Part shown: positions 1-64,000 of the stretch, one piece after another
Position numbering within the stretch: the stretch's first letter is position 1
Layout of the letters: every line of letters starts with the position of its first letter
DNA from: a virus
IMG/VR virus record: IMGVR_UViG_3300049020_000031
Coordinates: 64,001-128,000 of that record
DNA length: 64,000 nt
Reading direction: 5' to 3' (one strand)
The notes under the pieces: generated by a model
The model's database searches: none
Seen by the model: only the letters and a program-made list of their open reading frames with translations
What the model was told of the DNA's origin: nothing
Position numbers and translations under genes: made by a program

Positions 1-97
1 GCCTGGTCCAGAGATGGGCAAGGCCTTGCGAGATGTCAAGGTTCGTTGGTATGAATCAGGATGCTCGATGACTGCTGAGGACTTGATGAATGGTTGA
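1..97 (+). CDS. C-terminal end of a probable CCA-adding enzyme / poly(A)-polymerase-family tRNA nucleotidyltransferase (truncated by window edge)
   Basis: Frame 2 reads PGPEMGKALRDVKVRWYESGCSMTAEDLMNG* (TGA 95-97). The PGPExGxxL..W pattern matches the typical C-terminus of CCA-adding enzymes. Only 31 aa are visible. Confidence 0.55.
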   Translation, partial: PGPEMGKALRDVKVRWYESGCSMTAEDLMNG

Positions 98-404
98 ATT
101 CAGCACCGCAATAAAAAGCAGGCTATGGAACTATCTACATACCAAACAGGACATAAAAATCCTGTTTGGTATTCTGAAAGAACCGGCACTCATGATGCGC
201 GGATCAGAGACCAACATTGATGTATACAATGCTGCTTTCTTGGATTTGATCAACGCCGCAGTGGAAATGGTTTATCAAGACTTCAATATACGACTTGAAG
301 TCATGCCATTGGACTTCAAATGGAAACCGTTTGATGTCGCGGCCGCTTCAGAAGAAGACATGGTAACCCTTATTTTGATATTTTCTGGGCGGGATTATGA
401 ATGA
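90..404 (+). CDS. hypothetical protein, small paralogue family (C-terminal EEDMVTLILIF)
   Basis: ORF overlaps the stop of the upstream gene and carries the shared C-terminal motif. Confidence 0.55.
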   Translation: MVEFSTAIKSRLWNYLHTKQDIKILFGILKEPALMMRGSETNIDVYNAAFLDLINAAVEMVYQDFNIRLEVMPLDFKWKPFDVAAASEEDMVTLILIFSGRDYE

Positions 405-690
405 AAACACCGAGCCCGTTTGTCCGTTGTGCGGAAGAGTATTAGGTGACGTCAACATCGATCGTCACCACCTTATCCCGAAGTCCCAGAAGGGAAAGGA
501 TCAATATCCGATTCATAAGATATGTCATCGGAAGATTCATGCCACCTTCAGTGAGAAGGTATTGGCTAGGAATCTAAACACCTGGGAGGCTCTTAGGGCT
601 GAGCCAGAGATTCAAGTATTTGTGAATTGGGTCCAGAGAAAGGATCCTGGGTATTACATCAGCACATCAAATAGCAATAGGAAACGGTAA
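397..690 (+). CDS. small HNH endonuclease
   Basis: CPLCGR...HHLIPKS...HKICHRKIH zinc/HNH motif. Confidence 0.85.
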   Translation: MNENTEPVCPLCGRVLGDVNIDRHHLIPKSQKGKDQYPIHKICHRKIHATFSEKVLARNLNTWEALRAEPEIQVFVNWVQRKDPGYYISTSNSNRKR

Positions 691-989
691 GTCGTTGACT
701 ATCCCAATGTCATCACATTTCTGAAACCAAACAGGCACCTTGAGGGGGTGCCAGATGAACGTTACATCTTCCAGCAGTAGACGAAGATGCGAATGCATTC
801 CTTCATCCTCTGATCGCAACTTCAGAGTTGACTCACCGTATATGTCATGAGTGTGATCAATATAATGCTCCCAGTATGCCGGGAGTTGAATCAGAATCGA
901 TTCAGCCCAGTTTTCAAAGGAGCGTCTATGATAACCAAAACTCCGGAGCGCACTTGGATTAGGAGTGATGGTTGCATAGAACTTTTTCA

Positions 990-1241
990 TCAGAATTGAA
1001 CCCTACCGTCCGTGTACTCAATCGTTTCGGTAATCTTGATTGAATCCACTTTGGCAATGATCGCTTCGGTCTTCGTGTATTTGAAGTAGATGATGAATTC
1101 ACCAGGGTTGCTTGGACTACGTTGGACTGTGCAGGCTTTGCCCGCCTTGTAATCGACCGTGGTGCCCTTACCAACCACCTTGGCGGTGATTGCAATCAGG
1201 GTCTTTGCCTTGCGTGGGAGTTCGTAGCTCATAGTAATCAA
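990..1241 (-). CDS. hypothetical protein
   Basis: ORF chained by stop/start overlaps with 1238..1510 and 667..990. Confidence 0.5.
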   Translation of the reverse strand: MITMSYELPRKAKTLIAITAKVVGKGTTVDYKAGKACTVQRSPSNPGEFIIYFKYTKTEAIIAKVDSIKITETIEYTDGRVQF

Positions 1242-1510
1242 CCGATAAAGCGATCAAATGCGAGGATTTCCAGGTCAGTTACTGGATTCGTTTTCTTGAA
1301 AACATCAAAGAATTTGCGCATCGCAGCACGTTGTACGTCGTTGATGTTTTTCAGATAAGCTTCTGCCTTGGCCGGGGCTGTGTTGTATTCAATTGCAGCA
1401 AAAATCGCAGTCTTGGCAACAATGCGAGCTTCCTGTTCAGTCAGACTAGCACACACTGCTTCATGACGCTTGATGAATTGTTCTACAGTGAGGATTTGAT
1501 AAGTTGCCAT
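1238..1510 (-). CDS. hypothetical protein
   Basis: AAGGAG SD and a sigma70-like promoter (TATACT 1537-1542) upstream. Confidence 0.65.
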   Translation of the reverse strand: MATYQILTVEQFIKRHEAVCASLTEQEARIVAKTAIFAAIEYNTAPAKAEAYLKNINDVQRAAMRKFFDVFKKTNPVTDLEILAFDRFIG

Positions 1511-1580
1511 GTTCTACTCCTTGCTACGATGCATCAAGTATAACATCATTTGGTGAAATGTAGGCAACTTTCTCAAATAT

Positions 1581-2750
1581 TTAAATCACCAAGGTGAACT
1601 CAACTCCGGTATGACTCGTGAATTTTTCTTTCTCGATGCGGAAAAAGTCAACATCTTCTGGTTTTGCCAATCCAACGTCAGAGTGAGTATATGTCCGAAT
1701 ATCATATTTCTGCGTGATTGCGATGGCTCCGGGTGGATTTTGGGTATAATTTCTAACCGCATCGTAATGATACGCGCGGTCAGCAAACTGGGTTCGACCA
1801 GTATAACCAGTCACACCTTTGAGAGTTGCCTCGATGAGGAAGTCTCGATAATGATCTGAATCCTGTGATTGTTCAATCAAGGCTTTCAAATCCGAGACTG
1901 TAATGTTTTCCCGGTTTTTGCCACCCCATACAATCTTCTTGCTGGAGGACACCAAGGAAACAGAACACCCAAAATCGTAAGATGAATAGTGGCTACAGCA
2001 GAACGGATCCAAGAGCAGATCCCTTGCTACCATCTCGTCGAGTTCAAGATCCGTTAGATCTTGAGCCACCTTATCGATGACTTTTACCACCTTTGCATTC
2101 GAGAATATCTCGTATCTGATTTTGTCTTTTTCTTCAATCCGAACCACTTGTTTGCGCGGACCAACAGTAGCCACTCTATCTTTATACATGATGGGCGCCA
2201 TAGTTCCCAGCCAGATACCGTATTGACCGGATGCCAGTCGGACGCGGTCACCCTTCTTCAGGGTTTTCATGTCGACCTTCTCGTCGTCATCTGGCATCTC
2301 CACCGCATTGGCGAAAGGTTCACTGTTCGTTGGGATTAGAATGTTCCTCTGACCTTCACGACCCCAAACACATTCCTGCATAATTTCACCACGTTCGATG
2401 ATACAGATGCTGGATATCATCACGAGATTTTCTACCGTGATTTCAAGTTCAAATCCACGTGGATCTTCAATCCGGAAATAAGTTGCACCGCTTCCATTCC
2501 ATCCGGAACTTCTTTGTACCGATCGACCGATCTTGAAACCAATCATGGGCTTGTTGTCAATGGTAACCGAGTTGAAGGTTTTGGAATTCCCGTAATGGTT
2601 CCTAGCCCAATTATCAACAGTGGCGCGTCGTTTTACCCCGGCGTCATCTTCACCATAAGGAGTCATGAAACCAAGGGGAACTTCGTCTTCAGTACGACGA
2701 CCTTGAAAGCCCACATAGACTTTCTTCGAGATTTTGATTGCGTCTGCCAT
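1581..2750 (-). CDS. conserved phage hypothetical protein (paralogue of 3589..4872)
   Basis: 389-aa ORF; N-terminal YVGFQGRR..EVPLGFMTPY..RIEDPRGFELEI is shared with 3589..4872. Confidence 0.8.
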   Translation of the reverse strand: MADAIKISKKVYVGFQGRRTEDEVPLGFMTPYGEDDAGVKRRATVDNWARNHYGNSKTFNSVTIDNKPMIGFKIGRSVQRSSGWNGSGATYFRIEDPRGFELEITVENLVMISSICIIERGEIMQECVWGREGQRNILIPTNSEPFANAVEMPDDDEKVDMKTLKKGDRVRLASGQYGIWLGTMAPIMYKDRVATVGPRKQVVRIEEKDKIRYEIFSNAKVVKVIDKVAQDLTDLELDEMVARDLLLDPFCCSHYSSYDFGCSVSLVSSSKKIVWGGKNRENITVSDLKALIEQSQDSDHYRDFLIEATLKGVTGYTGRTQFADRAYHYDAVRNYTQNPPGAIAITQKYDIRTYTHSDVGLAKPEDVDFFRIEKEKFTSHTGVEFTLVI

Positions 2751-2759
2751 GATTTCCCC

Positions 2760-3041
2760 TTATCGGCTCATGTGCATAACGAGCGCGTATGCATCTTCTG
2801 CGCTCTTCAACTCTTCCGCAAACTCAGCATCCACTTTGGCGGATGCTTCTTGCTTGGCAATAGCAATACGCTTCTTCAACGCTTGAATCTCCTCCCAGGA
2901 TTCACGGATGCCTGGTTGAGTTGCGTGGAGTTCTGCTTCACTGACATTGGAGTCATCAGTAAGGCTCTTCTCACGTGAGTTTTGCAAATAGCTCATTGGG
3001 TAACTTTCTATTGGTTGGTTGAAGATTGTAGCAGACGCCAC
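2760..3041 (-). CDS. hypothetical coiled-coil protein
   Basis: ORF in a minus-strand operon. Confidence 0.55.
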   Translation of the reverse strand: MASATIFNQPIESYPMSYLQNSREKSLTDDSNVSEAELHATQPGIRESWEEIQALKKRIAIAKQEASAKVDAEFAEELKSAEDAYALVMHMSR

Positions 3042-3544
3042 GCCAGAATTTCACAGGTAACATTTCCATCCAGATCGCGAAGGTATCCCACAGGGGCAAC
3101 GGTGGAATCAAAGCGCTCTGCGTTTACACATGCCAGATAACGATTGACTAGAGTCACATCCATTTCCTCAACTAGTTTGGCCGCAGCGATGAAGCGACGC
3201 GCCATGTTGTTGAACATGAAATATTCAGTATTGAACTGATTCTTTCCTTGATGAAAAGTAGCCATCGTCACAGGCCCAAACTCCAGATTGGTTCTCGCAG
3301 AAGCAAACCTGGATGCGGTAACGGCCGATATTTTGGATTCAGTTTCCCTAGCGTGCTGATAACGCTCGTTCCGTTGTTTGATCCAGAACTTCAGAACATG
3401 ATGCATGCCCCAGAGCTTCTTGATGCGTTCACGATGCAGTTCACGATTCTGCTTGATCTCCTTCGCCATGGAAACCACCACCTCTGGGTAATGATTTTCA
3501 TTAGCGAGTACCTTAGCTGCGATGATGCTGGCTTGATGTGGCAT
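3008..3544 (-). CDS. hypothetical protein
   Basis: CAGGAG SD before ATG. Confidence 0.65.
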   Translation of the reverse strand: MPHQASIIAAKVLANENHYPEVVVSMAKEIKQNRELHRERIKKLWGMHHVLKFWIKQRNERYQHARETESKISAVTASRFASARTNLEFGPVTMATFHQGKNQFNTEYFMFNNMARRFIAAAKLVEEMDVTLVNRYLACVNAERFDSTVAPVGYLRDLDGNVTCEILAWRLLQSSTNQ

Positions 3545-3588
3545 GTTTTCTCCTGTTGAAGTTCATTATACAGAAGATTCACCTACCA

Positions 3589-4872
3589 TCAAGCTGGAAC
3601 TGTGAATTGATATCCATTGCCCAGTTTGACAATCATGTTGATCTTGAAGAATTCAACATTCTCATCAGGGAAGTGAGTTAGTTCGTTGGTAAATGTCAGT
3701 GGAAACTTATCAACGGTAGCTTTGGCACGACCCACAAAACCATCGGTATAGGTGTAAGGCTGGTTGTAATAGTGATATCCGCTGCCTCGATTACTTCCAA
3801 TGTAGCTTCTCTTTCCTTTATGGGTCGGACTTGTATTCCGACCTGAGCTACCAAAATTATAATCACCCACCGAAACCATCTCAACACCATCACGAATCAT
3901 CAAGATGAATGAACGATGACGCAGCTCGCAGGCATAATTGTAACTCGACCACGCCGCTTGTAGTTCAGTCAAAGTTACTGGAATTCGCTCCAGACTCTTG
4001 TCAATTGTCATCTTGGGATCGTACACCCAAGTAAAGATGTTCCCAACACCACCAGTTGAATGCATGGTGGTGAACTTACTAGACTTCTTATCGTCGTCAA
4101 TCATCTTGTAGACTTCGCCCTGCGTCAAGGGCTTTGCGGCTTTTTTCACAATCCGTTCGATCCGGATCGATGCTTCACCCATATAACTAATCGACTGGCC
4201 TTCTTCGTATCGGACGACGTATCGCTTTTTGTTAACAATCTGAATATCAATTTCAGCGGGGCAGTTGCTGACTGAATAATCATGCTCACTGGTTCTGGTT
4301 GCGAAATGCATACCACCCAGATACATACCTTCCTTACCTCCAAGGATTTTCACGACATCACCGATTTGCACATCCTTGAGGCTCACCTTGTTATTGATGA
4401 GTTCTTGAGTTTGCAGATATTCCTTATATGGTTCACTGTTGATTGGCAACAGGATGTTCCTTGCACCTTCACGACCCCACAAGCATTCTTGCATGAGCTC
4501 ACAATCTTCCATGATGTTGGCATTTAGCAACATCACCAAATTCTCCACCCCGATCTCCAGCTCAAAGCCTCGTGGGTCTTCAATTCGTACAACAGTCGAA
4601 GTTCCACCAAAACTACTTGACCGGCGAATGGCACGGCCAATCTTAAATCCCACCATTGGTTTGTTATCAATGATGATGGAATTGAACGCCTTGACATCGG
4701 TTTGATAATGGCTTGGTTTCGCCCAGTCATCCACGGTGGCTTGGCGTTTTTTACCAGCAGCCGTATCCTCATAAGGAGTCATGAAGCCGAGGGGAACTTC
4801 GTCTACTGTTCTTCGGCCCTGGAAGCCCACATAGACTTGCTGTGGAATCTTGATCGTAGAAAGCGTACTCAT
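3589..4872 (-). CDS. conserved phage hypothetical protein (paralogue of 1581..2750)
   Basis: 427-aa ORF, AAGGA SD, shared N-terminal domain. Confidence 0.8.
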   Translation of the reverse strand: MSTLSTIKIPQQVYVGFQGRRTVDEVPLGFMTPYEDTAAGKKRQATVDDWAKPSHYQTDVKAFNSIIIDNKPMVGFKIGRAIRRSSSFGGTSTVVRIEDPRGFELEIGVENLVMLLNANIMEDCELMQECLWGREGARNILLPINSEPYKEYLQTQELINNKVSLKDVQIGDVVKILGGKEGMYLGGMHFATRTSEHDYSVSNCPAEIDIQIVNKKRYVVRYEEGQSISYMGEASIRIERIVKKAAKPLTQGEVYKMIDDDKKSSKFTTMHSTGGVGNIFTWVYDPKMTIDKSLERIPVTLTELQAAWSSYNYACELRHRSFILMIRDGVEMVSVGDYNFGSSGRNTSPTHKGKRSYIGSNRGSGYHYYNQPYTYTDGFVGRAKATVDKFPLTFTNELTHFPDENVEFFKINMIVKLGNGYQFTVPA

Positions 4873-5496
4873 ACCAATCCTTGTAAAGTTCAGTGAATTA
4901 TAGCTTCTTTTGGTTGCTATTCGATCAGAACTTCTGGTTCTTTCTTACGAGCATAAGCCATAACATGGATGTAAACATGATTGGTATGAATGGAATGAGA
5001 CAATGAAATGTAAACATGATTGGCCTCATACTGTATATGATACTGATTTTCCTGTTTGGGATAGTATTCGGCTTCCTCGAGTTTCTTAGTGATATCTAAA
5101 CAGACGGTCTTGGTATCCTTTTGATTTACTTCGACCCGAATCCCATATCGATTCACTGAGTACTGTCGACCCAAGGGGTCGATACTCAGTTTTGCGTTTT
5201 TGCCATACAGTTGGTTGATGATGCAATACAGCCAGTAAACAGTTGCTTTGGGTTTCATTCCACGACTCCAGAAAGTATTACCTGCATGATACACGCATCT
5301 GGCATATTGGTGCAGAATGATATGCCAAAGTTCATATCAACCATGAAATCATATATTTGGTATCCGGTTTTCTCCTTATACCAAGCCTCCAGGCTGGCGT
5401 TTCTGGGTCCATGATATTCTGGGTCTATGACCAGCAAGTTCTTACGATCCTCCCAATATTGATCGTATACCAATCTACAGAAATCATATGGAGCTC

Positions 5497-6387
5497 TCAC
5501 CAATATATCCTTTGATTCAGAAACAAGTCCTTTGATTTCACTTCCGGATACATGATCCAGAGATCCTGCAATTCCTTGAATATGATTTCCTTTATGAGGT
5601 TATAGGCTTCATTCACCAGATCTGATTTTAGTGGATGATGGTATGGTGCATTCTTTATGATACCCAACGCGGTCGGAACATTATTGGCGTCTTCTATTGA
5701 AGACGAGTGTTCCGAATCCATCATCTTTCTGAGGGATGCTTGATCTCTAGTTGGATACATTGCGGATGAAAAGATCCAACTCCGATATTTGGTAACTTCA
5801 CTCACCCATTCATATTCGATTTGATTTGTGGTATAACGTGTTGGTTTCAAATATTTTTCAGATATGGAATTATGGTACTCATGATTTGATGCTCCCAATA
5901 TATCTCCATGAGTGAATGTATGTTGTGAAGCCATGATGTTTAAAAAAGTTGTAATTTCTCTGATAACAAATATAGACCCACCAAATTTGGATGATTGCTC
6001 AATCCTCATTCCTAGAGAACTCAATGGATATGTCATCATGAATTGCTTAATGATCTTACTTGATGGCTCGGTAAGGATAGATCGATATGCTTCGATTCTT
6101 TCAATCTTGTGTTTGGTAAAATCCTCAGCAAACAAACCTTCTTGATTTAACTCAGACCAAGCCTGCTCATACGCCGCCCATGAATTGAATGAATGACAGT
6201 CGAATCTTGAGCAAAAAATTGAAATAAAATATTCCAATTTGGTAGGACGTGTGGACAGTTCCTCCACACAAACTCCAAATTTCTTGATGTTTCTAGCTAG
6301 AAACGAATGTGGATTCAGACTCAACCATTCTTTGGTTGATTTCAAATCTACGGCTTCATATAGTTTCATATTCAGGTAACCAGTCAA
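5497..6387 (-). CDS. hypothetical protein (AT-rich)
   Basis: 296-aa ORF with no recognised motif. Confidence 0.6.
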   Translation of the reverse strand: MTGYLNMKLYEAVDLKSTKEWLSLNPHSFLARNIKKFGVCVEELSTRPTKLEYFISIFCSRFDCHSFNSWAAYEQAWSELNQEGLFAEDFTKHKIERIEAYRSILTEPSSKIIKQFMMTYPLSSLGMRIEQSSKFGGSIFVIREITTFLNIMASQHTFTHGDILGASNHEYHNSISEKYLKPTRYTTNQIEYEWVSEVTKYRSWIFSSAMYPTRDQASLRKMMDSEHSSSIEDANNVPTALGIIKNAPYHHPLKSDLVNEAYNLIKEIIFKELQDLWIMYPEVKSKDLFLNQRIYW

Positions 6388-6925
6388 GATTCATATCACG
6401 TCGACTAACTTTTTCAAAATACTCCGAGAATGCAAACCTAACCAAAAGCAAATCCGTGTCTGTGATAACCTGGTCTGAACCCAATAGCATGACCTTGTTT
6501 CCAGCTATTCCTATCACGGTCAAAGCGGGGAATTGTTCTCTCAATATTTTAAAAACTTTGAGATGAAAGCCTCCAGACGGCATGATCTGCTGCGTTTCGT
6601 TCTTCAGGAGGATCGAGTCGACAATCATCCCAGTTCAAAATTGGCGTTGTTGAGGAATTCCAAAAATGCATCTTGGGCGGCCACCAATTGCTCTGCCAAC
6701 TCGACCATTTCCCGAGCATCTGTGGAATGCGGGTCATCCGGATCCAAATGTTGAATAACCGTCTGTGCCATTTCCTCGACACTGATAGGAGAGCCCTCAA
6801 ACTGATCTCTGAATTCCTCTAAGGTAATTTTACTCATAACGATCCTCAAAATACCATGATGTGATGGCATCATCTTTTAGTCAAATAAATGGCGGATCCA
6901 TACCAAATGAATGTATAATGATGTG

Positions 6926-7198
6926 ATGATAACAATCCTGAAGTCACAAACATTCCAAGAATTCATGGAAGAATACCGGGGCACGCAAGTTGCCTGGAGG
7001 TGGTCAACCATTGATGACTTCGACAAACGTGACCCAGAGTTTGTCCTCATGCTATCTGATGACAAGTTTGATTACAATTATCCCCATGTGGACTATTCAG
7101 GGAAAGTGATTGATATGCACTACACCGCTTCCACTTGGTTTTGCATATTCGAATTTGAATCCGACGCAGTCATGTTCACCCTGTTACTTGATCGATAA
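6926..7198 (+). CDS. hypothetical protein, small paralogue family; probably leaderless
   Basis: TATAAT 6914-6919 lies 6 nt before ATG 6926; C-terminus FESDAVMFTLLL. Confidence 0.6.
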   Translation: MITILKSQTFQEFMEEYRGTQVAWRWSTIDDFDKRDPEFVLMLSDDKFDYNYPHVDYSGKVIDMHYTASTWFCIFEFESDAVMFTLLLDR

Positions 7199-7208
7199 GG
7201 AGCCAGTC

Positions 7209-7679
7209 ATGCGCGAAACTTCTCTTACTGACGACGAATTCAAGAAAATCCACAATGCCTTTTGCGCATTTGCCGGTGTGAAGCAACGCCTCGAAGGCGT
7301 AGTGCATCCAGACATCATCAAACAGTTGTCCGATGCGTGTGACGAGCTGTTGGCAGGGATCCAACGACCACTAGATGTCATGGATGCAGAGGATGACGAA
7401 AATGCAGCCAGGGCTCGAGCTTACGGTAAAGCAATCAAGGTCAAGTCTGTTTGGTCCATGGATGTTCCCGCATCGTTTGACGATATCGCGTTTCGTGGTG
7501 TTAGTCGACTGCATTATCGAAATCAAACTATTTCCCTCCCAACCGATGTTTCGTGGAAAATCCTGTGGATCGCATCTGATCTGTTGATCTTTGAAGGTGA
7601 ACCCACAGATCATATCTTCATTGAGGGTTTTGATCTTTCTCTAGATGGTACATACTTGACTTTGCGCACTGGAAGTTGA
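7209..7679 (+). CDS. hypothetical protein
   Basis: TAAGGAG SD before the MRETSL start. Confidence 0.65.
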   Translation: MRETSLTDDEFKKIHNAFCAFAGVKQRLEGVVHPDIIKQLSDACDELLAGIQRPLDVMDAEDDENAARARAYGKAIKVKSVWSMDVPASFDDIAFRGVSRLHYRNQTISLPTDVSWKILWIASDLLIFEGEPTDHIFIEGFDLSLDGTYLTLRTGS

Positions 7680-7738
7680 AATCAGGAATTCAAGTGTGTT
7701 ACTGAATGTAACAGTTTGAATATTTGTTCATTTAAACG

Positions 7739-7767
7739 TTGACTTGAATTTCACTTGAACTTATAGT
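7739..7767 (+). promoter_or_regulatory. sigma70-type promoter
   Basis: TTGACT (7739-44), 17-nt spacer, TATAGT (7762-67), with an AT-rich upstream region. Confidence 0.75.
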
Positions 7768-7841
7768 TGATACATGGCGCAGGTGAAGACGAAGAAAGTC
7801 CAAAGCTGCAAATGGTAAGTTAACTTTTTAGGAGATCACAA

Positions 7842-8258
7842 ATGGCTGCTACTGTACAAATTCTGAAGGTTGGTCACGCTCTGGTGCAAGGTGCACGTGG
7901 TGAAAAGGGCGGCGCCCCAAGCAAGGACAGCCTGTTTGGTGTTGCTCAAATCACGCAAGGTGTGGTGAGCTCGCTGGTTACTTTCGGTGGTCGTCGTGGT
8001 GGCTTCCTGCGCTTCAAGACCTACCCCAAGGCTTCCGCTGATGCAGTGATGGCCAAGTTTGACGCAAAGCTGGTGAAGGCACAAGGTGGCTTCAACTACA
8101 CGGACGTGACAGCAAACGCTGCTGAACTCCTGGGTGCAGACTTCGCTGACAAGCTGCTGGTGAACTTCCGCGCTGCAAGCAATGCCAAGAAGGTCAACAC
8201 TCGCGCAACGGCCAAGAAGGCAAAGGTCGGCACGACCCGCGCAAACACTGGTCTGTGA
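7842..8258 (+). CDS. basic WGR-like putative nucleic-acid-binding protein
   Basis: AGGAG SD; KDSLFG...FGGRRGGFLRFK resembles the WGR-like protein at 59530; Lys/Ala-rich tail. Confidence 0.45.
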   Translation: MAATVQILKVGHALVQGARGEKGGAPSKDSLFGVAQITQGVVSSLVTFGGRRGGFLRFKTYPKASADAVMAKFDAKLVKAQGGFNYTDVTANAAELLGADFADKLLVNFRAASNAKKVNTRATAKKAKVGTTRANTGL

Positions 8259-8264
8259 TCTGAA

Positions 8265-8435
8265 TGTGTGGTGAGGTTCTAGTGGAACCTCTTAAGAACT
8301 GTTAGGAGACAGTCGCCACCCACAAAGGCCCTGGGCGAATATGAAAGTCCAGGAATGTTACTCGGCAAACTGGAAGGAGTATGTAATGATTCGATTCCGA
8401 TGTTGACGCTCTGATCGTAGATAAACTTAAGAGTA
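8265..8435 (+). ncRNA. candidate structured non-coding RNA of unknown class
   Basis: Several nested hairpins plus long-range CTCTTAAG/CTTAAGAG complementarity in a non-coding gap of an otherwise packed genome; followed by a terminator-like hairpin. Confidence 0.5.
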
Positions 8436-8441
8436 TACCAT

Positions 8442-8467
8442 GAAAGGCCATCACGTGATGGCCTTTC
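8442..8467 (+). terminator. hairpin terminator
   Basis: Perfect inverted repeat GAAAGGCCATCACGTGATGGCCTTTC. Confidence 0.6.
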
Positions 8468-8500
8468 GCACCTATAATGAAAGCCTCATAAGGAGAAAAC

Positions 8501-8869
8501 ATGTTCGAAAATTTCGCAAAACTTTTCGGTATTGCTAGTGGCGGTTCAGTCACAATCAATGGCAAAACCTATCATGGCACCAATGTCACAGTTGTCAATG
8601 GTGTGGTGACTATTGACGGTAAGGTTCAAGGTGGTGCCATTCATGGGCCCATCTCCATATCGGTTCAGGGCAACGTGGGTTCTATCGAGACTTCTGCTGG
8701 CGACATCAACGTCAAGGGTGACTGTTCTGGTGATATCGAGACCTCTGCTGGTGACATCGACGTTGAGGGTAATTGTTCTGGTGATATCAAGACTATTTCC
8801 GGAGACGTATCAGTCACCGGATCTGTTGGTGGGAAAATCAACACCGTTTCTGGTGACATCAATAGATGA
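8501..8869 (+). CDS. beta-strand repeat protein (DUF4097/adhesin-like)
   Basis: Repeats of GDIETSAGDIxVxGxCS; AAGGAG SD. Confidence 0.7.
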   Translation: MFENFAKLFGIASGGSVTINGKTYHGTNVTVVNGVVTIDGKVQGGAIHGPISISVQGNVGSIETSAGDINVKGDCSGDIETSAGDIDVEGNCSGDIKTISGDVSVTGSVGGKINTVSGDINR

Positions 8870-9454
8870 GATCCAGGTATCTGTTCTCCAGAACAGATCG
8901 AAATATAAAGCCAAGAGTAATTCGAAATATTGCTGGCTACCGATACACGGAATGCGATATTGACGCACAAACGTTATATCAGATCATAAAGTCTCACGAC
9001 TGTGATGCCACTATGATAACCAAATGGGGTCATTGGCAATACACTTACGAGGTTGACGATGATGCCATAGTTGCTATAGCATTGTCAGTGAGTGCTTGCA
9101 ATTATCAAGTTGATAACACCAAAGCAGATTGAAAATGATGGGCCCCTGGGGCCCATCATTTTCACAAGTTTGCGGTTTCTACAATCCAATGAACTTGATC
9201 TGAAAACAACAACTTGAATTCTATCATCGCATATTCGTCATGAAAATCTACCTGCATATAGAATTTCGACCATTCAGAATACATTAGGTTTGATTTGATA
9301 ATCGCTTTTCTCAAGAGATCCTCGGTATCACCCAACGCCCATTCCTGCATCGCCTGTTTGGCTTCTGCGATGGAAATGTGTGTTTTGAGTCTGACGGTGG
9401 TTTTGATCATATAACTGAAGGGGGCCAAGGCCCCCTCATTCCGGTAATAGTTGA

Positions 9455-9976
9455 TTACTTCAACCACTCATCCATCACATATGCTTCCCATGGGGTAAAG
9501 GTTCCGGCCGTCTTGAAGTCTTCGGCCTTCACACACCACACGCCACCATTTTCAGTATTACCGTAGTCACTATGGAGTTTCAGAGTTGTGTAAGCACCAA
9601 TCTTGTCCATGCGTGGGAAACGTGTTCCGATCAGGATGACGAACAACTTACCGAATGGGCCCTGGGGGTCTGGGCAGCGGGCCACAAACTCATCAGTCAA
9701 TTGGTCTGGGCGGATTTCCAGAGTAACGCGAGTGCCTTCACCCATCAGCTTGTTGGCCAGATCGAAAGCCTTGTCCAGGTCGATATCAAGGGGATTACCC
9801 GCTGGGTCATACATGTACCCCAGGAGAATGTGTGAACATTCCGCATGAGTGTTCAGCATCTCCGTGCATTCATCGTATGAATATTGACCGGGGGCGATCA
9901 TTGTTGGCAGCAGGAAGTGGTTGGTGGCTTCAATTTCCAAGCCCTTGAAGAATTTTACTGGTTTTGTGCGGTCCAT
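9455..9976 (-). CDS. conserved jumbo-phage hypothetical protein (close to the TGT/DpdA-like gene)
   Basis: FFxGxEIE...NGGVWC...FTPWEAY..D pattern; AAGGA SD. Confidence 0.6.
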   Translation of the reverse strand: MDRTKPVKFFKGLEIEATNHFLLPTMIAPGQYSYDECTEMLNTHAECSHILLGYMYDPAGNPLDIDLDKAFDLANKLMGEGTRVTLEIRPDQLTDEFVARCPDPQGPFGKLFVILIGTRFPRMDKIGAYTTLKLHSDYGNTENGGVWCVKAEDFKTAGTFTPWEAYVMDEWLK

Positions 9977-10105
9977 TTGTGGTATCCTTGTTTTGTGTTA
10001 TTTGTTGATTATACCGTTGCGAGATGGCATTCGCAATTTGTTTTGTCAAGAGTTCGTTTGGTAACATCTTGATGCTATACTGGCACGATATTTCAGGAGC
10101 CCAGT

Positions 10106-10480
10106 ATGCAACATGCCAAGCATTATATGAAGACCATCGCGGGTGCATCATTTGTATGGATAACCGCCATGGTGTTTGCCAGTATGGTATTCCTCATCCT
10201 AGATGAAGCCAGTGGCAAGACAACCAAGGTCATCCGCCAAGTTAAAGTGATTTCAGCAACAGTTGACTCCAAATCAAACAAGGTGAAGATGCAACTGGAG
10301 AACACCGTCGGTGAAAAGTGGTGGCATGTATCCGATATTGCATTTAGTGATTGTCCCTTCATGGAATATCACAAATTCAAGAACGTGTACATCACCACCA
10401 ACGTCACCTACTTCTTACGGTATCAAAGGTACGGTGTGGAAGGGGTGGTTACTTTTTGCCACAAGGCAAAACACTCTTGA
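10106..10480 (+). CDS. hypothetical membrane-anchored protein
   Basis: AGGAG SD and an N-terminal hydrophobic segment. Confidence 0.55.
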   Translation: MQHAKHYMKTIAGASFVWITAMVFASMVFLILDEASGKTTKVIRQVKVISATVDSKSNKVKMQLENTVGEKWWHVSDIAFSDCPFMEYHKFKNVYITTNVTYFLRYQRYGVEGVVTFCHKAKHS

Positions 10481-10692
10481 ACTGAGCTGATGCACTATTG
10501 ATTACAATGCTTCTGGTGAGGGAAGGCCAGAGCATTTTGAACATGACCATCGCTGAATCATTGGGGGCGATGAAAATAATACCCATTTGAATTCTGGCGC
10601 AACAGTCACTATACCCTGATAGTGTTGCCCATTCCATAACCTCTGAGTACTTGTCAGGGGGTATGAAATAGGCCACATATGTGGTTTGATTG

Positions 10693-12315
10693 TTATCCGA
10701 AGATGCCAATTTGATTCCATTCAACTGGAGTTGGGTCTACCTTGATTTCCTTGGGAATCTTCTTTCTTGAGCGAGCATCCAGGATATCACTCAGATCTTC
10801 CAGGGAAATCGTGGGCTTCTCGAAGAATTCAAAGAACATTGATTCACCCGGACGTTCTCCTGAAATCAGATCGCTGTACTTTGATGCTTCTTGTTCAACC
10901 AGCTTCAAAGACTTTGCCGTGTAATCATCCTTCTCGGCATCACTCAGTGAGTCCCAAGCCTTACCGTCAGTGTAGAACAGACGGTTCACAAAGTCCTTGA
11001 ATTCCAGGAAAATAGAGGGAATGTGATCGGCGGCATCTGGGGCGAACAACTTGTCGCACACGTATTCAACCGCATGGGCTTGCATCTCAACGTTATGCGC
11101 CATGATGTAGTAATAGGACGCGGTATCCATTCTGTACGCCTTCTTGGTTTTACCCTCGATAGGAGCCAGGATGAAGTCACTCATCTTCAACTTTGCGCTG
11201 ACATTACTCTTCTTGTGGTTTGGATCAGCCATTCTCTCAGAGCTCACACCATTGTAAAGGAAGGGCAGTGCACCGTGGGCTACTTGATTGCCATTCTCAT
11301 CCTCGGTCAACACACCGTCAATATACCGAGCGTCCATGGGAAATTCTGCGCTGATGAGGTTCAGACCTTTGGGACTCACCGCGTAGTCGGTCACATAGTT
11401 GCCATTGACTGCATAGAGGAACGCACTCGAGGCATCGTATGAAATCTGAATGCCGTCATTGAGGTTTCTGCTCAATGATTCGTTCAGGGCTGCCAAGTAT
11501 GCTGCGGTACTAAGACGTGAGCGACCCAAAACGTGGATCCAACGGTCTGGACCACTCAAGTAACCATCACGTCGTAGACGCACCAGAAGACGCATGGTTA
11601 GACTTGGATCACCACCTGTAGCGCCGCCTAATGCCCAACCCTCAAAGGCTCTTTCGCCGTGGATATCAGTGTTGCTGAAAGGAGTCACAGCATCATACCA
11701 TTCATCCGCTTCTTTGTCTGAGCGACCTTGCAGAACATTCAGGAATTTGGTTTTGCCTGGAGTTCTGTTGTTGATAAAGAAGTGATTGTTCCAAACTGTA
11801 CCCTTAAGACAGTTCTGGAACTCATCAGTACTTGGAGTCAGGGGATCAGTAGTTGGATCGAAATGCATCAGCGTGGCTGGAAGCCTGCCAGTGTCGATAG
11901 CCCAAGCTGGCCAATCAAGTACCATGCTGTAATCAGCGGTATGTTCCAACCATCTCATCAATTCAAGTCGTTGATTAATCGACTTCTCGCTGAGCGGATT
12001 CTTCCAGTCAAAGTCCAGGACACCAGTAGCTGCCTGGAACCCACCAGAGTCACCAATAAGCACCGAGTTTGATCTGTTTCTACCCTGAATCATTGGTTCA
12101 CGTTCGTCGCTCTTTTGTGGATCCAGGTGGGCATGGCCTGCTGAATACAGGTTGGCAGGCCACGTGAAGTGATTCTTGTTCACATCGTCCATGAAATTCA
12201 GTAGGTCAAAATCTACTGGTTGACGTGGCCACTTCTTTGCGTGGGCCAACACGAACATTTGACTCACCGAAGGGGTAAAAAAAGCGTATCGTTTGGGGTG
12301 TAAAATCTGTGCCAT
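10693..12315 (-). CDS. tRNA-guanine transglycosylase / DpdA-like base-exchange enzyme
   Basis: TGT-fold motifs IGDSGGFQ, MVLD, NVLQG, GWALGG, IHVLG, SYDASS. Likely start MAQILHP at 12315, immediately after the HNH stop. Confidence 0.75.
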   Translation of the reverse strand: MAQILHPKRYAFFTPSVSQMFVLAHAKKWPRQPVDFDLLNFMDDVNKNHFTWPANLYSAGHAHLDPQKSDEREPMIQGRNRSNSVLIGDSGGFQAATGVLDFDWKNPLSEKSINQRLELMRWLEHTADYSMVLDWPAWAIDTGRLPATLMHFDPTTDPLTPSTDEFQNCLKGTVWNNHFFINNRTPGKTKFLNVLQGRSDKEADEWYDAVTPFSNTDIHGERAFEGWALGGATGGDPSLTMRLLVRLRRDGYLSGPDRWIHVLGRSRLSTAAYLAALNESLSRNLNDGIQISYDASSAFLYAVNGNYVTDYAVSPKGLNLISAEFPMDARYIDGVLTEDENGNQVAHGALPFLYNGVSSERMADPNHKKSNVSAKLKMSDFILAPIEGKTKKAYRMDTASYYYIMAHNVEMQAHAVEYVCDKLFAPDAADHIPSIFLEFKDFVNRLFYTDGKAWDSLSDAEKDDYTAKSLKLVEQEASKYSDLISGERPGESMFFEFFEKPTISLEDLSDILDARSRKKIPKEIKVDPTPVEWNQIGIFG

Positions 12316-12316
12316 A

Positions 12317-12997
12317 TTATTCTTTTTCTTTTTCTGTTGATTGTAAATGGGCAAGCTTCTTGAGCTCCCAAGTTCTCTTTCTAGATTCAGCTATTTTAGC
12401 TCTAGTTTCAGGAGATTGCGATTTTCCCAGCATTCCACTTGGCTTTCCTCTGTTGGCTTCCGCCCCCTTAGGGTTTGGTTTCCCTCTGCGAGTCGCAGCA
12501 CTTTTTTCCACGGCTTCTCTAGACATGGGAACTCCGACCCTTCTTGCCGCCGCTGCGTGATTGGAAGCCAAAGCTTCAGGAGAAAGTTTCCTTCCTTTCA
12601 TCCGAGCAGATTTTGCAGCAACCACTTCTGGCGATTGTTTCTTTCCTTTGTGAGGGCTAGGGTTTCCCTTCATACGAATAGAAGCTTCACGCGCAACTTC
12701 TCTTCTTATCCATCCAAACATTTTCAATTTTGATGCTCTTCGCCCCACTGAACTATTTAGGTTAGACATGGCGGCACACGCCATCACCAATCTATGGTAA
12801 TACTGGGTACCTTTATGTATTTTTACCAACAATTGGTGACACAAATAATGTTCCTCGGGGGTGAGTCGAACTAAATTTTCAATGTCATCAGTGCCACCCA
12901 TACATCTTGGAATTATGTGATGCTTCTCGGAATAGCTATCCAGAAGTCGAGATTTTGCTCGATGAATAATTCGATCGTATATTTCTTGATAGTTCAC
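12317..12997 (-). CDS. free-standing HNH homing endonuclease with NUMOD3-like repeats
   Basis: EKHHIIPRCMGGTDDIENLVRLTPEEHYLCHQLL followed by KGKKQSPE / GKSQSPETRAKI repeats. Confidence 0.9.
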   Translation of the reverse strand: MNYQEIYDRIIHRAKSRLLDSYSEKHHIIPRCMGGTDDIENLVRLTPEEHYLCHQLLVKIHKGTQYYHRLVMACAAMSNLNSSVGRRASKLKMFGWIRREVAREASIRMKGNPSPHKGKKQSPEVVAAKSARMKGRKLSPEALASNHAAAARRVGVPMSREAVEKSAATRRGKPNPKGAEANRGKPSGMLGKSQSPETRAKIAESRKRTWELKKLAHLQSTEKEKE

Positions 12998-13081
12998 AGA
13001 AGTTGATTATACGCCACATCAGGTTTTTACTCAAAATAAAAGCCCATCACCGTGGGCTTTTATTTAGGATCAGTGGAAACT

Positions 13082-13384
13082 TTATGCCATCGGCTCTGCA
13101 ATGATCATCAATGGATGGCCGTGGCTGCGAGCATCATCGGATGCTTGTTGGGCTTTCTGTTCCGCAACTTCACGCGAGTATTGTGCCACGATGCCACGCC
13201 CGGACGTATGAATTGCCATCGTGATAGCATATGCAGCCTCACCTGTTTTTCCGAAACGAAGTTCCAGGAGATCCATAACGAAATCCATTGGAGTGAAATC
13301 GTCATTGAGGAAGATGACGTTCCACATCTTAATGGGAGCCAGCTTGGTCTTGGACTTGGTTTCAGAGATTGTTGAGGTGCTCAT
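13082..13384 (-). CDS. clpS: ATP-dependent Clp protease adaptor ClpS
   Basis: VIFLNDDFTPMDFV...AIHTSGRG...EVAEQK...HPL. Confidence 0.93.
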   Translation of the reverse strand: MSTSTISETKSKTKLAPIKMWNVIFLNDDFTPMDFVMDLLELRFGKTGEAAYAITMAIHTSGRGIVAQYSREVAEQKAQQASDDARSHGHPLMIIAEPMA

Positions 13385-13691
13385 TTCGCTTCACTTTCAA
13401 ATAGTTGGACAGATAGGATTGGATGTTGGCTGCTCCGGCAACATTCTGGCTATGGACATAGAACGTGAATTCACTATTCAGATCGATCTTGCCGTCAAGA
13501 TCCATTTCAACCAAAACCTTTGCGATGTCCATTCCTGTTGGAATGTTTTCACCAAGGTCATGATCGAATGAGATGAAATGCGGGGCACCCAACTCCATGA
13601 TGGTTGCCATGACTTCATCAAGATTTCGACAGATGACAAAGCTGTTGTCAACCGGGAATCGCTCGTCATCAATGAATAACTTATACGTCAT
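13362..13691 (-). CDS. cyclic-phosphate-processing receiver-domain protein
   Basis: KLFIDDER...ISFDHDLG...GMDIAK...HSQNVAGAANI. Confidence 0.8.
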   Translation of the reverse strand: MTYKLFIDDERFPVDNSFVICRNLDEVMATIMELGAPHFISFDHDLGENIPTGMDIAKVLVEMDLDGKIDLNSEFTFYVHSQNVAGAANIQSYLSNYLKVKRNEHLNNL

Positions 13692-13731
13692 TCAACCAGT
13701 ATAACGCCATTCTTCAACTGGCGTTACGCCC

Positions 13732-14310
13732 TTATGAAATAATCTGCATCACACGATCACAACGCTCATCAATTGGACCATCAAGGACATGAACGTTGTC
13801 AACTCGGTGAATGGCGGTGAAGATCAAACTCATGTGATTTTCCAGAGTTTGAATCTGTTCTGGAGTTTGGTATCTGGTTCCGTCAGAAAGCATGTTGGGA
13901 TTGCTCGCATATGTTTCAGCCATCGGAATGAAGAACACATGGGTGTAACGTTTCAGGAACAAATCATTGATGAGGAAACGATACATGTCAGCCAACACAA
14001 TTCTCTGACGAGCGTCAGTGTTGTCAGCATACAGGCTGGCGTAGAAGTATGGGGTCAGGACTCCTGAGTCAGTCACCATGTATTCCACGTTCTTGGGGAT
14101 AACATTTTCCAACTGTTCCTGATTGGAACGAGTGCGGTACTGCTCCCAGATGTTGGACATAGGTCCGTTGATTTGAATGTCAGAGCGAACGAACTCGGTA
14201 ACGAGTTCTGCATTCTTATGCTGCTTCTTCAAACGAACATACACTTCTGCGCTCAGAGTCGACTTACCCGAACCCGCATTGCCGATAAAACAGATCTTGT
14301 TGGTTTGCAT
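13732..14310 (-). CDS. P-loop ATPase/kinase, NadR/AAA_28-like
   Basis: Walker A GNAGSGKST, MVTDS, DGTRYQ. Confidence 0.8.
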   Translation of the reverse strand: MQTNKICFIGNAGSGKSTLSAEVYVRLKKQHKNAELVTEFVRSDIQINGPMSNIWEQYRTRSNQEQLENVIPKNVEYMVTDSGVLTPYFYASLYADNTDARQRIVLADMYRFLINDLFLKRYTHVFFIPMAETYASNPNMLSDGTRYQTPEQIQTLENHMSLIFTAIHRVDNVHVLDGPIDERCDRVMQIIS

Positions 14311-14361
14311 GATTTCCCCTATTGGTCCCAATTATAGTGGAAGCAAATCTGCCAATCAATA

Positions 14362-14389
14362 GAAAGGGGAGCAATCTGCTCCCCTTTTC
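14362..14389. terminator. bidirectional terminator, AAAAGGGGAGC-N-GCTCCCCTTTT family (copy 1 of 5)
   Basis: Palindrome with A/T tails; near-identical copies at ~26079, 27686, 29056 and 34860. Confidence 0.8.
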
Positions 14390-14405
14390 GTTATGTCAAG
14401 ACTCT

Positions 14406-14834
14406 TTACAGAATGTCGTGAACCTTTGTTTTCTTTGTTTCAGGCTTGTTGATCTTCAGCTTGATGATCAGCAGTCCGTCCTCAAGAGAAACCTTGTCGA
14501 CTTCCATGTGATCTTCCAGCTTCCACTTTCTAGTGAAATCACGGAATGAAATTCCTTGATGAATCATCTTGGCGCCTTCGGGCATTTCTACATTACCCTT
14601 CACTCCACTGATAGTCAGTGAATCATTTTCTACTTCCACCTTGAGTTCGTTCTTGGCAAAGCCTGCGACCGCAAGAGTCAGAACGTAATTGGACTCATCC
14701 AGTGAAAGGATGCTGTGTGGTGGGTATTTTTCCGCCAAGTGCATGTCGAAGTTTCGTTCGATATTGGCGAGGGTTCCGATTGCGTTGCGGCGCAACCAAT
14801 CAGAAAGGTTGATGGTATCAATTCGCATAGTCAT
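14406..14834 (-). CDS. small heat-shock protein (Hsp20/IbpA family)
   Basis: YPPHSI...LAVAGF...LTISG...HQGIS.RDFTRKW...LEDGLLII; AAGGAG SD before ATG 14834. Confidence 0.92.
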   Translation of the reverse strand: MTMRIDTINLSDWLRRNAIGTLANIERNFDMHLAEKYPPHSILSLDESNYVLTLAVAGFAKNELKVEVENDSLTISGVKGNVEMPEGAKMIHQGISFRDFTRKWKLEDHMEVDKVSLEDGLLIIKLKINKPETKKTKVHDIL

Positions 14835-14908
14835 AGTTTTCTCCTTATTAAGCGAGTTATTTTGGGACCACAAGGGCTCCCAGGTATGGCCTTAAAAGCG
14901 CCATACCG
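14835..14908 (-). promoter_or_regulatory. ROSE-like RNA thermometer in the hsp20 5' UTR
   Basis: Three hairpins. The last is CUCGCUU-AAU-AAGGAG, in which a UCGCU motif with a bulged G pairs with the SD. Confidence 0.6.
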
Positions 14909-14916
14909 TATTTATA
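14909..14916 (-). promoter_or_regulatory. T4-type late promoter TATAAATA
   Basis: Exact TATAAATA just upstream of the hsp20 leader. Confidence 0.65.
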
Positions 14917-14945
14917 CTGAATTGAACTGACTATCGCAATATTTT

Positions 14946-15650
14946 CTATAATTTCGTCAGATTGTTTGGATTACCCAATTCCACCCAGGTCTTAATCGCT
15001 TCCCTGGCTTCGTCACCAGTAATCCGTTGCTCTCTGGCTTTCACATAATTGAATAGAGCGTTGTAATATCTACCCCAACCAATATGTGGAATTCCACTCT
15101 TGAATTCATATCCATTGGTGATAAAGTTTCCCAAGCTGATGCTTCTCTCAACCGTGGTCTTTCCGGATTCCATCAGAGTCTTCTGAACTTGCTCACCAGT
15201 CATCATAAAGCCCGTGATATAACAATTGTGTTGCTTACTCATCAACACGTAGGCAGTTTCTTGTTTGTGATGTTCGTTCTGGGTTGTGGCGTAAACTCGA
15301 TACTTGGCGTTGTAGGCCTGATTCAAACTGGTGTCGCTCGCACCATAAAGCAAAGCGGTTCCACTGGTCCCGAAGTGTATCTGTGAAGCATCCATGAATG
15401 CCAGTTTGAGCTCATGGTAATTGCCCTTGGTGTCAACACAATCGTCACCACTGCCCTGATCTAAAGCAACTGAATGCATGTAGGCAGCGGCAATCCAATC
15501 GTTACCACGACGGAACATTTCCGGATTCTGCACCAGTTTGTTCTTGGTGGTATTGTAGAGTCGAACTCTACTGTAGTCATAGCTCAGCAACCAGTCCTGC
15601 ATAAACTCAGTTTGTTGAGCAACATATGATTTGATCGAATTGAAATCCAT
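14946..15650 (-). CDS. putative PD-(D/E)XK nuclease
   Basis: GDD-x8-HELK spacing resembles a restriction-enzyme-type catalytic motif. Confidence 0.4.
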   Translation of the reverse strand: MDFNSIKSYVAQQTEFMQDWLLSYDYSRVRLYNTTKNKLVQNPEMFRRGNDWIAAAYMHSVALDQGSGDDCVDTKGNYHELKLAFMDASQIHFGTSGTALLYGASDTSLNQAYNAKYRVYATTQNEHHKQETAYVLMSKQHNCYITGFMMTGEQVQKTLMESGKTTVERSISLGNFITNGYEFKSGIPHIGWGRYYNALFNYVKAREQRITGDEAREAIKTWVELGNPNNLTKL

Positions 15651-16210
15651 TACAGGTTACCAAACTTGCAGGCGAAATACAATCTGTGTTGTTCTCTGAT
15701 AAGATCATCCACCTTCTCATCCAATGCAACACCCCAATCGGAATCTGGCTTGAAACCATATTCAATCTTGTCTTCGCGAGTTTCGATAGTCTTAGTGACG
15801 CCCAGGGGTTTTGGTTTCAAGAACTCCTCCAGATCGAAATCAAAAGTCATCACATTACCATCAACACTCATGAGAGCATCGTATTTTATCGCTTTGATTT
15901 GATCATCCACTGGTACTTGGATTACCTGGGTGTTTAGGAACAGCTGAACTCTTCCTTTTTGTGATGCCGGAACGGGGTTTGACATTGCATTTCTGGAGTT
16001 AAGAAATGTCAATGTGTAGAGCGTTCCTTTCTTCTTTACCATCACATGTCGGGGCTTTTCCAATCCCAAGTGGTCGACTACTGACTGAGTCATATTGATG
16101 CAAATCTTCTTTTCAGAACCTGATCCTTGGGTTCGATAGCTTATCGAAATCACTGCCGGGATTGTTATTGGGGACGCGGGTGCGATTGAAGTTGCCTGTA
16201 ATGCTTGCAT
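15650..16210 (-). CDS. hypothetical protein
   Basis: AAGGTG SD; coupled by TAATG overlap to the next ORF. Confidence 0.6.
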   Translation of the reverse strand: MQALQATSIAPASPITIPAVISISYRTQGSGSEKKICINMTQSVVDHLGLEKPRHVMVKKKGTLYTLTFLNSRNAMSNPVPASQKGRVQLFLNTQVIQVPVDDQIKAIKYDALMSVDGNVMTFDFDLEEFLKPKPLGVTKTIETREDKIEYGFKPDSDWGVALDEKVDDLIREQHRLYFACKFGNL

Positions 16211-16308
16211 AATTCACCTTTTCTAATTGTTACTTATCAGTTACAATTTTGCAATATTGCAGACTTGATGCCTCGGTAACTAGAATGGCAACCAGTAAGG
16301 GGAAAATT

Positions 16309-16779
16309 ATGCAAGACAAAACACCAGCGACTCCATCAAATATCAAATCGCTTTCCGAACAATACAAGGAAATGTGTCAAGATGATATGAAACGAATGGC
16401 TCAGATCAGAGATCCATATACTCTTGGCACTATTATTGGCAATGGTTCACATAATAAGTTGCCAACCCAGAGCGGGATGTCCAATTCTTCTATTGGAACC
16501 AACGTCACGTCTGGTTCCCCTAAGCTTCAGGGAACTATCAAATCATACACAAATAGTCAGAATGGAATTTCGTGGTCTGATAGCGGCACATATCTTTCTG
16601 AATCAGAACTCACCCAAGTGAAAAAGGATCTGGCTGCAATCAAGAAAAGACTGATGATTCTTGAACCCAATCTACAGAAGATGGAAAAGTTCCAAGCCCT
16701 CAAGGATGCATACGAGCATTATCTATGCATGGAGAAGCTGTGTGATGAGGATATGCCAGGCGCACAAGGTGGCACCTGA
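16309..16779 (+). CDS. hypothetical protein
   Basis: AAGGGG SD before MQDKTP; C-terminal helical segment. Confidence 0.6.
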   Translation: MQDKTPATPSNIKSLSEQYKEMCQDDMKRMAQIRDPYTLGTIIGNGSHNKLPTQSGMSNSSIGTNVTSGSPKLQGTIKSYTNSQNGISWSDSGTYLSESELTQVKKDLAAIKKRLMILEPNLQKMEKFQALKDAYEHYLCMEKLCDEDMPGAQGGT

Positions 16780-16788
16780 TATCAGAAT

Positions 16789-17154
16789 TTATTTGAGCTT
16801 CTGATTAGAATTGGTTCCTTGGACCGCTGATAACCCTGCGGCACAGATCGCGGCAGGAAGTGTGTTGCCATAACTGGCCAGGTATGAACGGCCATCATCT
16901 CTGGAGAAACTGGCTACCCATTGATATTCCCCATTCACTTGTTTATTTCTTGCGGCAAGTGAAAATCCATGTTTTTTCAACATCTCGACTATGAGTTGAG
17001 CCGTTTCCGTATCAGTACTGTATTGTGGTACTGGTAGGGGTTTTCTGTCCAAACCCATAATGTAGCTTTCATTCAGCTGGGTGTCTATGATAACCACATA
17101 TCCAAAGATATTCCTAGCTACCCTACTATCAAGTTCTGAACCTGCTATTTCCAT
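16789..17154 (-). CDS. phage ABA-sandwich-domain protein
   Basis: ELDSRVA..FG...PQYSTD...A..IVE...AAICAAGL. Confidence 0.65.
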   Translation of the reverse strand: MEIAGSELDSRVARNIFGYVVIIDTQLNESYIMGLDRKPLPVPQYSTDTETAQLIVEMLKKHGFSLAARNKQVNGEYQWVASFSRDDGRSYLASYGNTLPAAICAAGLSAVQGTNSNQKLK

Positions 17155-17232
17155 AAACTATCCTCGGTTTTTGCAGGTAGAAAACCCGCAGCCCTTTATT
17201 TAAGGTGCTGCGGGTGTGAATAACAATTCTGT

Positions 17233-17963
17233 TTAGTACGCGATGTATCGGAAGAGGTCGATTGCGTAACCGAAAGCGTGGAATGGAAGGAACAACAGGA
17301 ACAGAATGAAGTCTGTCAGATGCGAGGCACCGTTGTGAAACTTTTCAGCAACCCACGTACCAGGGAAAATCCACTGTGGGAGACCAAACACCAGCAGATA
17401 TACCAGGCCTAGCACCATGGGAACAATGCCACCGCTTGCGGTGGTCACTGATACGATCAGGCCCCACCAGGCAAATCCCACGAAAAACATACAGAAGAAG
17501 CAAACAAATGCGACGCCAAATGCGGCAATGAAAAGCAAAATAGCTAAAAACATTTCGTCCTCCCGTTGTTTCAATACACCAAGTATATATTCACTTGGTG
17601 ATTGAGTCAAGAGGTAGGTGATATTTTGTTTCTATTCTTCCAGGCAACGATTTTGTCTTTCAATCTGAGTACTCGAATTGTGGCAGAATTGAGATTCTTC
17701 ACCACAACCCAGGTAATCAAAAAAAGCATGGGTACTGAAAATGCACCATATAGAGCCATGATCGTATTTTCAACCCAATTATCGTAAGGGAGAAACACCA
17801 TCAGGGCGATAGCACCCATGAAGATAATGATGGCTGCAATAAAGATTCCAATGTTGGCATACAAGGGGCTGAACCTTCTCGCCCGTGCCCTAGGATCGTC
17901 TTCTGGGTACGTTGCCAATATTGTTTCCAATACTGTGGCTGCTAGCTTCCTTGTATCCGCCAT
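17233..17963 (-). CDS. two adjacent membrane proteins (17233..17610, 17607..17963)
   Basis: Hydrophobic ORFs linked by an overlapping stop/start. Confidence 0.55.
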
Positions 17964-17964
17964 A

Positions 17965-18492
17965 TCACACCTTGACTGGTTTTGGAGCGGCCGGTGCGAT
18001 CAGTAGGGTAATTTCCCTACCGCCGTCACTGGCTGGTTTTTCCATTTTGATATCACCGAGTTCGGCAATGAAATCACGGATTACTACATGACCCAACTCT
18101 TTATTCGCCACTTCACGACCTCGGAAGCGCAGAACAACCTTGACCTTGTCACCTTCAGCTAGGAATTCCTTCGCTTTTCGCGCCTTGATCTTGAGATCGT
18201 TTGTATCGATACTCACGCGAAGCTGGACTTCTTTGATGACGACCATGGCTTCGCGTTGTTTCTTTTCTGCCGCCTTTTGTTGCTTTTTCTGTTCGTAGAA
18301 GAACTTATTAGCATCCACCACCCGGCAAACTGGTGGATTCGCATCCGCGATCTTAACCAGATCAAGATCCAAATTCTTGGCATACGCCAAAGCAGATCTG
18401 AGATCCATGATTCCCTTTTGTTCATTGTTCTCATCGAGAACTCTGACGTTATATGCACGAATGCGTTCGTTTACTTCCGACTTAAAAGTCAC
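17965..18492 (-). CDS. infC: translation initiation factor IF-3
   Basis: NERIRA..VRV...ALAYAK.LDLDLV...PPVCR...KEVQLR...GDKVKV.LRFRGRE; GTG start with TAAGGA SD. Confidence 0.95.
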   Translation of the reverse strand: MTFKSEVNERIRAYNVRVLDENNEQKGIMDLRSALAYAKNLDLDLVKIADANPPVCRVVDANKFFYEQKKQQKAAEKKQREAMVVIKEVQLRVSIDTNDLKIKARKAKEFLAEGDKVKVVLRFRGREVANKELGHVVIRDFIAELGDIKMEKPASDGGREITLLIAPAAPKPVKV

Positions 18493-18503
18493 AAAGACTA
18501 TCC

Positions 18504-19760
18504 TTAAAGAGCGATTGTTTTAATTGCATCGCCATAGATGACTGTTGGCTCTTCATCATTGGCAAATGTTTCCTTGGTCACGATAACCTTCGTTGCACCG
18601 GCTTCACGGTAGTCAATAAGGTTGAACTGCGTTTTGATCAATTTGTTTTCGATCACGCTACGAAGTCCCCGAGCGCCTGTTTTACGGTCTTTGGCGATTC
18701 TTGCGACTTCTTCCAAGGCGCCATCTTCAAATACCAGTTCCACTCCTTCAATTGAGAAGAGCTTCACGAATTGCTTTATAACTGCATTCTTTGGTTCTGT
18801 CAACACACGCACTAGTTGAGCTGCTGTAAGTTCTTCCAATGGTGCAGATACGGGCAAACGACCAATAAGTTCCGGGATGATACCAAATTGGATCAAGTGT
18901 TCAGGTTTGGCATGACGAAGCAAATCATCAATCGGCTTTGACTTGTCCATGACCTTGGAATTGAATCCCAAGCCCGCGTCTTTATTCAAACTCTTCTCAA
19001 CAACTTTGTCGAGGCCCACGAATGCACCACCAACGATGAACAGAATATTACGAGTATTGATTTTCACCAGATCAGCCTGTGGGCTCTTTTTCCCGCCAGC
19101 TGATGGAACCATGATGTCCGAGCCTTCGAGAATTTTCAACAGAGCTTGTTGAACGCCTTCACCAGACACGTCCTTGTTACCACCGCCACCCTCTTTCTTC
19201 TGCTTCTTGTCGATTTCATCCAGATAGATGATACCGCGTTCTGCCTTGGAAACATCACCACCAGCATTTTGGAGCAGTTTTGATACGATGCTTTCAACGT
19301 CATCGCCAACATATCCAGCTTCAGTCAATGAAGTGGCATCAGCAATTACGAATGGAACATCCAGATATCTGGCGATCGTTTGGGCGATGAGAGTTTTGCC
19401 ACTACCCGTGGGGCCGAAAATCAGAATGTTACTCTTCTCGATTTCAACTCCATCTACAACTGGATGGGCCAGTCTCTTGTAGTGATTGCTTACTGCGACG
19501 CTGACTACCATCTTGGTATAGTCTTGGCCGATAATGTATTGGTCTAGAAATTCTTTGATTTTTGTAGGATTGGGAATTGCTTCGTGTTCTTGAGGTTCTT
19601 CTTGTGGCTTATCCAAAGGAGATTCTGTGGACAAGATTGAGTGACACAAGCCCACACACTCATCACAAATGTAGACATTTGGACCAGCGATGAGCTTCTT
19701 AACTTCATTTGCACTTTTGCTGCAAAAGGAGCAATAAAGTTTCTTTTCTGTTTCTGACAT
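18504..19760 (-). CDS. clpX: ATP-dependent Clp protease ATP-binding subunit ClpX
   Basis: CSFC/CDEC zinc domain, GPTGSGKT, TEAGYVGDDVE, DEIDK, LGF loop, GARGLR. Confidence 0.97.
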   Translation of the reverse strand: MSETEKKLYCSFCSKSANEVKKLIAGPNVYICDECVGLCHSILSTESPLDKPQEEPQEHEAIPNPTKIKEFLDQYIIGQDYTKMVVSVAVSNHYKRLAHPVVDGVEIEKSNILIFGPTGSGKTLIAQTIARYLDVPFVIADATSLTEAGYVGDDVESIVSKLLQNAGGDVSKAERGIIYLDEIDKKQKKEGGGGNKDVSGEGVQQALLKILEGSDIMVPSAGGKKSPQADLVKINTRNILFIVGGAFVGLDKVVEKSLNKDAGLGFNSKVMDKSKPIDDLLRHAKPEHLIQFGIIPELIGRLPVSAPLEELTAAQLVRVLTEPKNAVIKQFVKLFSIEGVELVFEDGALEEVARIAKDRKTGARGLRSVIENKLIKTQFNLIDYREAGATKVIVTKETFANDEEPTVIYGDAIKTIAL

Positions 19761-19796
19761 GTAAGCTCCTTGTACCTATCAACTAACGCTTGATAT

Positions 19797-21080
19797 TTAT
19801 TTGGTTCGATCACTCTTAGCGTTAGCTAACCAAGTATTGGCTGAGCGGATGTTTGACTCAATTTGTTCTTGCGGAACGTTGGAAATAAGCGAATCAGCAT
19901 TTCGTTCTTTACCATCCGCTTCAATCATTTCACTGATTGGTAGAACCATCTTCTTCTTGGAGTCATCCATCACTACATCGATCACATCATTCAACAGGTC
20001 TGGGCGCCTCTCCAGAATCTCAACAAGCTCTTTGGCGTCTTGATTGATGGGAGTTTTGCCGTCTTCTTGGTACAGAGCTGCTACTTTCTGCAATTCCTTC
20101 TGATAGGGATTCTTCCGCTTATATTGTCTCTTTGGCTTCGTGGGCGTGGGTTCTTCAACCGGTGGCTCTTCGACTACAGGTTCGACAACTTCTTCAGGTT
20201 GGGTTTCGACCTCAGGCTCAACAATCAGTTCCTCCTGAATAACTGGTTCAGCCAGAGGTTCAGCAATCGGAGCGGTGATTGGTTCGATGATAGGCTCAAC
20301 AACTGGTGGTGTTGGCTCCTGATTCTTTTTGCGACTGTCCCTCCAATCCGAGAGGGTGATGAAACCACTCAACATCATAATCACGGCCAGCGGGTCGAAT
20401 GAAAACATAATCATGAGAATCAGCATTCTCACTGCGGCGCCAGTGTCCTGCCATCCAAACAGTTCTGCGACAAACTTGATTGGGCCCAACTTGGCAGTCA
20501 CATCGCTTGACTTCATCTTCAAAGGCAAAAGTTCAGAATTCAATGAATTGATCTTCTCATTGTTGGCCTTCATTTCCTTTTCGATATCACGACGTTCTGC
20601 CTGTTGTGTTCTTCTAACTTGGTTGGCTCGGTCAGCTTTGTCACCCTTGAGGAAGGAGTTGATATTGGCATCCAGTTGATCTAATCTGGATTGGAGTCTC
20701 GTATTGTCATTGCTAACTTGTGCAATGGATTGCTCTTTCTGAGCGACTTGAAGGGCTATACCCTCTATCGGGGCAGCATGCTCCAGATGGCTTTTTGCCA
20801 AGAAACCGTAGATACCAAAGGCAGTCACGATCATGAGTACCACAACTGCGGTAATCATGTATGCCTTATGAGCTATTGATACTTTCTTGTTGGTCCAGTT
20901 ACTCTTGAGCCATTGAGCTGCTACCAATTTACCAACTTCCAAGGTGGTAAACAGAATGTAACCGATGATGGGAGATGCTGCGAAAATTGCAACCATACCG
21001 TCAACCGAGACGTAGGCTGCGACTGCTGAAATTGCGAAAGCTGTGAGTAGAACTATGATGCCAGATATTAGTTGTGTCAT
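19797..21080 (-). CDS. membrane protein with coiled-coil and Pro/Glu-rich region
   Basis: N-terminal TM helices, LEVGKLV, GIYGFLAKSH, FDPLAV. Confidence 0.75.
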   Translation of the reverse strand: MTQLISGIIVLLTAFAISAVAAYVSVDGMVAIFAASPIIGYILFTTLEVGKLVAAQWLKSNWTNKKVSIAHKAYMITAVVVLMIVTAFGIYGFLAKSHLEHAAPIEGIALQVAQKEQSIAQVSNDNTRLQSRLDQLDANINSFLKGDKADRANQVRRTQQAERRDIEKEMKANNEKINSLNSELLPLKMKSSDVTAKLGPIKFVAELFGWQDTGAAVRMLILMIMFSFDPLAVIMMLSGFITLSDWRDSRKKNQEPTPPVVEPIIEPITAPIAEPLAEPVIQEELIVEPEVETQPEEVVEPVVEEPPVEEPTPTKPKRQYKRKNPYQKELQKVAALYQEDGKTPINQDAKELVEILERRPDLLNDVIDVVMDDSKKKMVLPISEMIEADGKERNADSLISNVPQEQIESNIRSANTWLANAKSDRTK

Positions 21081-21149
21081 GATGTTTGTATTTGATGGTA
21101 CGAATCCACCCGATTAGCCAGTTTACTGGCTAGGCGGGTTGAATTCAAA

Positions 21150-21632
21150 TTAGAGTTCAGTTATGGTGATGAGTGATTCGGCGGCGTCCGCATCTGCTGC
21201 CAAAGGAGCAATCGTCAGAAGAGCAACAGAAGCCAATTTGGTTGCATGATAATAATCAACGGTGGCTTCTCTGGGTGCGGAGATGGCCTCGGCGATAAGA
21301 CGTTTCAAAGCGTCAACACCTTCCAGACGTTCCTCATCCCTGATGATCGCTAGTGATTCTTCGCTCACAAAGGTCATATTCATGTTGAATTCCGACCCTT
21401 CGTCAGCCTCAGATGCACCATCCGCAACGATATTATCAACAGTGGGATTGGATACTAGACCAACACCCATGATGATGGCGTTGTATCTGATGTTGGCTCT
21501 CTTCTTCGCGATGGCCTGATCGACTGTTATTTCTTCTGGTGTGTATTGTTCAATTCGCTTGTTATCAATAAATCCATTGGCATTTCCGGTAAGACCGGGG
21601 TTTGAGATTGATACTGAGTATGATTTTGTCAT
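21150..21632 (-). CDS. hypothetical acidic protein (possibly virion)
   Basis: AGGAG SD; late-type CATAAATA at 21655-21662. Confidence 0.6.
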   Translation of the reverse strand: MTKSYSVSISNPGLTGNANGFIDNKRIEQYTPEEITVDQAIAKKRANIRYNAIIMGVGLVSNPTVDNIVADGASEADEGSEFNMNMTFVSEESLAIIRDEERLEGVDALKRLIAEAISAPREATVDYYHATKLASVALLTIAPLAADADAAESLITITEL

Positions 21633-21783
21633 AGGTGACTCCTGTTATTCGTGATATTTATGAAGATAAGGTACCAGTTAATAAATCCTCTGTGACTTGA
21701 TTTGCTACAAACTTTCATGACACTTATAATCAAACCAAGTTCGTCTACTAATCATATCGAACAAACATAACCATTCAATACAA

Positions 21784-23643
21784 ATGAGCGAAGAAATCAT
21801 CAAACTGTCAGACTGGCAACACACAAGGTTGCGTCTAGAAATGTATTACGGGTCACGAGACCCCCACACTCAGATCGTTCTGACTTACCCCGAAGGTTCA
21901 CCAGAACCACAAGAAGTAACTTGGGTTCCTGCCGTATTCACTGCATTCCGGGAAATCCTGGACAATGCTCTGGATGAAGTTGCCGGACATGGCCACGGTG
22001 ATCGTATCGATGTCACCTATGACCCCGACACTATGACATTCAGCGTGCAGGACAATGGTCGTGGTATCCCAATCACCTTCTCAAAGGAACACAACACTTA
22101 CATGGCTACTATGGCTCTGAGTCAAGCTCGAGCTGGTCGTAACTTCAAGGAACGTGGTCAAGTAGCTGGTACCAATGGTATCGGGGCTTCGGGTGTGAAC
22201 TTCTGTTCTGAATACTTCAACCTGGAAGTGGAACGTGATGGTCAATACTTTCTGCAAAAGTTCCGTGAAGGAACGGATTCTCTGATCATCGAAGATGCAA
22301 TTCTCAAGAAGAAAGCCGCGGCAAAGAATGGTACCAAGGTAACATTTAAGCTGTCACCCAAAGTGTTCCGTGATATGACGTTGCCATTGGACTTCTTGAA
22401 GTCCCGCATTTATGAAGTAGCGTTGTGCAACCCCAAGCTGAAGCTGTTTTTTAATGGTGAAAAGATCACAGCAAAGTCCGTGGAGAAAAGCCTGTTTGCT
22501 GGCATGAAGCCAATTCATGTTCAAGTTCAGGAAGGTACGTTCAATTCCAACTTTTGGATGCTACCAGGATTCTTTGATTCCGGTGAACATCAACACTCGA
22601 TGGTAAACAACATCCCGGCATTTGACGGCGGTGTTCACATGGATGCATTCAAGCGTCACTTCTTTGGTGGCATGCTGGTTGCCCTGGAGCGTGAGAACAA
22701 GAAGCGCAAGTTGGTTCCTAATCGTTCCGACCTTGCGGAAGGCATCATGATCTTCAATATAACGACCATGGAGGCTCCGAACTTCAATAGTCAGAGCAAG
22801 ACACGCCTCAACAACGAAGAGACTGCCAAACACATCAAGGCTACGTTGGAGGATCCCGAATTCTTCAAGAACATTATCAAGAAGTATCCGGAATGGATTG
22901 AAGCTATCTATGAACGTTGTGCTGCCCGTACATTCAAGAAAGACGCAAGCGAAGCTGATAAAGAAGCCAAGAAAATGCTGCGTGAGAAGGTTCCAGGTCT
23001 CATGGACGCAACCGGCAAGGATCGCTCAAAGTGCATTCTGTTCCTAGCTGAAGGGCTTTCCGCTATCTCGGGTATGGCGTCTGTTCGTGATCCAGAAGTC
23101 CATGGTGGCTTGGGTCTGGGCGGTAAGGTGATGAACGTTCACGGCGCGTCGATCAAGGACGTCCTGGAAGACGGTGCATTGCGGGACATCATGAACAGTA
23201 TCGGCATTTCACCCACTAAGAAACTTGATCGCAAAGACATGCGATATGGTCAGATCTACATCGCCCATGACATGGATCCGGACGGATTGAACATTGGTGC
23301 GTTGCTGAATAACTTCTTCTACACGTATTGGCCAGAAATGTACGATCCGAATGAGGAGCCAATCGTTCACGTATTCATGACGCCATTCATTATCGCAGAG
23401 AAGGGCAAGCAAAGGAAGTATTGGTACTCTGATGACTATCAGGAATTCAATCCAGAGGATTACAAGGGTTGGAGTATCACTAGAGCCAAGGGTCTGGGAA
23501 CACTCACCAAGGAAGATTGGCAACATTCGATCGATCAACCCAAGCTGATGGCGCTTACTGATGATGGTAAGATGGAAGAAGCTCTTGATCTAATCTTCAA
23601 TGGTAAGAGGGCAGACGACCGTAAGCAGTGGATCGGTTTGTGA
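21784..23643 (+). CDS. type II DNA topoisomerase ATPase/TOPRIM subunit (T4 gp39+60-like)
   Basis: EILDNALDE, DNGRGIP, GTNGIG, EGLSA, DMDPDG, KGLG. Confidence 0.95.
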   Translation: MSEEIIKLSDWQHTRLRLEMYYGSRDPHTQIVLTYPEGSPEPQEVTWVPAVFTAFREILDNALDEVAGHGHGDRIDVTYDPDTMTFSVQDNGRGIPITFSKEHNTYMATMALSQARAGRNFKERGQVAGTNGIGASGVNFCSEYFNLEVERDGQYFLQKFREGTDSLIIEDAILKKKAAAKNGTKVTFKLSPKVFRDMTLPLDFLKSRIYEVALCNPKLKLFFNGEKITAKSVEKSLFAGMKPIHVQVQEGTFNSNFWMLPGFFDSGEHQHSMVNNIPAFDGGVHMDAFKRHFFGGMLVALERENKKRKLVPNRSDLAEGIMIFNITTMEAPNFNSQSKTRLNNEETAKHIKATLEDPEFFKNIIKKYPEWIEAIYERCAARTFKKDASEADKEAKKMLREKVPGLMDATGKDRSKCILFLAEGLSAISGMASVRDPEVHGGLGLGGKVMNVHGASIKDVLEDGALRDIMNSIGISPTKKLDRKDMRYGQIYIAHDMDPDGLNIGALLNNFFYTYWPEMYDPNEEPIVHVFMTPFIIAEKGKQRKYWYSDDYQEFNPEDYKGWSITRAKGLGTLTKEDWQHSIDQPKLMALTDDGKMEEALDLIFNGKRADDRKQWIGL

Positions 23644-24379
23644 TCACAAACCCATACGATCACGTTCATAAACTTTATAACGTGGTCCGTTCCAAGGAAT
23701 TCATGGAATCCCAGATAGGAGAGTTCGTGTGTTCCTTGGATCGATCCAAGGAAAGTCTGTATGCATCATCTAAAAATTCTACGATTTTGTTTATTCAACA
23801 ATTGCAGAGTTTTACCATTATGATGGCATCAAACAATCTGAACTTGAAGGATGCGGTCATTCGCATCGACCCCTTCAGTGGAAATCTGGAGGCTTATCGA
23901 GTAACCGATGATGAGATGGTTACTCTACGTCTTTTAGGAATCTTATGAAGGTCACCGTCAATGAAGGCCACGAACAAGCAATAGAGCAAGCTCAGAAGAC
24001 TCTAGCCATCAATATGGCCAATGGGCATCATCCCTTTCAAATGTTGGAACAATTCAATATCAAGAATAGAGGACGAGCGTCAGTCTATGCATATCAGTTC
24101 CTAATCGCAACCGTAAGGATTCATATGCTGCAAAATCAAAGAGATTACGACGCATGTCAACTTGATATATTGGAGAATGCCAAACCCATGTGGGATTTCG
24201 CGGAGGCGAATCTCTCTGGGAGGTTCTTCATAACCATGGATATCGAACGGAAACTAAGTAGCTTTGGCTATAACTTGGGTCTCACTTTGAGGTTGGAAAA
24301 CCAGGATGACGCTGATCAAATTGGAGTCATGATGAAACTTGGTGGCGTGAGTGACAGAATCGATCTTAAATACCAGTAA
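23628..24379 (+). CDS. two small paralogue-family ORFs between the topoisomerase subunits (23628..23948, 23945..24379)
   Basis: C-termini DDEMVTLRLLG and QDDADQIGVMMKLGG. Confidence 0.55.
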
Positions 24380-24431
24380 TTGATAGACCACATCAATCAA
24401 CTATAATGAACCATTCAACAACAATAAGAAA

Positions 24432-25793
24432 ATGGCAAAATCAAAAAAGCAACCACTAACCAGTGACTATATCAAGGATTCGTCCAGAGAGTACAGCATT
24501 TATGTCTGCGAAAACCGGGCGATCCCCAAAGTAGCAGATGGCATGAAAGATGGTCCACGTAAAGCAATGTGGCTCATGAAATCTCGAGCAGACAAGATCA
24601 AGACTGTATCACTTGCGGGTGAAATGATTTCCAGCGGCTTGTATCTGCACGGTGATCAATCTGCTGGTGACAGCATCTCCATGTTGGCAGCACCATATGT
24701 TAACAACGTTCCTCTTCTAGAGGGTATCGGTTCTTTTGGAACTCGAGTTGCACCTGTGGAAGGTATTGGTGCCCCGCGTTACACATACGTGAAAAAGGGC
24801 AGAGCGGCGGAACTTCTGTTGTTCCAAGATCTCGATATCGTACCACTCAAGGATAATTATGACGGATCAAACAAGGAACCAATTCACTTCCTGCCACTGG
24901 TTCCATTGGTTCTCCTGAATGGTATCTCGGGAATCGCAGTTGGTTGGTCTACTTCTATTCTCCCCAGAAACCTGAAGAAGATCATCACTGCTACTCAGCA
25001 AGTTCTTGCTGGCGAAGAGCCGAAGGGTTTGGAGCCATCATTCGATTACCTGAACGTCAAGGTAAAGAAGCTCGAGGAAAATAGTTGGGAATTCCGTGGT
25101 AGATGCGAAATCCTGGACACCAGTACGGTAAAGATTACCGAATTGCCACCAGGAACCAATTTGCAATCTATGAAGAAGAGATTGAACAAGATGGAAGAAG
25201 ATGGCTTGATTCAAACTTACACGGATCGAAGCACTGACACCATCGCCATCACGGTGAAATTCAAGCGCGGTGAAGTCTCGGGATGGACAGAAGACAAAGC
25301 GATTGATTTTTTCAAGTTGAAGGAAAAGTCAAACGAGCGTATCGTAGTTGTTGACTGGAACAGTTCAAGCATTCGTCAATACGGTAGCCCGGAAGAAGTC
25401 GTAAAGGACTTCGTTCAATGGCGTCTGGGTTGGTATACTCTTCGCTTCCAAAAGAAGCTCGACGATGACAGCTATGAACTCAAGTATTGGCAAGGTATCA
25501 AGGCTTGCTTTGATGACAAGCTTCCAGAGCGCTTGGGTAAGAAGGCAGACAAGGCTGATGTGGAGTCCGAAGTAGCTAACATCACGTCAGCCGTGGGGCT
25601 GGATCAAAGCCAAATCGACAAGATTGTCAGCTTGCCAACATACCGTTGGGCAAAGGACTTTCTTGCTACTGTGAAAGAAAACATCGCCAGATTGCAAGCC
25701 AATATCAAGGATCACAAAGCAATGTTGAAGAGCCCTAGTGCAATCAAGGACGTCTACATGACAGAGTTGGAAGAGTTGAAGAAGCTCAAGTGA
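24432..25793 (+). CDS. type II DNA topoisomerase breakage-reunion subunit (T4 gp52-like)
   Basis: RAIPKVADG.K, YLHGD, GAPRYT (catalytic Tyr), GIAVGWS, ITELP. Confidence 0.95.
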   Translation: MAKSKKQPLTSDYIKDSSREYSIYVCENRAIPKVADGMKDGPRKAMWLMKSRADKIKTVSLAGEMISSGLYLHGDQSAGDSISMLAAPYVNNVPLLEGIGSFGTRVAPVEGIGAPRYTYVKKGRAAELLLFQDLDIVPLKDNYDGSNKEPIHFLPLVPLVLLNGISGIAVGWSTSILPRNLKKIITATQQVLAGEEPKGLEPSFDYLNVKVKKLEENSWEFRGRCEILDTSTVKITELPPGTNLQSMKKRLNKMEEDGLIQTYTDRSTDTIAITVKFKRGEVSGWTEDKAIDFFKLKEKSNERIVVVDWNSSSIRQYGSPEEVVKDFVQWRLGWYTLRFQKKLDDDSYELKYWQGIKACFDDKLPERLGKKADKADVESEVANITSAVGLDQSQIDKIVSLPTYRWAKDFLATVKENIARLQANIKDHKAMLKSPSAIKDVYMTELEELKKLK

Positions 25794-25820
25794 ATTTAAA
25801 TTCACCCTCTAGATGTTAAA

Positions 25821-25850
25821 ATGAAAGCAGGTGAATTCACCTGCTTTCAT
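25821..25850. terminator. perfect 30-bp palindrome after the topoisomerase operon
   Basis: ATGAAAGCAGGTGAATTCACCTGCTTTCAT. Confidence 0.55.
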
Positions 25851-26078
25851 TATTTTCTAAAGGATTTCCATATGAGCAAATATGTTCAAGGAGTTATTTT
25901 CAGTTTCGATACTGAAGAAAAGCTGGCCCACTTTAAATCCGGGGATGAAGTTTTCGTTGTAGGGCCATTCAGTAATTTCGCAGAAGGATCATCTTTTAAG
26001 AAACTTCAAGTCGGTTCCAATATCAAAGCCGAAATTACTAGAGCTCCTACGAAATTAGTGAGTATTGAAATCACATAG

Positions 26079-26106
26079 GAAAAGGGGAGCAACAGCTCCC
26101 CTTTTC
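26079..26106. terminator. bidirectional terminator family copy
   Basis: GAAAAGGGGAGCAACAGCTCCCCTTTTC between convergent genes. Confidence 0.8.
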
Positions 26107-26711
26107 ACCAAATCTTTGCAACGTCACCGTGTTGGAACACTTGCACGGTCGTTCCACGATCCACGAAATAACGCCAGTTGGATTCCGATTCCGCGGCTTC
26201 TAGGTTGCGATCCCACACTGCCTTGGCGACAACATCATACATGTCCAATGGGGCTACGGCAATTACTTCTGCTTGATCAATGTGTTGACCAGCTTGCCTG
26301 CGGAAGACCTTAACTGAAGCATTGAACATTAGTGTTTCCTTGTTAATGTGTGCATCAAGTATAACACAAGATTCATCTGTGGATGAACTTTTCAATCCGT
26401 CAGCAGAAATTCTTTTATATTATTTTCAGCCATATAAGCAAGAAACACTTCGCACACTTCTGGGCTCCAACCATAAGCTGAATCTGGTCGTTCGCATGAA
26501 CCGCGATCAACCTCAACATGGTGACTTTCGTAGAACGGAATGATGCGATCTTTTTGCAGTTTGTCGATGAATGAGTTGTAATCACCACCGCGCGATGCTG
26601 CAAAGACTGCAATCGAGCTATATGAAATGTGCGTCATGAAATGAATGAATCTAGTTGTAGGTCATGCCATTCTAACGCCTTGTTGTAAATACTGTACGGG
26701 GAGGACATGCC

Positions 26712-27688
26712 GTGCATAATTTCTTCATAGCTCGATTTGGTATCGTGATTAGACAAGACATCGATTACATGTTCTATCAGGAATTGGTTGATGATCCACC
26801 CAAAGCACTGATGAAAGAGATGGAACCAGATGTCTATTCATGGCTTCTGGAGACGCAACCATCCACACAATTTGGAGTATCTGCCATACTCCTTGATCCC
26901 TACAGCATACTGACGCTGTCCTTTAGTGACGAAACAGATCTCGCGATGTACAGATTAACATTCGCCGACGTGTTTGTGAATCCTAGCAGAATCCCCAAGA
27001 ACATAATTGATCGGTACTTCTAATTCACCTAGAGTTCATGCTAGAATGAACTTATGGCAACCACACGACTTTTAATTGATGACGCTCTGATAGTCGTCAT
27101 CTTCCCGGAAACCCCGGCGTTTAATCAATGGATGATGCCCAATTACCAAAGCCTAGTACGAACTTGGACGTATGGAATTGAGGGCAAACCGTGGGTTAAT
27201 GAACAAGGGTATCGGAACCCAGTCACCATATTGGTGAATTGGGCTGATGGGGCGGATCGTTTGAATCTTCATGTTGCCAGCTATCCATATGGAGATACCA
27301 AGAACTTCGTTCATTCTAGTGAATTTGAATTTTTGAAATCCTCTTTTGACGGTGTGACAATGCGTGGGCGTGATCATGTGATCTTCAATGATCCCCAGGA
27401 TGTAATTATGTTCCGTCTTCGATACGGCGATTCCATTAAGGCAATATGAAGAACGAAATCTTAGTGAGTTTGATTCATCCATCGGTGGCGGTAGCGGTAG
27501 CACCAAACCCTGACCCAACTCCGAACTCACTAGTGGTTCTGGTTGCCAATCCAACCTCGGCGTTTACCAAATGGGCTTCTGAAAGAAGCATCACCAGATA
27601 TAAATTCAAGATGGCCAATTGGCAAGAAGTCTCGATAGAATTCCTTGATGTCGAAGATCTAATTCAATTCAAGTTATTTTGGTCGTGA
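26712..27688 (+). CDS. three small paralogue-family ORFs (26712..27023, 27054..27449, 27446..27688)
   Basis: C-termini DLAMYRLTF, DVIMFRLRYG, DLIQFKLFWS. Confidence 0.65.
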
Positions 27689-27719
27689 AAAAAGGGGAGC
27701 AACAGCTCCCCTTTTTTCA
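27686..27719. terminator. bidirectional terminator family copy
   Basis: AAAAAAGGGGAGCAACAGCTCCCCTTTTTT. Confidence 0.8.
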
Positions 27720-27735
27720 TCTGTCTACCTACCAA

Positions 27736-28038
27736 TTACGCGGGGGCCACAGTGGACCAGTACACCACACCAGCGTAGTTGTCACTGGCAATACGGATGT
27801 AGATATCCTTGTTCAACACGTCCTTGGTGTAGCGGCGAATGCGGCCGCCCAGATCGATGTTTTGTGCAGACGTGAGTCGCACTTGCTGCAGAGGAGCCCC
27901 GAAATCCACCACAACCACGGCGGTTGGATGCTCGCGTCCGTTAACATGAATGGTTGCCTTATTGGGCAGATTCAGGGAGTCCAGAAAGTCTTCCAGATCA
28001 ATACGGGATGCGGGCACGTTTGTGTTGGTCTTTGCCAT
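27736..28038 (-). CDS. hypothetical protein
   Basis: Likely start MAKTNTN; C-ending codon bias like the core genes. Confidence 0.6.
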   Translation of the reverse strand: MAKTNTNVPASRIDLEDFLDSLNLPNKATIHVNGREHPTAVVVVDFGAPLQQVRLTSAQNIDLGGRIRRYTKDVLNKDIYIRIASDNYAGVVYWSTVAPA

Positions 28039-28222
28039 TTTATTTTCTTTTTCTAACCACCGTCTTAATGAATCCGGGGATAACAAAGACGGGAATGTTA
28101 TCACTGGAGTAAGCAAGCTATCTTGCCACACCGCTATGATACATAATGGCAACAGGTAGGCAATAACTTTGTGGAAATATTTCACGCATTGACGATAATT
28201 TTCTTTTTCATATAATGAACCT

Positions 28223-29049
28223 ATGGAATACACATGGAAGAAACGAACTCTAATCGCTATTCGTTCATTACTGGATGAAGACGACATGACTCGTGCCAAT
28301 GTGGTGAAGCGGGCTCTTTATTTCAACAAGTACAGGATTGCCGTACACCTATCAGCAACGCCTCAATCATGGCCGGACTTCTCAGATATCGTCCGTGATC
28401 TGGAACACGCCTTGGTGGGGCTGGATTGCAAGCTGGTGAGTGTTTTACCAGCAATGTATACCAACCTCTACTGTAGTGATCCCAAGATATTGGATGAAAT
28501 TACCAATATGGAGCACCTGTTGGATATTCACAGCATTGATGTCGTGAGACCTGAGTGTTGGGGTCTTTCACCCAAACCCAGGAACAAGGGAAAGTTCTAT
28601 CACCAATATGGTTACAGAATCAAGATAGATGGTATGGGTTGGGATCATCCATTCCGTGATCTGATGGTTGGTACCTGGTATCAACATGGTTCATTCCTCT
28701 ACTGTACGGATAGTCGAGATGTGGTTATGATTCGACTACTCTACGGCGGAAAGATTCAACAAATCACCGAGAGACAATTATGAATTGGGCTAAGGAATTC
28801 CCTCATGGTTGCTGCTTTCGGATTCCCGCAAGTTCTGATCCCGCTGAAGCATATCATTATGTGAATGACTTGTTGATTACTCGCTATGGCGAAACTGTCA
28901 ATGGTGATAACAATCCGGATTGCAGGTGGTTGATGACCGCTTCAAGTATTTCACTTGATTATATTGCACATTTGAGATTCAAGCATTTGGAAGATGCAAT
29001 TGACTTTAGGCTGACATGCCAATATAGCGTCGATAATCCGTATCAGTGA
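28223..29049 (+). CDS. two paralogue-family ORFs (28223..28783, leaderless; 28780..29049)
   Basis: TTGACG-16-TATAAT-6-ATG; C-termini DVVMIRLLYG and EDAIDFRLT. Confidence 0.65.
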
Positions 29050-29055
29050 GATGGT

Positions 29056-29083
29056 GAAAAGGGGAGCAATTGCTCCCCTTTTC
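29056..29083. terminator. bidirectional terminator family copy
   Basis: GAAAAGGGGAGCAATTGCTCCCCTTTTC. Confidence 0.8.
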
Positions 29084-29467
29084 CTTTTCTCCAATTACTT
29101 GCGAATTGATAGCTTGGCCATCAGATCAATGGAATCAACATCACGATATCCGGGAATATCGTCAATGTATCTGCCTGCCATCCACACTTTGATGGTCTTC
29201 AGATAATAGTCCCATTTGACATGACTGGTCTGTAGTTCCCTGGCACTCATCTGTTCTAAATCACTCAACAGTTCGTATTTCCGATTCCCCAGATTGGATT
29301 CATGGAAATATACGAATGCCGTACCCTTCGTAGTCATGAAACCATTAGAATCACGATGAGAAACATTGGTGACCTTCTGAACGTGGACCAACTTCCAGTC
29401 TTCTGGGTTCACCGTTATTTCGTGACCCAGAATCCAACTAGCGAGTCGCAGTCGGATTTTGTTCATA

Positions 29468-30160
29468 TCAGTCTGTCTTTGGTGCCAGGCCAAAGAGGCG
29501 CAGGATGAACAGGAACAAGTTCAGGAAGTCTAGGTACAGAGACAGAGCACCCATGATGATGGCTTTGCGGTTGTCTTCTTCCATCCACAGAGTGTCCTTG
29601 ATATTTTGAACGTCATAGGCGGTCAGCGCCATGAACAAAAGAATACCCGCACAGCTGATTACAATTTCCAGGATGGTTGAACCAAGGAACATATTCAGAA
29701 TCATGACGCCCAGAAGGACAATCAGACCCACAAACAAAATGCTACCCCAAGAACTCAAGTCCTTCTTTGTAAGGTAGCCATAAGCTGCCATACCTAGGAA
29801 CAATGCACTGGCACTCAGGAAGCTCAGAACCAAGGCACTGGCTGAATACATGAGGACAATCACACTAAGGGAAAGTCCATTCAATACTGCAAATGCTAGG
29901 AACAACGCCATCAGGGATTGGCGACTGAGCTTCTGGTAGCCAAAGCTCATGATCAGAACCATCACCAGAGGTGCAAACAGAATCACCCACTTCAGTGCAG
30001 TACCGGTGAACACGGCCATGAAAGCAGTTGAGGATGCGGCAAACATGGCCGTGATAGCAGTCAAGGCCAACCCACCACCCATAATGGTGAATACCTTCAT
30101 CAACGCATCGTTCAACCATCCGGCAGGATTGGTATCACGATTCAAAACAGTAGATGTCAT
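29468..30160 (-). CDS. Bax inhibitor-1/YccA family membrane protein
   Basis: About 7 hydrophobic segments; TKKDLS..G..L, LTAYDVQNIK, GALSLYLDFLNLF. Confidence 0.92.
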   Translation of the reverse strand: MTSTVLNRDTNPAGWLNDALMKVFTIMGGGLALTAITAMFAASSTAFMAVFTGTALKWVILFAPLVMVLIMSFGYQKLSRQSLMALFLAFAVLNGLSLSVIVLMYSASALVLSFLSASALFLGMAAYGYLTKKDLSSWGSILFVGLIVLLGVMILNMFLGSTILEIVISCAGILLFMALTAYDVQNIKDTLWMEEDNRKAIIMGALSLYLDFLNLFLFILRLFGLAPKTD

Positions 30161-30207
30161 TAAAAATCTCCAAAGATTAAGAACTCAGATGGTAGCATGA
30201 CTATCAC

Positions 30208-30696
30208 CTAAAAAACAAAATGATATTTGAATCTGGAGTCTATGGTCACGGATATAGTGTTCAAAACACTAAAGACCAATCGTTGATTGTCAACTTTCCT
30301 TTCCGATTCTAGCTTCGCACATACTATTTGATAAGTTCGAGCGATTCTCATGAGAGAGACAGATGGCACCATTCTGATTCGTTCTGCATTTTTCAATGTG
30401 CCATCACTCAGATCGAACTGGCATACGTGAGTGTCGTCAAACATGTACTGATGTAGTTTGGTGAGTTCTTTAGTGAAGAACTTTATGTCTTGGTTGAACA
30501 GGTACGGGGTGTCACCAGCAATCTGTCGAAACCTAAGTGAGCACTCTATGGTATGAGTGGCAATACTTCCATCCCCTTTATGAAGATGGAAGGTATGGGT
30601 GGGTAGCTCAATGATTCTCTCAAAGGTGTTCCTTACTTGGAGTGGTCCAGATAAGATGCCAAGTATTGATGATGGTATGGTATCACTCATGGGCAT
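30208..30696 (-). CDS. hypothetical protein, possibly a degenerate QueD/PTPS T-fold
   Basis: Weak resemblance only (YMFDDTHV ~ FDHT; IRMVPSVS); catalytic His/Cys not clearly present. Confidence 0.25.
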   Translation of the reverse strand: MPMSDTIPSSILGILSGPLQVRNTFERIIELPTHTFHLHKGDGSIATHTIECSLRFRQIAGDTPYLFNQDIKFFTKELTKLHQYMFDDTHVCQFDLSDGTLKNAERIRMVPSVSLMRIARTYQIVCAKLESERKVDNQRLVFSVLNTISVTIDSRFKYHFVF

Positions 30697-30789
30697 TCAC
30701 GAAGCTACCAGCAACGTTCCACATATTCAATGAGATTGTCGCGTTCCACTCCAGGAATCTCCAGGTAGATTTTGAGGAACTTGATGTAA

Positions 30790-31254
30790 TCACAGATTGT
30801 TGATGAAGAACACCGTGAGATCTGGATGCTGATGCAGATAACCCACTCCACCAGATGAAGACCAGGAATCAATGTTCCTCTTGTGGTCATCAAACAGAAT
30901 ATCACCCTTACTTCTCATGTGTAGGGCTTTGTCTTTTGACAGGCAGGTGATGACATCAACATCTGTTCCGAAGTTGGTTGCCCACCATTCTCTCTTGGCT
31001 TTTTCCGCATCGTCATAACCACTAGATGGGCATCCAGTAAGAATGGACAATTCCCTACCTTCGAGAGCACGCCATATTTCCTCCGCTCCTTTGAGGATGG
31101 GAAGTTTGGCATAGAAGTCAGGATTTTTACGAATCAGACTCCAAGCCTTTGAAGCATTGGTGCTGTGAAATTCTAATCCGAATTGTTCCTTGAAACCACC
31201 CTCGAAGTCGGCCATCACACCATCGCTGTCTAGGAAAATCTTAGGTGCGTTCAT
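30790..31254 (-). CDS. HAD-family 5'(3')-deoxyribonucleotidase
   Basis: IFLDSDGVMADF, ILTG, K..W, DILFDD. Confidence 0.85.
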   Translation of the reverse strand: MNAPKIFLDSDGVMADFEGGFKEQFGLEFHSTNASKAWSLIRKNPDFYAKLPILKGAEEIWRALEGRELSILTGCPSSGYDDAEKAKREWWATNFGTDVDVITCLSKDKALHMRSKGDILFDDHKRNIDSWSSSGGVGYLHQHPDLTVFFINNL

Positions 31255-31447
31255 TTGATGATCTTGCCATCACTAGCCAGGGACATTCCTGCGATCGTCC
31301 CGACATATTGATCACGTTGCCACATCAGGGTGGCCTTCAGATCTGCCGCGGTGAAATAAATCACCAACATTTGATCCGTTTTACTAACCAGGTTGGCTTC
31401 GACGGGAGCTGTATTCTTTCCATCAATCGCCACTTTTACTTTTTCCA

Positions 31448-32392
31448 TTATGGTTTCCTTAACTTTTTAAGATTCATACTCATGTAAGTGTGAATCACTG
31501 TTGCCGCTGCCAGTGCAGTTATTTCTGAGTGATCATAGGCTGGTGATACTTCTACCGCATCCATACCAACCCAATTTAGAGTCTCCAGTCCTCGTAGCAA
31601 TCGCAATACCCAAGCCGTGGATAAACCGCCAACTTCTGGGGTTCCTGTTCCTGGTGCGAAAGCTGGATCCAAACCATCCACATCAAAGGTGAAATACGTT
31701 GGCTTTTGATCCATTGCCAGAGATATCTGAAGGGCCAAAGCATCTGGATCCATGAACACGGCATCATGTCCATAGACTGTGGTGCCACCATGATCTTTCA
31801 GGAAAGTGTTTCCGCTGATTGAGGTCGGGGCTCTGACTCCAATACTGTACATCATATTGGGATCAACCAAACCTTCCTCGATGGCAAGTTTAGCCCAAGT
31901 ACCATGTCCGATTGCATCACCGAAATTAGATGGCGAACAATCACTATGGGCGTCAATGTGGACGATATTGATAGGGCCATGGATTTCATGTAACGCCCGC
32001 AATATCCCCAAGGTTACCGAGTGATCACCGCCCAAGCCTATGATATGTGGGCCGTAATAGAAGTCATGTGAATTACTCTTCCTTACCAGTGTACCCACCA
32101 CCTGCTGGATATGATCTGTGATCCTCTCCAGATTGTTGTTCTGAAGTGGAACATCGCCATGATCGACTATTTCATCCACTGGGTTTATCAAGTAGATGGG
32201 GTGAACTCCATCTGTTAGCATGGCAGAAGCTCTTCTGATAGCTTCTGGGCCGTGTCTGGCCCCACCCCTATTTGTAGTTCCACAATCAACGGGTAGACCC
32301 AACACATTAAACAACGCCCACCATCCCTTAGATTTGGTGTCTGCCTTCAAGAACGTCTTTACGCCATGAAAGGGCAAGGGTGTAGTATTCAT
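31448..32392 (-). CDS. speB: agmatinase (ureohydrolase family)
   Basis: GARHGPEAIR, GGDHSVT, HIDAHSD, HGT, DVDGLDPAFAPGTGTPEVGG, VEVSPAYD. Confidence 0.9.
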   Translation of the reverse strand: MNTTPLPFHGVKTFLKADTKSKGWWALFNVLGLPVDCGTTNRGGARHGPEAIRRASAMLTDGVHPIYLINPVDEIVDHGDVPLQNNNLERITDHIQQVVGTLVRKSNSHDFYYGPHIIGLGGDHSVTLGILRALHEIHGPINIVHIDAHSDCSPSNFGDAIGHGTWAKLAIEEGLVDPNMMYSIGVRAPTSISGNTFLKDHGGTTVYGHDAVFMDPDALALQISLAMDQKPTYFTFDVDGLDPAFAPGTGTPEVGGLSTAWVLRLLRGLETLNWVGMDAVEVSPAYDHSEITALAAATVIHTYMSMNLKKLRKP

Positions 32393-33021
32393 ACAACTAT
32401 TTACTCAGAGCATCAATTTAAATCTGACGGCGTCGTTCCCATCACGGAACCAAATAACGCCCGCCTCGTCACTTATCCATTCCCAGGATTCAAAGTTGTC
32501 TACCATTATTTCAAATAGTTGGATTCTATCGGAAACGTTGGTCATGTAATTCGACAACTCAATTGGGAATTCCCACCCGTGAGACTTGATATCCAAGGGG
32601 CTTGGTCGATACCCCTTTACTGCTTTGAATAGGTCGATCCAGGAGTCGTATTCCTTTTCCGGAGCCCCAAAGAATTTATGCGACAACGTACTCAGAAAAG
32701 CACAAAGCTGCGTGAAGCATGTCTTCATCATTTTGAAAATAAACCCTCTCTTTATATCTCACGTACTGGGTAAATTCCAGATTAACCTGACACCATCTGA
32801 AGATGCCAAGATTCGACATGTAATCATCCTTCATCAAATATTTGTGGCCCAGATAATCCAAACAATCAATCATCATGGCTTCATAAAGCACATATTCTGA
32901 AGTTCTCCCGATGATTTTTCGGCTGGCTATTATCGAATCAATCAATTCATAGTCTGCACCCTTATCTTGAAACGACTTCTTGAAATCGTTCAATTTGCTT
33001 ATCATGAGTTTTGAAAGTTCT

Positions 33022-33813
33022 CTAGCCATATTTTAACTTCAATGATACCATGACACTGTCATCGGTAAGGTAAATTTTACCCCCAACCCAAACCATATCG
33101 TCTTCTGACATGATATTGTCAGTCAACCAGGCTTTCACTTCCAAGGGAGTAATCGTCTCTTTCAAGGATGAGAATGGAATAAGGGTTACATTCTTGAAAT
33201 GTTCAGTAACCATTGAGCGCTGATATTGCACGCTCACTAGAAATTCAGAGATCGACATTCCTTGTGTCACCACTAGTTCGTGACTGAGTGTACGAAATTG
33301 ATCTCTGACAGAACCTGGTTTAAATTGGGTCTGAGACTTATGACAGTTCGCAACGAATTCAAAGTCATCAAAGATCTTGAGTTCTGGTCCTTCTAAAGAC
33401 AACCACATGATGGGAGAACCTGGCGATGCCCGCATGTAGTCCCGACCGCCATCCACAAAAGCTGACTTGTCGTTACTTTCCGCATAGTCATGTCGGAAAG
33501 CGCTATAGATGACTTCTCCATTATTGGCCAGGACTCCTTGAATCAACAATCCTTCCATAGACGCACCAGAAGTCACATACGGGTTCGCGCCACCAAAGGA
33601 CACGGCAAGATAATGGCTGTAACCATTGGGTGGATTTTCCTGATAGAAGATATGATATGGCTCAGTAGTCCAATAGTCAGAACGATACAGGGCGTGAACA
33701 AATACAAACTTGGCATTGAATTTGTCCTCAACCTTCTTAATCATACGTCCATAATGTTCCACATCTACTGAGTCAGTGATCAAGTGTTCCTGTTTGCAGA
33801 TTTGAATTTTCAT
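33022..33813 (-). CDS. hypothetical phage protein (S..RHDY / VDGGRDY domain fused to a paralogue-family C-terminus)
   Basis: ORF motifs; ends DDSVMVSLKLKYG. Confidence 0.6.
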   Translation of the reverse strand: MKIQICKQEHLITDSVDVEHYGRMIKKVEDKFNAKFVFVHALYRSDYWTTEPYHIFYQENPPNGYSHYLAVSFGGANPYVTSGASMEGLLIQGVLANNGEVIYSAFRHDYAESNDKSAFVDGGRDYMRASPGSPIMWLSLEGPELKIFDDFEFVANCHKSQTQFKPGSVRDQFRTLSHELVVTQGMSISEFLVSVQYQRSMVTEHFKNVTLIPFSSLKETITPLEVKAWLTDNIMSEDDMVWVGGKIYLTDDSVMVSLKLKYG

Positions 33814-34700
33814 CGATACTTCCGCAATACGGCCTCAAGTTCAAGAACCAAAGATGGTGCTCGGTCATTGGCGGTTACCAAACCATCCAATGAACCATAA
33901 TGTTCTTCCAAGCATTGCATCAACAAGTTCTTGATCCCATCTTCGTCGGGTGAGTACCGGAGCGTTGATGTGTTGTAAACCTTTTCCAGTTCAGCTTCTT
34001 TGCTCTTGGCATACTCTTCCAATTGTGTCATCGTCCATTCACCACGGCGGATGGATTTCAATTGTTCGCGAGACCGCTCGATATCGAGAGTATGTTCGGT
34101 CATGATCATTTCGGACTCGTTGATGAGTCGAACTACGTGATAGGCAAACTTCACGTCATAGCCGTATTTGGCGATGCTCTCGGCACGTTTTGGATTCGAG
34201 GAGTTTGCTTTGTCACGGATCTTCTTCATCTGTTGGTAAGCGTAACCCTTGAATTTGTGCCAGCTTCCCTTGTGGAGAAACATGTCACGATTTTCACGAA
34301 CCATCTTACCGATGTTGGTGATGTGGGTGATGCATCGATCTGGAGTGTAGAGGGAATCAACCATATTGGGGTTGTTTTCCATACACAGTTGGAAAAACTT
34401 CACGATGTTGTAGATGGTCACATCGTATTCGGTTTGACCATCTAGGCTTTTCACATGGTGTTGCTGGAATTGTTCAAAACGTGGCAGCTTGGTGCCGAAC
34501 CCCTCAACTTCACCACGAGTATGAGGGAACACGGTTCCTTTGTCTGGGATGCAGAACCCCATGATGTCCATGTCGGATGAATCGCTGCTAACACCGTAGC
34601 TCATCGAACCCGTGATGGTTTCGTATTGAACGGCGCCATTCATGAACAGTGGCGGGGCGATCAACTTTTGATCAGTGAGTTTTTGAGCTACGGAGGCCAT
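33810..34700 (-). CDS. RlaP-like nucleotidyltransferase (DNA pol beta superfamily)
   Basis: GSMSYG.....SDMD, NPN, GYA..Q, GYDVKFAYH..RL, IRRGE. Confidence 0.85.
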   Translation of the reverse strand: MASVAQKLTDQKLIAPPLFMNGAVQYETITGSMSYGVSSDSSDMDIMGFCIPDKGTVFPHTRGEVEGFGTKLPRFEQFQQHHVKSLDGQTEYDVTIYNIVKFFQLCMENNPNMVDSLYTPDRCITHITNIGKMVRENRDMFLHKGSWHKFKGYAYQQMKKIRDKANSSNPKRAESIAKYGYDVKFAYHVVRLINESEMIMTEHTLDIERSREQLKSIRRGEWTMTQLEEYAKSKEAELEKVYNTSTLRYSPDEDGIKNLLMQCLEEHYGSLDGLVTANDRAPSLVLELEAVLRKYR

Positions 34701-34859
34701 TTTGATTCCTTTGTCTATTGCATTCTATAGCCAATTATATGTTCATTTGGTATATTTTGCAAGTGTGACGTTGAAGTACAATAGAAAGACAGAAAGCCCT
34801 AGGCATTGGCAGAATCATTTCTGCCAGTCTAGAAGCTATCAATCACACAAGACCTCATG

Positions 34860-34883
34860 AAAAAGGGGAGCAACTGCTCCCCT
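34860..34883 (-). terminator. terminator family copy
   Basis: AAAAAGGGGAGCAACTGCTCCCCT. Confidence 0.7.
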
Positions 34884-34901
34884 GTTAAATCAACGAATTT
34901 A

Positions 34902-35681
34902 TTACAATGAGTCCTTGAAAATCCGGTTAGTGATGCGTTGGAACGTTCGACCCAAATTGTTGTAGACGAATGTCGCGAACTGTACCGTGAAATCACGAAC
35001 CAGGAACCAAACAATACTGAACGGCCAGTAGATGATCCATACGGCTATGGTTGAGCTCAGGTTACTAGCCTTTGGCTTAATGGACTCCAGCAATTCTTGC
35101 GGGAGGTGGCCTCGTGGATACACTCGCTGGAAGTCGCCACCGTTCTTGATACGTTGACCAAGAGCTTGCGTTGCGCGAGCCCAAACTTCTAAATCAACCG
35201 GAATCGCCATCTTTGCCATTCCCGATGTCAGCTTGGCTACATCTTCAAACGTCAATTTGTTGGTGACTAGCCAATTAGCATGCGTGGTGGCCAGGTATTC
35301 CTGATACTCCAAAGTGAATGCATTAGCTGGAACCACGTAATCACGAAGAACAGATTGTTTGATATGTTGGAATACCTGTGAGTTGTGGCGGTTCAGCAAC
35401 ACCCAGTAAACCAAAGACCAGACCACGCCAGCGATTGCATAAAGGATCAGTTTGGCAATATTGCCAAGTTCAAAACCCGCCACGTTCCATGGTTTCAGAA
35501 GTTCTTGCAGTGGTTCCCATCGTTGGAACAAGAGAAACACCAGGATTCCAAAGAACAACATGGACCAGAATTCATGCTTCTTACGGACCAGCACAACTGA
35601 CAGCAGAGCGAAGCCGATAATAATAGGCCAGAAGAAAAAACCACCAAGAATAAAGGCGGTGAAGGTAGACATCATTTCCAT
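34902..35681 (-). CDS. membrane protein (paralogue of 45777..46451)
   Basis: TM segments; C-terminal P....I..WI.YWP motif is shared. Confidence 0.65.
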   Translation of the reverse strand: MEMMSTFTAFILGGFFFWPIIIGFALLSVVLVRKKHEFWSMLFFGILVFLLFQRWEPLQELLKPWNVAGFELGNIAKLILYAIAGVVWSLVYWVLLNRHNSQVFQHIKQSVLRDYVVPANAFTLEYQEYLATTHANWLVTNKLTFEDVAKLTSGMAKMAIPVDLEVWARATQALGQRIKNGGDFQRVYPRGHLPQELLESIKPKASNLSSTIAVWIIYWPFSIVWFLVRDFTVQFATFVYNNLGRTFQRITNRIFKDSL

Positions 35682-36862
35682 TTTCGTTCCTTTCAGCGAG
35701 CTGCGATCTTCTTACGCACGTCGTGCCAGAATTTGGTGTGGAATGGATACAGCATCTGCTTCCAATGTTGGAGGACGGTGCCCCAGTTCAGATAACTGAA
35801 GACGCCATAAAGGATGATGCCGATCAGATCAATTCGAACCAGGGATCGCATCAGCATTACCGCCATGATGACTCCTAGGATAAAATTGATCCAGAAGGAT
35901 TGTTTGACTGTCAAATTGAACATTAGATGATCCCGTGTTTAATGAAAATCGATGTTAACATCTTTTCAAGATGTTTCACATGCCGTATTTTTCTTTTCCG
36001 CTCGTATTCGCGAATTTCTGGCGTCAAACCAACTTCAAGCTGTCCCTTTGCATGCAAATGTCGTATCAAGTTCAATCTGGTTAGATGAGTCAAGTTGGCT
36101 AAAAATCTAGCCGCACTCTGAGGTTTCGTCGTGACCATACCACATTCCGGGGCTTTGATTCCCTGCTTCTTTGCACCACCACTAAATTCAACAAACATCA
36201 GCGCACCTCTTGATTGATGGTAGACTTGAAAAGCACTGATGCTGCTAGTCCTAGCCAATTTTGATATCATAGAGGTTGAAAGTCTCTCGATCAAATAGTT
36301 CTCCATATTTGTTTAGGGTGAAGATGCTAATTTGATCCATGAGATCGTCGATGAAGTCCGCCTTTGACAGATCAAGTTCACCCCGAATCGAGATAGACAA
36401 ATCAATCACTCTACCACCCACTGTGACTCCACAAACATCAACGCACCCTGATCCAGTCAAACTGAGTACGAAGTTTTTTATTTCGTAACCTAAGTTACGC
36501 AGTACGATAAAGATGGTTCGCGGCATCCACATGGCTGGAGAAAATTTCATCTCTTGGTTTCCAAATTAAACTCAAACCACGTCTTGACTGTATCTGATAT
36601 CGCCCAGAACCCAGATATTCAATTCGATAGAATATCGATTTGTAGTCATCCCTCAGATCGTTCACCATATCGTACGCTAATGAAGCTACTACGAAGGATG
36701 CACACAACAGGTAGAAGATCATTGGTGTTGGGTTCTCATGTACCTTGTCAGGAGACGACCCCAACACCGTGAAGAAAATCTGATGAACTATCATGCAAAT
36801 GATAGTGATCAATCCAATTGAATACAGATATCGCAATACCGTTGACCATTCAATTCTTGATC

Positions 36863-37275
36863 TCATTTTGCGCTTTCTACTAAGAGTTTGAGGAACCACA
36901 TCATCACTGGCTCCTCAACCAAAACTTCCGTGAGTCCGCCTTGTGGGGATTCCTTTATCTTGTCATTGATGAATCGAACAGCTTGATTGTTCTCTGGCCC
37001 CAAGGTTTGCGCAATCTGGAGATAGGACTCAAAAGTGGAGTCTCTGCCATCTAGTAGTTTCAATAACGTCATGCCGCTTCACCCCGCATTTGATGCATGA
37101 TGAGATGCATCATTTGACTTTCATCGGCGATCACCTCTTCATCACGGCCATTCGGACTCTCGGCAATCTTGACATCAAAGAACTTGGTTGCTTTCGACTC
37201 CGGACCGAAGAGAGCGTTGCAGTAATCACGATACACACCGAGGGTAGAAAGTTCGCCAGTCGAGAGAAGCTTCAT
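36863..37275 (-). CDS. tandem pair of small paralogues (36863..37072, 37069..37275)
   Basis: Both contain ST...Y.....GPE..A..F...KI.ESP.G...EV. Confidence 0.65.
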
Positions 37276-37666
37276 GATGACCTCTTATTCGTAGTGTGCC
37301 CGGAAGCGAGTGAGATCTTCTTCGCTGAGCTTTCCCCCGTCCCAGTCCAGAATGCCCAGGTTGAAATCAATCTGCCACTGATGTTCTTCAGTCAGATTGA
37401 AGTAATCCTTGGGGCGACGAAACGACTTTTCGAACATTTCACGTTGTTGATCTCGTACGGGATTCACATCAGCTGTCATATTTTCACTCCTTTAAAGTTC
37501 ATTCTAACATGGCATAAGGTGCCCATTACGAGCACCAAATGAATAATTGGGGTCAATTCATGTCAAGTTCCTCAAAATCTACCTGGAGATTCAGGGGAGC
37601 TTGCGACCAATCCCATTGAATATTGCTTGTAGGAACCTGGAACGAAGTGACAAATCCCATCATATC

Positions 37667-37723
37667 TTCGTGAAGAAGTTCGTGAAGAAGTTCGTGAAGA
37701 AGTTCGTGAAGAAGTTCGTGAAG
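37667..37723. repeat. tandem repeat (TTCGTGAAGAAG) x4.75
   Basis: Four exact 12-mers plus a 9-nt partial, intergenic. Confidence 0.95.
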
Positions 37724-37729
37724 GATTGT

Positions 37730-38755
37730 CTATTTCTTCTCATTCATCCATAGCCACAATGACTCATGTCGAACGATCAGATCACGTAACAGTAATTCCA
37801 CAGCATCATCAGGATTCTTAAACAGAACCAATCTGGACACGGAGGGATGAGACTTGAACAAAATCTTACTCTGCCAATCCAGGAGATTCTCCTTTATCAA
37901 TTCCTTGATAGTAGAGGATTCACCATTACTGCTATTCACCAGGAATACGTATTTGAAGTCTGGGTTAATCGTCTGAATATCCCCCAGACGATCCACTGTC
38001 TCCATATAGAAATCAGGGTTGTTAGTAACATACCGGATTAGATCATCAATGGTTTCCATGTTGTTCCTTAACCCAAGTCTCCAAAACTTGATACGGTTCG
38101 ATGGCATCTAGGAGGATCAGATCCAAGGCGTCATCATCTTCCCTTACCAATACCGCCCTACAAATCTCTTGGTATTTGGACAATCGGATTCGGTCCATCC
38201 ACCGATCACCTAGATGCTCTATCAATTGATCTCGACTCTTAGCGATCGACGCCTTATCAGTTTTTCCCTTGATCAGGAAGATTTTCGGAAAGCCCTCGTT
38301 TTCATTCATCATCTCAATCAATTTCTGATTGAGAGAATGGGCAGGCTGCAACCCAGATGATGGATTCGTAGTCCAGTCGATTGCTTGTTGAATAGTTGCC
38401 ATGATCAACACTCATTAAAAGATGTAATGTATCCTAGGAGGAATAGATCTACGGCATCATCATCCTCTCTTAGCAGTATGACTTTGCCAATCTCCGCATA
38501 TCCACCTAAGCGAATCCTCTCACTCCAATTCTCACCCAAGTATTCCTTTATCAGACTTCGGATTTCCCCGGTGTTTAATTCATCGTGGTCCTTGATTACC
38601 AGGAATCGTGGAAATTCCGGATTGGCATCTCGGAAAGTTTCCAAACACAACTTATTTGACGAAGCAGGCTCTCCCTGCCCCTCCAAATATTTAATCACTT
38701 GATGGATCGTTGTGACTTTATTTGAAGTCGCTGTCATAGACTGGCAATTCACCAT
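37730..38755 (-). CDS. three tandem paralogues (37730..38107, 38046..38411, 38405..38755)
   Basis: Shared TI...I.. N-terminus, NP.F/FP..FL middle and DDA.DL.L C-terminus. Confidence 0.65.
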
Positions 38756-39539
38756 TAAACAGGATATTGACGCCTGAATTAGTGTGCTTACCCAACCAGA
38801 TATCCATAGATTCCACGCTGGAACGAATTACTTCCTTGGGGTGAATCTCCAAGTTCCTTGTTGGGATCTTTGCCATTTCTTCATCCGTCAATGGTCTCAG
38901 AGTCCGTACTTTCTTCACAAAGGTTCCTCGTTTGAATCCCGGTGGGTAGTCGTTGAAGTTGATACCCTTCTCGGACCACATACGTTCTTGCATCTGAGGG
39001 CCCTTCAGTCCACTGAGGCTCTTGTGCGTGAACATACTCTGGGCAGCCATGGATATGGCGTTCTTCGTGCAGTCTTGTTGACGCCAAAGGAAAGCATTGT
39101 ATGCTTCAACCAGAGTCGGGGTGCTGAATGCTCGTGCGTCAAAGGTTGGCAACAGGTGGGCTTTTTCAGGAATCCGTTCAGCCAATTTGGTGGCGAAGAA
39201 CACTGAACAGAATGCCGCAGTCAGGGACTCGATCTTTTGCAACCGACCCTTGAACGGGTATTCTGAATCTGAATTGGTTTCGTGATACCAAGCCAACGTG
39301 ATCTCGTCACTTTGGCAGTACCCCACTGATGCGTGGAATCGGTCAACCAAGGCCTTAGTGGTATCAACCATGAGGTCTGACAGCCTCTGATCATACGGAC
39401 GCGCCAGCCCCTTGGTAAACGTGTGGAAGCTCTTACCATCCAGGCGGACAACAAGTGGCTGACCCTTAAATGCAACCCGACTCGTGGTCGGTGCTTCGTA
39501 CGATTTCATGCGATCGCCGAAGTCATCACTGTGACTCAT
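38718..39539 (-). CDS. Thg1-like (tRNA-His guanylyltransferase / 3'-5' polymerase) protein
   Basis: RLDGKSFHTFT, YCQSDEI, F.GRLQKI, FDAR, WRQQDC.KN.ISM, KRG. Confidence 0.93.
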   Translation of the reverse strand: MSHSDDFGDRMKSYEAPTTSRVAFKGQPLVVRLDGKSFHTFTKGLARPYDQRLSDLMVDTTKALVDRFHASVGYCQSDEITLAWYHETNSDSEYPFKGRLQKIESLTAAFCSVFFATKLAERIPEKAHLLPTFDARAFSTPTLVEAYNAFLWRQQDCTKNAISMAAQSMFTHKSLSGLKGPQMQERMWSEKGINFNDYPPGFKRGTFVKKVRTLRPLTDEEMAKIPTRNLEIHPKEVIRSSVESMDIWLGKHTNSGVNILFNGELPVYDSDFK

Positions 39540-40219
39540 ATTTCATTCCTTTGAATTGCTCCCCTGGGTTACTCACCAAGATATAATGGAGCGTCTGGCG
39601 TTATTGCCAGAAGATCATTCTACAGTAAATATTTCCACCATCTGGTAAATATTCATGTTATCATATGATTTTTAAGGAACGAACCCAATGCCTAATCCCA
39701 CCTACAGTATGGTTGAATTTAAACCACGGAAAGCTCCTTGGGGATTCAAAGTTCGAGTTGATGGGGCGAATCTGTTCCACGTCAGTGGATTGATTCAAAT
39801 GGCGACGGGTCCTAACCCGGGTGATCTGCTGGTCGTTGAATTGATGACTGAAGGATATAACAAATGGGCTACTGTTATCCTCTATGTGCATGACGCCGAT
39901 CTGGCATCAAGTTTGCGTCAACTGATGGAATGACCCCCATGGGGTCATTGAGGCCTTGCTTGGATAAGCCTCAGAAAAACGTTGTATTGAGAATCGTATT
40001 GATCGCTACATGTTATATAAAAGATGCGATTCTCTCCAGTAATACTTTCATAATCCCAAAGCCGAACGCCAATTGCATCTGAACTTTCGGACCTGTACAG
40101 TTTTATTATGATAAAGAACTTGAGAGAGATAGTTTGAACTTCATCACCAACCTGGGGGATCCAACCACCATTGAGTCTTAGAGTTTCGATCCTCCACTCT
40201 TTCTCAATGGTGGTTATCT

Positions 40220-40372
40220 TCATGCTTGGGGTGCTGGTGGACCCACGAATTCTGTCGGTGCCGGCTCCAGGGGATTGTCCACGTAATCGACATTGGAATC
40301 AGGATCGCCCCCGCCACATGCCACGAGGAAAGCACATACCAGGCCAATCAGGGTCATCTTACCAATGTTCAT
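40220..40372 (-). CDS. small predicted lipoprotein (50 aa, not in the ORF track)
   Basis: GGAG SD; MNIGKMTLIGLVCAFLVAC|GGG lipobox; stop overlaps the next ATG. Confidence 0.55.
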   Translation of the reverse strand: MNIGKMTLIGLVCAFLVACGGGDPDSNVDYVDNPLEPAPTEFVGPPAPQA

Positions 40373-40704
40373 TTCTCACTCCAGTTAATTATGGTGTGCC
40401 AGTATAACATCATTTGGTGGGATCTTGAGATTTTTCAACTAGAAGTCTGTGAACAATCAATGATTCACGAAAAGAAAAAGGACCATATACATTTTCTCTA
40501 TCGAGGACTTTCCCGACAAACCACCCCACGTCAGTCTCCTGCATACCCTCACCCATTATCACATAACTTTCAGGGTACCAGTTGTCGTTAAAGTTGATCA
40601 AGTATCTGACGTCAAGGCCCTGTATTGGGGTGGTGTCAAATGAACGACGAAACGTATACGCCACAGATTCAGTGATCTTGAGAACGCATTGACCGCTGGG
40701 ATTA

Positions 40705-41025
40705 TCATCCACAGAAAAGTTCCTTGAGATTGTTGTGGCGATATCTCGTTGAACCATCACTGTATGTGATGCGGGTACGATTGACTTCAAACTCCTTACC
40801 CACTAGAGCTTTTGTCTTCCAGTTACTACACCGCTTCGATACGTAAATGTCCTGGTATACCTGACCGTTGGAATCAGTGAAGGTCGCGTATGCGCGCTTT
40901 GGTGGCTTGAAACCAGTTAAGGTTAGTGTTACCGTTTCGTTGAAACCAGAAACTTCTTCTGGCCCTTTGCTGCACCCGGCAACCAGAACGGCCAAAACCA
41001 GGGCGGTGACAATACTCTTCTTCAT
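40705..41025 (-). CDS. predicted lipoprotein
   Basis: MKKSIVTALVLAVLVAGC lipobox. Confidence 0.65.
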   Translation of the reverse strand: MKKSIVTALVLAVLVAGCSKGPEEVSGFNETVTLTLTGFKPPKRAYATFTDSNGQVYQDIYVSKRCSNWKTKALVGKEFEVNRTRITYSDGSTRYRHNNLKELFCG

Positions 41026-41677
41026 TTGATATCCTGTAAAGTTGATAAAGCCATTATACAACCAACCGCATCAAATGATTCGTTATTTCAAACGAACAAC
41101 ATCTTCAACAACTAGGGTAGAGATCTTGAGTTCTTTGTGATGCGCATCCCAAGTCTGCCAATACAGTTCTGCGAACAATTCCCGAAGTTCATCGATGTTG
41201 GTCTTATCAAATTCAACGTTGTACGGCACGGTGAGTTTCACATTGTCACCGTCGATTGTCTTCCCCCTGACTACGATGTGAATCTTGTAGTCGGGCAGGA
41301 AGCGTTTGAAGAACTTGATAAGACTCATAGTCATATTAGCCCTTAGGAATACCACCCTCGTCACCTTCCCGGTCATCAACTGGTATTTCGCCGCGCCCCA
41401 ATGGGGTCGAAAAGACTGTAACCACGTATTTGTTCCCACACAACTGGCAGGGCTTACCATTGAGCATACTCGCGTGACCGCAAGTTTCTTTCGTGTATGA
41501 ATTCCATTTCGTTACCGCGTCATTCGGAAATGAGTGATAGCCGTATCCATGCGTAGGGAGCTCACTATCCTTGTGGAGCCAATAAAGATATTTAGGTTTT
41601 GAATGATTTGTGGTATCGCTCATGATCTTAGTAGGTGTTTGATGAAAGTTCATAATGACGTTAAACAAGAACTGTTA

Positions 41678-42904
41678 TTAACCCTTAACGCAGAGTACCG
41701 CCTTCAGAGTTTCCACCGTATCGACCAGATCAGTTTGGTTGGCCATCACTTGATCGATCGACTTGTAGGCTGATGGAATTTCGTCCAACACACCGTCATC
41801 CTTACGACATTCAACACCAGCGGTCTGAGCTTCCAGATCAGCCAAGTTGAACAGCTTGCGAGCTTGGTTGCGAGAATGAACTCGACCAGCACCATGACTG
41901 CAAGAACAGTAGGCTTCGTGGTTACCCTTACCCTTCACGATGTAGCTCTTTTGTCCCATCGATCCAGGGATAATTCCCATTTGACCAACCTTTGCCTGGA
42001 TTGCTCCCTTACGAGTAACCCAGGTTTCTTCACCGAAGTGATCTTCCAAGGAAGTGAAGTTGTGGTGGCAGTTGATGATCTCACCAACCACCTTCATGTT
42101 GGCAAACTTCGTGCGCAAAACTGCCAACACTAGGTTCATCATGGTGTCACGATTGAATCGAGCGTAGTCTTGTGCCCAGTGCATTGCCGTGATATAGTCA
42201 TCGAAGTCTTGCGTACCTTCATCCAACCAAGCAAGATCCTTATCTGGGAGACCCCAGTCACGTTGTGCTGCTTGAGCCTTTGCCATCTCGATAGCCACAG
42301 TACCGATTTGATTTCCGATACCACGTGAACCACTGTGCAGCATCACCCACACGCATGAGTTGGCATCCAGACACAGCTCGATGAAGTGATTACCACCACC
42401 AAGAGTTCCGATCTGACGGCCGATCTTGTTGATATCGGCGCGTCCCAGACGCTCCTTGAGCGCAAGCTGATCGAATGAATCCATGGTCTTACGCAGGTTC
42501 TTTCGCAGAACATCAGCGTAAGGGCCAGTCACGGTTGGGATACCAGCCTTGTGCTCGTTGAAGCCAACTGGAACATCACGTTCAATCGCGTTGCGGAGAG
42601 AAAACAGGGAGTCAGGCAGATCTTCTGCCATCAGGTTGGTCTTTGCTGCGATCATCCCACAGCCGATATCAACACCCACGGCAGCGGGGATGATAGCTGA
42701 ACGAGTAGCAATCACGGAACCAACAGTGGAACCCTTACCAGCATGAACGTCTGGCATAACAGCCACACCATTGGGTGCAATGATAGGCAGGCTTGCCAGA
42801 TTACGCAGTTGCTCCAGAGCCGAGTCTTCGATCTGTGGAGAACCATCTGCATTCACGCCCACCCATGCCTTAATGGGGTGGGTTCCTTGATTGATTGTGA
42901 TCAT
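41678..42904 (-). CDS. rtcB: RtcB RNA ligase
   Basis: MPDVHAGKG, VGVDIGCG, GTLGGGNHF, HSGSRG, HHN, RKGA, PGSMG, SHGAGR, DEIPSAYK. Confidence 0.97.
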   Translation of the reverse strand: MITINQGTHPIKAWVGVNADGSPQIEDSALEQLRNLASLPIIAPNGVAVMPDVHAGKGSTVGSVIATRSAIIPAAVGVDIGCGMIAAKTNLMAEDLPDSLFSLRNAIERDVPVGFNEHKAGIPTVTGPYADVLRKNLRKTMDSFDQLALKERLGRADINKIGRQIGTLGGGNHFIELCLDANSCVWVMLHSGSRGIGNQIGTVAIEMAKAQAAQRDWGLPDKDLAWLDEGTQDFDDYITAMHWAQDYARFNRDTMMNLVLAVLRTKFANMKVVGEIINCHHNFTSLEDHFGEETWVTRKGAIQAKVGQMGIIPGSMGQKSYIVKGKGNHEAYCSCSHGAGRVHSRNQARKLFNLADLEAQTAGVECRKDDGVLDEIPSAYKSIDQVMANQTDLVDTVETLKAVLCVKG

Positions 42905-42978
42905 TCATGCTCCTCGTTTAATGATGGAATCATTATACATTCAAATGAATGACTTGGTAACACCTTGAGAAAAATATT

Positions 42979-44345
42979 TCAATCGTATATTGCCAAGAAT
43001 TTTCCGGGGCGCATTTTATCAAGAAGATACAAACGCTCCCAGCATTCAAATTGAACTGAATCGTGAGTTACAATTTGTTTCTTCACCAAATCCCGCAGCC
43101 CATCCAAATAATTGAATTCACGTTGATAGTCATCATTGAAGCTGGCAATCTTCCTCGCCAGGTAACCCGCTGGTTTGCCCGTCAATATGATTTGAACCAT
43201 CGCTTGATCGGTATTATCAAATGGTCCAATCTCTGGAGGTTTTACACCATGAGTTGCGTTAAATTCACGAGTGTATGTTCCCATAATGTACCAACCATCA
43301 GAGTATTTCATCATACAAACTCTGAAGTCTTCTACTGAATAGAGAAGTTCCAATTCAACACCGAATGAACTCTTCTCCACCAGAATAGCCAAGTCCTCAT
43401 ATCCGGGTTTGCGATCGCCCGCCCACCAAGAACCGTGAGCGTTCTTTGTAAAGTAGGACGTATCGACGTGCTTGATTTCTCGATGCAGTTTCATTCAAAA
43501 GTTCCCAGGAGTCTCAATTGCACCATGGCTGAATCTGAATCGTCAAATGGGCCAATATCAGCAACCTCCCAATCCTTCTGAAGAATTGGGCAAATCCACC
43601 ATTCACCACCTTTTTGCATTACCGTAACTCTCACCCCGTCAATGCGAGTTGCATGAACGGTTGTCCGGTCTTCGCCTATTGACATATAGGCTGCAATATG
43701 TTCGATGTCTATACCACGATGCTTTGGTTTGATTGCATCAAACCTGGTAATTTCTAGATTCATAGTTTCATTCAAAGTCCGCGACGACTAGCAAATAGAA
43801 CATCGCTTGATTCCTGGTTGTGAATGGGCCAATACTCGTTTTTTCGTCTTGTGAATCTTCATTCGGAACTAACCACCAACTGTGATCTTCAACATAACAA
43901 ACAGCTACGATTTCTATTTCGTTCAGAAGAGGGTCTTCAGTAAACCAAGCCACTTGGTACCACAGTCTGTTGTTATGAAAACCAAGTGATCTGTTCTCTT
44001 CAACCAAATCGTTTGCTTTGATCTCGATTTTCATGATCTGTATTTCCGGTCACAAATCAGAAACAACGAAATCATCGCATCATCCAATGAATCAAACGGA
44101 CCAACATCATCAAATATGTCATCATCATTGATCAACTGCGGACCAATGACCCATCCATCTTCAGCAGTAAGGATAACTGTCACCAAGATGCCGTTGATCG
44201 ATGGTTCAAACCAAGTTTTATCGTCATTGAAGAATGACGATCCGATAGCTTGAATCCGGTTATTTCGATGTTTAGGACTGTAACTATTGGTTCGGTGATC
44301 GATACTGCAATTTGGATGGGAGTATTTTGGCAGGGCTTCAGTCAT
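42979..44345 (-). CDS. four tandem paralogues with an IGPFD..D.AM motif (42979..43494, 43491..43775, 43768..44034, 44031..44345)
   Basis: Shared W...P....D/EIGPF....AM..L. Confidence 0.7.
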
Positions 44346-45122
44346 ACCACCATTATACGACTGATATGCCACAAATTGTCTTAGAACTTACCAGTACGAA
44401 CTATTTCAACGGCCACGATGTAGTTCAAGTGGATGACACCACGAATACCATTCGTTCCCTTGGTAATAATAGTGTCCATGAATTGGCGAATCATGTGATT
44501 CTTGAATGACTGACTGGCACGATCAGTCATTGTCTTTTTTGCCGCATCATTGACGTGTTGGCCTTGATCAATGTGATCAAGAGCGAATTGATACAAGGTG
44601 TCAATTACATCTTGGGAACCAGCAACGACGCCATCACGACCATGACTCATGAACCGAAGGAACCAATGTTCGGTCAGGCCTTCAACCACTTCGTCAAATG
44701 TGCAATTTGCCAAGTTCTTACAATTGATGGCGTGCAGAATCATGTATTACTCCTTAGTGGTTTTTCGTTCATTATACGCCAAATGAACGAAAAGTCAATA
44801 CACGATTGTCGCAATGATGGTGGCGATTACGACTACAATCCAAAAATACGGACTCCGCATAGGAAGAAAATAAAGATGAACTGCTTCCTTGGCACCGTCC
44901 TTAAACGCAATCCATCCTTCACCTAATGTCATTTCTTTCTCCCTATGGTTTTGGCGTATTCGTCTCGTTCCTTCGAGATTTTCGAACAATATCGTTCAGT
45001 AGCTGATTGAATTCGTTTTACGATTTTCTGATTAGTCCATTCAGAATGTTGTGAGATTTCAACTGACGCTTTGATTGTATCATCAAAGGAATCAAGTTTC
45101 TTTTTGGTTCGTCTCACAGACA

Positions 45123-45767
45123 TCAAACTGGATCCACGTAGCCCCTGAACGTCAACGAAATTCTGGGTCCACAAACATGCAGGGATGATTTGGGGATGCG
45201 ATGGTGGTGAGTGTCCTGCATCCCGGGATACATCAAACACAGACTGCCACTTTCCAATGAAACCTTGTCAACCGTGTTGTGAGTTGATGCAAGGGAGTTC
45301 ATTGTCTCACCCAGATTAATATTTCCCTGAATGCCAGTCAGACCATCCAAAACACTCCTCGCAGCGAAGTTTGGATTCTTTCTAAACCAGATTTCACGAG
45401 TGGCGCCCAGACTCACAATTGCGATTGGTCGCTTGTCATCCATTTCCGGACTGTCATCAGCGTGCCATCCCAAGTGGTCAGTGCCGTCCTGATAACCATT
45501 CAAGAAGCACGCCTCGAACGCGCACCCCATTTCATTTTCCAGGAGTGATTTGATGTTCAGAATATCTGCGTGATATGGCTGAACACCGTATTCCCTCACT
45601 CCAGCACCTTTGCCATAAGTGTAGGGGACTTTGACATCATTGCAGTAATATTCACGCCTGGGAGTGTTGCCTACACGAACCCAGGCTAGTTCTTCCCAGA
45701 GTCGATTGAAAACTTCCTGATGATTCACCAACCAGTTTGGCGTGTATTTTACAGGCAAGTCACCCAT
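45123..45767 (-). CDS. AlkB-family 2OG-Fe(II) dioxygenase
   Basis: LNGYQDG.DHLGWHADD, IVSLG, H.HRIPK, RISLTFR. Confidence 0.92.
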   Translation of the reverse strand: MGDLPVKYTPNWLVNHQEVFNRLWEELAWVRVGNTPRREYYCNDVKVPYTYGKGAGVREYGVQPYHADILNIKSLLENEMGCAFEACFLNGYQDGTDHLGWHADDSPEMDDKRPIAIVSLGATREIWFRKNPNFAARSVLDGLTGIQGNINLGETMNSLASTHNTVDKVSLESGSLCLMYPGMQDTHHHRIPKSSLHVCGPRISLTFRGYVDPV

Positions 45768-45776
45768 ACGATTCTC

Positions 45777-46451
45777 CTAGAAATTGTCCCCGAAATGTTT
45801 CCTAACAGTCGAGGAATAAAAGTTACCGAACAGATTCATTGTAGCATGAAACCCAGCTATCAGGAGATCAGTCACTAGATATATCAGGAGAGCAACTGGC
45901 CACCAAACAACCACAAACGCAAGCAAGATCTTGTGGTCTTTTATTGATGGCACCAGCATTTCAACAAGATGTTTCCAATCATTTGGCCGACCTTGATATG
46001 AAACTTTAAACTCTTTCACCAATGAGTCATGCAACTGACGCAGATGATAATGGTATTCAGCGTTGCTGCCAGTTTTGAAATAATCCAAATCAAATTGCTT
46101 TTCCAACAAGTAATTGTTCTGAACCATCAGAAATTTGTTTCTAAAGTCGATGATGAGATTGTTCCAATAATATTTGGAACAAGCCATACCTATGATGAAA
46201 TAAAGTAAGTACCCACCAATGGCTTCCCAGCCATTGAAGGCGTAAAAGAATCTGATTCCGCCACCAACGAACCATAGACCTATTGAACTCCAAATCAGAG
46301 TCCAGAACAAAGGTAAGTTTTGATGATCCTCTTTAACATGACTGATCATGGTGAGGACTGGCCCGACCACCAACAGGGCGATTCCTAGCAGGAATCCGAA
46401 CCAAAATTCACGAAGTAGTTCAGTTCCAATAAAGAACAAAGTATCCATCAC
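45777..46451 (-). CDS. membrane protein (paralogue of 34902..35681)
   Basis: TM segments, WWP motif; ends in TAG. Confidence 0.6.
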   Translation of the reverse strand: MMDTLFFIGTELLREFWFGFLLGIALLVVGPVLTMISHVKEDHQNLPLFWTLIWSSIGLWFVGGGIRFFYAFNGWEAIGGYLLYFIIGMACSKYYWNNLIIDFRNKFLMVQNNYLLEKQFDLDYFKTGSNAEYHYHLRQLHDSLVKEFKVSYQGRPNDWKHLVEMLVPSIKDHKILLAFVVVWWPVALLIYLVTDLLIAGFHATMNLFGNFYSSTVRKHFGDNF

Positions 46452-46816
46452 ATATCCTTGTAGAAGTTTTCATTGTACAGGGATGAAACTCTCCTGTAAC
46501 CACGTTTTTCAAAGAAGTCAATCAAACGTGGTTCAATCACCGACTCCACGAAAATACCCATGTATCCATTGTCTTTGGCGATGACTTCGATATCGTTCAC
46601 CACTGAGGTGAACAAACCTTTTCCACGTTGTGAAAATTTGACTACGATATTTGCGACATCGAGTACATTGTCGATTGGTACACCCTCAACAGCTCGGAAT
46701 GCTTTCCGGAAATAGACTTCAACGTTTCCATCATCACTCAACAACCAAGCGTTTCTTCGCTCTGAAGCCATGAAATCTCGAAGGGCTTCCATCTTAGCAA
46801 GCACCCAAACTTCCAT
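46448..46816 (-). CDS. GNAT acetyltransferase
   Basis: QRGKGLFT acetyl-CoA motif, FFEKRGY. Confidence 0.75.
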   Translation of the reverse strand: MEVWVLAKMEALRDFMASERRNAWLLSDDGNVEVYFRKAFRAVEGVPIDNVLDVANIVVKFSQRGKGLFTSVVNDIEVIAKDNGYMGIFVESVIEPRLIDFFEKRGYRRVSSLYNENFYKDM

Positions 46817-47270
46817 TCAAGTGTGGAATACACCTGGCGTATGGATTAGATGTGACGCCATTAGAAGGAGGATTTGCATTATTCCCTTTTTGTATCTCAA
46901 CTATTCTAGATGGAATAGATTGATTGGTGGTTAACGACGAGCATTTTGCTTTGACTTGCGCCGTCTCCAATGCTTCCATTTCACCCTTTAGGTGAGCGAT
47001 TTCTGCCTCATGATCACCAGACAACTTACTAAACGGAATACCCAATAGAAAAACACCAATGGCATCACCAGTAGCTTTGCCGTCTTGTTCACGACTTAAT
47101 CGCTCTAAACGAATATGAGTTGATAGCTGGCGGGTTATCAATTGATCACATGTTAAATCTGCAAATTTTTCATGCGATACGTATGAAGCATGAATACTAC
47201 CTGGCCTGTTGGCACAGGCCAACAGGAAGAAAGTCGAAACTACGATTGAAATATACTTTAAGTTTTTCAT
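46794..47270 (-). CDS. predicted lipoprotein
   Basis: LLAC lipobox, CDQL, GVFLLGIP. Confidence 0.6.
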   Translation of the reverse strand: MKNLKYISIVVSTFFLLACANRPGSIHASYVSHEKFADLTCDQLITRQLSTHIRLERLSREQDGKATGDAIGVFLLGIPFSKLSGDHEAEIAHLKGEMEALETAQVKAKCSSLTTNQSIPSRIVEIQKGNNANPPSNGVTSNPYARCIPHLNGSLGAC

Positions 47271-47609
47271 TATTGTGGTGGCACCAAGGTCAAGCTAGTT
47301 CCTGATATCAAGTTCAGGAAGCAATCAATGGTATTGTTGGGAAAGTGATATCTAGCCAGTTCATATTGATGCTCGATAGTTTGGGCGAATTTGTCAACTA
47401 CTGCTGAGATGAATGCCACGTCTTCAAACAGGTCGTCGTCAACCATGATGTCGATCTTCGATGCAGCCAACTCACCCGCATCGATCCCAATCAGTTTTTC
47501 TAACCGAGTCTTCAACATGATTCGAGTGAGACCGGAACTAGTGTGATGCAATGGGCCATTTGCAGAATCGAGTTGCTGCAGAATGATCTCTTTGTATTGG
47601 GCGTAGATA

Positions 47610-47846
47610 TCAGACATCGGTTTTCCTTTGACTCTCAGTATAACGCCTAAACATTGCCACCTTTCGAAGTCTGGGATAAAGAACTAGAAATCCACTCATG
47701 CCACCATTCACAAACAGATACGAGGCATAAAGATTCCATTTGCCTTGAAAGGTCACGTATTGATACAGCCCAAACAATGACCAAACCCAAACAGAAACGC
47801 CCAGAGCGATCCAGAATCTAATTCTGACGTTTCTGAGCGTGTTCAT
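47610..47846 (-). CDS. small membrane protein starting 2 nt after the tRNA CCA
   Basis: ATG 47846; the longer track ORF runs into the tRNA. Confidence 0.55.
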   Translation of the reverse strand: MNTLRNVRIRFWIALGVSVWVWSLFGLYQYVTFQGKWNLYASYLFVNGGMSGFLVLYPRLRKVAMFRRYTESQRKTDV

Positions 47847-47848
47847 AT

Positions 47849-47923
47849 TGGTGACTCCTAGGGGATTCGAACCCCTGCTTCCGGTTTTAGAGACCGCCAC
47901 TCTGGCCGCTGAGTTAAGGAGTC
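47849..47923 (-). tRNA. amber suppressor tRNA, anticodon CUA, encoded CCA
   Basis: Folds as GACTCCT TA ACTC AGCGGCCA GAGT G GCGGT CT-CTA-AA ACCGG AAGC AGGGG TTCGAAT CCCCT AGGAGTC A CCA. Anticodon at 47890-47888; one G-G mismatch at the top of the anticodon stem. Confidence 0.92.
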
Positions 47924-48404
47924 AAATCATTTAATTGAGATCAGCATCCTTGCGAAACTGCTCAATACACCATTCGTATGGATCACCATCCCGAGCCTTG
48001 GCTACACCGTAGGGCATTTCCCCATTACCAGTGTAGTAATCGTACAGCCATGTCAAAAATGCTGGGGTGGGATCATGGCCCAAAATCAATTCCTGAATGT
48101 CATCACGGAACAGATGACAGATCTTGTTGAATTCTGGGTTGTTCTTAATCATACATCAAATGATATGGCAAACAATTATCTGAGTCAAGCGCTTTTTGTG
48201 ATGCCACCCACCGTACATACGACAGTGGTATCAGAACCAAAAACAGGCGACAGTGGTGTGACGCTTTGATAATGGTAGTCACTGAACGACAGGCAATCAA
48301 TCGTCACTCCCATGGCAAACGATGTGTCCTCGAAGTCAATGATGCAGTTGGACCACAAGGAATTATTTTCATCCTTGGGTTGGGCAGGCTTGACGAGCTT
48401 CATA

Positions 48405-48689
48405 TCAAAGTTGCGCGAAAACTACTTTGATATGGGCATCATCTTTCTTGTACCCATCCTTGGGGTTGGGGAAAGATTCCTGACTAGCCTTCACTTCAGT
48501 GATTTTGTCTTCACTGAACAGTCGCCATCCGGAGTGCGCGGGATCATCGCTGATCTGATATCCGCGTAGCTTCGATGCCCCGCTGGAGTCAGTCCCGTAG
48601 GTATGCGGTTCTACCAAACGTTCAGCACCGTTGTATGTGATGCTGATGCGTTTACGACTGTTGATTGATTCCACGATTGTGTTATTCAT
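48405..48689 (-). CDS. WYL-domain protein
   Basis: ISITY...RLVEPHTYG...LRGYQ...WRLF...I. Confidence 0.8.
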   Translation of the reverse strand: MNNTIVESINSRKRISITYNGAERLVEPHTYGTDSSGASKLRGYQISDDPAHSGWRLFSEDKITEVKASQESFPNPKDGYKKDDAHIKVVFAQL

Positions 48690-48825
48690 ATAGCCTTTGT
48701 TTTCAGATGGAGTGTCTGGGAGGGCGCGTTCTAAACATGCTGATCATCAACGCTATTGGTACTTCCCGAAGCCATTCTATGTTACAGTTCACACCGCTAC
48801 TTGATTAACGTGTAGCCATATGTAA

Positions 48826-49254
48826 TCAGTGGTTACACTCTCGAATCCACCAAACTATCGTTGCTTTTCTACTGGGTTCTCTTGATCTCTCACGAAAACC
48901 CAAGCTAATTAGAACTTTGACTGACGCCGTATTGTCAGACCAGGAGCCGGCATATACGTCACACTCTATTGAGCTGAGGAACATTTTCCCAGCCTGGACC
49001 GCTATGCCTTTGCGTCTATACGGACCAGCCACCCAGAATCCGAAATTGGATTCATTGTCATATGAAATTGTCCCCACGGGTACGCCATCCAAAAGGATGG
49101 CAGTTTCGCAGTTACAACCTTGAATCCATGAGTCCAGGGTTTCCATTTCCCAAGTAGATGAACCCTGACACCATTTTGAATCTTCCACCGTGTAGTAGGC
49201 GTAAAGATCCAGCGCCAAGCTAGGCGTCATGGGCGTCAGGGTTATCTGATTCAT
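48826..49254 (-). CDS. GNAT acetyltransferase (RimJ/L-like)
   Basis: GFWV..PYRRKGIA, DNTASVKVL..LGF. Confidence 0.8.
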   Translation of the reverse strand: MNQITLTPMTPSLALDLYAYYTVEDSKWCQGSSTWEMETLDSWIQGCNCETAILLDGVPVGTISYDNESNFGFWVAGPYRRKGIAVQAGKMFLSSIECDVYAGSWSDNTASVKVLISLGFRERSREPSRKATIVWWIRECNH

Positions 49255-49270
49255 CCGTTGGATGATACAT

Positions 49271-49846
49271 TCATTCCGTAGCTTCGGTGGCTTTCACTTC
49301 GGTAAGAAACGCGGTACCCTCTGCATCAATTCTGAGATCACATCGACGAACTCGAATCGATCCCTTCGTGGATGGGTGACTGGGGTTCTCCCTAGTTGTC
49401 CATGGGGCAGTGGCATCCACGTGATTCACATAGTAGGATTGTCCCTTGGCTTTCACCACCCACATGGGAACCCATGAAAATTCCAAATGCTTCTTGTTGA
49501 AGTGAAACTCAACATTTCGGACATCGTTGAGCTCAAGAGGGAATTGAGCACGATGTTCAGCCATCTCCTTTTTCATGGTGTAGATCTGGGTTGCCCTCTT
49601 CTTGCCTTCATCTCGCACCGTGAGCAGCTTTCTAGCCATAACTCGTTGCTCGCGCAGCTTTCTAGCAATCGAGCCCGCGGCCGGGTTTCTGGCTTTCTCA
49701 GCGAGTACCAGAGAACGCTTTGTTTCTCGGATTCGATTCGAGATCTCACTATAAACTTCACGATACGCTGTCCGCCACTCCAGGTATTCTTCGCGAGTCT
49801 TGAACACTGGTTTCATTCCATATACTGACATTATTTGCTCCCCCAA
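49271..49846 (-). CDS. hypothetical phage protein
   Basis: Long ORF; FHFNK, WVVK.KG..YYV.HV, T.GSI. Confidence 0.65.
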   Translation of the reverse strand: MGEQIMSVYGMKPVFKTREEYLEWRTAYREVYSEISNRIRETKRSLVLAEKARNPAAGSIARKLREQRVMARKLLTVRDEGKKRATQIYTMKKEMAEHRAQFPLELNDVRNVEFHFNKKHLEFSWVPMWVVKAKGQSYYVNHVDATAPWTTRENPSHPSTKGSIRVRRCDLRIDAEGTAFLTEVKATEATE

Positions 49847-50623
49847 ATCAATCTAAAAGTTACCGCATCCGTGAGGCCTTCAAAAATTACGCCCACGGTG
49901 TACGAACAATCTGAACCCCAACCAACTTGTTCATAAGAACCCGTACAGTTGTCTCTACACCAATCCTTCACATCCAGCAAAGTGTTTTCAGTGAAGTTGA
50001 TGATCTTGACTAGACTCCAACTATCTGGATACTTTGCCTTGATCGACTCGACGGTGTTGTAATCCTCCCACTCGTCCTCTTCCATGAATTCATCTATATT
50101 CATTTCTTCCCCCGTTGTCCATGTTGGGTGATCTCATCACCCCTTGCCAAATAGAATGCAAGTGCATCACGTTCGTCGTTTATTAACCAGAAGTGATAGC
50201 GCTTTTCATCCTTAACTCTTCCCCTACCCTTGTACCAAGTGATCTGAATACCCATTGATTCTGCCAATTCCTTGAAATACGCTTGTGCATCTTTCCAAGT
50301 TGCAATTTGATCCGGAGTAAAGGGTGTTCTAACTACCCATGGATGAATCATTTGTTCACCTCACCGACAATACGTCCACCCATAAGAGCAATGATCATCG
50401 CTTCCTCCTTGGTTTCCACGTAGAAGAAGTGAAACGACAAGTTGACTCCGGGTGATGGATTGGCATCACTGTATCCCAACCAATTACCTGGCGTTGTTTT
50501 ACCATTCGACCACTTGATGCTCTTGCCGCCAAGTTCATAGAATTGACGCATCATTTGTTCTCGCGAGGACCAGAATGATTCCAGGGAGTCGTCATACTGC
50601 AAGCAAACTCTGATTACTGGCAT
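49831..50623 (-). CDS. three small paralogue-family ORFs (49831..50103, 50100..50351, 50348..50623)
   Basis: C-termini DAVTFRLIWG, DALAFYLARG, EEAMIIALMG. Confidence 0.65.
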
Positions 50624-51042
50624 AGTGAGAACCTCTTGGTGAATGCGCGAACTTCATCCTTGCGAGCTGGGCCGATACCCAGAGCCGTGATGATTGGATC
50701 TCCGGTGAAATGCGGAGGCATGATGTGATGCTCATCGATAATCAATGAACATGGGATGCCAGCTTCCTTCGCAGCCTCGTAGGCTTTCAGGATGGCGTCT
50801 TGGTTCTTAGCTTTGAGGCAAACCTTAGTTCCAATTCCATCGCGCTGGTAGAACTGGTTGATTTCCGGCCTCTTGAGCCCTGAGTCGATGAATGAATTGA
50901 GATAAGCGTGCCCAGCTTGACTGGCGAGTTTGCCAGGGGGCATTGACAAGTCTTCGCGAATGATCGCGTACAGACGATACGGGTCTTCCTCTGATGGGGA
51001 CCGCGAGTGATTGATGTATTGGGAAACCTATTGCTTGTTCAT
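50614..51042 (-). CDS. peptidyl-tRNA hydrolase (Pth2 family) with an in-frame amber codon at codon 5
   Basis: GAAAGG SD, 6-nt spacer, then ATG AAC AAG CAA TAG GTT... The frame continues into YRLYAIIREDLSMPPGKLASQAGHA...KVCLK...IID...TALGIGP. Confidence 0.85.
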
Positions 51043-51181
51043 GATATACCTTTCAGTTAGTTGTTGAGGTTCATCCTCGGAATCTATTTAAGCACCGTTT
51101 CATTTTGATCGCAAGAACAATTTTGAATTGTTCGATATGGTCTTTATACTAAGAGTTGGTTATACTAATCAAGTCTTTTAT

Positions 51182-52249
51182 ATGAATGCCATCCAAAAAC
51201 TAAAATCCCTTCCCCATAAAACGTTTGCCCACTTGTTGATACGAGTTCAAAATTCATCCTGGTGGAAAGAATCTCTGATTGCTGAATCCAACAAGATCTC
51301 CAATCAAAGAATTGAAGCAGCACGAGCTCTACTTCCTCAACGATCCGGAGATAACGACTGGACAAATCAGGTCTTTGAAAACCTGGTTGCCTATATGACG
51401 TCAGAACAGGCTCTACATAAAATCCAGGAACCTATCAACCAACACATGTTGAATTTTGGTGCCCTTGTTATCAAGAATTTGACTCCATTGAATCAATTGA
51501 TTCCAATCGTGGCTCTCCACAATCCAGTAAGCAACGCGATGCTCATGAGAGCAAATAATTCTGGAAATACCACTTCAAAATCTTATGAAGTTCTTAAGGT
51601 AGTGGTCGATGCCGTGACTAGAAAACTCAACACCAAGTTGAATAGAGAAGGTTTGATTGATACCGATCTCTCCTACCTTGAAGGATCTGCGCAAGAAGCT
51701 GCCGGTGACATCATGAAACTTGTCATTGATCAACTGAAAATGATCGCAGGAGAACCAGACGTCTTAAACATTGAACAATGGATGAGCGGTGAGGTCGGGA
51801 GCAAGTTGCTTCAGGTTATCGATACCAATGTACAAAGATTGGCGATTGATACTGGTAGAACCCCAACAGTAGTCATTCACACTTCAAAGGAAGTGGCGGA
51901 GATTCTGATTGAACAGAATGCCCTGGACTTGAATGAATATGCCAGCTTGGTGCCAACCAATATGGATTTTGTTGGAAAACTCAAGAGCTCAGGCAACAAA
52001 GTGTATGTCACTCCTCATATTGGTAAGGGTGAAATCCTGATTGCTTACAAGACGTCGTCCAACATGGATTCAGGATGCATTTTCATGCCCTATATGCCAG
52101 TAGTCAAGAGTGGCTTGGTAATGGATCAAGCCACGTTTGTTCCAAGTGAAACCTTTATCACCCGCTATGCACTCGCTAGTGATAAGGATTCAAAGAAGTA
52201 TTACCGACTCATTGACGCATCAAAAGTGCTGTCACATAAATCGGTGTAA
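51182..52249 (+). CDS. divergent T4 gp23/gp24-like capsid protein paralogue
   Basis: C-terminal DSGCIFMPYMP...D..TFVP...F.TRYAL resembles the gp23 DAG..Y.PY...FQP..GF.TRYG signature; also VVDAVTRKL. Confidence 0.65.
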   Translation: MNAIQKLKSLPHKTFAHLLIRVQNSSWWKESLIAESNKISNQRIEAARALLPQRSGDNDWTNQVFENLVAYMTSEQALHKIQEPINQHMLNFGALVIKNLTPLNQLIPIVALHNPVSNAMLMRANNSGNTTSKSYEVLKVVVDAVTRKLNTKLNREGLIDTDLSYLEGSAQEAAGDIMKLVIDQLKMIAGEPDVLNIEQWMSGEVGSKLLQVIDTNVQRLAIDTGRTPTVVIHTSKEVAEILIEQNALDLNEYASLVPTNMDFVGKLKSSGNKVYVTPHIGKGEILIAYKTSSNMDSGCIFMPYMPVVKSGLVMDQATFVPSETFITRYALASDKDSKKYYRLIDASKVLSHKSV

Positions 52250-53027
52250 CGAATACTTGTTGATGTAGGCGACACTAACCTTCTGGCGACAGAATTTTCT
52301 CTCCCAGAAGGTTATCATGTTTTTGTGAATCTTCTGATTGATAATCGGAGAATGACAAGCATAGGTATGCGCCTTGCTATTGATCCTGATAGCAACAATT
52401 TGATTCAACGGCATGCGGAATTTGTATCCGGGCCCACGAGGTTGAACTGACGACCAACGACGCCCGGGATACAAATAGATTGACGGACCATGGCTCCTAG
52501 CCAGAAAGCGAATGCCTGTTGAATTGTTCAAAACTTCCCCTTAATGTGCGACGGCTTGACTATGCCATTTGCCGTGTTCATCCTGATCGGTAGACCATGC
52601 GACACGGCGATTGCCACAATCACATCTCGAATCACCCGACCACCCATCGCAGGTGATAGCGCAGTCATCATCTCCCTGGAATTCAATTGATCCCAATTCC
52701 TCAATTTGGAGATTGCCAGCGGCGATGGCTTCTTCCCTGGTATCGTATCCGGCTTCGTTCATAGGGTCTCCTTATTCAGCATTCTTATCTTTGATAAGAT
52801 CATCAACTGTCAAACCCTTGTCCCTTGCTTCGAGCACGATTGACAACAGATACAACAATTGTTCCCCGTAATCACCATCGCCACCAGTGCGGATGTCCGT
52901 GCTTCCGTTGTTGAAAGCCCAGTCAATTCGATCCATGTCTCGGATGATTTGTTCCGCTTCTGGGTGGTGGTCGGTACCATCTTCCCATCTCTTACCGATA
53001 TCCACTACGATACCTTGGACAATTTTC

Positions 53028-53543
53028 TTAGTCATTTCTTACTACCAATTCCACGACGTCAATCTTAAATTCAACATGTTCTCTTCGATATTCACCGAAG
53101 TTACGAGGATCAAGACGCAAATCCAAATCCATTATTTCTGGGTGTGAACTACAGAGTGGATCCTCGTAAGCATATGGTACACGCCCCATAGCTGCCAATT
53201 TATCTGTCAACAATCCGTACCAACTTTCAAACCATTCGTCCCATTCTTGTCTATGGATTGATTCATAGACCGGCTCATAAAATGTCGTCTTATCGATGTA
53301 TTCTTCCTGATTTTTACAGGAGCTTCGGTTGACACGTTGACACATTGGTTCCGGGTACGACATCAGGAAGTCTTTATATTCTTCACGAATCCAGTCCAAC
53401 AACTGACATTCATCTTGATAGTCGGCTTCAGCTTCATCGGCAAACCGCTCAGCCGCTCTCATAGAGGTAAATGCTTTAAGATTTAGGTGGTATCGATTAT
53501 CATATTCACCAGAATATCGGACGACTAGGTAAATATTGGCCAT
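53028..53543 (-). CDS. hypothetical acidic protein
   Basis: IYLV..YSGEYD....KAF pattern. Confidence 0.6.
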   Translation of the reverse strand: MANIYLVVRYSGEYDNRYHLNLKAFTSMRAAERFADEAEADYQDECQLLDWIREEYKDFLMSYPEPMCQRVNRSSCKNQEEYIDKTTFYEPVYESIHRQEWDEWFESWYGLLTDKLAAMGRVPYAYEDPLCSSHPEIMDLDLRLDPRNFGEYRREHVEFKIDVVELVVRND

Positions 53544-54607
53544 TTAGAATCTCGAAACAATGAATGAATTCATGGTACATTCAGATGGCGCAACAATCAA
53601 GGCTTAGCCAAGTTGCTGAACCAAAAGAATGATGCGATACAAGCTGCGACTATGTTCAAAACGTATAGGTACCAAAGTCCCACGGTCCAATCCATATAGA
53701 GGAAAGCTCTAGAACTTATGGCTGTCATCACACCCAAGATCGCAATTGTTTTCATCTTGTGATGTTCAATCCAATAAGCAGTCTTTGTGGAGAATGGCCC
53801 CTCCTGTCTAGTTCATCCCACACTACATTTGCCACAACCATCCAATGTGGAATCGCATCTTTCAATCTTGCCGTGATACGAACCAACGTCATCATCGAAA
53901 AAACCGATAATCTAGTCACATCAACCTTTTCCAAGAGATCTTGAATCAAGGAGGTTTCCCCGTAATGAATAGATTCCTCAATCAATTTGAGGATGATTTC
54001 CGATGATTCACGTGGGTTAGTTCTAGCAGCTCGATACGAGAGGAATAGAACTGCGTCAACGATGTTAGCCATAATGAAGATTATACAGTCGTGATGATGG
54101 CCCCCTAGGGGGCCATCATCAGTTTGGTGGGTTAGACCTTGGTCTTGTGCAGTTGTGCGGCCGAGAGCTTGAAACGATCACCAGTTACCGTCTTCACAAT
54201 ATAGGGATATTCACGAGCGCGAGAATTGTAACCAATCACAGTGACCACGCCCAGTCGATTGTCTTTGAACATTGCATTGGGTGCAATATCGTCAAAACGA
54301 CCGTACACATTCAGTGCGGCGGCAAACTTGATATCACTAACGCTTTCACCTTCTGGGGCTGTTTCTTTGCTGACGATTTCCAGCTTGAACGTTCCGGAAC
54401 TACCATCACGCGCAAACGAAGCATTTCCAGCTTCAATCGTCACGCCGTGCTTTTGTGCAATCGCCTCCAGAGCAGCATTGATTTCCAGACGAACAGCTTT
54501 GATAAAGTCGCGATCGATTGTGGTCATTTTGTGTTCCCTAAGTTGTTTGTTGCGATGTATCAAGTATAACACCAGATGAACGCATTCGATCAACTATTTG
54601 AAAAGAA

Positions 54608-54847
54608 TCACAACATTTTTGTAACCACTTTGACGTTGGGTGGTGTATCGTGATCCACTTGACACTTTATACAATAAAGACAACCAGATACCGCACGCCT
54701 ACGGAGCTCAGGTATAGGTTCCCCACAGTCAAGGCAGAAGGGCCGGGAAGGGCCCTTTCTGATCATAAGTCTAGCGAGGCCTATCCCGTTATCCACAATT
54801 GCTTGTGCGTTCTCTGCCTCTTCATCCGGTTTGCCCATTCCACTCAT
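54608..54847 (-). CDS. DksA/TraR C4-type zinc-finger protein
   Basis: CLDCGEPIPELRRRAVSGCLYCIKCQ. Confidence 0.88.
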   Translation of the reverse strand: MSGMGKPDEEAENAQAIVDNGIGLARLMIRKGPSRPFCLDCGEPIPELRRRAVSGCLYCIKCQVDHDTPPNVKVVTKML

Positions 54848-54856
54848 GGGCGTATT

Positions 54857-55966
54857 TTACACGATACGGTAAGTAGTCTTGAAGTAGTGTGTATTCTTGA
54901 ATTGATTGAAGTCAATGGAGTTATGACGAATCGCACCCTTGAGACCATGATTGACAATCAATTCCAACGTAGCCAAAGCACCACCAGCAGTGGTCAACTG
55001 AATACCGGTCAGATCAAGGAATCCGGGTTGATATCGAGCAGAGAATGATTCGATTTCCTTTCGACCATTACGCATGCCCAAGGCTTCACCGTAGACAACA
55101 ATGACATCATCTCTGGTGTATGGATAGAGTTCGAGAAAGCGCTTTTTCAATGCATCGAAGTCAGGACCCACTCGCTTGATGGTAGCCTTGATGAACCCGT
55201 AATGCCCAGGATATCGAATTGTCTTGTAGTTGATATTCTTCACATCAGGAAGATCATGAATCAAACTACCCACTCCACCACTGGTGGTTGCGGCTTCGTA
55301 TTTGACACCATCAAGAATCAGTTCTTCTGGCCAGATCAATGGATCCACGGTCTTCACTTCGCCATTGACTTTCACTTGACAAGAACGGATGTATTCATTC
55401 ACCAATCCATCAACACTCCATGAAAGGGCGTAGGTGCCATCCTGATACATTTGGGTTTCATAACGGATATTCTTCGGCAACGCGCCGACTCTGATGTTCA
55501 GAGTATCCACTGAATCAAAGTCTTTTACCAAGGAATGACCCAAGTAATTGATGAAACCTGGAGCCAACCCGCACTTGGGTGCGCAAGCCAGTTCAGGACT
55601 ATTGGCATAGATGTCATAAACGGCAGCGGCTTGTGCGTCATCTTCCGTGAAGTCCAGATAATTACATCCTGCATTTACCGCCGCCTGTGCAATTTTGGAA
55701 TTAAGGAAGAACGGCATCGCATTGATGACGTGCGTGATAGTGTGCTCTTTGAACACATCAGTGAGTTGTTCTACATCACAATCTTGAACATTCAACACGA
55801 CGGAACCAGCAAAATCATTCTCACGAACGTCGATGCTCAAAATCGTGGAGTTTTCCAAACCACCAGTTTTGATCGTCACGTCACCGGGTGGATTTCTTAA
55901 CAACAGGGTGATTACTGCAGAGCCAATATTACCAGCCCCACCCATTACTGCGATTACATTTTTCAT
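54857..55966 (-). CDS. saccharopine-dehydrogenase-family oxidoreductase (lysine 6-DH / carboxyspermidine DH-like)
   Basis: GGAGNIG, INAMPF, YLDFTED, CGLAPG, VGALP, SWSVDGLVNEY, TSGG, YKTIRYPGH. Confidence 0.85.
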   Translation of the reverse strand: MKNVIAVMGGAGNIGSAVITLLLRNPPGDVTIKTGGLENSTILSIDVRENDFAGSVVLNVQDCDVEQLTDVFKEHTITHVINAMPFFLNSKIAQAAVNAGCNYLDFTEDDAQAAAVYDIYANSPELACAPKCGLAPGFINYLGHSLVKDFDSVDTLNIRVGALPKNIRYETQMYQDGTYALSWSVDGLVNEYIRSCQVKVNGEVKTVDPLIWPEELILDGVKYEAATTSGGVGSLIHDLPDVKNINYKTIRYPGHYGFIKATIKRVGPDFDALKKRFLELYPYTRDDVIVVYGEALGMRNGRKEIESFSARYQPGFLDLTGIQLTTAGGALATLELIVNHGLKGAIRHNSIDFNQFKNTHYFKTTYRIV

Positions 55967-56008
55967 TGTTTTCCTTCGTAAAAAGAGCCACTAATGTGGC
56001 TCTTTGGA

Positions 56009-56770
56009 TTATGGTCTCCAACCTGGAGGAGGTTTGCATCCTATACTGGATGCAGGAAATGGATTCGGAGCCGTTTGATAGTGTAAACGATTTGAATTCA
56101 TTAGTACAATACCGCGTGCTTTCAATCCCTTGGCATCGTCATAATACATTACCACCGTTTCAGTCATGGTATCGATTTCAAACTCAGTATTAGTGGTGTT
56201 GAAATCTGCGGCAGAACCAAAACCAGTTCCCATATTGTTGGTAGTAGCCGATGTCGCGTGTGCTGATACACCCTTGGACACTGACAGATAATCCTGATTA
56301 CTACCATAATATGGTGATGCTCCGTTGCTATTTGCCATACCGCCGATATTCAAACCACGGAACACCGTATTGATATATTGTGGCTGAACAACTTTCTCCG
56401 AGAAGACCATGGCACCAATCACACCACAATTCACGTCAGAGCCCTGGGATGAATTTGCGTAGCTTTCTTTCCTTGACGCGAATAGAAATTTCGCGACTTG
56501 GCTTGAGCTCAAAGTCCAACCAGGAATGATCACCTCTTTGAATGGTTCCACGAGATAACCAGGACTTTGCTCACCCGCTGGTTGCCCATCAGTAACCGAC
56601 AAGCCATCAACACTCAGTACAACCATTTTCCTGGTTCCACTTAGGTTCTGGATGTGGATCTTGAAATCAGAACCGGGCCTACCTTCAATGAAGGTGAGAC
56701 CTTGGTGTTGATACTCACTCACCGGATTCCCATTCACGGAGACTCTCAAGTTTATTTGATTGCCTCTCAT
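56009..56770 (-). CDS. conserved hypothetical protein co-transcribed with the vWA gene
   Basis: VLSVDGLSV.DG, IPGW, GVIG.MVF.E, MGTGFG. Confidence 0.7.
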   Translation of the reverse strand: MRGNQINLRVSVNGNPVSEYQHQGLTFIEGRPGSDFKIHIQNLSGTRKMVVLSVDGLSVTDGQPAGEQSPGYLVEPFKEVIIPGWTLSSSQVAKFLFASRKESYANSSQGSDVNCGVIGAMVFSEKVVQPQYINTVFRGLNIGGMANSNGASPYYGSNQDYLSVSKGVSAHATSATTNNMGTGFGSAADFNTTNTEFEIDTMTETVVMYYDDAKGLKARGIVLMNSNRLHYQTAPNPFPASSIGCKPPPGWRP

Positions 56771-56773
56771 GAT

Positions 56774-57433
56774 TTACTCCTTGGGCAGATTGGAGAAGAA
56801 ATTGTCTTCTGATCCAACCGTACTAGCCATTGAACGAACGTTTCGGTAGTTGGTAGTTGCGGCACTCAAAGTACCCATTGCACCTTTGATGTTTGTCGTG
56901 TCATAGCTCATGGTATTACCCACAGTCATGCCGAATTGTTGGCCTACTGCCCAAGCGTCTTGGTTCGCACCCATGTAGACGAAGGACCAGCCCAGAGCTT
57001 CCTTCTCTTTGATCATCGCCTTGACGGATTCAGCAGTATATTCACGGCTACAATTATCATATCCGTCGGTCATGATGACCATCAGGATGTTATTTGCATC
57101 AGCGAATGATTCCAGAGCCTTGATGCGGAAACCAATCGCATCATAGAGGTTCGTAGATGAATTCGGAGCGTATGTGTTTCGATTCAAGTCTTCAACATCA
57201 AGGATGGATTTTGCCATATAGACCGAATTGACTCCACGACTATCAAACTTTGTCAAAGACAACAGGCAGTTGTCCGCATTGTTGATTTTCTGACCATGAA
57301 CGTATTCATTGAAGCCGCTGATCGTTGCATCTCGGCATGATTCCATGGAACCAGTTTCATCGAGAAGAAACTCAATCAGAGTAGTGGAGTTGGTAGAAGA
57401 AGAAGGTGTTTCCACCTTGAGAGCGATTGCCAT
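56774..57433 (-). CDS. von Willebrand factor A domain protein
   Basis: MIDAS LLDETGSM, T.LYDAIG, IMTDGYDN.S, F.YMGANQDA. Confidence 0.88.
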   Translation of the reverse strand: MAIALKVETPSSSTNSTTLIEFLLDETGSMESCRDATISGFNEYVHGQKINNADNCLLSLTKFDSRGVNSVYMAKSILDVEDLNRNTYAPNSSTNLYDAIGFRIKALESFADANNILMVIMTDGYDNCSREYTAESVKAMIKEKEALGWSFVYMGANQDAWAVGQQFGMTVGNTMSYDTTNIKGAMGTLSAATTNYRNVRSMASTVGSEDNFFSNLPKE

Positions 57434-57613
57434 AAATTTTCCTTACACGTCTTACTGCCAGCCGACTTGCTGGACTTCTGCGTGTTTACATGTGACACCA
57501 TTGTCACATGGTATTTATTATAGCGATTGTCTATTAACTAGCAATATTATTTTTGAAAAGGCTATCAGTGAATTTTCTGTGATTTACTGCGATTATCATG
57601 CTATTATATTCAT

Positions 57614-58264
57614 ATGCCCAAGATTCAAATATGGAAAATCCTCGACGACGGTGACTTGGAAGAAGCGTTCATCTCGAGTAAAAGACCCGGGGAGCCAAAA
57701 CCCTTTAAACCGGACGTTCGTGAACACGAAACCATAGAACGCATGCGAAGGGTATGTTCTTCCCCCAGTGATGTTGCTCTATTCATCAAGGGTGAATGGA
57801 AGCTATTCTTCAATCGTGGTTTGCGATTGCTTCCTGATGAGCAAAAGTGGGGATCGAATAAAACTCCCAAAATGGTAGATCTTGTTTACCGCGTTACCTG
57901 GTTTGGTGAATATCCCTGTTCAAAGATAGCCCCTTTGGGGAAGCCAACCAATTGGTTGGGATTGAACAAGGATCACCCGCCCACATACTTGGCGTATTCC
58001 CTTTTCATGGAAATGATATTTGATGCGCCCTTGCCTGTCCCACCCAGGATTATGTTCCAGAATACGGGCGTCAATGTCGAGGGATCATCTACAAAGGTAC
58101 GCCTCCCATACAACCGTGATCAGAATGTGAATCAAACAGTAGTCAGTATGGACTTGGTTTTATTCCTGGATGATTGGGTGGAAATAGGGAAAGCAGCCAC
58201 AGTCAGTAGATTGACTGGTGACGATCCTATGATCAATCGCCACTATGCGAAAAGAGACAATTAG
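57614..58264 (+). CDS. hypothetical protein, probably leaderless
   Basis: TGnTATTAT, 6-nt spacer, ATG. Confidence 0.6.
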   Translation: MPKIQIWKILDDGDLEEAFISSKRPGEPKPFKPDVREHETIERMRRVCSSPSDVALFIKGEWKLFFNRGLRLLPDEQKWGSNKTPKMVDLVYRVTWFGEYPCSKIAPLGKPTNWLGLNKDHPPTYLAYSLFMEMIFDAPLPVPPRIMFQNTGVNVEGSSTKVRLPYNRDQNVNQTVVSMDLVLFLDDWVEIGKAATVSRLTGDDPMINRHYAKRDN

Positions 58265-58650
58265 GAACTTTCCTGAAGATTGACGTCATATTTCGCAGCA
58301 GCACGTCGCATTACTGATCGCAAATACAGCTTCCCCTCTGGCTCATACGGTGTGCTCCGCACTTGCTTACCATGAAGCAGGGCTAGGTGGAAGAATGCGT
58401 CAACGAGGAAAGTACCCACTCCTTGATTTTTGAATCTGGGAGACACCGTGACTGCTCCGAGTCCGAATGCATTCTCCATCCATTGGGTGTTTTCCACAAA
58501 CACCACCATCCCGGCAACCTCACCATTGATTTCGCAAAGCAGATAGCTTCGATATTCCACGACATCGTGAGAGAAATATGCAAAATCTTCCTCAGGCAAT
58601 GCTTTCACCGAGGACTTGTCACTGCCTTGCAAAATAGTGATGAGTTTCAT
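58261..58650 (-). CDS. GNAT acetyltransferase
   Basis: V.VSPRFKNQGVG. Confidence 0.75.
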   Translation of the reverse strand: MKLITILQGSDKSSVKALPEEDFAYFSHDVVEYRSYLLCEINGEVAGMVVFVENTQWMENAFGLGAVTVSPRFKNQGVGTFLVDAFFHLALLHGKQVRSTPYEPEGKLYLRSVMRRAAAKYDVNLQESS

Positions 58651-59529
58651 GTGGTTCATTATAGCATGAAATGAAAAAGATGGTGTGGGGTCCACACCAT
58701 CTTTTATAAAATCACCCAATTAGTAAGGGCGATTCAACAGACCCAGTGCCTTGCGAGCATCTGGAGTCAGCTCATCCCAAGTCTTCTTAGCCAATTCACG
58801 CAAACGCGACGCTTCTGCTCGTTCAGCGTCCTTCTTGTCCAAAAATTCAACCACCTCTTCAAATGTGTGGGATTCAGAAGTGAGTGTAAGGTTGCCAAAC
58901 CAGAACAGATCAGCATTCGACTTGAACGAGTCGGAATCGGTGATCTTCAGTTCCGGGCCATCAGCACCTTCCACCACATTGACGTTCAGGTTGCCATAAT
59001 TACCGAGGCGAACCATCAGAGCCAGCATCTTACCAGCAGTGGAATTCTTGCTTGCTTCGAGATTGGCCTTACGAGCTGCCAGTTCCCGGGCTTCTTGTTC
59101 AGCTTGTTCCTTCTCACGCAGCTCACGATTCAGCTTCGCGGTTTGTGCACGAGTCAGGGGTTTTGCAGCTTCAGTCATTTTCATCATCCTATTGCGTTTG
59201 CGATAAGTTGATTATAGTTCATTTGGTGAACTAGTCAAGCGCTTTTGCCAACAGTTCACGCCAATTGAATAAAAATTCAAAATAATCAGAATCTTCGTCG
59301 AATCCGATTTGTGTTCGATTCAAACCAACTCGTTCTCTTTGTATCTCGCCCCTGGATTCAAAGTGACGCACGCATCCAGTCAAAGCTGTTTGAAACACAA
59401 CCCCTGCCACAGAAGATTCATTGTGTATTTCAAATTCCACAACTCTGGGATAGATAGTCATGGTGTCATCAAGAATCGGAATATCATCCCGGTCCTTGAT
59501 GGTGATACGAAAGCCCTTGATACTGATCA

Positions 59530-59949
59530 TTAGATGAACGAGTGGTTTTCCGTATCGTCACTCTTCACCGCAGACGACCACTTCGCAGCCAGAAGCTGGT
59601 TCTCAAACGCTTCGGCAAACCCTGGATAGATGCTCTCGATATCCTTGATGGCGATTTCCTTGTAGGGAGCCTTATCACCGCTTGGATGCGTCTTCTTGCG
59701 AGCCAGTCGTTGCAGCTCTGCATATTGGTACGAACCAAAGTGACGCTTGAACGACAAGGATTTACCACGAGCTCCCCAGAAGTTATAGACGGAGCCTGGT
59801 TCTGGAGGGTACCAATATGGATGCTTCTTTTCATATTCAGTACGCTCGTCCGCGGATGCGTTCTTGAATTCCACGAAACCCCAGATCTTGTCAGAGGTGC
59901 CTTCATTACACCATGCGAAAAACTTGATCGTGTAGCTATCCAGTGCCAT
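59530..59949 (-). CDS. WGR-like domain protein
   Basis: WCNEGTSDKIWG...FWGARGKSLSFK; GGAG SD. Confidence 0.55.
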   Translation of the reverse strand: MALDSYTIKFFAWCNEGTSDKIWGFVEFKNASADERTEYEKKHPYWYPPEPGSVYNFWGARGKSLSFKRHFGSYQYAELQRLARKKTHPSGDKAPYKEIAIKDIESIYPGFAEAFENQLLAAKWSSAVKSDDTENHSFI

Positions 59950-60057
59950 ATTGGAATCTCCAGTTGTCGTTGATGTAACTATTATACAACCGCAGATGAA
60001 ATTTCGCAAGCCACAAATGAAAAAAGGGACCGAAGTCCCTTTTTGGATTCAAACAGA

Positions 60058-60726
60058 TTAGACTGGATCAGTTACATCAAAAGTAGCTGATGTGGCGCTA
60101 ACGCCGATTACATCGCCTGAGAAGTCACGAACTGAAACAGTTACGCCAGTGCCAGCTTGTGCAATGGTGATTGCAAAGGAGAATTCAATTCCTTCAACTG
60201 TCAGACCAGTCACGTTGGTCCAAGTACCAGCATCGACCCGATATTGCATCTTCGTAGGAGCAGCGCCTTCGAAGGAACCACTCACGGTGAATGCTACGCC
60301 AGTTTCCTGATCTTCGATTGTGTCGAGAGCCATCACTTCGGTGACTTCTGGTTCTGGTTCTGGTTCTGGTTCTGTACCAACCACGCCCAAAGTAGCGGCG
60401 TCAACATTGTTGGCGTTGTTCCAGTTGATGGCCAGACCTTCGGTCGTCCATGCTGTGAAGTTTTGCAGGTTCTTGACGAACACTTCGCTGTCGTCAGCCA
60501 GTGTGGCTACGATGGTAGCCATACCAGCAACCAGAGTTTCAGCTTCGTCAGTAGTTTGGGCCAGGGATACTACGAACATAGTCGTACCGTCTACAGTTAC
60601 TTGGTAACGTGTAGAACCCATTTGCTTTACGATGTAGCCAGTGACTACAGATGTTCCGTTGTGGAATTGGATTGCGATCTTGCCGTCTTCGGCACCAAAG
60701 AAAGCGTTTGACAATGGACGTCCCAT
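60058..60726 (-). CDS. putative virion structural/decoration protein with a PE linker and Ig-like C-terminal domain
   Basis: MGRPL start, (EP)n linker, Thr/Val-rich beta domain, late-type CATAAATA at 60774-81. Confidence 0.55.
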   Translation of the reverse strand: MGRPLSNAFFGAEDGKIAIQFHNGTSVVTGYIVKQMGSTRYQVTVDGTTMFVVSLAQTTDEAETLVAGMATIVATLADDSEVFVKNLQNFTAWTTEGLAINWNNANNVDAATLGVVGTEPEPEPEPEVTEVMALDTIEDQETGVAFTVSGSFEGAAPTKMQYRVDAGTWTNVTGLTVEGIEFSFAITIAQAGTGVTVSVRDFSGDVIGVSATSATFDVTDPV

Positions 60727-61796
60727 AATATTCTCCTTGATAGGGCCATCAACATGATGGCTAATGTCAAGTCTATTTATGGTTTTCCATAGTCAAACTG
60801 TATCATTTTCCCGTTCATCCTTAATCGTCTTAGCCATCTTGGACACATCAGAAATAATGCGAGTCATCCGTCTTTTCCTGGTTGCCGTTTTATTGATCTG
60901 AAACGACACCAGACATAACACAGTCGGGATGGCGTAGAGCAGAATCAACATGAATTGCCACTCAGAAAACCTAGAATGAATGAATAGGTTCCACAAAACT
61001 CCCACCAGCATACTGCCGTTGATAAACGCGGCAATAGCTAGGATCATTTGAGTTCCAAAGTACATTCTTACTCCCAGAATTTCCACCAAGGACGAGTCAT
61101 TTTCACGAAGTCTGGATCTTCAGGACGAACCCAACCATAGGGATTCTTCTTACCGGCCTCGGTTTGCAGATAAGCTAGTTCATCTTCCAGTTGCTTCACC
61201 TTCCAATCAAGCTCAGCCTGATATGCAGGGAGATTACCGTCATCGTAGATTCTAACAAGTTTGCGACATTCAAGGAATGTCATCCCTGATTGAACGCATC
61301 CGCTCTCAAGACCAGCTCGATATTGAACCGTGTGCAGGCGATGCAACGAGAATCCCAACAGCACCAGAACGACTACGATACAAGCTAGGGCGCTGGCGAT
61401 TGTCCAATCAATTTTAAACTTTTTCACTGATAGCTCCAATGGGAAATGATGATATGCCAGTATACGACACATCATCAGTTAATGTGGTAAGATGAACTTA
61501 ATTTAAACCGCTTGATACATTTCAGGGCCCGTTACCTCACCAACACGTTGGATAGCACCGTCGTTGATAAGTTCTTGCAGTGGGCCCCGGACTTCACTCA
61601 ACCAATTGGTGACTGTGTGGCCGTCAGCCTTCACTGCTTCGCTGATCTGTGCCCAAGTAGCGGTTCCGCTCTTTGCGATGAAGTTATCCAGAGTGCTCAA
61701 CATTTTGCGACGATTTACGGCCATTTTGATCTCCTTGTTGCGATAGTTGATTATACTTCATTTGGTGAAAAACGCAACAAGTATTTGAATCCAATG

Positions 61797-61823
61797 AAAA
61801 AGAGTGGCTTGCGCCACTCTTTT
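61797..61823 (-). terminator. terminator of the tmRNA gene
   Basis: AAGAGTGGC-GCAA-GCCACTCTTTTT. Confidence 0.8.
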
Positions 61824-62183
61824 AAGGTCATGTTGTTACACAGTTGACCGAACTATGAATCAGGCCGCGATGGCTTGATTGTAGGAATTATCGTTTGCAG
61901 ATAAAAGTTTCGCATCCTTAACGACGTCGCATGTCGTGTTGTCAAGCTCCGATATCTCGCCGAGTCGATAGCCAGTTCACCCCCATCACAAGCGCTCTAG
62001 CGTTCCAAACTGCCTCAGCGAGAGTTGAACTCGCCCGCGTCTACATCGCAACAACTTTGACCCCGTAAGCGCCGGAATCGAACCGACGTGCTGGAGCGCT
62101 TGTGGTGGAGGTGGGGAGAGTCGAACTCCCGTGTTCGCCGCCTTCACTTTACCATCTGGTGGGTGATCCCACCTACAACAATT
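61824..62183 (-). ncRNA. ssrA: circularly permuted (two-piece) tmRNA
   Basis: The acceptor piece (T-arm GGGAG TTCGACT CTCCC, then CACCTCC-A-CCA ending at 62103) precedes the coding piece. The coding piece starts GGGGGTG at 61984 (G3.U70 pair) and carries the tag ORF GCA..TGA at 61898-61860 = ANDNSYNQAIAA*. Confidence 0.9.
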
Positions 62184-62189
62184 TCAATT

Positions 62190-62218
62190 AGTATAACACC
62201 ATGATATTTACACCGCAA
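62190..62218 (-). promoter_or_regulatory. sigma70-type promoter of the tmRNA
   Basis: TTGCGG, 17-nt spacer, TATACT. Confidence 0.65.
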
Positions 62219-62347
62219 GTCATAAATCCAACCAATTTAAAAGACTGTCAAGTGCGGGAATGAGTACCATGATTATGATGAATATAACCAAGATCAAGGC
62301 AATGAAGTCAAACCACCCAGTGGGTGGTTTACTGCCATCAGGATGAT

Positions 62348-62692
62348 TCACTTTACCACCAGAGTTGAATTGGAACAACAATCTACCAACTTATCGTAGA
62401 CGTCTGGCATGACGTTTATACACCCGTTTGTTATACTCTTGCGCTGACGCGGATCACTGCTTTGTAGACGCTCAATGCGTCTTTGGCTGGGGCTAAGGGT
62501 CCATACGCGATGTATCGCCATGATTGAATCCCTGTCTTCATGGAATTTCAATACGTCTCCACCGTATCCCTTCATATCAGTAGTTCGCTGAATGAGGGAG
62601 AATTCACCCCTAGGAGTTGTGGGACCAACTAAGGCAGGATAGCACTGCCCCAGAAAGCAGATAGTAGCTAGGGCTAAATCAACCGTTACCAT
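62348..62692 (-). CDS. L,D-transpeptidase (YkuD-like) catalytic domain
   Basis: TPRGEF, AIHRVW, TNGCINV (H...C dyad). Confidence 0.75.
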   Translation of the reverse strand: MVTVDLALATICFLGQCYPALVGPTTPRGEFSLIQRTTDMKGYGGDVLKFHEDRDSIMAIHRVWTLSPSQRRIERLQSSDPRQRKSITNGCINVMPDVYDKLVDCCSNSTLVVK

Positions 62693-62746
62693 GAGTACTC
62701 CAAAGCAAAGACCCCTGGTAACAATAACCAAGAGCCTTTAATTCGA

Positions 62747-63145
62747 TCACTCGCGAATCTTCTTTGGAGAAACTTCCACTTCACGGATTTCACGGATGAT
62801 TTGTGGAGGAGATTGAATCACCTGTGGTTGAACTGGAGTAGCGACTACTGGTTTGAAAAACAAGTATTCACCACGGCCAAGTCGAGGTTGCCACACGTAG
62901 CCATCACATCGGATCGCACCACCGACATTCGTGCAAGGGACTTCCACTACACGAGGCCAGATGCTCGCTGCCGTGGGCGAACCAGGCAGGTATTGTGGAG
63001 CATGAAACACGTTGTTGTCAACGAGTGTTGCATTCTCCGGACCTGTGGCGCCGGGAGTACCGGAACCATAGGGCTGGTTGTTGATCGTTTGGGCGCCCAA
63101 GGAACCCACCATCAACGCCATAAAAATGCCCAATACGGTTTTCAT
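62747..63145 (-). CDS. secreted hypothetical protein
   Basis: Signal peptide; YLPG.PTAA.IWPRVV.VPC. Confidence 0.65.
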   Translation of the reverse strand: MKTVLGIFMALMVGSLGAQTINNQPYGSGTPGATGPENATLVDNNVFHAPQYLPGSPTAASIWPRVVEVPCTNVGGAIRCDGYVWQPRLGRGEYLFFKPVVATPVQPQVIQSPPQIIREIREVEVSPKKIRE

Positions 63146-63157
63146 GGTGGTGTTCCT

Positions 63158-63913
63158 TTACTTTGCGCGACCAGCGATGTAGGGGTCGCTCATATTAGCA
63201 CCAGCAAAGCTAGCTGGAACTGTTTGAGCGCGCCACGCCGTAGGGGCCACGGTGCCTTGAGCTGGAGCTTCCGCAACTGGACGGTTTGCACGAGCTTGTT
63301 CGGTTTGTGGGCAGACGAAGCCGGTCAGTTCCAGAGCAGTCTTTGCATCTGGATCCATGCAGTCCATGGCCAGGCTTGCGGCCTTCATGCCCTTGTTCCA
63401 TAGTTCGCGGCTCATCTTGATACGCTTGCAATGTTCGTCAGCGTAAGTGGAACCACCACCCAGACCGAAACCTGCCACCGACACAGCACCGCTGGCAGAG
63501 CCCATGCAGGTGTCGTTGCTGGAAGTTAGGTTGGGAGCGTTCATGGACGGGACGTTCTTCACCTTGTAGTCGCCGCTGTACACGACCTTTTCAGTACGTT
63601 CGCCACTCAGTACTTGTTCAGTACGGCCGTTCACGTTCTGGTTTTGAGTCGTTGTGCCGGAAACGTTCTGGTTCACGGTCGAGACTTCAGGCGAGTTGAA
63701 GTTGATCGAGGGGTTGAATGTCTGGTTGTTACCAGCATTCACCGCAGAGCCACCAGCACCACCGCCACCGCCTTGTGCGACTGCTTGCGAGCTCGAACCA
63801 GAGGTCACATTGGTTGTCTGGCCTTGACCGGCGAGGCCGTTGGCGACTGCCTGGGCGTGAGCACCTACGGAGAAAACCGCGGCGATTGCAAATGCGAGAA
63901 CTGTCTTTTTCAT
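63158..63913 (-). CDS. secreted low-complexity hypothetical protein
   Basis: MKKTVLAFAIAAVFSVGAHA signal peptide; Cys-containing DTCMGS..D..C domain. Confidence 0.7.
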   Translation of the reverse strand: MKKTVLAFAIAAVFSVGAHAQAVANGLAGQGQTTNVTSGSSSQAVAQGGGGGAGGSAVNAGNNQTFNPSINFNSPEVSTVNQNVSGTTTQNQNVNGRTEQVLSGERTEKVVYSGDYKVKNVPSMNAPNLTSSNDTCMGSASGAVSVAGFGLGGGSTYADEHCKRIKMSRELWNKGMKAASLAMDCMDPDAKTALELTGFVCPQTEQARANRPVAEAPAQGTVAPTAWRAQTVPASFAGANMSDPYIAGRAK

Positions 63914-64000
63914 GAAAACTCCTTGAGTTGGAATATAGGGGGACGGGGTGTGGGTGAACTAGAGGTCATGACTTTAGAGGCCATGACCTCCAAGCCGCTT

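Follow-up and report, generated by a model that had tools for sequence, protein, structure and literature searches.

A candidate stop-codon gate on a Pth2-like gene of a phage genome and its pairing with a phage-encoded suppressor-type tRNA

Stop-codon-recoded phages with suppressor tRNAs have reportedly been described by Ivanova (2014) and Borges (2022). The gene prfB, which encodes RF2, undergoes a programmed +1 frameshift at CUU UGA C and carries an internal Shine-Dalgarno (SD) sequence, while in selenocysteine and pyrrolysine insertion, as in the bldA/TTA gating of Streptomyces, a special tRNA decides translation, bldA being the reader of a rare sense codon. The stop-recoded phages are summarised in 10.1101/2024.03.08.584096, and decoding of four-base words is represented by the laboratory frameshift suppressors SufB2 and SufJ and by engineered quadruplet tRNAs (PMC4238358, PMC7803779). 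Besides, suppressor tRNAs without an assigned target have been reported from the standard-code phages Atu_ph07 and XacN1 (PMC6102473, PMC5852040), and PTH2 has been recorded in jumbo phages without mention of a gate (PMC7824862). For the phage locus described here, the best explanation, and in our judgement a likely one, is a lock-and-key translation switch that acts on one gene.

The window, i.e., the whole stretch of 64,000 nucleotides that was analysed (positions 64,001 to 128,000 of the IMG/VR record IMGVR_UViG_3300049020_000031), contains the following features, the last one listed lying outside the window in the same genome.

51085..51114, minus strand: σ70-type promoter candidate (TTGCGA at 51114-51109, spacer of 17-18 nt, TTAAATA at 51091-51085)
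51049..51054, minus strand: Shine-Dalgarno sequence GAAAGG, 6 nt upstream of the ATG
51028..51042, minus strand: leader M-N-K-Q and amber gate, the stop being at the same register in relatives
50614..51042, minus strand: Pth2-like gene, 142 aa with readthrough (PF01981, AlphaFold model, Foldseek, residue counts)
49831..50103, minus strand: small acidic protein of the EDEWED type, co-occurring in 15 loci
49271..49831, minus strand: conserved neighbour, a basic helical hairpin of about 90 aa fused to a β-rich FHFNK/PMWV domain (pLDDT 94.5)
48160..48188, minus strand: σ70-like site (10/12 consensus match) preceding a 73-aa ORF and the tRNA
47849..47923, minus strand: putative amber-suppressor-type tRNA, anticodon CUA at 47890-47888 (Rfam 63.8 bits)
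61769..62195, minus strand: permuted (two-piece) tmRNA with the tag ANDNSYNQAIAA, a translation-rescue context
G000:C1:1247-1630, plus strand: canonical ungated Pth2 with DxGxT intact and a direct ATG start

Along the minus strand, the start codon (ATG, 51042-51040) is followed by AAC AAG CAA and, at codon 5, by TAG (51030-51028), with G as the next base, and the frame past the TAG stays open up to TAA at 50616-50614. The ribosome-binding site, the start, the leader with its amber codon and the open frame of 142 aa were thus found as the initial annotation had described them. The SD pairing energy is -3.9 kcal/mol in the window gene and -5 to -9 kcal/mol in most relatives. Between the TAG and strand β1 (residues 23-29 of the AlphaFold model, pLDDT 92.6) there are zero ATG, GTG or TTG codons, and the earliest TTG and ATG past the TAG, at 50949 and 50943 (residues 32 and 34), both lie beyond β1, so that the usual 109-aa gene call is left without this strand, again as previously noted for the TTG start. 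Many database entries for the gated Pth2-like family, which are 108-109 aa long, are probably shortened gene calls of this kind. The readthrough product matches the PF01981 profile over residues 22-141 (E 1e-21, 77.6 bits against a cut-off of 23), and its model has the Pth2 α/β fold (Foldseek to 2zv3, E 1e-10, TM 0.91 by target length). A search for RNA structure around the gate gave nothing above shuffled sequences (z +0.4). A frameshift of the prfB type was rejected for the window gate, which reads CAA TAG G, is in frame and has no slippery CUU-stop.

The promoter upstream of the gene had been called late-type. The octamer CTTAAATA at 51092-51085 is not enriched (3 found against 1.25 expected), and an upstream element of the form TTG(C/A)xx-N16-18-TAAATA, or similar, is conserved at about the same distance in L343, L346, L348, L005, Sinorhizobium phage Phosso and other relatives, the -35 of Phosso being TTGACA. 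A T4-type late promoter (a TATAAATA-like -10 with no -35) was rejected because a TTG-type hexamer stands 16-18 nt upstream in the window and in many relatives. Since these -35/-10 pairs recur, the promoter looks σ70-type and the late-type assignment was abandoned; the promoter of the gated gene is probably early.

The tRNA-CUA folds into a regular cloverleaf with a 7-nt anticodon loop (CU-CUA-AA), U33, A37, A73 and an encoded CCA. The 141.5-kb record, which CheckV estimates to be 33% complete, has no other tRNA. The σ70-like site at 48160..48188 may give the tRNA-CUA a transcript of its own. Identity as a tRNA-Pyl was rejected: the ARAGORN label reflects the anticodon only, and the molecule has a canonical cloverleaf, a 5-position anticodon stem and a TUC T-loop, whereas tRNA-Pyl has a 6-bp anticodon stem, a 3-nt variable loop and a short D-loop. 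The genome itself is not recoded, in agreement with the initial annotation. TAG terminates 26 of the 254 ORFs in the record, frames close after TAG as they do after other stops (median of about 16 vs 15 codons), and ORFs of at least 200 aa cover 49% of the record under code 11 and 53% under code 15; with so small a gain and TAG behaving as a true stop, recoding to code 15 was rejected. The 141.5 kb of this 33% complete record yielded no convincing second amber-gated gene. The permuted tmRNA is also found near the gated gene in several relatives, and its tag suggests a proteobacterial, probably alphaproteobacterial, host.

Conservation of the gate was assessed in 122 loci of the subfamily, which were collected by scanning contigs of viral, metagenomic and genomic origin and curated by hand, and 109 of them are gated while 13 are open; after collapsing at 80% identity, 77 of 89 representatives are gated, 57 with a key tRNA, and 12 are open. 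The in-frame gates comprise TAG (61), double TAG (9), TGA (5), TAA (2) and TAA+TAG (1), and the gates with a +1 shift comprise UAGC (11), CAU-UGA (13), UAAC (3), UAGG (2), UAGA (1) and UGAC (1), every gate in the set placing a stop in the leader frame. The leaders vary freely in sequence and span 2-13 codons, most of them with a strong SD. The nearest relatives (70-83% identical) carry a stop at the same register, which makes the window TAG neither a chance event nor a sequencing error: L343 (83% identical) has MSQL-TAG with a CUA tRNA 2.3 kb away, L348 and L005 combine a TAG gate with a CUA tRNA, L346 has a TAG gate with no tRNA within the 20 kb examined, and L344, L345, L001 and L002 (70-72%) have TGA at the same register together with a UCA tRNA. 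In L006 and L084 the leader ends in TAG-G and the core lies in the +1 frame, and the L006 tRNA has a CCU-A loop. The early stop, whose conservation the initial annotation had left to be checked, is conserved in most of the subfamily.

Cultured phages are among the carriers. Phosso has MKY-TAG and a CUA tRNA, and Agrobacterium phage Atu_ph07 has a MIGEHF-TGA gate and a UCA tRNA. The Atu_ph07 paper lists one UCA suppressor without an assigned target (PMC6102473). Named bacteria, too, carry a gate with an adjoining key, in Pseudomonas on megaplasmids and in Bosea and Psychromonas on contigs, and the close homologues in the plasmid collection are all on plasmids of 0.7-1.3 Mb. At L015:9940-10010 and L325:423-506, one leader has TAA as well as TAG in frame, and an odd tRNA of the record, with a UUA-centred loop, could read both; at L094:~9900-10000 and L106:~2400-2470 there are in-frame TAA gates (ML-TAA) with strong SDs and no UUA tRNA found nearby. 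At L035:9830-10010, the leader holds two TAGs with a CUA tRNA gene in frame between them, so that one transcript could give either the tRNA or the message.

The gate and the anticodon vary together. A matching odd tRNA is present in 79 of the 109 gated loci (57 representatives), and none of the 109 gates is accompanied solely by a non-matching tRNA. With gates and keys labelled by hand, and frameshift keys assigned partly by adjacency and match, the in-frame pairs are TAG/CUA (53), TGA/UCA (5) and TAA+TAG/UUA-like (1), and the four-base pairs are UAGC/GCU-A (6), CAUU/AAU-G or GAU-G (9), UAAC/AUU-A (2) and, once each, UAGG/CCU-A, UAGA/UCUA and UGAC/GUC-A; in the +1 classes, positions 34-37 of the tRNA are complementary to the four-base word. 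On a tree from a quick search over 122 columns, with many open forks, there are 12 gate changes, 12 tRNA changes and 12 joint changes, and the independent pairs on well-supported branches number 2-3 per contrast, which does not suffice for a sign test. Of the long loci with an in-frame gate, 27 of 35 have a suppressor in the flank, against 2 of 27 among the long loci of canonical phage Pth2. Searches for suppressors by DNA pattern mixed CUA with Arg-UCU and UCA with Leu-CAA, and selected hits were re-checked in ARAGORN. The key tRNA is often 85-500 nt upstream of the gated gene on the same strand. No key was found in 30 gated loci, many of them short contigs; these include L012, L036 and L041, from records that are 49-58% complete, and both TAA gates. 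Co-occurrence of the early TAG with tRNA-CUA was borne out across 53 loci, and the pairing extends beyond the amber case of the initial annotation to opal, double-stop and +1 (four-base) keys. Given this covariation, it is likely that the window gene is the specific target of the phage tRNA-CUA, as the initial annotation had proposed.

The gated protein departs from canonical Pth2 at one catalytic position. The window protein keeps K38, Q42, H45, D103 and T119 and has Ile107 at the canonical Thr position; across the family, K38 is conserved in 108 of 109 gated rows and D103 in 101 of 101, and the Thr position of DxGxT is occupied by Val or Ile in 88 of 90 aligned gated rows, whereas all 13 outgroup Pth2, like the five solved structures inspected, have the Thr. 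K38 and D103 presumably correspond to the catalytic Lys18 and Asp86 of Sulfolobus Pth2, and we take the Thr of D-x-G-x-T to be Thr90, the third residue of the Pth2 catalytic triad. The gated proteins also have a new near-invariant Tyr25, Tyr65 and His106 and a PPHF-x-G loop. An ungated sister clade has the same active site as the gated proteins, which counts against the best explanation. Because of the Ile at the Thr position and the canonical ungated Pth2 elsewhere in the genome, the gated gene is filed here as a Pth2-like paralogue and predicted hydrolase. Its earlier description as the Pth of this phage holds for the fold, the Lys and the Asp, and fails at the replaced Thr and at the second, canonical copy. 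Several Pth2 types occur together in some phages, for example at L006:7837-8337, where an ungated sister-clade paralogue with an N-terminal LDxDIQALLDERART helix lies 2.2 kb upstream of the gated copy.

Genes around the gated locus recur to different extents. The helical-hairpin neighbour family is found near the gated gene in 45 loci, usually just downstream, its two parts being fused, separate or duplicated. The window member (49271..49831) had no Pfam or PHROG match, its Atlas fold matches were 0.85 or less, and the fold search gave only generic helical hairpins (Z of 10 or less) and uncharacterised phage proteins, with the β-rich domain barely covered. HD-like and kinase-phosphatase genes neighbour the gated gene in other clades; the HD-like family (phrog_14850) lies downstream of it at L143:1268-1948 and in 15 other loci, mostly of the frameshift clade, and in L133 and L174 the sequence upstream of the HD-like gene resembles the post-gate motif, so that this gene may be gated too. 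In the window, a divergent stand-alone Gp23 major-capsid-like gene (51128-52249, plus strand) is directly upstream of the promoter, and two further genes, one for a GNAT acetyltransferase (48826-49254, minus strand) that separates the tRNA from the gated gene and one for an AlkB-like dioxygenase (45123-45767, minus strand), do not recur near the gate in relatives. Additionally, tRNA-like RNAs whose anticodon arm is aberrant and ends in a UUCG tetraloop adjoin gated loci at L102:8931-9012 and L120:~1612-1690. Unusual tRNAs elsewhere (L321-L322, L331-L332) comprise, in Atu_ph07, a tRNA-Val(AAC) and two long tRNA-like genes that bear inserts, and, in G004, many Leu and Ala isoacceptors.

In the proposed switch, ribosomes would start at the ATG served by the SD and meet UAG at codon 5, where host RF1 would usually release MNKQ, and the full-length Pth2-like protein would be made only if the phage tRNA wins. 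That this protein needs the phage tRNA to beat the release factor at the gate is, from the sequence evidence, very likely. The inserted residue is probably immaterial; our guess from U35 and A73 is Lys or Gln, a deduction that rests on E. coli suppressors. We are evenly divided on whether the gate acts as a stress sensor and not as a fixed throttle. The coupling of output to suppressor supply or termination stress, and a supply of substrate to the enzyme by the MNKQ minigene, both suggested in the initial annotation, are likewise conjectural. With the gate as a sensor, readthrough would increase if release factors became limiting, or if the cleavage or blocking of host tRNAs, or their retention as peptidyl-tRNA, freed synthetases to charge this tRNA of weak identity. 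Acceptor-stem identity elements are not common to the key tRNAs across the family, and this, together with the stop in every leader frame and the strong SDs of most leaders, implies that readthrough should respond to a shortage of release factor or to idle synthetases. A sensor of Lys starvation specifically was set aside as weak, the protein having 10 Lys codons with one in the leader. Next to the ungated canonical Pth2, the gated protein would serve as a second enzyme that can be induced, and we lean slightly towards its deacylating N-blocked aminoacyl-tRNAs by an altered chemistry, which is proposed because the canonical Thr is missing.

The same tRNA-dependent readthrough could instead work as a fixed throttle or delay that keeps a potentially harmful enzyme low or awaits maturation of the tRNA, an account we regard as rather unlikely, though it is the chief competitor as to purpose. 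Pth2 of the archaeal type is able to strip fMet-tRNA. With double and internal gates the leak would be squared, the tRNA often stands immediately upstream on the same strand, and the leader has no conserved sensing motif. A weak SD or a rare start codon would be cheaper, yet most leaders keep a strong SD, and the two-part system has been retained through the 12 paired changes. It is less probable still that the main job of the tRNA lies elsewhere, as a decoy for anticodon nucleases or in global readthrough of host stops, with the gated gene reporting or compensating for it. CUA tRNAs do stand beside ungated Pth2 in XacN1 and in four IMG/VR records, which indicates that CUA tRNAs have other roles, and one record holds both CUA and UCA tRNAs; however, the switches among amber, opal and four-base keys track the gated gene exactly, and the single apparent amber target in the 141.5 kb also speaks against a wider role.

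Reinitiation or a non-canonical start just past the stop (at GTT in the window gene, and at ATT or GTG in its relatives) would make the protein independently of the tRNA. A Val or Ile codon follows the gate TAG in 25 of 49 representatives, a bias attributable to the preference for a purine after the stop, and GTG directly follows the stop in four TGA-gated relatives; some gates are followed instead by GAA, GAC, AAC or GGC. Seven homologues (L011, L032, L102, L105, L112, L120 and L136) have a second in-frame TAG inside an otherwise intact core, about 30-36 codons in and mostly as GAY CCA TAG (D-P-stop) after the first helix, with no trace of local TAG recoding at these loci, and nine homologues have two TAGs in the leader. 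Among the representatives, 47 of 49 have a purine after the gate TAG and 19 of 49 have Thr before it, the corresponding counts at ordinary TAG stops being 59 and 4 of 117, with p-values for both contexts that are inflated by shared ancestry; a purine after and a Thr before the stop favour suppression and weak termination. The core TAGs, the double leader TAGs and this context argue against a downstream start, which would also leave the paired anticodon changes unexplained, and we consider it highly improbable. We place a little below it the idea that the minigene is the working product, taxing host translation by peptidyl-tRNA drop-off in the manner of lambda bar, with readthrough as the antidote: bar-type minigenes do cause such drop-off (PMC8012679), and a strong SD with an ORF of 2-7 codons fits them, but the leader sequence and its last codon vary widely, some leaders run to 11-13 codons and certain gates are placed well inside the core. 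A pseudogene, a sequencing error or genome-wide recoding of TAG is scarcely credible, for although gene callers shorten the gene to about 109 aa, more than 100 loci with intact, conserved cores share the stop and TAG ends ordinary ORFs in the record, their frames closing behind it.

Returning to the lock-and-key switch, a broader and tentative proposal is that a mobile module of jumbo phages and megaplasmids holds a private tRNA, be it amber, opal, ochre-like or a natural reader of four bases, which senses the translation state of the host. After failed termination, or after destruction or blocking of host tRNAs by anti-phage toxins, it would unlock a Pth2-fold enzyme with a new chemistry that would restore the tRNA pool, making a counter-defence circuit with a private code for one gene. 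The gated gene offers a concrete and conserved target for many of the suppressors of standard-code phages, in Atu_ph07 though not in XacN1, whose Pth2 is ungated, and the system is testable in the cultured phages Atu_ph07 and Phosso. It suggests natural, co-evolving stop-codon and four-base decoding that controls one gene, and its natural suppressor and frameshift tRNAs are offered for genetic-code engineering. Readthrough, suppressors and Pth2 are known parts, while their assembly into a dedicated module with interchangeable keys and gates is apparently undescribed, no description having been found in the literature searched, from which subscription journals were excluded.

Compared with the solved Pth2 enzymes (PF01981; PDB 2zv3, 1wn2, 1xty, 1q7s), the gated protein has the fold and the motif R-x-D-L-x-M-x-x-G-K-x-x-x-Q-x-x-H in common, and differs in lacking the DxGxT Thr, in its gated translation and in coexisting with a canonical Pth2. 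The prfB gene likewise has an early stop at which a release factor competes with continued translation, in a gene for hydrolysis of the peptidyl-tRNA ester; here, a dedicated tRNA encoded by the element replaces the slippery host tRNA and the internal SD, and no feedback loop is apparent. The insertion of selenocysteine or pyrrolysine differs in that neither a special amino acid nor a SECIS-like fold, pyl genes or a synthetase of its own is evident for the gate, and, as also against bldA, the gate codon sits in a variable leader. The +1 relatives resemble SufB2, SufJ and the quadruplet tRNAs, since tRNA positions 34-37 pair with a four-base word in both; unlike these laboratory-made tRNAs, they occur naturally, are conserved and come paired with a single target gene, while the window gate is a plain in-frame amber. 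In the stop-recoded phages (code 15 and code 4), a phage tRNA likewise reads a stop and conditions the expression of phage genes, whereas the genome studied here is unrecoded, there is one apparent target with a probable early promoter, and the keys of its relatives switch among amber, opal and four-base words.

Follow-up and report, generated by a model that had tools for sequence, protein, structure and literature searches.

Canonical T-arm hairpins in the intervening sequence of a phage permuted tmRNA gene

The tmRNA locus

We analyzed a window of 64,000 nucleotides, corresponding to bases 64001-128000 of a 141.5-kb IMG/VR virus record that is ~33% complete by CheckV estimate and hence a jumbo-phage fragment. 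On the minus strand of this window, ARAGORN predicts a permuted tmRNA at 61769-62195 with the tag ANDNSYNQAIAA. The Rfam model RF04321 (tmRNA_permuted) matches the locus with 75 bits against a threshold of 47, and RF01850, which describes the betaproteobacterial two-piece tmRNA, matches with 55 bits, below its own threshold. Permuted (two-piece) tmRNA genes were reportedly described by Keiler et al. in 2000 and by Sharkady and Williams in 2004.

The acceptor piece lies at 62103..62195 on the minus strand, as delimited by ARAGORN, the RF04321 and RF01850 alignments and the sequence itself. Its sequence contains the true T-arm of the tmRNA (62130-62114), the acceptor 3' strand (62113-62107) and the ACCA end (62106-62103). 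The coding piece (61796..61984, minus strand; ARAGORN, Rfam and folding) starts with G1 at 61984, carries the tag frame at 61898-61860, and is predicted to end in a terminator hairpin (~61824-61796). Between CCA and G1 lies an intervening sequence (IVS) of 118 nt at 61985..62102 of the same strand, where IVS nt 1 is position 62102 and nt 118 is position 61985. It forms an insertion in the Rfam alignment. An earlier note on this DNA had placed a spacer at exactly these limits, and the sequence, ARAGORN and Rfam all agree with it.

Downstream of the tmRNA, genes encode a 222-aa protein at 1.3 kb and a 139-aa protein at 1.9 kb. A search for relatives of the 73-aa gene adjoining the tmRNA found none. 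When the locus was compared by BLAST with 50,697 phage records, the sole match was to 59 nt of the acceptor piece, in Xanthomonas phage Xoo-sp13, and the IVS interior was unmatched. A metagenome scan with the T-arm of the acceptor piece returned six loci; a coding piece followed the acceptor end in none of them (0/6), and none was a relative (0/6). Elsewhere in the window, at 41681-42811 on the minus strand, there is a gene for a full-length RtcB RNA ligase (PF01139, 414 bits).

A closing helix common to phage IVSs

The IVS is closed by a helix formed from nt 1-13 (62090..62102, minus strand) and nt 102-114 (61989..62001, minus strand). It consists of 9+3 base pairs, with nt 1-9 paired to nt 106-114 and nt 11-13 paired to nt 102-104. 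The pair probability is 0.94-1.0 when the IVS is folded alone, and is 1.0 for nt 1-9/106-114 in the 406-nt precursor. The remaining four nucleotides before G1 form a tail, UGAU (61985..61988, minus strand), which lies opposite ACCA with three of the four positions pairable, so that the acceptor stem, ACCA/UGAU and the closing helix join into one long helix in the precursor fold.

Permuted tmRNAs of other phages were gathered by pattern scans and via syntenic relatives, which gave a geometry set of 49 unique stem-closed phage IVSs of 30-130 nt, the window's included. In every one of the 49, nt 1 pairs with nt L-4 (nt 114 in the window) and at least eight pairs form within the first ten positions. 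Many pair types are found at every position of the helix across the set, which amounts to covariation. The tail before G1 is TGAT in 36 IVSs, TAAT in seven, TGAC in four and TGCT in two. On this comparison, the closing helix is best described as a putative processing helix that is generic and class-wide, and the window's IVS is an ordinary member of the class. In the earlier note, the long closing stem formed part of the case for a nested tRNA mimic. The stem itself exists, but because the helix and tail are common to all 49 phage IVSs, it is no evidence for such a mimic.

The usual TGAT tail keeps a C74·A mismatch opposite ACCA, and a fully complementary TGGT was seen only at the loci L264 and L148. 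The conserved mismatch in the ACCA/tail stretch may mark a processing site.

Two T-arm hairpins inside the closing helix

The interior of the IVS contains the two T-arm-like hairpins described previously. T-arm 1 (GTCGG-TTCGATT-CCGGC) occupies IVS nt 16-32 (62071..62087, minus strand) and T-arm 2 (GCGAG-TTCAACT-CTCGC) occupies nt 69-85 (62018..62034, minus strand). Each has a stem of five base pairs with G53-C61 and a canonical loop (T54 T55 C56 R57 A58). Both are real tRNA-type T-arms; of 301 proteobacterial genomes sampled, 17 have true tRNA-Cys or tRNA-Thr genes whose T-arms agree with T-arm 1 over 18 nt without a difference. An initiator-tRNA origin of T-arm 1 was considered and rejected, the matching genes being tRNA-Cys and tRNA-Thr instead.

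We scanned both strands of the whole 141.5-kb record with a strict T-arm motif and obtained ten matches, compared with 0.86 expected from shuffled sequence. Four of these fall in a tRNA-mimic array, one in a suppressor tRNA, one in the T-arm of the tmRNA and two in the IVS, and the other two are probably chance matches. By arithmetic from the shuffle expectation, the chance rate is ~3.6e-4 matches per 118 nt, and two in the IVS would be a ~1e-7 event. The T-arm pair is thus far beyond chance.

The predicted folding of the interior is less striking. T-arm 2 is part of the minimum free energy (MFE) structure with a probability of 0.74, while T-arm 1 lies outside it with a probability of 0.27, and forcing it costs 2.4 kcal/mol. 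The fold z-score of the whole IVS is only -1.64. A middle stem-loop, also mentioned in the earlier note, is present but weak to marginal. We found no paralogue of the IVS interior in the 141.5-kb record and no match to an exact pattern of the T-arm 2 region in viral contigs. A scan for a double T-loop pattern gave 32 loci, none of which (0/32) was a tmRNA IVS.

The IVS is neither a tRNA nor a YrlA RNA

Identification of the IVS as a tRNA was rejected. ARAGORN calls no tRNA, the tRNA model RF00005 has no match at E<=10 on the IVS alone, and manual threading produced no anticodon arm. Attempts to fit either T-arm into a cloverleaf also failed, and complements to the 7-mers that follow them (GCTTACG and TGAGGCA) were not found. 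The YrlA covariance model (RF02553) was rejected likewise, with no match at E<=10 on the IVS alone. At this cutoff, Rfam gives just two results for the IVS alone: hairpin 1 weakly matches the 3' end of a tmRNA (8 bits), and the bases that open the coding piece are matched trivially (3.6 bits).

The earlier note had compared the order of elements in the IVS with that of YrlA. [quoted passage not shown] Neither free nor constrained folds of the IVS place a closed acceptor-like hairpin after either T-arm. The proposed D-loop-like string, AGTTTGGAA, is present at 62003..62011 (minus strand), but no D-stem of 3-4 bp compatible with the closing helix was found, and in constrained folds part of the string is taken up by alternative pairings. 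The Rsr-binding motif GNCGAAN0-1G was not found in the IVS by a regular-expression search, which agrees with the absence of a Ro60-binding motif reported before, and a search of the 141.5-kb record, itself ~33% complete, for a TROVE/Ro60 gene (PF05731) gave no match. With no model match, acceptor-like hairpin, compatible D-stem or Rsr motif found in the IVS, and no TROVE gene found in the record, the YrlA-like architecture is not supported.

A better candidate for such an architecture exists outside the window in the same phage. A YrlA-like array of four tandem units lies at approximately 2650-3160 of G000:C1 on the plus strand. Each unit consists of a T-arm, a closed hairpin of 6-9 bp directly after it, and then a hairpin that resembles a D-arm; the first two units, at least, have a closing stem of their own. 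Within the region G000:C1:2200-3500 (L161), the YrlA model matches at positions 728-790 with 33.5 bits (E 3.9e-5), and a second match has 19 bits. The tRNA model reaches 29.2 bits there with a ~60-nt insertion, and ARAGORN calls no tRNA. The array therefore acts as a positive control for the YrlA search, and the IVS does not share its architecture. The IVS is neither a tRNA nor a YrlA or other Y RNA.

The IVS interior in relatives

Homologues of the 139-aa and 222-aa neighbour proteins were identified with 46-92% identity, and five contigs contain a syntenic permuted tmRNA. The contigs with the closest neighbour-protein relatives (92%, 81% and 72% identity) end before the tmRNA and so fall outside the IVS comparison. 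The IVSs of the five syntenic relatives are 23 nt (L148/L147), 30 nt (L155), 73 nt (L169), 79 nt (L153) and 89 nt (L152) in length. Identity to the window is 50-87% for their acceptor pieces and 44-65% for their coding pieces. Between their IVSs and the window's, it is only 6-21% over all alignment columns and 8-36% pairwise, and they are not alignable to the window's.

The terminal helix and tail are kept in all five relatives, and the T-loop motif is present in none of their IVSs (0/5). The strict T-arm was also not found among 38 other unique stem-closed IVSs of 100-130 nt (0/38), or among the 48 other phage IVSs of the geometry set (0/48), part of which were checked by eye. Conservation and covariation in related phages, by which the earlier note had proposed to judge its reading, are therefore seen for the closing helix, which covaries across the 49 IVSs, but not for the interior, where the five syntenic relatives have no T-arms. 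The IVS interior is hypervariable and insertion-tolerant, and spans 5 to more than 100 nt. Published IVSs also tolerate inserts: one houses an intact tRNA-Ala gene, and a repeat element occupies another (PMC11915505).

T-arm hairpins recur in IVSs of other phages

We carried out two targeted scans for T-loops that come within 8-40 nt after a 3' end of the tmRNA type. They yielded 15 loci with stem-closed permuted phage tmRNAs, 11 of them unique (L204, L235, L249, L255, L264, L290, L295, L307, L308, L323 and L335), in which a hairpin with a T-loop and a stem of 4-5 bp sits immediately inside the closing helix. Position and frequency in this set are biased by the motif-targeted search. T-arm-bearing IVSs thus recur beyond the window. 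In most of the 11 the T-loop hairpin is the first branch after the closing helix, and in most it belongs to the MFE structure or lies no more than 0.6 kcal/mol from it, with L255 and L308 being 1.2-1.6 kcal/mol above. As a control, a stem of at least 4 bp was present in 49 of 75 matches to the motif in viral contigs, versus only 13 of 121 matches in bacterial genomes. The bacterial-genome scan gave at least 120 matches, mostly motif noise after tRNA-Ala or tmRNA ends, and none of those retrieved was a stem-closed permuted IVS.

Two cases deserve separate description. The IVS of L264 shares with that of the window an identical block of 21 nt, CGTCGGTTCGATTCCGGCGCT, and the agreement extends to ~26 of 28 bases with the flank counted. 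The L264 tmRNA is very distant, with an acceptor piece 53% and a coding piece 38% identical to those of the window, and the two loci share no neighbour genes. In the family formed by L290, L295 and L335, the T-arm is the best-conserved block of the IVS, and the closing helix and a third hairpin covary. Here the closing helix (7-8 bp) and the directly stacked T-stem (5-4 bp) together make 12 bp.

T-arms in IVSs are a rare but recurring extra. Taken together, the canonical T-loop residues, the recurrence, the conservation in L290/L295/L335 and the block shared with L264 suggest that the T-arm is under selection in some lineages at least.

Other elements in phage tmRNA and tRNA loci

Several further elements were encountered during these scans. 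In the IVSs of L039, L052, L093, L038, L040, L083 and L019, an ATG with an open frame comes after a GGAG that resembles a Shine-Dalgarno sequence. The frame of L039, the sole one read through, encodes a short hydrophobic peptide and runs into the closing helix. Such frames may be micro-ORFs carried by the excised spacer. Large phage tRNA arrays (L114, L193, L222, L224 and L252) contain orphan T-arm hairpins, which are found 10-40 nt downstream of a tRNA-Ala gene or a standard tmRNA gene. After some of these hairpins come an acceptor-like 7-mer and ACCA, but no 5' half is present, and the group may represent truncated tRNA-like units or tRNA-gene debris. Finally, L143 and L145 have a tmRNA-type acceptor end (T-arm, CACCTCC and ACCA) followed by a Shine-Dalgarno sequence and a small ORF, with no closing helix or coding piece within 260 nt. 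Each may be an acceptor-only tmRNA-like gene.

Discussion

The explanation that we favour, and hold with moderate confidence, is that the window's T-arms are tRNA-derived modules lodged in a permissive spacer and dispensable for the function of the tmRNA. On this reading the IVS is the excised spacer of a phage-encoded, beta-type two-piece tmRNA gene, and its working part is the generic one, namely the terminal helix running from the first base after CCA to 4 nt before G1, plus the UGAU tail. Acceptor stem, ACCA/UGAU and closing helix would form one long quasi-continuous helix, which could set both processing sites side by side for tRNA-processing nucleases. Among these, RNase P is the probable enzyme for the G1 end. 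The CCA end would need an endonucleolytic cut at the edge of the helix, which might be made by RNase P, with the helix and its 4-nt overhang as a minihelix-like substrate, or by RNase III, acting on a duplex of ~20-25 bp. The T-arms were most likely captured from tRNA-type sequence. They are probably not needed for tmRNA function, since the nearest relatives do without them, and they presumably have no function in trans.

Several observations sit uneasily with this explanation. Both T-arms retain every canonical T-loop residue, which is unexpected of long-decayed relics. In addition, a T-loop hairpin of at least 4 bp comes right after the closing helix in 11 further unique phage IVSs, the T-arm is the best-conserved block in L290/L295/L335, and the 21-nt block is common to the window and L264 despite the 53%/38% identity of their tmRNAs.

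The main rival, which we regard as possible although somewhat unlikely, is that the T-arms serve in cis as a processing handle. They would make the IVS resemble a tRNA or minihelix, so that RNase P or another enzyme that reads the tRNA elbow cuts at IVS nt 1. Besides the cut at G1, such a cut would directly leave the CCA-3'OH of the acceptor piece. The generic geometry does mimic an acceptor end, in that a helix begins at nt 1 and a 4-nt 3' overhang is left after the G1 cut. The 12 bp of helix plus T-stem in L290/L295/L335 equal the length of the tRNA acceptor/T stack, and the conservation of the T-arm in this family points the same way. M1 RNA, moreover, cuts the YrlA of M. smegmatis, which has a 7-bp acceptor-like stem (PMC4201824), and there is room for such a role in that the 3' processing of two-piece tmRNA is only presumed, a review naming 'probably RNase P and tRNase Z' (PMC3985003). 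On the other hand, the closing helix of the window has 13 layers and is followed by a 2-nt linker, so that the distance from nt 1 to the T-loop is not 12 bp. Both the linker and the helix differ greatly in length from one T-arm IVS to another, most IVSs manage without a T-arm, and T-arm 1 folds with a probability of only 0.27.

We consider it improbable that the excised IVS is a stable, stoichiometric tRNA mimic that acts in trans as a Y-RNA-like molecule, decoy or regulator, as the earlier note had proposed from the sequence. Such a putative role would fit with two canonical T-arms and a GG-containing loop string, with a stable helix that hides both ends and leaves a 4-nt 3' overhang, with the recurrence of T-arm IVSs, and with a phage that invests both in RNA repair (RtcB) and in tRNA mimics (the YrlA-like units). 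However, the IVS has no YrlA or tRNA match at E<=10, compared with 33.5 bits for the phage's own array. No closed acceptor-like hairpin, compatible D-stem or GNCGAAN0-1G was found in it, and no TROVE gene was found in the record. The T-arm interior is missing from five of five syntenic relatives, and the z-score of the fold is unimpressive. Two specific roles had been suggested for the released RNA. Service as a decoy for anticodon nucleases is unlikely because the IVS has no anticodon-like arm. A role as an RtcB substrate is unlikely if the ends are made by RNase P, because RNase P leaves 5'-P/3'-OH ends.

Local duplication is a far less probable source. It would make the IVS T-arms slipped or duplicated copies of the tmRNA's own T-arm, which lies ~30-100 nt upstream. 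T-arm 2 indeed differs from the true T-arm at only three of 17 positions, and one of the differences is a compensated G-C to C-G swap. Yet over the 12 T-arm IVSs the likeness to the T-arm of the same tmRNA (4.6 of nine free positions) is no greater than that to the T-arms of other tmRNAs (4.4 of nine), which argues that local duplication is not a general source. The flanks are without similarity, and T-arm 1 matches the T-arms of tRNA-Cys and tRNA-Thr and the L264 IVS instead. As for chance hairpins without any tRNA ancestry, with which the unremarkable z-score would agree, this origin is effectively refuted by the whole-record scan (~3.6e-4 expected per segment and two observed), both hairpins having G53-C61 and the full T-loop consensus and one recurring within the identical 21-nt block of L264, and its probability is negligible.

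Known RNAs resemble the IVS in some respects. Hairpins of the minihelix and 4.5S type are substrates of RNase P, and tRNA-like structures can act as 3'-end processing signals, as mascRNA does downstream of MALAT1. The IVS is similar in that a helix carries a short 3' overhang, in that some IVSs have a T-loop ~12 bp away, and in that cleavage at the 5' edge would create the mature 3' end of the upstream RNA. It differs in that the geometry of the window misses the 12-bp ruler.

Like the IVS of other permuted tmRNAs (RF04321 and, more weakly, RF01850), that of the window is located between CCA and G1, does not form part of the mature RNA and belongs to a class variable in length and sequence. 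Unlike them, it carries two canonical T-arms, whereas the inserts that we found in the literature are one tRNA-Ala gene and one repeat element (PMC11915505). The former, a tRNA nested in the tmRNA IVS of one nominally archaeal metagenome-assembled genome (PMC11915505), is comparable in bringing tRNA-type sequence to a place where tRNA-processing enzymes already act; in the window's IVS, by contrast, there are only T-arms, and no cloverleaf, anticodon arm or acceptor stem. YrlA (RF02553; Chen et al. 2014, PMC4201824) and the IVS both have a closing stem, after which comes a T-arm whose T-loop residues are canonical. The IVS departs from YrlA by a second T-arm, by having no acceptor-like stem-loop between T and D and no clear D stem-loop, and by being without GNCGAAN0-1G, a neighbouring Ro60/TROVE gene or a model match, and the same phage has better YrlA-like units. 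Our literature search found no paper that describes T-arm hairpins in tmRNA IVSs, and they appear not to have been described before.

A broader proposal, which on the sequences compared here we think unlikely, is that a subset of phage two-piece tmRNA IVSs has evolved into tRNA-like junction RNAs, in which an 'acceptor' helix closes the RNA and leaves a 4-nt 3' tail, and the first branch is a genuine T-arm. These might be built-in RNase P substrates that make the CCA end, or modified, stable mimics of the tRNA elbow that are released one-for-one with the tmRNA, and the double-T-arm IVS of the window would be one case.

The way in which two-piece tmRNAs acquire the CCA end of their acceptor piece has so far only been presumed. 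The class-wide geometry, in which a helix starts just after CCA and a 4-nt tail is complementary to ACCA, turns this into a concrete model of RNase P versus RNase III. If the T-arms matter, they would represent a new use of tRNA mimicry in RNA 3'-end formation, or a by-product noncoding RNA of phage translation-rescue genes. If they do not, phage tRNA-gene turnover would leave T-arm debris in tolerant spacers.
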